Below, piece by piece: positions 1-33,120 of a stretch of DNA of 33,120 bases. The notes beneath the pieces were generated by a model. That model worked only from the letters and a program-made list of their open reading frames with translations. It had not been told where the DNA came from and ran no database searches. Origin of the DNA: a virus (taxonomy: Duplodnaviria; Caudoviricetes); the IMG/VR virus record IMGVR_UViG_3300012348_000069, positions 1 through 33,120 of that record. The stretch is one strand, 5' to 3'. Positions within the stretch are counted from its first letter, which is position 1, and the number at the start of each line of letters is the position of its first letter. The translations under genes and the position numbers were made by a program.

Positions 1-55
1 TAAAAAGTGGTGGAAATATAGAAGCTATTGAAAAAAAGTATAAATTAGCCAAAGC
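1..55 (+). repeat. 55-bp exact repeat of 31204..31258 (circularising overlap)
   Basis: Direct comparison; identity ends at base 56. Confidence 0.95.
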
Positions 56-86
56 AGTTAAAGACGAATTACTAAAAGTAAAATAA
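1..86 (+). CDS. 3' end of ERF recombinase gene (allele lacking the cassette array)
   Basis: Encodes KSGGNIEAIEKKYKLAKAVKDELLKVK*, the same C-terminus as 30711..31289; 4 synonymous differences after base 55. Confidence 0.9.
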   Translation, partial: KSGGNIEAIEKKYKLAKAVKDELLKVK

Positions 87-119
87 TTAAAACTGAATAG
101 CTGACAACAGGAAAAAAAG

Positions 120-174
120 GTAGGCAAAGTAAAAAACAAATATTATGAGTGCATTAATTAATGTAAGTTTAAGA
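120..174 (+). repeat. 55-bp exact repeat of 33066..33120 (contig end)
   Basis: gtaggcaaagtaaaaaacaaatattatgagtgcattaattaatgtaagtttaaga present at both positions. Confidence 0.95.
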
Positions 175-438
175 GTAGACAAATTACCAAAAGAAAAATT
201 TGTTGCAGGAAAAGATGGAGCAGTTTATTATAATTTCACTATTGGAATTAATGATGAAGCAAATCAATTCGGACAAAATGTTTCTTTAACAGATTCACAA
301 ACTAAAGAAGAACGTGAAGCTAAAAAAGCTAAAAACTATATCGGTAACGGGTCAGTAGTTTGGACAGATGGAAACATCGTAGCAGTAAAGAAAGAACAAC
401 CTGTGACTGCAGCTGCAGCATCAGATTTACCTTTCTAA
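145..438 (+). CDS. Putative single-stranded DNA-binding protein
   Basis: 97 aa, beta-rich, C-terminal DLPF tail; next to ERF. Confidence 0.7.
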   Translation: MSALINVSLRVDKLPKEKFVAGKDGAVYYNFTIGINDEANQFGQNVSLTDSQTKEEREAKKAKNYIGNGSVVWTDGNIVAVKKEQPVTAAAASDLPF

Positions 439-446
439 AATTAATT

Positions 447-480
447 GGGTGCAGTAAAGGGATATCGCTGCACCCTTTTT
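447..480 (+). terminator. Intrinsic terminator
   Basis: gggtgcag...ctgcaccc stem followed by T tract. Confidence 0.8.
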
Positions 481-492
481 AAATTATAAAAG

Positions 493-1095
493 ATGAAAGT
501 TTGTACAAAATGTAAAGAAGTAAAAGATTTTATTTATTTTCCAAAAGACAAAAAACAATCAAGTGGTTATAGACCTGATTGTAAAGATTGTCAAAAAAAA
601 TATAGAGATTCTGTTAAAGAAAAAAGAATAGAATATGATAGACTTTACTATATAGCAAATAAAGAAATAAAAGATAATTATAAGAAAAAATATTATCAAG
701 AAAATAAAACTAAAATAATTAAAAAAATAACTGAATATCAAGATAAAAAATGCAAGAATGATAGTATTTTTGCTTTTGGTAGAAAAGTTAGAAATATGGT
801 TAGGAGTAGTTTTAATAGAAAACAAAATAGATATAAAAAACCTCAAAGAACAGAATTAATACTTGGTTGTAGTATTGAAGAATTTAAAAACTATATTCAA
901 TCTAAGTTTACAAAAGGTATGACTTTAGATAATCACGGAGAATGGCATCTTGACCATATTATACCAATAGCAAGTGCAAAATCAGAAGAAGAAATATTAA
1001 TACTTAATCACTATACTAACTTTCAACCTTTATGGGCAAAAGATAATTTAAGTAAAAGTAGTAAAGTATTAGAAAAACAATTAACATTAATATGA
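493..1095 (+). CDS. HNH homing endonuclease (copy 1)
   Basis: N-terminal CxxC...CxxC, C-terminal WHLDHIIP...LNHYTNFQPLWAKDN. Confidence 0.85.
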   Translation: MKVCTKCKEVKDFIYFPKDKKQSSGYRPDCKDCQKKYRDSVKEKRIEYDRLYYIANKEIKDNYKKKYYQENKTKIIKKITEYQDKKCKNDSIFAFGRKVRNMVRSSFNRKQNRYKKPQRTELILGCSIEEFKNYIQSKFTKGMTLDNHGEWHLDHIIPIASAKSEEEILILNHYTNFQPLWAKDNLSKSSKVLEKQLTLI

Positions 1096-1946
1096 AGAAA
1101 ATAGATGATGATGCTAAAAGATTATTATTAGAATTTGCAGAAAATGAATGTAAAGTAAATCCATTAGAAGAAGTAGCTTTTCCTGAACCTGTATTATCTT
1201 TAGGAAGTAAACAATATATAAGTAAAGATGGAGTAACAGAAGTACCTATTCCAATAGGAACAAAAGGGAACTTTTCTTTTATACAAGCACCGCCTAAAAG
1301 CAAAAAGACTTTTTTTATGTCTTTATTGAGTGCAATATATTTAAAGAATGGTTATTTAGATACATTTGGTGGTGATATAAAAAGTTTTAGAGATAATAAA
1401 TATTTAATTCATTTTGATACAGAGCAGTCTGTACCACATTCTCAAAGGGTATTTAGAAGACCAATTGATATGACAGGTATAAATGATGAAAGATATTTAA
1501 CATATTCTTTGCGAAGTTTAGACTACAAAGAAAGATTAGAATTAATAGAATACGTATTATATCAAAAGGTTGAAGAAGGACAAGTTGGTCTTGTAATAAT
1601 AGATGGAGTAGCGGACCTTTGTTCAGATGTTAACAATATAGAAGAAAGCAATGCTTTAGTTCAAAAGCTTATGAAGTTTTCAAAAGAATTAAATTGCCAT
1701 ATTATAACTGTTATACACTCAAACTTTGGTTCAGATAAACCTACAGGACATTTAGGAAGCTTTTTAGAAAAGAAAACAGAAACACAAATACAATTAGAAC
1801 TTAACACAGTAAACAAAGACTTAGTAACTGTAAGCTGTAAAAGGAGTCGTAATGCATCGTTTGAAACATTTAGTTTTACTGTTAACAAATTTGGTCTACC
1901 ACAAGTAGAAGGAGCAGTTTACGACCCACTTAAAGGAGTATTTTAA
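1092..1946 (+). CDS. AAA/RecA-fold replicative helicase-like ATPase (AAA_25/RepA type)
   Basis: Walker A APPKSKKT, DTEQ, Walker B VIIDG, GHLGS motif. Confidence 0.8.
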   Translation: MKKIDDDAKRLLLEFAENECKVNPLEEVAFPEPVLSLGSKQYISKDGVTEVPIPIGTKGNFSFIQAPPKSKKTFFMSLLSAIYLKNGYLDTFGGDIKSFRDNKYLIHFDTEQSVPHSQRVFRRPIDMTGINDERYLTYSLRSLDYKERLELIEYVLYQKVEEGQVGLVIIDGVADLCSDVNNIEESNALVQKLMKFSKELNCHIITVIHSNFGSDKPTGHLGSFLEKKTETQIQLELNTVNKDLVTVSCKRSRNASFETFSFTVNKFGLPQVEGAVYDPLKGVF

Positions 1947-1973
1947 ATTGTTAATAACTTTTAATTATATTTG
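1945..1973 (+). promoter_or_regulatory. Bacteroidota sigma-A type promoter
   Basis: TATATTTG (-7 box) at 1966-1973 with upstream TTG. Confidence 0.6.
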
Positions 1974-1977
1974 AAAA

Positions 1978-2277
1978 ATGAGAACAACTATTAAAACACA
2001 AATACAGGAATTAAAATCTTCTGCTTTAAGAACAGGATTGATATTCTGTGACAACAAAGTAATGTTTTCACTTGTTCAGGAAATGCTTATTAAGTTAGAA
2101 CAAATAGAAGATTTATTAGAATTAGAAAACGAAATACATTTTACTGAAATTGCAGAAGCAGTAAAAGAAATATACAATCAAGATACAAACCTTACACATA
2201 TAAATATTAAATTACAAGTTAGACCAATAGAATCAGAGAAGAAAGAAGCTATTATTAATGGTAAATTATATATGTAA
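1978..2277 (+). CDS. Hypothetical protein
   Basis: 99-aa ORF, TAATG-coupled to next gene. Confidence 0.75.
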   Translation: MRTTIKTQIQELKSSALRTGLIFCDNKVMFSLVQEMLIKLEQIEDLLELENEIHFTEIAEAVKEIYNQDTNLTHINIKLQVRPIESEKKEAIINGKLYM

Positions 2278-2489
2278 TGATTACAGGAGTTTTTATTTTT
2301 TTATTATTGCTTTACTTTAGTGTATTAGCAATGCAGCAATTCAATGGTGAATTGATTATAAGTCCTATTATGGGAGTAATGCTTGGTTCTTTATATGATA
2401 GAGAAAGTGATGGAGCTGAAATCTACCATACAGTTCAGGTAGTATTATTATTTGTAGCTTTTACTTTTACTTGGCAAACTTATGAGTAA
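2277..2489 (+). CDS. Small membrane protein
   Basis: Hydrophobic segments; coupled to neighbours. Confidence 0.7.
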   Translation: MITGVFIFLLLLYFSVLAMQQFNGELIISPIMGVMLGSLYDRESDGAEIYHTVQVVLLFVAFTFTWQTYE

Positions 2490-3021
2490 TCAATGGTTAG
2501 CTAAAGTAGCACAGCATCACGATGAATGGGTAAAAGTTATTCATACTTTTGGAGAATATGAAGTAGCTGAAGATTTGGTTCAAGAAACTTATATAGCCTT
2601 GTGGAAGTATGCAGATGCTTCTAAAATATTAGATGTAAATGGTGAAGTAAGAAAAGGTTACGTATATTTCACATTACGTTCTTTATTTTATCAATATTAC
2701 AACAAAAAGAAAAAGGTTAATAAAGTATCTTTTGATGGATGTTGGGAATTATTTGACGATTCTAACATAGAAGAACATAAAGCTTATAATGACATTTGTT
2801 TGCTTATTGATGAAGAAATAAAGAATTGGAGCGACTACGATAGAAAGTTGTTTAAACTATATCGTGATTCAGGAATGTCAATGCGTGATATTGCAAAAGG
2901 AACTACAATCAGCTTAATATCAATATTTCATTCTATAAAGAATTATAAAGAAAAGTTAAGAGAAAAGTTTGAATCTGACTATCAAGAATATATTACTAAC
3001 GATTATAATATGATGTACTAA
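2482..3021 (+). CDS. Phage-encoded ECF/sigma-70-like factor
   Basis: Region 2 AEDLVQETYIALW; region 4 HTH MSMRDIAKGTTISLISIFHSIK. Confidence 0.8.
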   Translation: MSNQWLAKVAQHHDEWVKVIHTFGEYEVAEDLVQETYIALWKYADASKILDVNGEVRKGYVYFTLRSLFYQYYNKKKKVNKVSFDGCWELFDDSNIEEHKAYNDICLLIDEEIKNWSDYDRKLFKLYRDSGMSMRDIAKGTTISLISIFHSIKNYKEKLREKFESDYQEYITNDYNMMY

Positions 3022-3404
3022 TGGCAAAAGGAAGAAAAAAAGCTCAAGGATTAGGAGATACTATTGAGCAAATTACAGAAGCAACAGGACTTAAAAAGGT
3101 TGTAGAAACATTTAGCAAAGTTACGGGTGTAGATTGCAAATGCGAAGAAAGAAAAGCTAAACTTAATAGTTTAATTCCATACAGAAGAAAAGTTAATTGT
3201 TTGACTGAATCAGAATATGAAGCGTTAAAGCCTTTTGTGTCACCAAAAAAAGGAAGTTTAACACCAAATGAACAATGGCAAATACAATCTATTTATTTGA
3301 GAGTTTTTGATGTTAAATTAGACGATAGTAATTGTGCTTCTTGTTGGAGGGATATTATCAACGATTTGCGAAAGGTATTTAACGAATACCAAGTAAATGA
3401 ATAA
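3021..3404 (+). CDS. Conserved phage protein, Cys-rich (putative Zn-binding)
   Basis: GLGDTIEQIT, CKCEERK and CASC motifs. Confidence 0.75.
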   Translation: MAKGRKKAQGLGDTIEQITEATGLKKVVETFSKVTGVDCKCEERKAKLNSLIPYRRKVNCLTESEYEALKPFVSPKKGSLTPNEQWQIQSIYLRVFDVKLDDSNCASCWRDIINDLRKVFNEYQVNE

Positions 3405-3789
3405 TTGGAAAGAAATAGATTTATTTAACTATCTCAAAGAAAATGTTTACTTTGATTTAGTTAAGTCTAAAAATCAGATGTCAAGGTGGGATTGTTATAG
3501 TCCCGCCACAGGACATCGAATAGAGCTAAAATGTAGGACAAGACACTTTGATACACTTCTACTTGAAAAGAAAAAATATATTGCAATGATAGAAGAATGT
3601 GAAAAGCATTTAGATATTCCTATATATATTAATTCAACACCAAAAGGAGTATTCAGCTTCAACCTACATAAGATAGAACCAACATTTGAAACAAACACAA
3701 AGAACCCTGCTACAACACAATTCTACAACACACAACGAATAGAAAAAGAAGTAGCATATTTAGAAATTAACCAAGCACTTAAATTATGA
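3397..3789 (+). CDS. PD-(D/E)XK-like nuclease
   Basis: WDC...IELKCR motif. Confidence 0.6.
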   Translation: MNNWKEIDLFNYLKENVYFDLVKSKNQMSRWDCYSPATGHRIELKCRTRHFDTLLLEKKKYIAMIEECEKHLDIPIYINSTPKGVFSFNLHKIEPTFETNTKNPATTQFYNTQRIEKEVAYLEINQALKL

Positions 3790-3944
3790 GAAAAGCAATA
3801 ATATATTACAATGAACAACCAATACAAATAGTTTATTTTGATAAGTTTGATATAGTTGAAAAGTCTATTGTTCTTTTTAACGGAATAAAAACAATAGCAG
3901 TAGTTCCAAATAATTATTTAATAATATTTTCAGATGAACAATAA
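3786..3944 (+). CDS. Small hypothetical protein (52 aa, not in ORF track)
   Basis: MRKAIIYYNEQP...FSDEQ*; ATGA overlap with upstream gene, fills the gap. Confidence 0.6.
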   Translation: MRKAIIYYNEQPIQIVYFDKFDIVEKSIVLFNGIKTIAVVPNNYLIIFSDEQ

Positions 3945-4290
3945 TCCAATACAATTAGAATATTTAAAGAGTGTATTACTATCACAGCTTCTTTTAGAAT
4001 GTAATGAAAATTTACGCTACACAAAGCAATATAACGGTGCTTTAAAGCATTTACTTAACAAAGTGAATAGTCAGCTCGAAACAACTGTTTTTGATGAATA
4101 TAGAAAGATATATGATGCAGATGCAGAAATGACTACAAACATTCTAAACAGCATTGAAGATATAGTTATAAAATTAACTACTTCAGATTTAGATGAACTT
4201 GTAATGATTAATGCAGTTATTGAAAAGTATAGAGAAAACAAAGAATGGTTTTTAGAATATGGTCAAGCTGAATTTTTAAGAATAGAATAA
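3934..4290 (+). CDS. Hypothetical protein
   Basis: 118-aa ORF in operon. Confidence 0.75.
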   Translation: MNNNPIQLEYLKSVLLSQLLLECNENLRYTKQYNGALKHLLNKVNSQLETTVFDEYRKIYDADAEMTTNILNSIEDIVIKLTTSDLDELVMINAVIEKYRENKEWFLEYGQAEFLRIE

Positions 4291-4354
4291 TGGAATATTT
4301 TTTAGGATGGGTATCGTGTATGATAGTAATTTTTTTTTATAAAGCATTTGATAT

Positions 4355-4609
4355 ATGGCTAAAAAGAAAATAGAAATCTACTCTCCACATTACACACAGG
4401 TAAATGCTATGGTGTATTGTGTTAAAAGAAACGTAGCTTATTCATTAGAAGCAAACACCAACAAAAGATTCTACATAGTTAAATACATTCCAAGTGATTA
4501 TAAAAATGTAATCTATTTGAAAGAGAATAATAAGAAGGTAGAGTTTAGCGAATACGAAGCAACAAAAAAGATTATGGAATTATATATTAACCAAAGTAAA
4601 TTATTATAA
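4355..4609 (+). CDS. Hypothetical protein
   Basis: 84-aa ORF in operon. Confidence 0.7.
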   Translation: MAKKKIEIYSPHYTQVNAMVYCVKRNVAYSLEANTNKRFYIVKYIPSDYKNVIYLKENNKKVEFSEYEATKKIMELYINQSKLL

Positions 4610-4612
4610 GAT

Positions 4613-4834
4613 ATGAAAGTAAAAGATACAATGTCAGAATGGATTGAAACACAAATTAAAGATAGTGTAGTGCAATCAGTAATTAATAAATTTAAACAAC
4701 GTAGTGAAGTAGGAATAAAGAAATACAATACTACATTAGACCGTGAAGATTTAACCGACAAAGAATGGATAAACCACGCACAAGAAGAAGCAATGGATTT
4801 AATTTTGTATTTAGAAAAACTTAAAAGACTATAG
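4613..4834 (+). CDS. Small all-alpha protein, possibly MazG/nucleotide pyrophosphohydrolase-like
   Basis: GIKKYNTTLDR...WINHAQEEAMDLILYLEK (EExxD). Confidence 0.55.
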   Translation: MKVKDTMSEWIETQIKDSVVQSVINKFKQRSEVGIKKYNTTLDREDLTDKEWINHAQEEAMDLILYLEKLKRL

Positions 4835-4836
4835 CT

Positions 4837-4965
4837 ATGAAACAATCACCACTACAAAGAATATTACGTGTAATGAAGTTTAACTATAACAGGGGTTTAA
4901 ATAGCGAAAGAGTTAACGCAGTTTATAGAAAGATTATAAAACTAAAATTAGAGGGTAGCAATTAG
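4837..4965 (+). CDS. Small basic hypothetical protein (42 aa, not in ORF track)
   Basis: MKQSPLQRILRVMKF...EGSN*, ends in the terminator. Confidence 0.5.
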   Translation: MKQSPLQRILRVMKFNYNRGLNSERVNAVYRKIIKLKLEGSN

Positions 4966-4980
4966 CTATCCTTTTTTTTT
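4952..4980 (+). terminator. Intrinsic terminator
   Basis: agggtagc-aatta-gctatcct plus T tract. Confidence 0.8.
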
Positions 4981-5022
4981 GTTAAAATTTAATAATTTAT
5001 TTTTTTATGTAAATAAGTTGTT

Positions 5023-5030
5023 TATATTTG
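5023..5030 (+). promoter_or_regulatory. Bacteroidota -7 promoter box
   Basis: TATATTTG just after a terminator and before an operon. Confidence 0.65.
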
Positions 5031-5053
5031 TATAACATTTAAAACCAAACACT

Positions 5054-5266
5054 ATGACAAAGCAAGAAATCAAAACAGAATTAGAAAATGTAATCTACGT
5101 TTTAGAAACATTAGAAAACGATTACGCAGCACTTAAACTAAAAGCAGTACTATCAGCTTTAGAACAAGATTGGAATGAATCAGCTTATTTTACACAAGAA
5201 ATAGATACCATTCTAAACTATGAAGAAACAATGACTAATCTAAACAACATAACAATATATGAATGA
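5054..5266 (+). CDS. Hypothetical protein
   Basis: 70-aa ORF, A-rich leader. Confidence 0.7.
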   Translation: MTKQEIKTELENVIYVLETLENDYAALKLKAVLSALEQDWNESAYFTQEIDTILNYEETMTNLNNITIYE

Positions 5267-5456
5267 AGATGCAACAATAAAAATATTCAGTAAGATACAA
5301 TCTTTAGAACGTGACTTGCAATGGATATACCACGAATACTTCAACGCACAAATAAATGATGACCAATTTATGGCAATGATAGATTCAACTGAAAGAGATA
5401 TACAAACACACTATTACATTTACGACTTAATTATACAAGATGCAAGAAAAAATTAA
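5259..5456 (+). CDS. Hypothetical protein
   Basis: 65-aa ORF overlapping neighbours. Confidence 0.7.
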   Translation: MNEDATIKIFSKIQSLERDLQWIYHEYFNAQINDDQFMAMIDSTERDIQTHYYIYDLIIQDARKN

Positions 5457-5667
5457 AACACAAACAGCAGTTGAATGGTTGCAAAATCATTTAATAGTTC
5501 ATTTTTCAGAAATTGAACAACAAATTAGGTTTAAAGGTTTATTTGAAAAAGCTAAAGAAAATGAAAAGCAAAAGATTATTAATGCTTATGACTATGGAAG
5601 TATTGATGCTTTAAAAGGTAAATCAATATCAGGTAAACAATTTTATAAAAATAATTTTAAAGAATAA
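5440..5667 (+). CDS. TAVE-family small protein (copy 1)
   Basis: TAVEWL...FEKAKENEKQKIINAY...FYKNNFKE. Confidence 0.8.
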   Translation: MQEKIKTQTAVEWLQNHLIVHFSEIEQQIRFKGLFEKAKENEKQKIINAYDYGSIDALKGKSISGKQFYKNNFKE

Positions 5668-5670
5668 GAT

Positions 5671-6441
5671 ATGGACAAAATTAAAACATTCGATAACAAG
5701 ATTTGGGACAAACAAGAACTATTAGATAATATGTACGATGATGACTTCTATTATGGGTATTTAGGTAAACAAGCATTATCTTCATCAAGTCTAAAGATGG
5801 TGCTTAAATCACCTAAAACATATAAGTACGTTACAAAATACGGACAAGCAGAAACTCAACCATTAAGAGATGGTAAACTATTCCATACACTGATACTTGA
5901 ACCTAATAAGATAGATGACTTTACATTTGTAGATTGCAAAACTAAAGCAGCAAAAGAATACAAACTTGCAGTAGAAGAAAAACAAAACGTTTACACTACA
6001 AACGAATTAAGAGATGCTGAAAGATTAGCAGATGCAATACTAAAAAACAATGAAGCTAAAAGTTATTTTATGGGTGCAGAATTTGAAATACCTGAAGTAG
6101 CTATGATAGATGGAATACCATTTAGAGCCAAAGCAGATATTTTAAGAGGCAATCAAATAATAGACTTAAAAACTACTACAGGATTAAACGAATTTAGATA
6201 TTCAGCAGACAAATATAGTTATGACTTACAAGCTTATATGTACAAAGAAATGTTTGGAGTAGATGAATTCATATTTGTATGTATTGACAAAGGTAGTTTA
6301 GACATTGGAATCTTTGAATGTAGTGATGACTTTTATCAAAAAGGTAAAGACAAACTTGAACAAGGTATTGCAAATTACAAATACTTTTTTCAGAATGAAG
6401 CAGTAGATTTAAACCAATATGTATTAAGAGGAATATTATAA
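5671..6441 (+). CDS. PD-(D/E)XK exonuclease, RecE/exodeoxyribonuclease VIII-like (DUF3799 type)
   Basis: LSSSSLK, GKLFHTLILEP, KAD...IIDLKTT, YDLQAYMY. Confidence 0.85.
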   Translation: MDKIKTFDNKIWDKQELLDNMYDDDFYYGYLGKQALSSSSLKMVLKSPKTYKYVTKYGQAETQPLRDGKLFHTLILEPNKIDDFTFVDCKTKAAKEYKLAVEEKQNVYTTNELRDAERLADAILKNNEAKSYFMGAEFEIPEVAMIDGIPFRAKADILRGNQIIDLKTTTGLNEFRYSADKYSYDLQAYMYKEMFGVDEFIFVCIDKGSLDIGIFECSDDFYQKGKDKLEQGIANYKYFFQNEAVDLNQYVLRGIL

Positions 6442-6445
6442 AACT

Positions 6446-6922
6446 ATGGAAACTAAAATAAAAGAATTAATCTTAAAAGAATTAAGAGTAGATATATCTG
6501 AACAAAGCAGGAAACGAGAAATAATAGAAGCAAGAGCATTATACTTCTATTTAGTAAGAAAGATATACACTAAAAGAAGTTTACAATCAATAGCTGCAGA
6601 CTTTGATATGAATCACGCTACAGTTGTACACGCATTAAAGAACTTTCCTATATATGAAAACTACAATGCAAAGATATTAGATTGCAAGAATTTAATACTA
6701 AAACTATTGGGTGGCGAAGTAGAACAAGAACTATCACAAGAAGATATCTTTAAACAGAAGTTGCACGATTTAGAAAAGCAATTGAATCAACCAAGATACG
6801 AATACAAAATAATTGAAAACCTAAACAACCTATTAGAAGCTACTAAAGGAACTGAACAACACGAATTAATCACTTTACGATTAGAAGCATTCTATACAAT
6901 GAATAAAAATATAAGATTATGA
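6446..6922 (+). CDS. DnaA C-terminal-like HTH DNA-binding protein
   Basis: SRKREIIEAR...SLQSIA...NHATVVHA. Confidence 0.75.
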   Translation: METKIKELILKELRVDISEQSRKREIIEARALYFYLVRKIYTKRSLQSIAADFDMNHATVVHALKNFPIYENYNAKILDCKNLILKLLGGEVEQELSQEDIFKQKLHDLEKQLNQPRYEYKIIENLNNLLEATKGTEQHELITLRLEAFYTMNKNIRL

Positions 6923-7101
6923 CACCGAAAGAAAAAGCAAAAGAGTTAGTAGATAAATATTTTAATCTACCTGTTGAGTTTGACGAGGCTATACAATGTG
7001 CATTAATATCAGTTGATGAGATATTGAATGAATATTGGTCACACGACACAAAAAGACGTGATTGGTGGCTATATGTAAAATTAGAAATAGAAAAGTTATG
7101 A
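6919..7101 (+). CDS. Small hypothetical protein (MTPKEKAKEL type)
   Basis: 60 aa; ATGA overlaps at both ends. Confidence 0.75.
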   Translation: MTPKEKAKELVDKYFNLPVEFDEAIQCALISVDEILNEYWSHDTKRRDWWLYVKLEIEKL

Positions 7102-7466
7102 AGATAACAGAAATAATAGAAATTTTAAGAAACGATAACACATCTTACTTATGGGACTTACCTAAACCTAAATGGGAAGCAATAGACTATTATAATCTAA
7201 ATCAAATTAAACAAGGTAACGATTACAAAAACAAAAAGAAAGTACTTGACTTTGTAGAACTATCTGATAAAAGTTTAAAGATGCAGCAAGAACAATCACA
7301 TAGGATGAAACCTATCAGGAGAAAATCTGATGGTAAAGTATTTAGTGGTATGATTCAACTATGCAGGGAAACAGGAATCAATCGTTCTTCATTATCTTTA
7401 GCTTTGAATAACAGACCTAATGGTTTGCAGAAATACAAAGATGAATATGAATTTATAAATAAATAA
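7098..7466 (+). CDS. Hypothetical protein with C-terminal NUMOD1/HTH-like motif
   Basis: Likely start at ATG 7098 (ATGA overlap); GKVFSGMIQLCRETGINRSSL. Confidence 0.6.
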   Translation: MKITEIIEILRNDNTSYLWDLPKPKWEAIDYYNLNQIKQGNDYKNKKKVLDFVELSDKSLKMQQEQSHRMKPIRRKSDGKVFSGMIQLCRETGINRSSLSLALNNRPNGLQKYKDEYEFINK

Positions 7467-7468
7467 TT

Positions 7469-7564
7469 ATGGAAATAATACTAATTGGAATATCTTTTAA
7501 TATATGTATAGTGATATATTTATTAACGCAAATACTAAAAGAACTTAAAAAAAATAAACTATGA
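7469..7564 (+). CDS. Tiny single-pass membrane peptide (31 aa, not in ORF track)
   Basis: MEIILIGISFNICIVIYLLTQILKELKKNKL*; ATGA overlap with 7561. Confidence 0.45.
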   Translation: MEIILIGISFNICIVIYLLTQILKELKKNKL

Positions 7565-7779
7565 CAGCAGTAGATTTTTTAATGGATAAATTTAAAAATA
7601 GTAACGCAAACTTTATTAATTGGGCTGAAGAATATTTTGAAGAAGCTAAAGAATTAGAAAAGCAACAGATTATTGATGCGAGATTAACTGCTCCATCAGA
7701 ATTAATTACTTATTCTAAAACAACATATCTTGACGAAGCAGAACAATACTACAACGAAACATTTAACAACTATAGATAA
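7561..7779 (+). CDS. TAVE-family small protein (copy 2)
   Basis: TAVDFL...FEEAKELEKQQIIDA...AEQYYNETF. Confidence 0.8.
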   Translation: MTAVDFLMDKFKNSNANFINWAEEYFEEAKELEKQQIIDARLTAPSELITYSKTTYLDEAEQYYNETFNNYR

Positions 7780-7817
7780 TAGTTATTATAGAATTAATAA
7801 TAATAACTTTTTTAAAT

Positions 7818-8111
7818 ATGGAAGATAAAAGAAGAAACAACGGTGGTCATAAAACTGCAGGTAGAAAATCTAAAGTTGAAGAACAAAAGGTAAACAATAT
7901 TTTTATCCAAGCATTAAAGGAATTATACAATAAAGAAACTGAAGACGAAACAAAGATAGCTTTTGTCAAAGGTACTTTAATGGAATCACAACGTGGTCAA
8001 TTATTTATTGCTGAACATATATTTGGCAAACCAAAAGAAATAGTTGAAACTACTCACAATATTAACGACTTCAATATAAAAGATATATTCAAAATTGATA
8101 AGTCTAAATAA
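7818..8111 (+). CDS. terS: Terminase small subunit
   Basis: RRNNGG..AGRK N-terminus, FGKPKE; directly upstream of TerL. Confidence 0.7.
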   Translation: MEDKRRNNGGHKTAGRKSKVEEQKVNNIFIQALKELYNKETEDETKIAFVKGTLMESQRGQLFIAEHIFGKPKEIVETTHNINDFNIKDIFKIDKSK

Positions 8112-9300
8112 CAAATACAATCTATTAGGTTCAGATAGTAGGTACTTTGTAATAACAGGCGGAAGGGGTTCAGGGAAATCATATTCTTTGAACTCGTTTC
8201 TGCTATTGTTAACTTATGAAGTAGGACACGTTATACTATTTACACGTTACACTTTGACATCTGCAAATGTGTCTATCATTCCGGAGTTTATTGATAAGAT
8301 AGAATCAGCTGATTTAAGCAACGATTTTTATATTACCAAAGATGAAATAGTAAATCTTAAAACAAGCTCTAAAATCATCTTTAAAGGTATTAAAACGAGT
8401 AGTGGAACACAGACTGCATCACTTAAATCTTTGGCAGGTGTAACTACTTGGGTATTGGATGAAGCTGAAGAACTAACAGATGAAGAAGTATTTGAAAAGA
8501 TTGACTTCAGTATTAGAACTAAAGGTGTACAGAATAGAGTGCTACTTGTATTGAATCCTGCAACAAAAGAACACTTCATATATAAGAAGTTCTTTGAAGA
8601 CAAAGGAATTCAAGCAGGAAGCAATTTAGTAAAAGGTGATACTACTTACATTCATACAACATATTTAGATAACATAGAAAACCTATCAGAATCTTTTATT
8701 AGTCAAATAGAAAATATAAAACAAAGAAGACCTGAAAAGTACAAGCATCAAATTCTTGGTGGATGGTTAGATAAAGCTGAAGGTGTAATATTTAACAATT
8801 GGACGATAGGAGAATATAAGCAAGTAGGTAAAAGTATATTCGGTCAGGATTTTGGTTTTAGTAATGACCCTACAACGTTAGTAGAATGCAATATAGATAG
8901 TGCTAATAAGAAGATATACATTAACGAAAGGTTTTCTTTACCTGCATTAACTACATCGCAGATATACCAATTAAACAAGCAACACTGTTTAGATAGTTTG
9001 ATAGTAGCAGATTCTGCTGAACCAAGATTGATTTCAGAACTACAAGCTGCAGGATTAAATATAGTACCTGCTATAAAAGGTCAAGGTTCTGTTACTTATG
9101 GAATAGCTTTGCTACAAGATTATGATTTGATAGTTACACCTGAATCAATTAATTTAATCAAGGAATTGAATAACTACTGTTGGTTGGAAAAGAAATCTAA
9201 TACACCTATAGACGCACATAATCACTTGTTAGATGCATTAAGGTATTCAGTTAGTTATCAATTAGAGAATCCAAACAAAGGAACATATTACGTTTACTAA
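8095..9300 (+). CDS. terL: Terminase large subunit (PBSX/SPP1-like)
   Basis: GGRGSGKS Walker A, LDEAEE, LNP, GQDFGFSNDPT, ADSAEP, HLLDALRY; TTG start. Confidence 0.95.
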   Translation: MISLNNKYNLLGSDSRYFVITGGRGSGKSYSLNSFLLLLTYEVGHVILFTRYTLTSANVSIIPEFIDKIESADLSNDFYITKDEIVNLKTSSKIIFKGIKTSSGTQTASLKSLAGVTTWVLDEAEELTDEEVFEKIDFSIRTKGVQNRVLLVLNPATKEHFIYKKFFEDKGIQAGSNLVKGDTTYIHTTYLDNIENLSESFISQIENIKQRRPEKYKHQILGGWLDKAEGVIFNNWTIGEYKQVGKSIFGQDFGFSNDPTTLVECNIDSANKKIYINERFSLPALTTSQIYQLNKQHCLDSLIVADSAEPRLISELQAAGLNIVPAIKGQGSVTYGIALLQDYDLIVTPESINLIKELNNYCWLEKKSNTPIDAHNHLLDALRYSVSYQLENPNKGTYYVY

Positions 9301-9450
9301 ATGAGTTACGGGGAAATAATAGCTACTATACAATGCTACATTCATCACATCAAAGGTATTGAAGTAGTAATTAACTTACCAAGAAACATTGGTGAGATTA
9401 AAAAGATGCAAAAGATGTATCAAGTAGCACAAGAGTATTTAAGGGTATAG
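9301..9450 (+). CDS. Small hypothetical protein (49 aa, not in ORF track)
   Basis: MSYGEIIATIQCYIHHIKG...YLRV*, starts immediately after the terL stop. Confidence 0.6.
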   Translation: MSYGEIIATIQCYIHHIKGIEVVINLPRNIGEIKKMQKMYQVAQEYLRV

Positions 9451-9494
9451 CATTAAAAAATAATTTTATTTTAAGGTTATATAATTAAATTTTA

Positions 9495-9502
9495 TATATT
9501 TG
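9495..9502 (+). promoter_or_regulatory. Bacteroidota -7 promoter box
   Basis: TATATTTG. Confidence 0.6.
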
Positions 9503-9526
9503 CCTTAACATTAAACAAATATAACT

Positions 9527-9649
9527 ATGGAATGGTATGATTTTTTAAATCCAAATGAGCAACCTGAATACATTTGCTCTTATTGTGGGAATCCTTCAGA
9601 AAAAGCACATTGCTCAAAAGAATGTGAGAAAGCTGAAGCAGAAGATTAA
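9527..9649 (+). CDS. 40-aa zinc-finger microprotein (not in ORF track)
   Basis: MEWYDFLNPNEQPEYICSYCGNPSEKAHCSKECEKAEAED*; CxxC-x8-CSxxC. Confidence 0.7.
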   Translation: MEWYDFLNPNEQPEYICSYCGNPSEKAHCSKECEKAEAED

Positions 9650-9671
9650 GTTTTAAATATGTTGGTTAATT

Positions 9672-9698
9672 AGGCGGTCAGAAATGGCTGCCTTTTTT
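9672..9698 (+). terminator. Intrinsic terminator
   Basis: aggcggtca-GAAA-tggctgcct plus T tract. Confidence 0.85.
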
Positions 9699-9749
9699 GT
9701 GTTTAATACAATAATAGAAAATGTTTATTTATAACTAAAACAAATACGA

Positions 9750-10427
9750 ATGAAAATAGAATTAACAATTCCAACAACGCTAAACGATATTAAACTTGCA
9801 CAGTATCAAAAGTTTTTATCAATAGCAAAAGACAATGAAGAAAGCGAATTCTTGCAACAGAAGATGGTGCAATTATTTTGTGGTATAGATTTAAAAGATG
9901 TAGCTTCTATTAGATATAAAGATGTAGCTGAAATAACTGCAAACATTAATAATCTATTCACAAAGGAGAATCACTTTATACAACGCTTTAAAATGGGTGG
10001 TGTAGAGTTTGGATTCATACCTAACCTTGACGAAATGTCTACGGGTGAGTATATGGATTTAGATACATACATTACTGATTGGGATACAATGCATAATGCA
10101 ATGGCAGTATTATATAGACCGATTACAAATAAGTTAGGCAACAAATATCAGATAGAAGAATACAAAGGTTCTGTGACGTATGCTGATGTAATGCGACACG
10201 CTCCATTAGATGTAGTTTTAGGTGCTATGGTTTTTTTTTACAATTTAGGGAACGACTTATTGAAAAGTACGATAAACTATTTGGAGGGGAATCAGGAAGT
10301 GCAGAATATTCTGACCAAGCACAATTTGGAAAACGTTGGGGATGGTATTCAAGTATCTATGCTCTTGCTCAAGGAAACGTTAGAAGATTTGATGAAGTTT
10401 CCAAGTTACCAATCACACAAAGTTTAA
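9750..10427 (+). CDS. Putative tail assembly chaperone (0-frame product)
   Basis: 225-aa ORF containing a G-T9 slippery run at 10230-10239. Confidence 0.6.
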   Translation: MKIELTIPTTLNDIKLAQYQKFLSIAKDNEESEFLQQKMVQLFCGIDLKDVASIRYKDVAEITANINNLFTKENHFIQRFKMGGVEFGFIPNLDEMSTGEYMDLDTYITDWDTMHNAMAVLYRPITNKLGNKYQIEEYKGSVTYADVMRHAPLDVVLGAMVFFYNLGNDLLKSTINYLEGNQEVQNILTKHNLENVGDGIQVSMLLLKETLEDLMKFPSYQSHKV

Positions 10428-10492
10428 CTTGGCTAACATTTGAAAAAGAGAAAACAGAAATAGAAATGAAACTAATAAATAATAATAAATAA
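10238..10492 (+). CDS. -1 frameshift extension of 9750 gene (GT-like product)
   Basis: 84 open codons (LQFRERLIEKYDKLF...FGKRWGWYSSIYALAQG...TWLTFEKEK...NNNK*); stop overlaps next ATG as TAATG. Confidence 0.75.
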   Translation, partial: LQFRERLIEKYDKLFGGESGSAEYSDQAQFGKRWGWYSSIYALAQGNVRRFDEVSKLPITQSLTWLTFEKEKTEIEMKLINNNK

Positions 10493-10950
10493 TGAAAGGA
10501 TTTTACGAAATAAGCCAAGCAATTAAAAACCAACTGGATGATGATGCTTTTGTAAATACTGTTACCATTGGTGATATATTCAAGATTGATTTAAACAAGC
10601 AGACTATATTCCCTTTGTCGCATATAATGATTAATTCAGCTAACTATAACGGAAAGACTTTTAACTACAACGTTTCTGTATTGTGTATGGATATCGTAGA
10701 TGAATCAAAAGAAGCTACTACTGATTTATTTAGAGGTAATGACAACGAGCAAGATGTATTGCATACACAAGAAATGGTTGCAAGAAGACTGCTTGAAATG
10801 TTAAATAGAGGTGATTTATATGATGATGGTTTTCAATTAACTAACAATTCAGCTAACATTGAATACTTTGTAGACAGATTTGAAAACAAGATTGCAGGTG
10901 TTACAATCAGCTTTGATGTAATGACTTTTAATGATATGACTATTTGCTAA
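10492..10950 (+). CDS. Putative tail terminator/completion protein
   Basis: 152 aa, FPLSHI, VDRFENKIAG; located in tail module. Confidence 0.5.
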   Translation: MKGFYEISQAIKNQLDDDAFVNTVTIGDIFKIDLNKQTIFPLSHIMINSANYNGKTFNYNVSVLCMDIVDESKEATTDLFRGNDNEQDVLHTQEMVARRLLEMLNRGDLYDDGFQLTNNSANIEYFVDRFENKIAGVTISFDVMTFNDMTIC

Positions 10951-11493
10951 ATGGCTAACGAATTACAAAATGTAAACGATGTATTAAAACGCTTTAGGGA
11001 TTATGTGATTCAACAATCAAGAAGTAATCTTACTAAAGGTGGTAAGAACGTTTCTAAAGAACTATATAATAGTTTGAAAGGTGAAATACTTACCGAAAAT
11101 AACTATTCAGTTGTGGGCTTTTCTATGGCGGAATATGGACAATTCCAAGACCAAGGTGTAAGAGGTAAATCAAGTTCTATGAAAGCTCCAAATAGTCCTT
11201 TTAGATTTGGTAGTGGTACAGGTAAAAAAGGTGGTTTAACTAAATCAATATTACAATGGGTAAAAGCGAAAGGTTTTCAATTCCGCAACAAAGAGAATGG
11301 GAAGTTTATGAGTTACGAGCAGACAGGGTATCTTATTACTCGCTCTATTTTTCACAAAGGAATTAAACCAAGTTTATTCTTCACTAAACCATTTGAAGCA
11401 GGTTACAAGAAATACATAGATACTGATTTAATGAAAGCATTTAGTCAAGATGTAGATACAATAGTAGATTATAATTTAACAAATACAAAATGA
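10951..11493 (+). CDS. Putative neck/tail completion protein (HK97 gp10-like)
   Basis: LYNSL, YGQFQDQGV, KGIKPSLFFTKPF. Confidence 0.55.
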   Translation: MANELQNVNDVLKRFRDYVIQQSRSNLTKGGKNVSKELYNSLKGEILTENNYSVVGFSMAEYGQFQDQGVRGKSSSMKAPNSPFRFGSGTGKKGGLTKSILQWVKAKGFQFRNKENGKFMSYEQTGYLITRSIFHKGIKPSLFFTKPFEAGYKKYIDTDLMKAFSQDVDTIVDYNLTNTK

Positions 11494-12548
11494 TAATATA
11501 TTCAAGAAGTCCTTACTTCATAACAGTAAATGAATCAGGTCAAGTTGGTTCTAAAATAGAGTTAAGAATTTGGAATGGTACAGGTTCAGCACCAACACCT
11601 GCAACTTACACATTCAGTAAATCAATTGCTTCGGTTACTCAAACTGAAAACGTTTACAATATTAGTCCATTCGTAAAAGAATACATTGATAATGTAGCAC
11701 CTATATATGCTGCGGGAGAAACAGATTCTACTACAATGTGGGCAAACGTGCAAGTGAAAAGATATAAAGAAACTTCAATAGGTTCTTACACTTTAATAGA
11801 CACAGTTATTTATTTAGGCACAAATGGATATACTGCTTTTACTGATGGGTACAATTACACCAATGCGTCAAATACTTTTATGCTATTATCAGATAATGCT
11901 AAAGAAGTTAAATACGACATTAACAAATCTATTCCGTATGTTAACGTATTAATCAATCCTGAAAGTGGTGATGTTATAACTGCAACCTATAAAGACTTAA
12001 GAGGTAGAAATGAAGTAGTAGTTAACTATACAGAAACTAAAGGAATGTTAAAGATTCCATTATCAACTACAAGCGTTAAATACAACAAAGGAAATACACT
12101 TACAATAGCATATAATGAAACTACTTTTGTGTATAGAGTTACGCCAATATGTGAACCTAAATATTCACCTGTAATTTGTTCTTATATTAATCGTTTTGGT
12201 GGATGGCAATTCTTAACGTTTTTTAAGACTAAAATAGAAAACATAAATGTTAAAGGTAGTAGTTCTAACTTATTACAAGACGCAATTAATTATAACGTAT
12301 CTAAAGGGCAAACTAAATCATTTAATATAAACGGAAAGAAGTCTATCAAATTAAGTTCAGGGTTTGTTCCTGAAAACTATTCGGATTTAATCCAAGATTT
12401 ACTATTAAGTGAAACTGTTTTATTAGATGGTTTACCTGTAGAAGTTAAAACACAAGGTACTACATTAAAAACTTCATTGATAGATAGAAATATCAATTAT
12501 GAAATAGAATTTGATTATGCATTTAACTTAATTAATAACGTAATTTAA
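11490..12548 (+). CDS. Tail tip/baseplate structural protein
   Basis: 352 aa beta-rich, YINRFGGWQF motif; context. Confidence 0.55.
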   Translation: MIIYSRSPYFITVNESGQVGSKIELRIWNGTGSAPTPATYTFSKSIASVTQTENVYNISPFVKEYIDNVAPIYAAGETDSTTMWANVQVKRYKETSIGSYTLIDTVIYLGTNGYTAFTDGYNYTNASNTFMLLSDNAKEVKYDINKSIPYVNVLINPESGDVITATYKDLRGRNEVVVNYTETKGMLKIPLSTTSVKYNKGNTLTIAYNETTFVYRVTPICEPKYSPVICSYINRFGGWQFLTFFKTKIENINVKGSSSNLLQDAINYNVSKGQTKSFNINGKKSIKLSSGFVPENYSDLIQDLLLSETVLLDGLPVEVKTQGTTLKTSLIDRNINYEIEFDYAFNLINNVI

Positions 12549-14503
12549 TGGTATCAGTAGGATTATATATTTACATAGACAATGTAGCAAGAAGGGTTGA
12601 ATTATTTGATGATGAAAAGATTTCTATTACATCTTCAGTTCAAGACATTTCTGACATTTCAAAAGTAAGAACTGACTTTAGTCAATCTTTCACTGTACCC
12701 GCATCTGAAAATAACAATAAAATATTTAGCCATTGGTACAATAATTCTGTAGATAATGGTTACGATGCAAGAAAAAGGAAAGATGCTTATATTGAATTAG
12801 ATACTATACCATTTAGAAAAGGTAAGATACAATTAGAAAAGGCAACTGTTAAAGATAGCAGGCCTGAAAATTATACGCTTACTTTTTACGGTTCATTGGT
12901 TTCATTAAAGGATACTTTTGCGGGTAAGAAATTATTTGATTTAGACTTTTCAGATTACAATATAGACTATAGTGGAGCGGATGTAGTTAGTAGAGTTTCA
13001 GGTGGTGTAACTAATGATGTTAAATTCCCTTTGATTAGTTCAAATCGAGTTTGGCAAAGTACAGGAACTACTGATAATATAACACTATCAGCTTGGGCAA
13101 TAGACACAACTGAATTATTTCCTGCATTACGTTTGCCTAAAGTATTTAATGCTATTGAAGATTACTATAACATTACATTTGAAGGTGATTTTTTAACTGA
13201 TGCAAGATTTACAAATGCTTTTTTATATTTAAAGAATGCTGAAAAGTTTATAACTAAAAGTGGTTTAAATAGAATCAATTTTAATAGTGCAGCAGATTTC
13301 CCTGTTAATGGTTGGGAATTTAGCGTTTCTTCTGACGTGTTAGGATATACTACACCCGCATCATTCAGACAATCGTTTGTAAGGTTAGATGTTACTGCTA
13401 CAGTAGCAAACATTAACTATAGTGTTTTAGTGTATAAGAATGGCTCTTTATACGTTACAGTACCTTGTGCTGACCCATCAAATACAACTAACACATTTGA
13501 CTTAATTAGTTATACAACAAATACACCTGAAAATATAGGTACATATCAATTTTATATTCAGTCTGAAAATGTATTAACGTTTACTTCTGAATTAACAGTT
13601 GATGTAATATCTTACGCACCTGCAACTGCTACACAAAGTACACCGCAATCAACAAGTGCTGTATTGAATTTAGGTTCTTATATGCCTGATATGAAAGTAG
13701 AAGATTTCTTTAGTGGTATTTTAAAGATGTTTAACTTGACTTGTTTAAGTTATGAAGAAAACATTTACCAAATACAAGAATTAGAATCTTGGTATGCTGA
13801 TGGTTCTATTACAGACATTTCACAATACGTTATTAGTGATGATTTAAATATTGAAAGGTTGCAATCTTTTAAGAAGATTAATTTTAAATACGAAAAATCA
13901 GAATCATTTATGAACGTAGCATTTGCTTCTAATAATGGTGTTGAATATGGTAACTTATTAGCAGATATAGATTCAGATGGTGGAGAATACAATGTATCAC
14001 TTCCTTTTGAAGATATGTTATTTAACAAATTTACAGGGCAGAATTTACAAGTAGGATTTGCGTTGAAGCAGGATTTTAAAAACTATCAACCTAAGCCGAT
14101 GATATTATATGATTATGGAACTTTACAAACTTGTAATTTCTATATGAAGTATGGTGTTACTACAACAAACGTAACTAACTATAATGCTTTTGGGCAAGAT
14201 ACTTTAATTGGTTCTACTAACTACAGTTTAAACTTTGGTAATGAAATCAGTTCTTTGTTATTAACACCAATTGAAAATAGTTTATATAACGTATATTATT
14301 ATAATTATTTATCTAATATATATAATCTTAAAACAAGAAGATATAGCTTGAAGGCAATGTTTCCTATTAGCTTACTTACTAAATTAAGATTGAACGATAG
14401 AGTTATAATACGTGACACAAGATATTTGATTGATAATATGCAAATAGATTTAACTTCAGGCGAAGTAAACTTAAGTTTAATAAATGACTTTAGAACTTTA
14501 TGA
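12548..14503 (+). CDS. Tail tip/hub protein
   Basis: 651 aa, FSQSFTVPAS..NNKIF, FFSGILKMFNL; context. Confidence 0.6.
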   Translation: MVSVGLYIYIDNVARRVELFDDEKISITSSVQDISDISKVRTDFSQSFTVPASENNNKIFSHWYNNSVDNGYDARKRKDAYIELDTIPFRKGKIQLEKATVKDSRPENYTLTFYGSLVSLKDTFAGKKLFDLDFSDYNIDYSGADVVSRVSGGVTNDVKFPLISSNRVWQSTGTTDNITLSAWAIDTTELFPALRLPKVFNAIEDYYNITFEGDFLTDARFTNAFLYLKNAEKFITKSGLNRINFNSAADFPVNGWEFSVSSDVLGYTTPASFRQSFVRLDVTATVANINYSVLVYKNGSLYVTVPCADPSNTTNTFDLISYTTNTPENIGTYQFYIQSENVLTFTSELTVDVISYAPATATQSTPQSTSAVLNLGSYMPDMKVEDFFSGILKMFNLTCLSYEENIYQIQELESWYADGSITDISQYVISDDLNIERLQSFKKINFKYEKSESFMNVAFASNNGVEYGNLLADIDSDGGEYNVSLPFEDMLFNKFTGQNLQVGFALKQDFKNYQPKPMILYDYGTLQTCNFYMKYGVTTTNVTNYNAFGQDTLIGSTNYSLNFGNEISSLLLTPIENSLYNVYYYNYLSNIYNLKTRRYSLKAMFPISLLTKLRLNDRVIIRDTRYLIDNMQIDLTSGEVNLSLINDFRTL

Positions 14504-14652
14504 TAAAAGAAATATTGAATCTGTTAATGTTAGATAGCCATTACGGACAAAGCGAAACGATAGAAATAGCCAAAGGCAAATATGAATTGCCTAATAGTTG
14601 GGGAAAAGGATTTAATCAAATAAAAAGAATAATTAAATGGCAAAGACAGTAG
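14500..14652 (+). CDS. Small hypothetical protein (50 aa, not in ORF track)
   Basis: MIKEILNLL...IEIAKGKYELP...WQRQ*; overlaps both neighbours. Confidence 0.6.
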   Translation: MIKEILNLLMLDSHYGQSETIEIAKGKYELPNSWGKGFNQIKRIIKWQRQ

Positions 14653-16205
14653 AAGTAGATTTACAGGTAAAGTCAAACATACAAGGCTCTATTAGTGAAT
14701 TAAAAGCGTTAAAAAGACAATTAAAAGATACTGCTGCAGGTAGTGCTGAATTTAAAGCGTTATATAATCAAATTGATGATTTAGAAGATAAAATTAAATC
14801 GTCTAAAAATGCATCTTCTGATTGGATTGATAGTTTAGAACAAGCAGGAGGACCAATTGGTGCATTAGGGGCCTCTTTAAATAGAGCAAAAGTAGCTACA
14901 CAATCATTTGGCGGAGCATTAAAAGCTACGGGTATAGGTCTAATTGTGTCTTTAGTTGCGGGTTTAGCAGCAGCATTTAATGATAATGAGAAAGCACAAA
15001 AGAAACTACAACCACTATTAACAAGTTTACAAAAAATATTTCAAGGCGTTTACTCAGTTGTAGAGCCTTTATTTTTCACATTAGTAGATTTAGCTACAAA
15101 AGCATTACCTTATGTTAGTGATGCGTTTAAAGTGGTTTATTCAAGTGTTACTGCAGTATTCCAATCTTTAGGTAAATTAGGTTCCGCAGTTAGCAAATTG
15201 ATTTCAGGTGATTTTAAAGGCGCTTGGAATGATGCCAAAAGTTCTGTAACAAGTTTTAGTAAAAACTTTAATGACGCAAAAAATAGATATGAAAAAGGTA
15301 GCAACGAATTAACTAAAACAGAAAAAGAAAATGCTTCTAAAAGAGCTGAAGCATTAGAGAAAGAGAATGAAAAGAAAAAAGCTGCAGAAGAGAAAAGATT
15401 AGAGGCAGTAAAAGAGCACAATAAAAAACTAAAAGAAGAAAGAGAGAAAGCAGCTCAAGAAGAAAGAGATTTTTTTATTGGGATTGATAATGTACAAAGA
15501 GAGCAAAGAGTTGCTGCTGCATTACAAAAAGCTGAAGATGACGCAAAAGTTTTGTCCGATGCTACAGCAGTTGCAGATGCTTTAAACGCTGCGCAAGAGG
15601 AAAAAGAAAATAAGGCTTTAGAGAAAAAGAAAAAAGCGGCTGAGGATGAAGTTGCATTTCAAAAAGCAAAAGATGAAGCTATTGCAAACTCAAAAGCAAA
15701 CTTAAACAACATAATAGCAGGTTTAGAAGCGTCAGGCATAGCTAAAACAAAAGCAGGTCAAATTATATCTAAAGCTATTGCGTTAACTCAAATCGGTATT
15801 GATTCTGCTGTTGCTATTTCTAAAGCATCCACATTAGCAAACGCGGAAGGTGTTGCTGCGCAATTAGCTTTCCCATTAGTTCCCGGGGTTGGTACTATTG
15901 CAAGGGTTGTATCTTACGCCTCAACCGCTGCTTCAGTTATTGGAAATATAGCAAGAGCAAGGCAGCTATTATCAAGTGGTAGTGCAGGAGGCGGTAGCAC
16001 TGCTCCAAGCGGTGGAAGTTCTGCTCCATCTCCATCAGCTCCTGCCGCCCCTCAATTTAATGTAGTAGGTACATCAGGACAAAATCAAATAGCACAGACT
16101 TTAGGAAATCAAGCACCTATAAAAGCATTCGTAGTAAGTAACGATGTAACAACTGCACAAAGTTTAGATAGAAATATTGTACAGACTGCAACGTTAGGAG
16201 ATTAA
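14637..16205 (+). CDS. Tape measure protein (short)
   Basis: Ala/Lys-rich helical, ALKATGIGLIV hydrophobic stretch, coiled coil, GS/P linker. Confidence 0.8.
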   Translation: MAKTVEVDLQVKSNIQGSISELKALKRQLKDTAAGSAEFKALYNQIDDLEDKIKSSKNASSDWIDSLEQAGGPIGALGASLNRAKVATQSFGGALKATGIGLIVSLVAGLAAAFNDNEKAQKKLQPLLTSLQKIFQGVYSVVEPLFFTLVDLATKALPYVSDAFKVVYSSVTAVFQSLGKLGSAVSKLISGDFKGAWNDAKSSVTSFSKNFNDAKNRYEKGSNELTKTEKENASKRAEALEKENEKKKAAEEKRLEAVKEHNKKLKEEREKAAQEERDFFIGIDNVQREQRVAAALQKAEDDAKVLSDATAVADALNAAQEEKENKALEKKKKAAEDEVAFQKAKDEAIANSKANLNNIIAGLEASGIAKTKAGQIISKAIALTQIGIDSAVAISKASTLANAEGVAAQLAFPLVPGVGTIARVVSYASTAASVIGNIARARQLLSSGSAGGGSTAPSGGSSAPSPSAPAAPQFNVVGTSGQNQIAQTLGNQAPIKAFVVSNDVTTAQSLDRNIVQTATLGD

Positions 16206-16242
16206 CAAAAATCAAATAATTTAATTTATAAATAAAAATAAA

Positions 16243-16827
16243 ATGCGAATAGTAGAATTAATCATAGACGAAAAAGAAGATTTAAGTGGTGTAGAAGCTA
16301 TTTCTGTTGTAGAATTTCCTGCAATAGAAGAAAACTTTATAGCACTTAATCAACAATTACAACTTGCAAAAGTGGATGATGAAAAACGTATCTTAATGGG
16401 TGCTGCTTTAATTCCAAATAAAAACATTTACAGACGTAATGGTGAAGATGAATATTACATTTTCTTTTCAGATGCAACTGTAAAAAAAGCAAGTGAGTTA
16501 TTCTTAATGAATAGCAACCAAAACAATGCTACATTAGAACACCAAAAAAAGATAAATGATTTGTCTGTAGTTGAGTCTTGGATTGTAGAAGATACTGAAA
16601 TGGATAAATCTAAAAAGTATGGCTTAAATGCACCTGTAGGTTCTTGGATGGTTTCAATGAAAGTAAACAATGATACTATTTGGAATGACTTTGTAAAAAC
16701 AGGTAAGGTAAAAGGTTTTTCTATTGAAGGATATTTTGCAGACAAATTAGAAATGAGTTTGCAAAAACAACAAGAAGAAGAATTGATTGAAAAGATTAAA
16801 CAAATTATTGTAAATCACAATCTATAA
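16243..16827 (+). CDS. Prohead serine protease (XkdF-like)
   Basis: ISVVEFPAIE, ATLEH, VESWI, GSWMVSMKV, GKVKGFSIEG. Confidence 0.85.
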   Translation: MRIVELIIDEKEDLSGVEAISVVEFPAIEENFIALNQQLQLAKVDDEKRILMGAALIPNKNIYRRNGEDEYYIFFSDATVKKASELFLMNSNQNNATLEHQKKINDLSVVESWIVEDTEMDKSKKYGLNAPVGSWMVSMKVNNDTIWNDFVKTGKVKGFSIEGYFADKLEMSLQKQQEEELIEKIKQIIVNHNL

Positions 16828-17447
16828 TGAAAAACACAGCATTCAGGGTTCACGTAGAAGAAGCTTCGCAAAATGAAGTTGACAATGTAAATATTGAACA
16901 AGGTGCTATGCTTGTAACTAATGAATCTTTATTTATGGGATTCAATAACGAACAAGTAAGAGTTTACCCACCACAATCAGATAAAATGGGTTTGGGTTGG
17001 GCAAGATATGATGGAACACAATATACAAGTGCAAGTCCTTATTCATTTACTACTACTGAATTTGTAGTGCCTAACAATAAAGGTAATGTTATAAACACGC
17101 ATATTCATTCAGATATAGATTACTATCACGATAATAAATTATATGCTGAATTTGATGCTGATGTATATGTAGTAACTATTGCTTTTAAAGCAAAAATAGC
17201 TAACGCTAATGGTTACATAGATTTATTTTTAGAAGGTGGAAATGGTACACCATATGATAGAATTCGTGACACTATTACTTTTCCAAAAGGGAATGATGTA
17301 GAACACGTATTTGCAAAAACATTTCAATACTATGCTGATGAAGATGTAGTAACAAATGGATTAGAAGTTAAAATAAAAGCTTCGCACACAGGAAGTATTT
17401 ACGATGTAATTTATTTTATTCAAAGAACACAGAATCACAAATATTAA
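16827..17447 (+). CDS. Putative virion structural protein
   Basis: 206 aa beta-rich, GWARYDG; within head module. Confidence 0.55.
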   Translation: MKNTAFRVHVEEASQNEVDNVNIEQGAMLVTNESLFMGFNNEQVRVYPPQSDKMGLGWARYDGTQYTSASPYSFTTTEFVVPNNKGNVINTHIHSDIDYYHDNKLYAEFDADVYVVTIAFKAKIANANGYIDLFLEGGNGTPYDRIRDTITFPKGNDVEHVFAKTFQYYADEDVVTNGLEVKIKASHTGSIYDVIYFIQRTQNHKY

Positions 17448-17653
17448 TGCTAAATAAACTAATAAAAATTATGGGTAAATCAAGTTCGCCAAAAGGTGGA
17501 AAACGTGGATGTCTTGGAAAAGATGGAAAATATGCAATTGAAAATTGCGATGGAGAATTAGCGAATCAAGGTATTGGTTCAACTGTATCACAAGGTGGTG
17601 CTACTGTAACTGTAGTTGATGGTACTAAAACTATCGTTAGAAGTAACGGTTAA
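17447..17653 (+). CDS. Small conserved phage protein (SPKGG.RGCL...QGIG); start may be 17471
   Basis: Motif and position before terminator. Confidence 0.6.
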   Translation: MLNKLIKIMGKSSSPKGGKRGCLGKDGKYAIENCDGELANQGIGSTVSQGGATVTVVDGTKTIVRSNG

Positions 17654-17659
17654 ATATAT

Positions 17660-17686
17660 AAGGGTAGTTTAATAGCTACCCTTTTT
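17660..17686. terminator. Intrinsic terminator between convergent genes
   Basis: aagggtagt-ttaata-gctaccctt plus T tract. Confidence 0.8.
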
Positions 17687-18263
17687 AATACTTATTTCTT
17701 TTTAAAATGTTATCTACTGCCCATAATGGCTGAAAATTAGTATAATGATTAAGTTGTATAACTTCTTCTTCTGTTGTCGCTAAAGAAATTGGTTTAATGT
17801 GGTCAAGATGCCATTTACCTTGATTATCCCAAGACATACCTTCTGTGAAGTTATTTTCTATGTAGTCTTTAAATTCTTCTATTGTACACCCTAATATGGA
17901 TTCTGATTTAGAATCTTTTCTAAATTGATTATTACCACGTTTAAAAGAATTACTAATTAAACTTCTTGTATTGCAAGTGAACTTAAATAGTGAATCAGTT
18001 TTTTTTCTATTTTTTAAATATTCTCTTGTTTTTTTCTTTATTTTTTCTTTGTTGTTTTCTCTATATTTAGAAAAATACTCTTTATTATTATTTCTATAAT
18101 TAGAACGATAATCCAATAAATTTTCTTTATTATTTACATAATATTTTTTAGCATATTCTCTATTGCAAAGTTTACATTTATATTGCAATCCATCTTTTTT
18201 ATTTTTGTCTTTTGAAAATTCATCAAAAGCTTTTTCAATTTTGCATCTTGTACATTTTTTCAT
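17685..18263 (-). CDS. HNH homing endonuclease (copy 2)
   Basis: CxxC..CxxC plus WHLDHIKP...LNHYTNFQPLWAVDN. Confidence 0.85.
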   Translation of the reverse strand: MKKCTRCKIEKAFDEFSKDKNKKDGLQYKCKLCNREYAKKYYVNNKENLLDYRSNYRNNNKEYFSKYRENNKEKIKKKTREYLKNRKKTDSLFKFTCNTRSLISNSFKRGNNQFRKDSKSESILGCTIEEFKDYIENNFTEGMSWDNQGKWHLDHIKPISLATTEEEVIQLNHYTNFQPLWAVDNILKRNKY

Positions 18264-18267
18264 AACT

Positions 18268-18289
18268 CAAAATTATAACAACAAATATA
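18268..18289 (-). promoter_or_regulatory. Minus-strand -7 boxes for HNH copy 2
   Basis: Reverse complement has TATATTTG and TAATTTTG, the latter 4 nt before the ATG. Confidence 0.5.
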
Positions 18290-18352
18290 ATTAATTTATA
18301 ACAAACTTTTTTTATTTTATTATAAAGATATTAATATTAATATAAAAATAAT

Positions 18353-18934
18353 ATGAGTGTTTTAAACGAAATCAAGACGTTACTTGGAATGGAAGTGCGT
18401 CTTGCACAGATGAAGCTTGATAATGGGACTATTTTAGAAGCAGATGCTTTCGAAATGGATATGCCTGTTTTTATAGTTAATGGTGAAGATAGAATTGCAG
18501 TACCTGTAGGCGAATACAAATTAGAAGATGGTAACATCCTAAAAGTAGACGTTGAAGGAATTATTGCAGCTATTGAAATGCCTGAAGAAGAAATGCCTGA
18601 AGCTGAAGAAGAAGTAGCTGTTGAGGCTGCTGCTGAAGAAGTTGTTGAAGCTCCTGCTGAAGCAAGTCCTAAAAAGATTGTAGAATCAATCACTAAAGAA
18701 ATGTTCTTTTCTGAAATTGAAAAATTAAGAAATGAAATCGCTGAATTGAAAGGTGTAAAACTTTCTGCTGATGAAGAAGATAAAACTGATGAAGATTTAA
18801 AATCTAAAGAAGTTGAATTAAGTGTTGAACCATTAACACATTCACCTGAAGTAAAAGCTCCACAAGTTCAAAAATTCGCATCTAATCGCCAATTAACTAC
18901 TCAAGATAGAGTAATGGCAAAACTTTTTAATTAA
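18353..18934 (+). CDS. Capsid scaffolding protein
   Basis: Very acidic, VPVGEYKLEDG; immediately upstream of MCP. Confidence 0.7.
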   Translation: MSVLNEIKTLLGMEVRLAQMKLDNGTILEADAFEMDMPVFIVNGEDRIAVPVGEYKLEDGNILKVDVEGIIAAIEMPEEEMPEAEEEVAVEAAAEEVVEAPAEASPKKIVESITKEMFFSEIEKLRNEIAELKGVKLSADEEDKTDEDLKSKEVELSVEPLTHSPEVKAPQVQKFASNRQLTTQDRVMAKLFN

Positions 18935-18958
18935 TAATAATAAACTAAATAAATAAAA

Positions 18959-19912
18959 ATGGCTACTACTACAAGTATTACTACCACTTATGCAGGAGAA
19001 TTTGCTTCTAAATATATCTCTGCTGCTTTATTATCTGCTTCTACTATCGAAAATGGTGGAATTGAGGTAATGCCTAATGTTAAATACAAATCTGTAATCC
19101 AAAAAATTGCTACTGACGCTATCGTTAAAGATGCTACTTGTGATTTTTCTGCTACATCAACTGTAACATTAAGCGAAAGAATTATCCAACCTGAAGAATT
19201 CCAAGTAAATTTACAATTGTGTAAAAAAGACTTTCACGCAACTTGGGAAGCTGTATCTATGGGATATTCTGCTTTTGATTCATTGCCACCAAGCTTTGCT
19301 GATTATTTGATTTCTCACGTTGCTGCTAAAGTTGCTGAAAAAACTGAACAAAACATTTGGAAAGGTGTAACTGCTAATGCAGGTGAATTCAACGGATTGG
19401 CTACTTTGTTAGCTTTAGATGCTGCTTTGCCAACTGCTAATGAAGTTACAGGTACTACAGTTACTGCTTCTAACGTTGTTGCTGAATTAGGTAAGATTGT
19501 TGATGCAATCCCTGCTGCATTGTACGGAAAAGAAGATTTGTACTTATATGTTTCTCAAAATATCGCTCGTGCTTACGTTCGTGCTTTAGGTGGATTTGGT
19601 GCTTCAGGATTAGGTGCTAATGGTACTAACAATCAAGGAACACAATGGTTTAACAATGGTTCATTATCTTTTGATGGTGTTAAAATCTTTGTTGCAAACG
19701 GATTAGCTTCTAACACCGCTATCGCTGCTGAAAAATCTAACTTATTCTTTGGTACAGGTTTGTTATCTGACCAAAATGAAGTACAAGTAATTGATATGGC
19801 ACCTGTAGATGGTTCTCAAAATGTACGTGTAGTAATGCGTTTTACTGCTGCAGTTCAATACGGAATTGTTGAAGATATCGTAACGTATGGTATAACTAAT
19901 TCTGCTAACTAA
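18959..19912 (+). CDS. Major capsid protein
   Basis: TYAGEFA, PNVKYK, QVNLQLCK, DGSQNVRVVMRF; strong codon bias; followed by terminator. Confidence 0.85.
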   Translation: MATTTSITTTYAGEFASKYISAALLSASTIENGGIEVMPNVKYKSVIQKIATDAIVKDATCDFSATSTVTLSERIIQPEEFQVNLQLCKKDFHATWEAVSMGYSAFDSLPPSFADYLISHVAAKVAEKTEQNIWKGVTANAGEFNGLATLLALDAALPTANEVTGTTVTASNVVAELGKIVDAIPAALYGKEDLYLYVSQNIARAYVRALGGFGASGLGANGTNNQGTQWFNNGSLSFDGVKIFVANGLASNTAIAAEKSNLFFGTGLLSDQNEVQVIDMAPVDGSQNVRVVMRFTAAVQYGIVEDIVTYGITNSAN

Positions 19913-19940
19913 AAAAGTATTATATTAGCAAAGTTAACCT

Positions 19941-19974
19941 AAAGGGATGGGGTAAATCCTGTCCCTTTTTTTTT
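19941..19974 (+). terminator. Intrinsic terminator
   Basis: aaagggatgg...cctgtcccttt plus T tract. Confidence 0.8.
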
Positions 19975-19983
19975 AATATTGAT

Positions 19984-20544
19984 ATGGCTTATATATATTG
20001 CACTACAAACCTAATAAATGGTAAAAAATACATTGGTTCAACTAATGGGTATTATCCTAATTATTTAGGTAGTGGAACATATATTAAAAAAGCAATAAAA
20101 AAATATGGTAAAGAAAATTTTACTAAAGAAATTTTAGTAGAAGTTCCTTATGAGTATAGATGGGAAGAAGAAAATTATTGGTTAAATTATTTTAATTGTG
20201 CTAATAATTCATTATTTTATAATGTAAATCCTCAAGCAGGTGGTTCTCAAAAACAAAAAGGATATAATTTATCAGAAAAACATAAATCTGCAATATCTAA
20301 AGGTAGTAAAGGTAAAAAAGTGAGTCACTATACCAAAGTAATTAAATCTAAATATCTTGTAAAAATAGATTCTACAGAATGGATTACAACGGGTGAATTG
20401 TCTTTGATTATGGGTTATAATAACAGAAGTTCTGTAACCACATTAATAAGGACTTTAGAAAAAGGCATATCAACAAAAAGAAAAACAGGTAGTAATGCTA
20501 TACATTTACTTGAATTAGGATTTGAATATAAAATTAACTTATAA
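19984..20544 (+). CDS. GIY-YIG homing endonuclease (Seg-like, NUMOD3-like motif)
   Basis: YIYCTTNLINGKKYIGS, YLGSG, KKYGKENFTKEIL, SEKHKSAIS. Confidence 0.9.
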   Translation: MAYIYCTTNLINGKKYIGSTNGYYPNYLGSGTYIKKAIKKYGKENFTKEILVEVPYEYRWEEENYWLNYFNCANNSLFYNVNPQAGGSQKQKGYNLSEKHKSAISKGSKGKKVSHYTKVIKSKYLVKIDSTEWITTGELSLIMGYNNRSSVTTLIRTLEKGISTKRKTGSNAIHLLELGFEYKINL

Positions 20545-20555
20545 AAATATAAAAA

Positions 20556-21083
20556 ATGGCTTGTGAAATCGCTTTAGGTAGAACAGAAAAATGTAAAGAC
20601 GCAGTAGGCGGTCTTAAGGCAGTTTACTTTGTAAATTGGGGAGATATGACAGATGTAACTTATGACGTAACTAATACAGATGCTATTAGTGCCGTTGCAG
20701 GTTCTCCAAGTGCATACAAATATGAATTGAAAGGTAATAGTTCATTTGAACAAGCAATTACTTCTTCAAGAGAAAATGGAACTACATTCTTTGAACAAAC
20801 TTTGAACTTAACTTTAAAGAAATTGTCGATTGTAGACCACAAACAAATTAAATTACTTTCTTATGGTAGACCACAAGTAGTAGTTGAAGACAACAACGGA
20901 AACTTGTTTTTAGCAGGTTTAGAACACGGTATGGAAGTATCAGGTGGTACAATCGTTACTTCAGGTGATATGGGCGGACTTTCAGGATATACATTAGTGT
21001 TATCAGGACAAGAGCCTGTACCTGCAAACTTCTTGACTACTACTTTGAGTTCAGCAGGATTCACAGTAGTTTCAGGTTCATAA
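20556..21083 (+). CDS. Major tail tube protein
   Basis: CKDAVGGLKAVYF, SRENGTTFFEQ, VEDNNG, GYTL. Confidence 0.7.
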   Translation: MACEIALGRTEKCKDAVGGLKAVYFVNWGDMTDVTYDVTNTDAISAVAGSPSAYKYELKGNSSFEQAITSSRENGTTFFEQTLNLTLKKLSIVDHKQIKLLSYGRPQVVVEDNNGNLFLAGLEHGMEVSGGTIVTSGDMGGLSGYTLVLSGQEPVPANFLTTTLSSAGFTVVSGS

Positions 21084-21107
21084 TTGTTTGTTTTTTTGAT
21101 TGAAATT

Positions 21108-21134
21108 GGGGCAACTTGTGTTGTCCCTTTTTTT
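21108..21134 (+). terminator. Intrinsic terminator
   Basis: ggggcaac-ttgt-gttgtccc plus T tract. Confidence 0.8.
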
Positions 21135-21136
21135 AT

Positions 21137-21727
21137 TTAATATATACTTCCTTTTCTTAAATTATCAATAGCCCATAAAGGTTGAAAGTTTGTATAATGA
21201 TTAAGCTTAATAATTTCTTCTTCAGTAGTTGCTAATTTCAAAGGTTTAATATGGTCTAAATGCCATTCTCCGTGGTTTTCTATTGACATACCTTCTTTGA
21301 ATTTAGATTGTATATATATCCTAAATTCTTCTATAGTACATCCCAATATAGATTCAGTATTTTTTGTTTTATCAAAATTATTAATATTTCTTTTAAAAGA
21401 TTTTGAAATTATATTTCTTATATTATGATTAAAGTTAAATAATTTGTCTAATTTTCTCCTATTAAACATATATTCTTTATGATATTTTTTTCTATTTTCT
21501 TTATTGTTTTTTATATATTCTTTTTGCTTATTTATTAATTTTATTTTATTTAATTCATAATATTTCTTTGAATATTCTTTTTGATATTCTTTTATTTTTT
21601 CTCTATTTATTTCACAATATTTTTTATGACAATCTTTGCATTTTTCAGTTAATCCATTTTTACCTTTTTTACTTTTATAGAACATATCAAAAGATTTTTC
21701 TATTTTGCATTTATTACAAGTCTTCAT
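21137..21727 (-). CDS. HNH homing endonuclease (copy 3)
   Basis: CxxC..CxxC plus WHLDHIKP...LNHYTNFQPLWAIDN. Confidence 0.85.
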   Translation of the reverse strand: MKTCNKCKIEKSFDMFYKSKKGKNGLTEKCKDCHKKYCEINREKIKEYQKEYSKKYYELNKIKLINKQKEYIKNNKENRKKYHKEYMFNRRKLDKLFNFNHNIRNIISKSFKRNINNFDKTKNTESILGCTIEEFRIYIQSKFKEGMSIENHGEWHLDHIKPLKLATTEEEIIKLNHYTNFQPLWAIDNLRKGSIY

Positions 21728-21745
21728 AATTTATTTATTTAAAAA

Positions 21746-21753
21746 CAAATATA
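21746..21753 (-). promoter_or_regulatory. Minus-strand -7 box for HNH copy 3
   Basis: caaatata = TATATTTG on the minus strand. Confidence 0.55.
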
Positions 21754-21783
21754 CAATTATTTAATTATTAAAGAAAAAATGTA

Positions 21784-22113
21784 ATGATTATTTTAAAACA
21801 GCAAAATACTCAACAAGTATTAAAATTTATTCCAAGAAATTACGGAGCAGATACGATAGTATTAAGAAATGAAACAACTAACGAAATACAAACTATTTCA
21901 GCAACGTTTACATTAGATTCTTATTATTTATCTACTTCTAAAATATTTGATTTAAAAGAAAATACATTTTACAATTTGACTATTAAAAACGGTGTTGAAG
22001 TTGTATACAAAGATAAAGTATTTTGTACAAATCAAGTATTAAAAGATTACACAGTAAACAAGGATGAATATGTAGCACACGCTACAAACAACGATTTTAT
22101 AATTTATGAGTAA
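21784..22113 (+). CDS. Structural protein (possible head closure)
   Basis: 109 aa immediately upstream of portal. Confidence 0.5.
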   Translation: MIILKQQNTQQVLKFIPRNYGADTIVLRNETTNEIQTISATFTLDSYYLSTSKIFDLKENTFYNLTIKNGVEVVYKDKVFCTNQVLKDYTVNKDEYVAHATNNDFIIYE

Positions 22114-23884
22114 TATATCAATTGTAAATTTAAGTGCTTATACAAGCCCTGTAATTCAAGAAAACAAAAAATCAGACTATATTGAGTATGGAGTAGACAA
22201 TAACTACTTTCAATACTTGATTGATAGATATCTGTATTCAGCAACTAACAACGCTATTATCACAGGTGTTACTAATATGATTTATGGTAAAGGATTGGAT
22301 GCTTTAGATTCTAATCGTAAACCTAATGAATATGCACAAATGCGTAGTATCATTAAAGGTGATATGTTGAAGAAAGTAGCTATGGAGCGTAAAATGCTTG
22401 GAATGGGTGCTATGCAAGTTGTAATGGAAAAAGGTCAAGTTAAATCTATCGACCATTTCCCAATGAATACATTAAGAGCAGAAAAGTGTAATGACAAAGG
22501 AGAAATTGAAGCTTGGTATTATTACCCTGATTGGACTAAAAAGAAACCTTCAGAACAAGCTAAAAGAATTCCTGCGTTTGGATTCGGAAATGGTAATGAA
22601 GTTGAAATGTATGTTGTACATCCTTACGTTAGTGGATTCCATTATTACACTCCTATTGATTATTCAGGTGCTTTACCTTATGCTAAATTAGAAGAAGAAA
22701 TAAGTGATTATTTGATTAATGATGTACAAAACGGATTTAGTGGAACAAAAGTAATTAACTTTAACAATGGTGTACCTACTGAAGAAATGCGTGACAAAAT
22801 CAAACGTGACGTATTAGGTAAACTAACAGGTTCAAGAGGTGAAAAAGTAATTGTTGCCTTTAATGCTAATGCAGAAAGTAAAACTACTGTAGAAGATATA
22901 CCTTTAAATGATGCACCTGCACACTATGAGTATTTATCTAAAGAATGTTTTGAAAAGTTAATTGTAGGGCATAGAGTTACTTCACCAATGCTTTTAGGTA
23001 TTCGTGATACAGGCGGTGGTTTAGGTAATAATGCAGATGAAATTAAAACTGCTACTTTGTTATTCGATAACATTGTAATTAAACCTTACCAACTTGAATT
23101 AATTGCTGCTATTGATGAAATTTTAGCAGTAAACGATATCAGCTTAAAATTATACTTTAAGACTATACAACCTTTAGAATTTGTAGATGCTTCAGGAATG
23201 AATGCTGAAACTACTGAAGAAGAAACAGGTATTAAAATGAGTAGTCAATCTGTAGCTGATTTATTAATTGAAAAAGGAGAAGAATTAAGTGACGAATGGT
23301 TTTTAATTGATGAAACAGAAGTTGATTATGATTCTGAAGAAGCTTTAGATGCAGAAATTGAAGCTTTAAACAACAAAAATAAAAAAGAACAAAGTTTACT
23401 TTCAAAAGTTTGGAATTTTGCTACAACAGGAACTGCAAGACCTTCGGCTAAATCTGAACAAGATAAAAACATTGATGGAGTTCAGTTTATTACACGTTAT
23501 GTTTATAGTGGTAATCCAACAGGAGAAAGAGAATTCTGCAATAAAATGGTAAATGCCAATAAAGTATATCGTAAAGAAGATATTGTGGCTATGGCAAGTC
23601 AGCAAGTTAATGCAGGATTTGGAAAAGATGGTGCAGCTAATTACGATATATGGCTATACAAAGGTGGACCGAGATGCTTACATAAATGGATGCGTAGAAC
23701 TTATGCAAGTTTTGAAACTAAAATAGACCCAACAAATCCAAATGCAAAACCATTAAGTATTGCAACTGCTGAAAAATATGGCTATAGAGTAAGAAACGAC
23801 AAAGAAGTATCTATGAAACCTGCTGATATGGATTACAAAGGATACACAAAAGAGTATTGGGATAAAATGGGATTTACAAATTAA
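22106..23884 (+). CDS. Portal protein with C-terminal MuF-like extension
   Basis: YGVDNNYFQYLID, SATNNAII, GHRVTSPMLLGI; C-terminal REFC...YKGGPRCLHKW. Confidence 0.85.
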   Translation: MSNISIVNLSAYTSPVIQENKKSDYIEYGVDNNYFQYLIDRYLYSATNNAIITGVTNMIYGKGLDALDSNRKPNEYAQMRSIIKGDMLKKVAMERKMLGMGAMQVVMEKGQVKSIDHFPMNTLRAEKCNDKGEIEAWYYYPDWTKKKPSEQAKRIPAFGFGNGNEVEMYVVHPYVSGFHYYTPIDYSGALPYAKLEEEISDYLINDVQNGFSGTKVINFNNGVPTEEMRDKIKRDVLGKLTGSRGEKVIVAFNANAESKTTVEDIPLNDAPAHYEYLSKECFEKLIVGHRVTSPMLLGIRDTGGGLGNNADEIKTATLLFDNIVIKPYQLELIAAIDEILAVNDISLKLYFKTIQPLEFVDASGMNAETTEEETGIKMSSQSVADLLIEKGEELSDEWFLIDETEVDYDSEEALDAEIEALNNKNKKEQSLLSKVWNFATTGTARPSAKSEQDKNIDGVQFITRYVYSGNPTGEREFCNKMVNANKVYRKEDIVAMASQQVNAGFGKDGAANYDIWLYKGGPRCLHKWMRRTYASFETKIDPTNPNAKPLSIATAEKYGYRVRNDKEVSMKPADMDYKGYTKEYWDKMGFTN

Positions 23885-23888
23885 ATAT

Positions 23889-24389
23889 ATGGCATCAGCA
23901 CTTTTTATAACAAGAGAAGACATAGTTAAGTTTACTGCAATTAGTGGTAATCTTGACGTAGACAAATTTATAGGGTTTGTAAAAATAGCACAGGATATTC
24001 ATATTCAAAACTATTTAGGAACTAAACTATATGATAAAATAAACGATGATATCGTAGCAGGTACTTTAGCAAGTCCATATACAACGCTTTTAAGCAAGTA
24101 TATCAAGCCAATGGTAATACATTGGGCTATGGTAGAATATTTGCCTTATTCGGCTTATACAATAGCTAATAAAGGTGTATATAAACACAATAGTGAAAAT
24201 AGTACAAACGTAGAAAAGAATGAAGTAGATTTCTTGATTGAAAAAGAACGTGATGTAGCGCAACACTATACAAACAGGTTTTTAGATTACATCTGTTATA
24301 ACACAGCTACGTTTCCTGAATATAACACTAATTCAAATGGCGATATGTTCCCTGATTCGGAAGCTAACTTTGTAAGTTGGGTACTATGA
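23889..24389 (+). CDS. Head-tail adaptor/connector
   Basis: AQDIHIQNYLGTKLY; follows portal. Confidence 0.6.
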   Translation: MASALFITREDIVKFTAISGNLDVDKFIGFVKIAQDIHIQNYLGTKLYDKINDDIVAGTLASPYTTLLSKYIKPMVIHWAMVEYLPYSAYTIANKGVYKHNSENSTNVEKNEVDFLIEKERDVAQHYTNRFLDYICYNTATFPEYNTNSNGDMFPDSEANFVSWVL

Positions 24390-24472
24390 TAAAAAAAGAA
24401 ACTTATAAGCCTAAAGCAGTAAACGTAAAAAAACTGCAACTATTTTTAAATAAAATAAAAGATAAAAAATGA
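24386..24472 (+). CDS. 28-aa basic peptide (not in ORF track)
   Basis: MIKKETYKPKAVNVKKLQLFLNKIKDKK*; ATGA overlaps at both ends. Confidence 0.5.
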   Translation: MIKKETYKPKAVNVKKLQLFLNKIKDKK

Positions 24473-24807
24473 GTTTACAATTTACACATATAAAAGGGGA
24501 CACTTTTGATGCGGTTCCTTTTCAATTAAAGATTAACGATACGGTTATTAATTTAACAGGTGCAACTATTAAAATGCAGTTACGCAAATGTTATTCAGAT
24601 ACTGCTGCTGCTTTATCTCTTACTTCAGTTTCTTCTGCAGGTATTACTATTACAAATGCCACGAATGGGGAATTTAAAATTAACACACAAATTATAGACA
24701 TTCCTGTTTACAATTATGTTTATGATATACAAATTACTTTAGCGAGTGGAGTAGTTAAAACGTATGTACAAGGTGGGTTTAATATTACTAACGAAGTAAC
24801 AAGATAA
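24469..24807 (+). CDS. BppU-N-like fibre adaptor protein
   Basis: KGDTF, NLTGATIKMQLR, YVYDIQIT, G.F.IT.EVTR. Confidence 0.65.
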   Translation: MSLQFTHIKGDTFDAVPFQLKINDTVINLTGATIKMQLRKCYSDTAAALSLTSVSSAGITITNATNGEFKINTQIIDIPVYNYVYDIQITLASGVVKTYVQGGFNITNEVTR

Positions 24808-24811
24808 AAAA

Positions 24812-27373
24812 ATGGGTGATGATATTACTATTGGTGTAACTGAAATTGTAAACAATATTGAAGTTACTGCACAACCAAACGACCAAATTGTAGATATTAG
24901 TGTAATTGACAATACAGATGAAGTTACTTTAAACATAACACCTACTGTAATTGAAATCAATGTAAATAAAGGTAGTTCATACGCTAAATGGGGAACTATT
25001 TTAGGCACACTATCAGACCAAGAAGATTTACAAGATGCTTTAGATTTAAAAGCTGATTTAGTTGATGGTAAAGTACCTTCTTCACAATTACCATCTTACG
25101 TAGATGATGTTATTGAAGTAGCTAATTACGCTGCTTTACCTGCTACAGGTGAGTCAGGAAAGATATATATCACTATTGATAACAATCATATCTTTAGATG
25201 GACAGGTTCTATTTATGTAGAAATTACTGATAATACTGCAGTTTGGGGTGCAATTACGGGAACATTAAGTTCACAGACTGATTTAGTTAATGCTTTAAAT
25301 TTAAGAGTACCTTATACGGGTGCTACAGGTAATATTAATCTTGGTGAGTATGGATTAACAGCGGGATTTTTAGGTTTAGATACAACACCTACTTCAACTC
25401 CTACAGGTGTAGGAACTATTTTTTGGGATTCTGCAAATAGAACTGCTGCTTTAATTGATGGCGATGGCGATACTACTTTACAGATAGGTCAAGAACAAAG
25501 AATATTAGTACATAATAATACGGGTTCAACTTTAACTGATGGTCAGGTTGTTTATGTTACAGGTTCTACGGGTAATTTACCAAGTGTAAGTTTAGCAAAT
25601 GCAACATCAGAAACTACTTCAGCAGCTACTATTGGTGTAGTTACGGAATCAATTGCACACGGTGCTGATGGTTTTATTACTACAAGTGGAATTATAAATG
25701 GCTTAAATACTTTAGATTTTGACGAAGGAGATTTACTTTGGTTGTCAACTACTGCAGGTGCTTTTACAACTACTAAACCAACAAGTCCTGCACATTTGGT
25801 ATTGATTGGTTATGTAATTAAAAAAGCAGGTGGTAATGGTTCTATATTAGTTAAGATTCAAAACACACAAGAACTTTCAGAAAGTAGTGATGTATTATTT
25901 ACTTCTTTAACTGATAAAGATGTATTGACTTACGAAAGTAGTTCTCAACTATGGAAAAATAAATCTATATCTACAATTTTAGGATATACACCTGCTAATG
26001 ATTCAAGTGTAGTACATAAAACGGGTGATGAAACTATTAGTGGTAGAAAGACTTTTAATAGTACTACCGACATTGGTATTCGTTCTAATATTAGCGGAAA
26101 TGGATATGGTATTTATTCAGAAAATAGTTCTAATGGTATTTCTTTTTATGTAGCTAATAATGGTTCAGGAAAAGCATTTAGTGTATCTAACACACTTGGT
26201 TCTTTTGGTAATATGTATGAAGGTTCTTATAATGGAACTTCTAATTTTGCAGTTAATTATTTAGGTGAAATTACAGGAACTAAATTCATTAAATCAGGTG
26301 GTACAAGTTCACAATTCTTAAAAGCTGATGGTAGTGTAGATACTAATACTTATCTTCAATCAGTAGCCGCTACTTTGCCTTTAGGTTCAACGGGTGGAAC
26401 ATCGCCTGTTATTTCTATAACACAAGCAACTACAAGTTCAAATGGTTATTTAAGTTCAACTGATTGGAATACTTTTAACGGAAAACAATCCGCTTTAAGT
26501 GGAACAGGTTTTGTTAAAATATCAGGTACTACTATTTCTTATGATAATAGTACTTATGTACCAACATCAAGAACTTTAACAATAAACGGAACTGCTTATG
26601 ATTTAAGTGCAGATAGAAGTTGGACTATTTCTGCGGGTATTTCAGGTTCAGGTACTACTAATTACTTACCTAAATTTACGGGTTCAACTGCTTTAGGTAA
26701 TTCTTTGATTTATGATAATGGTACAAATGTTATTATAGGACAATCAACAAATTCAGGTTTAGGAAATGTAAAATTATTAGTTAAACAATCAGGGGCTTTA
26801 GATTATGAAGGTTTAAGTGTTTTATCTTCTACTAATGATGATTTTATATCTGTTTCACATACGGGTAGTATTGCAAGAATTTCATCAAGTTATGGTAATA
26901 CAGGTGGATATACACCATTAGCTTTTGCAACAAGTGGGATTGATAGATTATATATAACAACAGGCGGAAATATAGGTATAGGCACAACAAGTCCTTCATT
27001 TCAATTACAATTATCAAATGATTCAGCAGCTAAACCGGGTTCTCCATTATGGACAGTATCTTCTGATATTAGAATAAAAGAAAATGTAAGACCTTATACA
27101 GATGGTTTAGAAAAGTTAATGCAAGTAAATCCCGTTTACTATGATTATAATGGTAAAGCAGGGTTCTCAATAACTAAAGATAACGTAGGTATAATTGCTC
27201 AAGAAATGCAAGAAGTATTACCTAATACTATAAAGACATTTAAAGCTAAACTTAACGATGATGATGAGGAAGAAACAGAACTATTAAGTTTTAATGCAAA
27301 TGAAATTATATACGTTCTTATAAATTCAGTAAAAGAGTTAAAAGCAGAAATAGAAATTTTAAAAAATAAATAA
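24812..27373 (+). CDS. Tail fibre/spike with C-terminal peptidase S74 intramolecular chaperone
   Basis: KADLVDGKVPSSQLP, GNIGIGTTSP, SDIRIKEN, GIIAQE, terminal coiled coil. Confidence 0.85.
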   Translation: MGDDITIGVTEIVNNIEVTAQPNDQIVDISVIDNTDEVTLNITPTVIEINVNKGSSYAKWGTILGTLSDQEDLQDALDLKADLVDGKVPSSQLPSYVDDVIEVANYAALPATGESGKIYITIDNNHIFRWTGSIYVEITDNTAVWGAITGTLSSQTDLVNALNLRVPYTGATGNINLGEYGLTAGFLGLDTTPTSTPTGVGTIFWDSANRTAALIDGDGDTTLQIGQEQRILVHNNTGSTLTDGQVVYVTGSTGNLPSVSLANATSETTSAATIGVVTESIAHGADGFITTSGIINGLNTLDFDEGDLLWLSTTAGAFTTTKPTSPAHLVLIGYVIKKAGGNGSILVKIQNTQELSESSDVLFTSLTDKDVLTYESSSQLWKNKSISTILGYTPANDSSVVHKTGDETISGRKTFNSTTDIGIRSNISGNGYGIYSENSSNGISFYVANNGSGKAFSVSNTLGSFGNMYEGSYNGTSNFAVNYLGEITGTKFIKSGGTSSQFLKADGSVDTNTYLQSVAATLPLGSTGGTSPVISITQATTSSNGYLSSTDWNTFNGKQSALSGTGFVKISGTTISYDNSTYVPTSRTLTINGTAYDLSADRSWTISAGISGSGTTNYLPKFTGSTALGNSLIYDNGTNVIIGQSTNSGLGNVKLLVKQSGALDYEGLSVLSSTNDDFISVSHTGSIARISSSYGNTGGYTPLAFATSGIDRLYITTGGNIGIGTTSPSFQLQLSNDSAAKPGSPLWTVSSDIRIKENVRPYTDGLEKLMQVNPVYYDYNGKAGFSITKDNVGIIAQEMQEVLPNTIKTFKAKLNDDDEEETELLSFNANEIIYVLINSVKELKAEIEILKNK

Positions 27374-27374
27374 T

Positions 27375-27692
27375 ATGACAATATTTAAGTGGATTATTTC
27401 AGCGATGGAATGTATCAAAAAAGATGGTAATTTAAACGATGTAGTAATTACAATTCATTGGCGATATGCTGCAGAAAAAGATGGTGTTTATACAGATATG
27501 TATGGGGCTACTTCTATGCCTTTGCCAACAGGTGAGGATTTTACACCTTATGAAGAACTAACTAAAGACCAAGTGTGTGGATGGTTAGAAGCTACATTAG
27601 ATGTACCTGCAATGGAGGAAAATTTAGACAAGCAATTGGACTTGATAATTAACCCTGTTAACGTAACATTACAACCCCCATTTGAAAACTAA
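27375..27692 (+). CDS. Tail fibre-associated protein
   Basis: DVVITIHWR, FTPYEELTKDQVCGW; follows fibre gene. Confidence 0.6.
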   Translation: MTIFKWIISAMECIKKDGNLNDVVITIHWRYAAEKDGVYTDMYGATSMPLPTGEDFTPYEELTKDQVCGWLEATLDVPAMEENLDKQLDLIINPVNVTLQPPFEN

Positions 27693-27756
27693 AAACAAAA
27701 GTAACATTATGTTATTTTTAAGTAAATCAAATAAAAATTAAACAAAACAAACAATT

Positions 27757-27900
27757 ATGGAAACTAAACAAGCAATTGAAATTTTAGTACAAGTAGCACA
27801 TTTAGCACAAAAAGGTGGTTTATTACAATTGGCAGATGCAGTAGCAGTAGCACAAGCTATTAATACATTAGCACCTAAAGAAGAAGTAATAGAAGAATAA
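27757..27900 (+). CDS. Small helical protein (47 aa, not in ORF track)
   Basis: METKQAIEILVQVAHLAQKGGLLQLADA...VIEE*; A-rich leader. Confidence 0.7.
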   Translation: METKQAIEILVQVAHLAQKGGLLQLADAVAVAQAINTLAPKEEVIEE

Positions 27901-27915
27901 GAATAAACATTTAAA

Positions 27916-28350
27916 ATGAAATACATTAATTATTTTTTTGCTTCATTAATTTTATTATTTGTACCTATCTACGGTTTATTAATAGCCGTAGGTAGTGCAA
28001 TAATTTTAGATACTTTCACAGGTATATTTAAAAGCATAAAGTTAGAAGGTATAGAATCAATAAGAAGTAGAAAATTGAGTAATGTAATATCTAAAATGGC
28101 ATTATACGAAATATGTATAGTGTTCCTTTTTTTAATTGACAAATTTGTTTTAAACGAGTTTATCCAACACGCTTTTGGATTCGGTTTTATGTTTACTAAA
28201 ATATGCGCTATTCTTTTAATCTTTGTTGAATTAGTATCTATTAAAGAAAACATTGAAGCATCATTTAAAATTGATATTTGGCAATTATTAAAAACAGCAT
28301 TTAACAGGGCTAAAGAAATAAAAGCAGACTTCAATGAAATTAAGCGATAA
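27916..28350 (+). CDS. Holin
   Basis: Multiple TM helices, DTFTG, ELVSIKEN; overlaps endolysin. Confidence 0.8.
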   Translation: MKYINYFFASLILLFVPIYGLLIAVGSAIILDTFTGIFKSIKLEGIESIRSRKLSNVISKMALYEICIVFLFLIDKFVLNEFIQHAFGFGFMFTKICAILLIFVELVSIKENIEASFKIDIWQLLKTAFNRAKEIKADFNEIKR

Positions 28351-28783
28351 AGGTTACGAGTTAATAAAAAAGTTTGAAGGGTATAGTGATAGACCTTACA
28401 AATGTCCTGCAGGTATTTCTACTATTGGGTATGGTAACACATATTATCCTAATGGAACTAAAGTTAAAATTACAGACAAACAAATTACAAGAGAATACGC
28501 TAATGAAATATTAGCACATACTGCAGACGAATTTGCTGCTGATGTGTTAAAACTTGTTAAAACAAACATAACTGTAAACCAACTAAACGCTTTAACTGCA
28601 TTTGCTTATAATGTAGGTATGGGTAACTTTCAAAAATCTACTTTGTTAAAATTGGTTAACATCAACCCAAATGATGGTAATATAGCTAAAGAGTTTTTAA
28701 AGTGGAATAAAGCAAATGGTAAAGTCTTAAATGGTTTAACAAATAGACGTATTGCTGAATCAGCATTATACTTTACAAAATGA
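28334..28783 (+). CDS. Endolysin, GH24 lysozyme
   Basis: FEG-x-YKCPAGISTIGYG (E-x8-C-x5-T), YNVG, STLLK, GLTNRRIAE. Confidence 0.92.
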   Translation: MKLSDKGYELIKKFEGYSDRPYKCPAGISTIGYGNTYYPNGTKVKITDKQITREYANEILAHTADEFAADVLKLVKTNITVNQLNALTAFAYNVGMGNFQKSTLLKLVNINPNDGNIAKEFLKWNKANGKVLNGLTNRRIAESALYFTK

Positions 28784-29232
28784 AATATTTAGCTTTACTT
28801 TTATTAATTACTTCTTGTGCTTCAAGAAAGGTAGATGTTTCTAAAATAGAAACTAAAACCAATACAGATTCTACAGCTATCACAAAAATAGATAGCACTT
28901 CAATTATAAACAAAAATGTTTATTTTACAGAAAATACTACAGAATTAGAAATTAAACCATTGAATGATAGTTTACCTATTGTAATAGATGGCACAAGCTA
29001 TTTTAACGTTGTTTTAAAGTACAAAAAACACAATAAGGTAATTGTAGATACTTCAACTAAAAAGGTATCTAAAAACGTTTTAAAACAAGTTTCTAAATCA
29101 AAGCAAGAAACTAAAAATGTAAAAGAAAAGCACATAGATAAAAAAGCTAATTACTTTGTTTATTTGTGGCTTCTACTTATTCCAATAGGAATGTATATCT
29201 ATAGACAAATTAAAAATAAATTATTTCTGTAA
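28780..29232 (+). CDS. Unimolecular spanin candidate
   Basis: Lipoprotein signal LLITSC plus C-terminal TM helix; after endolysin. Confidence 0.7.
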   Translation: MKYLALLLLITSCASRKVDVSKIETKTNTDSTAITKIDSTSIINKNVYFTENTTELEIKPLNDSLPIVIDGTSYFNVVLKYKKHNKVIVDTSTKKVSKNVLKQVSKSKQETKNVKEKHIDKKANYFVYLWLLLIPIGMYIYRQIKNKLFL

Positions 29233-29369
29233 TGGCTAAAAAACAAACTGAAGTATCTGCTAAATTAGATGTTAAAATATCAAGACCTTGTGTACATTCA
29301 AAGTCTAAAACTTCATCACTTAAAAGCAGTAAAAACTACAAGAAAAAATACGCAGGTCAGGGTAGATAA
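29232..29369 (+). CDS. 45-aa highly basic peptide ending KKYAGQGR (not in ORF track)
   Basis: TAATG coupling to the spanin gene. Confidence 0.7.
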   Translation: MAKKQTEVSAKLDVKISRPCVHSKSKTSSLKSSKNYKKKYAGQGR

Positions 29370-29560
29370 GTTTGCACAATTCGCCTTGTTGTAATTCTTT
29401 GTTCTTGTTTACTTATTTAGTTGTATTTCAAATCTTATTTTGATTTTGTCTATTTATTTAATTCTTTTTTTAAAAATTAAAATGTTTAAGTTTTGAGAAA
29501 AAGGCAAAGTTAGTTGTTTTTTTCGACATAGTAAATAGATAAAAACTCAAAGTTATTTAC

Positions 29561-29589
29561 AAATTGTTAATATCTATTAATTACATTTG
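29561..29589 (+). promoter_or_regulatory. Bacteroidota promoter, near copy of 1945-1973
   Basis: aaattgttaata...ttaattacatttg. Confidence 0.6.
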
Positions 29590-29592
29590 AAT

Positions 29593-29988
29593 ATGGAAAA
29601 GAAACCTAAAAAACCTACACGCAAATCATTAATAGAAAAGCTTGATAAAGTTTTTTCTATATATATAAGAACAAGGTATGCTATAGATGAAATTGCAGAA
29701 TGTTATACTTGTGGTAAAAAAGACCATTACAAGAAACTACAAGCAGGGCATTTCGCATCACGTAGACACTACTCAACACGTTGGAATGAATACAATGTGC
29801 AAGTTCAATGTTATGGGTGTAATATTGCCAATCAGGGAATGCAGTTTCAATTCGGTAAAAACCTTTGTTTACAATATGGTGATAACTTTGCAGATGAACT
29901 GATGATTCAATCCAAACAAATACGTAAATTTGACGATATAGAAATAGCAGATATGATTGCTTACTATTCAGGTCTTATTTCTTCTTGA
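29593..29988 (+). CDS. ninG: NinG/Rap-like recombination endonuclease
   Basis: LDKVFSIYIR, CYTCG, AGHF, TRWNEYNVQVQCYGCN. Confidence 0.8.
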   Translation: MEKKPKKPTRKSLIEKLDKVFSIYIRTRYAIDEIAECYTCGKKDHYKKLQAGHFASRRHYSTRWNEYNVQVQCYGCNIANQGMQFQFGKNLCLQYGDNFADELMIQSKQIRKFDDIEIADMIAYYSGLISS

Positions 29989-30030
29989 CATTTCTTTTCT
30001 GATGATTCTCTTTATAATTTGGTTAATGTT

Positions 30031-30060
30031 GGGGCTACTTTAAACGGTAGCCCTTTTTTT
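30031..30060 (+). terminator. Intrinsic terminator
   Basis: gggctac...gtagccc plus T tract. Confidence 0.85.
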
Positions 30061-30100
30061 GGCAAAAGTGTTAAAATTATGTTAAAAAATGAAATCATAG

Positions 30101-30130
30101 TTGCATATTAAAAAACGTGTTATATATTTG
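30101..30130 (+). promoter_or_regulatory. Bacteroidota sigma-A promoter (early operon)
   Basis: TTG at 30101 and TATATTTG at 30123-30130. Confidence 0.7.
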
Positions 30131-30173
30131 CTTCATCAAACAATAACAAATAACAATTTTAAAAACAGAAATT

Positions 30174-30284
30174 ATGTCAAGAGAAGAAAAACAATTTAGA
30201 AACGATGCAAAAAACTTTTGTGTATTTATTGGAATGATTGCTTTATCAGCTTTCATAGTAGTAAACTTTATATTAGTAAAATAA
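30174..30284 (+). CDS. 36-aa membrane peptide (not in ORF track)
   Basis: MSREEKQFRNDAKNFCVFIGMIALSAFIVVNFILVK*. Confidence 0.6.
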   Translation: MSREEKQFRNDAKNFCVFIGMIALSAFIVVNFILVK

Positions 30285-30285
30285 G

Positions 30286-30525
30286 ATGAAAGATAAAAAA
30301 TTAACTGCAGTAGAATTTATAGAAAAAGCATATAATGATATTTGTTTTAATAATATGACTTATGGAATAGGTATTAGTAAAGACTTTATTCCTAATTTAT
30401 TTAAACTTGCTAAAGAAATAGAAAAAGAAAATATTGGATATTTTGCAACTAAATGTTGTTTAATGACAATTCAAGAAAAAGATTGGAGTATGGAAGAATT
30501 TTATAACGAAACATTTAAGAAATAA
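30286..30525 (+). CDS. TAVE-family small protein (copy 3)
   Basis: TAVEFI...FKLAKEIEKENI...EEFYNETFKK. Confidence 0.8.
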   Translation: MKDKKLTAVEFIEKAYNDICFNNMTYGIGISKDFIPNLFKLAKEIEKENIGYFATKCCLMTIQEKDWSMEEFYNETFKK

Positions 30526-30528
30526 TAT

Positions 30529-30708
30529 ATGAAAGATTTAATCGACTTTAACAGATTTCAAATAGAAGCACTACAAGCGGAAATTTGCAAACTAAAACAG
30601 GAAAACAATTTACTATCTACATATTGCTTTGAAGCATTAGAAGAAGGAATTACACAAGAGTACAAAACATTAATCAAACAACAAATTTACCAATTAAAAC
30701 AAAATTAA
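30529..30708 (+). CDS. Small coiled-coil protein (59 aa, not in ORF track)
   Basis: MKDLIDFNRFQIEALQAEI...QLKQN*. Confidence 0.65.
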   Translation: MKDLIDFNRFQIEALQAEICKLKQENNLLSTYCFEALEEGITQEYKTLIKQQIYQLKQN

Positions 30709-30710
30709 TT

Positions 30711-31289
30711 ATGAAAGAGTTATCATTAAACGAAAAATTAAGCAGAATTCAAATTGAATTCAAAGCAAACAAGTCAAGGTTCAATAGCTTTGGAAAATAT
30801 AACTTTAGAAGTGCTGAAGATATATTAGAAGGTTTAAAACCATTCAACGAAAAGTATGGTGTATCTTTTACCATTACAGAAAGATTAATTAACGTAGGTT
30901 CAGATTTACCTATAATGGAATCTACTGCTACAGTATATGACAACAATGGAATTAATGAACTATCAGCTATTGCTATTGTAGGTGTAGACTTAAATCAAAA
31001 AGGAATGCAAGTGCCACAACAATTTGGTTCAGCTTCTTCTTATGCTAAAAAGTATGCTTTAGGTAACCTATTGTTAATTGACGACACACAAGATGCTGAT
31101 GCTGTAAACAAACACGATAGCGGTATCAAAATAGCTGATTTAGTTGACGATAAAAAATGGTTAAATAAAAATACACCTGAATTTACTAAATCAATTGAAT
31201 ACTTAAAAAGTGGTGGAAATATAGAAGCTATTGAAAAAAAGTATAAATTAGCCAAAGCCGTAAAAGACGAATTGTTAAAAGTAAAATAA
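30711..31289 (+). CDS. erf: ERF-family ssDNA-annealing recombinase
   Basis: FNSFGKYNFRSAEDIL, QQFGSASSYAKKYALGNLLLIDD.QDAD. Confidence 0.9.
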   Translation: MKELSLNEKLSRIQIEFKANKSRFNSFGKYNFRSAEDILEGLKPFNEKYGVSFTITERLINVGSDLPIMESTATVYDNNGINELSAIAIVGVDLNQKGMQVPQQFGSASSYAKKYALGNLLLIDDTQDADAVNKHDSGIKIADLVDDKKWLNKNTPEFTKSIEYLKSGGNIEAIEKKYKLAKAVKDELLKVK

Positions 31290-31296
31290 ATAAAAT

Positions 31297-32064
31297 ATGA
31301 GAAACATACACGTATTACCAACAGACAAACCAAGTAGACTAATTCAAGCTAAAAATGATATATTAATATTATTGATTGAATTAGCAGAGAACAATGAATT
31401 TAACCTCAATAAACACATCTACATCACTTCTGATGAAGAAATTAAATATGGTTATGCTTTTCACTTAAAAACACAAGAAGTTTTAAAAGTAAAAGGAGTT
31501 GGAGAAAAATCAAACGAAATATTCCACTCTAAAGGATTTAGTTATTCTGCTGAATGTAAAAAAATCATCCTAACAACAGACCAAGACTTAATCAAAGATG
31601 GTGTACAAGCTATTGATGATGGGTTTTTAGAATGGTTTATTAAGAATCCTAAAAGTGAGAATGTATATGTTTACAAAGAATATAAACAAGTAAACCAGAA
31701 TAATCCCGTTACAAGGGGAAGTACTGCATTAGCTTTCTCTCACTATGAAGTTCAATCGCTTGACCTTTCATCGCCAATAGGAACCAATGAAAAAGAAATT
31801 ATGGCAAATTTACCAAATGGTGATGATTTTTTCAAACAAGAAACACTTGAAGAAGCTATTAAACAAGAATTAGAAAATCATTTCTTTTCTAATATTTCAG
31901 AGATAAAACAAGCTGAATACTTTATAAATTTTGGTGCTAAATGGCAACAAGAACAAGACAAGAATAAGTTTAGTGAGGAAGAAGTTCTTGAATTATTAAT
32001 TAAATGTCCTTATGTACTTCCTACTGATATAAAAAATTGGTTTGAACAATTTAAAAAGAAATAA
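31297..32064 (+). CDS. Mosaic hypothetical protein (first cassette gene)
   Basis: NIHVLPTDKPSRL, HIYITSDEEIK, CKKIILTTDQDL, KQETLEEA..GAKWQQE, WFEQFKKK. Confidence 0.8.
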   Translation: MRNIHVLPTDKPSRLIQAKNDILILLIELAENNEFNLNKHIYITSDEEIKYGYAFHLKTQEVLKVKGVGEKSNEIFHSKGFSYSAECKKIILTTDQDLIKDGVQAIDDGFLEWFIKNPKSENVYVYKEYKQVNQNNPVTRGSTALAFSHYEVQSLDLSSPIGTNEKEIMANLPNGDDFFKQETLEEAIKQELENHFFSNISEIKQAEYFINFGAKWQQEQDKNKFSEEEVLELLIKCPYVLPTDIKNWFEQFKKK

Positions 32065-32067
32065 GAT

Positions 32068-32295
32068 ATGGCTAAAAAAATTATAAAAGAAAATAATTTA
32101 AATGTAATGTATAACCATACAGGAACTACAAGTTTTTCAGGTTGCCAATGTTTTAAGGATTGTTCTTGTAATGAAGATTTTAAACCAAATAATTATAATT
32201 ATTACACAGTTAAAAGAAAAAACAAAAAAACAACATTTCATCAAACTTTAGAAGAAGCTAATACAAGATGGGATTTTTTAAATAATTTAATATAA
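32068..32295 (+). CDS. Small Cys-containing hypothetical protein
   Basis: CQCFKDCSC motif. Confidence 0.7.
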   Translation: MAKKIIKENNLNVMYNHTGTTSFSGCQCFKDCSCNEDFKPNNYNYYTVKRKNKKTTFHQTLEEANTRWDFLNNLI

Positions 32296-32308
32296 AAATA
32301 AATATATT

Positions 32309-32458
32309 ATGGAAAAAGAAACAAGAGAGTTTGTCTATTGGTTAATGGATAACTGTGAATTAATTAAAGATGAAGAAACTGGAGAAAATGTACTTTGGAG
32401 GTATAAATCAGAAGATTATTCAGTTGATGGGTTATTTGAACAATTTAAAAACAAATAA
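32309..32458 (+). CDS. 49-aa hypothetical protein (not in ORF track)
   Basis: MEKETREFVYWL...LFEQFKNK*; ends in junction repeat. Confidence 0.7.
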   Translation: MEKETREFVYWLMDNCELIKDEETGENVLWRYKSEDYSVDGLFEQFKNK

Positions 32459-32461
32459 GAT

Positions 32462-32671
32462 ATGAAAACAGCAGTAGAATGGTTAAAGTATGAATTAGAT
32501 ACTGAATTAGAATTATATAATAGCCAATGGGATAAAATAAATAAAATTTTAGAACAAGCCAAAGAAATGGAAAAGCAACAGATAATTAATGCTTGGAATG
32601 ATGTAAAAATTTGTGATTCAGGATATAAAGACGCACAACAATACTATAACGAAACATTTAAAAACAAATAA
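32462..32671 (+). CDS. TAVE-family small protein (copy 4)
   Basis: TAVEWL...LEQAKEMEKQQIINAW...AQQYYNETFKNK. Confidence 0.8.
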   Translation: MKTAVEWLKYELDTELELYNSQWDKINKILEQAKEMEKQQIINAWNDVKICDSGYKDAQQYYNETFKNK

Positions 32672-32674
32672 GAT

Positions 32675-32830
32675 ATGTTAGACGAAATAAAAAAATGGTG
32701 GAATAGAAAATGGTCTAATTGGGAAATTGAAAGAGAGTATTTTAGTTGGGCTAATTTTACTACCTGTATAGTTCTAAAAAGAACTTCAAATGATGGGTTA
32801 ATTGAATTTAAAGAAGTTAAAAAGAAATAA
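32675..32830 (+). CDS. 51-aa Trp-rich hypothetical protein (not in ORF track)
   Basis: MLDEIKKWWNRKWSNW...EVKKK*; flanked by junction repeats. Confidence 0.7.
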   Translation: MLDEIKKWWNRKWSNWEIEREYFSWANFTTCIVLKRTSNDGLIEFKEVKKK

Positions 32831-32833
32831 GAT

Positions 32834-33040
32834 ATGAAAAAAATAACAAGGTCAGTAATTAAGTTATCAGAAATCCCTGAACACTTACAAAGGAACAAAA
32901 TATTTAACGGACATAAAACACATACTTATGCAGAATTTCATATAGATAATTATGAAGAAGATGATTTAAGTTTATGGTTAATTAGTAAATATCCAACAAT
33001 AAAAAGAAAAATAAGTTTTTTAATTCATATTGATAAATAA
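32834..33040 (+). CDS. Hypothetical protein (last cassette gene)
   Basis: 68-aa ORF starting in junction repeat. Confidence 0.7.
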   Translation: MKKITRSVIKLSEIPEHLQRNKIFNGHKTHTYAEFHIDNYEEDDLSLWLISKYPTIKRKISFLIHIDK

Positions 33041-33090
33041 ACAGGGTAGCCGAAAACTGAATAGAGTAGGCAAAGTAAAAAACAAATATT

Positions 33091-33120
33091 ATGAGTGCAT
33101 TAATTAATGTAAGTTTAAGA
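33091..33120 (+). CDS. 5' end of SSB gene (repeat of 145..174)
   Basis: MSALINVSLR, identical DNA. Confidence 0.9.
   Translation, partial: MSALINVSLR

Follow-up and report, generated by a model that had tools for sequence, protein, structure and literature searches.

The small genes between erf and ssb in this freshwater phage DNA are joined by a short repeat spanning the stop of one gene and the start of the next, here called the joint. We read it as an optional site of crossover, at which small accessory phage genes recombine through short homology, with a probability of roughly 0.6. How phages gain and reorder such genes without wrecking their operons is an old question, usually framed as illegitimate recombination plus selection versus boundary sequences. 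Here both routes could be roughly quantified in one phage group: about one fifth of the gene-precise indels were bounded by repeats and four fifths were not. The empty and filled alleles found in one contig, the measured share of repeat-using indels and a test of joint variants, or dialects, are what this analysis adds.

The window, that is, the whole stretch of DNA analysed, is an entire contig of 33,120 nt with 29% G+C. The 63 proteins scanned include terminase, portal, tail fibre, endolysin, NinG, ERF and a RecE-like exonuclease. The host is likely of the Flavobacterium type, because, among cultured phages, DNA resembling the array was found only in Flavobacterium phage elemo (68 records; 73% over 8% of the query), and the phages that trade joint-bearing small genes probably infect Flavobacteria. 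The window also carries three mutually related endonuclease VII/HNH-like genes (493-1095, 17685-18263 on the minus strand and 21137-21727 on the minus strand) and one GIY-YIG-like gene (19984-20544). The features relevant to the array are:

1-174 (+): empty allele, in which the 3' end of erf is followed by a different leader (58 nt) and the ssb start
5655-5673 (+): gapped joint-like end of a family A paralog, preceding the RecE-like exonuclease gene (5671-6441)
30513-30531 (+): gapped, joint-like 3' end of another family A paralog (30286-30525), which relatives lack
30711-31289 (+): ssDNA annealase of the ERF family, flanking the variable interval on the left (Pfam PF04404, E 4.9e-28; PHROG 155)
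31297-32064 (+): array gene 1, 255 aa, family B (large, mosaic and phage-borne), with the joint as its native 3' end
32051-32070 (+): joint 1, exact match
32068-32295 (+): array gene 2, 75 aa, lacking a 3' joint (phrog_34260, function unknown)
32309-32458 (+): array gene 3, 49 aa, its 3' end a 30-nt near-copy of the gene 1 end
32445-32464 (+): joint 2, exact match
32462-32671 (+): array gene 4, 69 aa, family A, with paralogs at 5440, 7561 and 30286 (mutual BLASTp)
32658-32677 (+): joint 3, exact match
32675-32830 (+): array gene 5, 51 aa, the entire joint-to-joint unit being present in locus L102 with other neighbours
32817-32836 (+): joint 4, exact match
32834-33040 (+): array gene 6, 68 aa, highly mobile and often the last gene before ssb
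33040-33072 (+): DUF805b RNA motif within the leader of ssb, located 3' of the insertion point (Rfam RF02914 at 39.5 bits, cut-off 35.6)
33092-33120 (+): right flank, where the ssb-like gene begins (complete copy at 145-438)

The six same-strand ORFs of the original prediction were confirmed between erf and the ssb-like gene. The gene on their right presumably is an ssb, a name given from its SSB-like acidic tail; it had no Pfam match, and its PHROGs match was a family of unknown function. Searches of Pfam, PHROGs and the Atlas placed the array cargo in no named family. Family B, to which gene 1 belongs and which likewise has no name, matched 105 of the 6461 genes of the collected loci, and family A matched 130 of them by BLASTp; the Atlas neighbours of gene 4 were hypothetical viral proteins only. 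Gene 1 is a patchwork in comparison with L017 and L018 (31290-32064), with DNA blocks of 91-93% between unalignable stretches, and one of its blocks reappears in an unrelated L018 gene; the DNA-level conservation of such inner blocks of families A and B was judged from BLAST blocks alone.

The joint, TTAAAAA[C/G]AAATAAGATATG, was present as an exact 20-mer at four of the five internal junctions, as originally claimed, and was absent from the fifth (32295/32309). In 100 shuffles of the window, exact copies averaged 0.00 and copies with 2 mismatches or fewer averaged 0.04. The predicted pairwise matches were also confirmed, the copies sharing 20-30 nt, ATG included, with at most one mismatch. 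The three degenerate copies proposed elsewhere fared unequally: those at 5655-5673 and 30513-30531 are gapped versions at the ends of paralogs of the gene at 32462, while that at 4605-4615 is weak and has only the last 9 nt in common. Sigma70-like sites were not in excess within the array (13 versus 21.6 expected, in a scan that does not cover promoters of the Bacteroidota type), nor was any terminator-like site found there.

The array is an optional allele at the erf-ssb site. Among 113 distinct erf-ssb intervals, the filled allele of the window included, 69 were empty (<100 nt) and 44 were filled. Fifteen fills contained at least two ORFs, those with a single ORF being left out of joint scoring, and six of them showed at least one joint with no more than one mismatch: the window and five relatives (L017, L018, L361, L382 and L436). 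The joint-bearing fills of the relatives contained other genes. Gene number and content do vary at this site, as had been foreseen. The fill of L018 starts and ends with the same gene families as that of the window, contains four other genes in between and has a joint at 5/5 internal junctions. L447, 93% like L018, lacks two L018 genes and the break falls inside a joint. The joint follows the erf stop directly in L361 and L382. In L013, L021, L066 and L072 the interval is filled by single, similar-looking endonuclease-like ORFs.

Both alleles are present in the window, because the start of the contig repeats the end of erf (positions 1-92, 95%) and runs into the ssb start without the array. 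The last 55 nt of the contig, up to position 33,120, are repeated exactly at 120-174, which suggests a circular assembly emitting both alleles of a mixed population; the contig is probably a strain composite of empty (1-174) and filled (31204-33120) alleles. Empty alleles also occurred as contig joins in runs X3 and X4, and contig 19 of run X3 skips the family A paralog at 30286-30525. We considered the empty allele of the window as the pre-insertion site of the filled one and rejected it since the ssb leaders differ. Exchange of the array as a unit would proceed more simply through the flanking erf and ssb homology. In run X1, near-exact unitigs covered 31557-32646, whereas the erf and gene 6-ssb flanks were only about 88-90% alike; these unphased data hint at a recent transfer of the middle block of the array, and X1 may be the source sample. 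Runs X2-X4 showed small word shares only and were not used to deduce the habitat.

Since every array seen comes from assemblies, since the unitigs of run X1 break at joints and since the contig itself joins two alleles, the apparent shuffling might be mis-assembly of metagenome contigs at the repeat. We regard this as extremely unlikely: the 55-nt terminal overlap, which would reflect the assembler word size, exceeds the length of the joint (20-30 nt), the shared joint-flanked units are 86-99% alike and not identical, and the order joint, 67-aa gene, joint, gene 6 and ssb was recovered in the separate assemblies L018 and L447.

The joint is the native, usual 3' end of families A and B, two amplified families, and it is also present after many unrelated genes. 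An unsupervised ranking of junction 13-mers over 2227 protein-selected junctions placed the joint and two other sequences at the top as the leading families, and these are the three dialects. One of them formed the 3' end of 41 of 55 genes in families A and B and of 122 of 2100 other genes. Of 389 joints, 276 followed genes without a BLAST match to either family, a count that may overlook diverged members. Six upstream and six downstream families are connected by yet another recurrent junction sequence, the fourth, which is unrelated to the three dialects. In the 34 loci with at least two dialect junctions, 86 of 96 pairs were of the same dialect (permutation mean 36, maximum 52 in 2000) and 28 loci were pure, although these loci are related by descent and not independent. 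This purity could come from host-partitioned gene pools. Homologs of gene 6 carry different 3' tails attached at a few common bases, and by eye these tails mostly match the dialect of the locus. If it survives phylogenetic control, the dialect pattern would amount to a sequence-level rule for gene flow among phages.

The joint is conserved as DNA. A Lys/Asn-rich C-terminus that is itself functional, the DNA repeat only mirroring it, would account for the in-frame register being the commonest among the 389 joints (spacer of 3 in 168, of 13 in 38 and of -4 in 9). We find this highly improbable, because the joint also lies out of frame or fully outside the upstream gene (spacers of 13, 14 and -4; L361 and L382), its codons are more constrained than the protein requires and conservation extends to the three non-coding bases that precede the ATG. 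In the protein-selected loci, Asn was written with its minor codon in 31 of 37 cases at the terminus, compared with 21 of 71 internally. Nor is the joint a general core-gene start context. According to the accessible text of a study on F. johnsoniae, adenines at -12 and -13 are positive determinants of initiation and A is optimal at -3 and -6 (PMC6847099). When tested against these four positions and core-gene use, the joint conforms at -12/-13 only and has G at -3 and T at -6. It precedes 111 of 2364 ORFs shorter than 100 aa, a class that includes spurious calls, 26 of 1157 of 100-199 aa and none of the 441 of at least 200 aa. Equal use at core-gene junctions, which had been named as a case against the original prediction, is therefore not what we observed, although ERF homologs were preceded by the joint in 7 contexts.

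Joint-to-joint units do recur beside different neighbours, in line with the predicted portability. Gene pairs flanked by the joint on both sides in both loci differed in both neighbours in 13 of 16 cases belonging to 8 families, the pair L087/L162 not being counted as switched on both sides; the loci are phylogenetically non-independent and the motif-selected ones inflate such joint-joint pairs. Gene 5 and its L102 counterpart are 88.5% identical from joint to joint and the identity is lost on both sides, and a 30-aa gene of L102 and L018 differs in one coding base and has new neighbours on both sides. These two aligned pairs and the L447/L018 comparison bear out the claim that breakpoints fall in the repeat, whereas as a general rule it did not hold, given that the joint bounds only a small minority of indels. 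Among 108 gene-precise indels between related loci, 19 were bounded by a junction repeat scoring at least 14 and 89 were not; the null gave a mean of 2.9 and a maximum of 7 in 300 runs, a 6.5-fold excess. The joint itself was found at both ends of 5 of the 108, compared with 1.6 in the null, and 2 of 300 null runs reached 5. Most indels had few bases in common around the ATG (median score 7). At many loci, most gene gains and losses break exactly at the start codon in this way.

Such figures suit an alternative in which the joint is a passenger, namely the tail of abundant paralogs together with a workable start context that travels with the gene in front of it, while genes move by illegitimate or ATG-centred microhomology events and selection keeps the products with a stop and a leader. 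Besides the low median score, it is favoured by the adenines at -12/-13, by the joints before ERF homologs and by two cultured Elemovirus isolates, in which a one-gene indel (L229 1449-1745 versus L230) is bounded by a different start-site repeat of 11 nt. Against it stand the non-optimal bases at -3 and -6 and the absence of joints before genes of at least 200 aa. Moreover, on its own it predicts neither one dialect per locus while the same gene has different tails elsewhere, nor the excess of repeat-bounded indels. This alternative explains most exchange in these phages and explains the repeat excess and the dialect purity less well; as an account of the joint we consider it rather unlikely. 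Where both copies had the joint, 29 of 37 families showed a switched upstream neighbour; the figures were 31 of 35 with the joint in one copy and 91 of 261 with it in neither. As the second rate matches the first, genes associated with joints are mobile whether or not a partner joint is present, and joints may in part simply label genes that move often. The joint was present in every context in only 19 of 211 mobile small-gene families. Gene 6 was found in 113 contexts, with 67 upstream families among the 82 that had a close neighbour and the joint upstream in 25. A dedicated integron-like cassette system is not borne out by these numbers, the joint being neither required nor the main exchange route.

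The exact joint 20-mer occurs in an estimated 240 or so IMG/VR stretches, on contigs of up to 322 kb. Within the genomes of the GTDB collection it was present in 21 stretches, nearly always as a single copy, and at least three copies were found only in a 7-kb Flavobacterium MAG contig and in one 26-kb MAG contig; 16 single bacterial-genome loci were excluded from the gene sets. The two MAG contigs (L228 and L221-L223), with three and five joints, are labelled Pseudomonadota (26% G+C) and Flavobacterium sp., and are possibly phage contigs binned with bacteria. Distinct arrays with at least three joints within 3 kb numbered 56, and erf was located in the flanking DNA examined of 11 of them, a count inflated by ERF-selected loci. 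The remaining 45 showed no erf in those flanks, and hence the link to an adjacent ERF made in the original prediction is weak and adjacency to ERF was rejected as a defining part of arrays. Proteins near arrays matched the recombinase families ERF (7), RecT (1) and Rad52 (1), which is an association only.

A dedicated site-specific recombinase acting in trans, encoded elsewhere in the genome or by the host, would make the arrays a true integron analogue. The boundaries are precise and repeated, the joints are clustered (one joint was followed by another at the next junction in 18 of 50 cases, compared with 27 of 758 otherwise) and the dialects resemble enzyme-site specificity. Even so, such an enzyme is very unlikely. 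No integrase was identified among the 63 window proteins, and no integrase or resolvase among 192 of the 195 proteins (150-900 aa) in the examined flanks of 55 arrays, the three outside this count being ERF homologs. The joints form no hairpin (8 folds of four joints on both strands, z -1.26 to +0.34). The absence of integrase and attC that had been anticipated was thus confirmed within this scope. In addition, the spacer before the ATG and the length of the common sequence vary, and the exact motif is so sparse in the GTDB collection.

Our preferred reading of the joint as an optional crossover point can be laid out as a succession of steps. An unrelated gene would first gain the tail through a rare microhomology event at its 3' end. 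A crossover within two joints could then insert, delete or replace whole genes, and the operon would survive the exchange because the product always keeps the stop, the A-rich leader and the ATG. As crossovers need matching joints, an array would stay with one dialect. The catalyst would probably be an annealase of the phage, here the ERF protein acting with the RecE-like exonuclease, as the shared 20-30 nt are near the minimal pairing of Red-beta (23-27 bp) and below that of RecA (31-34 bp), values quoted in the accessible part of PMC3945230. Finally, the whole array could travel between strains through the erf and ssb flanks. In this scheme we infer the catalyst, the tail capture and a translational coupling at the joint. 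A broader proposal is that Bacteroidota phages run a self-assembling integrase-free cassette system, in which the 3' ends of amplified gene families act as stop-start adaptors, any gene capturing such an adaptor enters a shared plug-in pool and the dialect is a compatibility code that sets which phage lineages can exchange accessory genes; we offer it tentatively, as possible though doubtful.

Integrons are same-strand arrays of single-gene cassettes with IntI, attI and attC hairpins. Joint arrays are similar in their same-strand, single-gene units that appear in new orders, and differ from them in that neither IntI nor the attC hairpin was found, the site extends into coding sequence and the joint need not be used. 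The PeSLs of the T4-type phages RB49 and phi1 are closer in one respect. In the accessible text of Arbiol et al. 2010 (PMC2839356), these repeated boundary elements flank ORFans in hyperplastic regions and their copies recombine to delete, insert or replace genes without an integrase, mini-circles being shown. The joint resembles them in such integrase-free shuffling, with gain or loss bounded by two repeat copies. However, PeSLs are described there as intergenic elements of about 100 bp with a promoter and a stem-loop, whereas the joint is only 20-30 nt long, overlaps coding ends, supplies the stop and the start, has no stem-loop and is known from assembled contigs, in which neither a circle nor a read showing a crossover was seen. 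By the features tested, joint arrays belong to neither integrons nor PeSLs.

The boundary sequences of mosaic phages also invite comparison. The accessible part of Pope et al. 2011 (PMC3029335) reports short border homology proposed as crossover points, most borders being without it, and 29-bp repeats on either side of LRRHood genes 43-46. Here too, mosaic borders carried short conserved DNA more often than expected by chance, and most borders lack the repeat in both cases. Unlike those sequences, the joint is one sequence in well over a hundred unrelated small-gene families on contigs of 30-320 kb, derives from the tail of a gene family and comes in locus-specific dialects. Relaxed recombination of the Rad52-like kind (Red-beta, RecT, Erf) is the likely catalyst; in the accessible portion of De Paepe et al. 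2014 (PMC3945230), Erf/Exo of phage D3 was as efficient as Red on diverged DNA, with substrates of 800 bp. We found no description of the joint in the literature, where our coverage of subscription papers was thin, and the accessible part of bioRxiv 10.1101/2023.04.06.535777 contains nothing on junction repeats. The 20-30 nt element and the cultured pair Elemovirus and Flavobacterium sp. BAL314 make the repeat route testable; one core joint copy was present in the 18 kb of Elemovirus examined.

The leader of ssb is a possible cis-regulatory RNA for this gene. A literature search for the DUF805b motif gave no result, and the leader of the empty allele, also present in L003, L008 and L011, had no Rfam match at E values up to 1. 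The leader occurs in several conserved versions (window 33040-33072 and 88-128; the erf-ssb spacers of L001-L080), and the one at the window start and in those three loci has short blocks in common with the DUF805b version.
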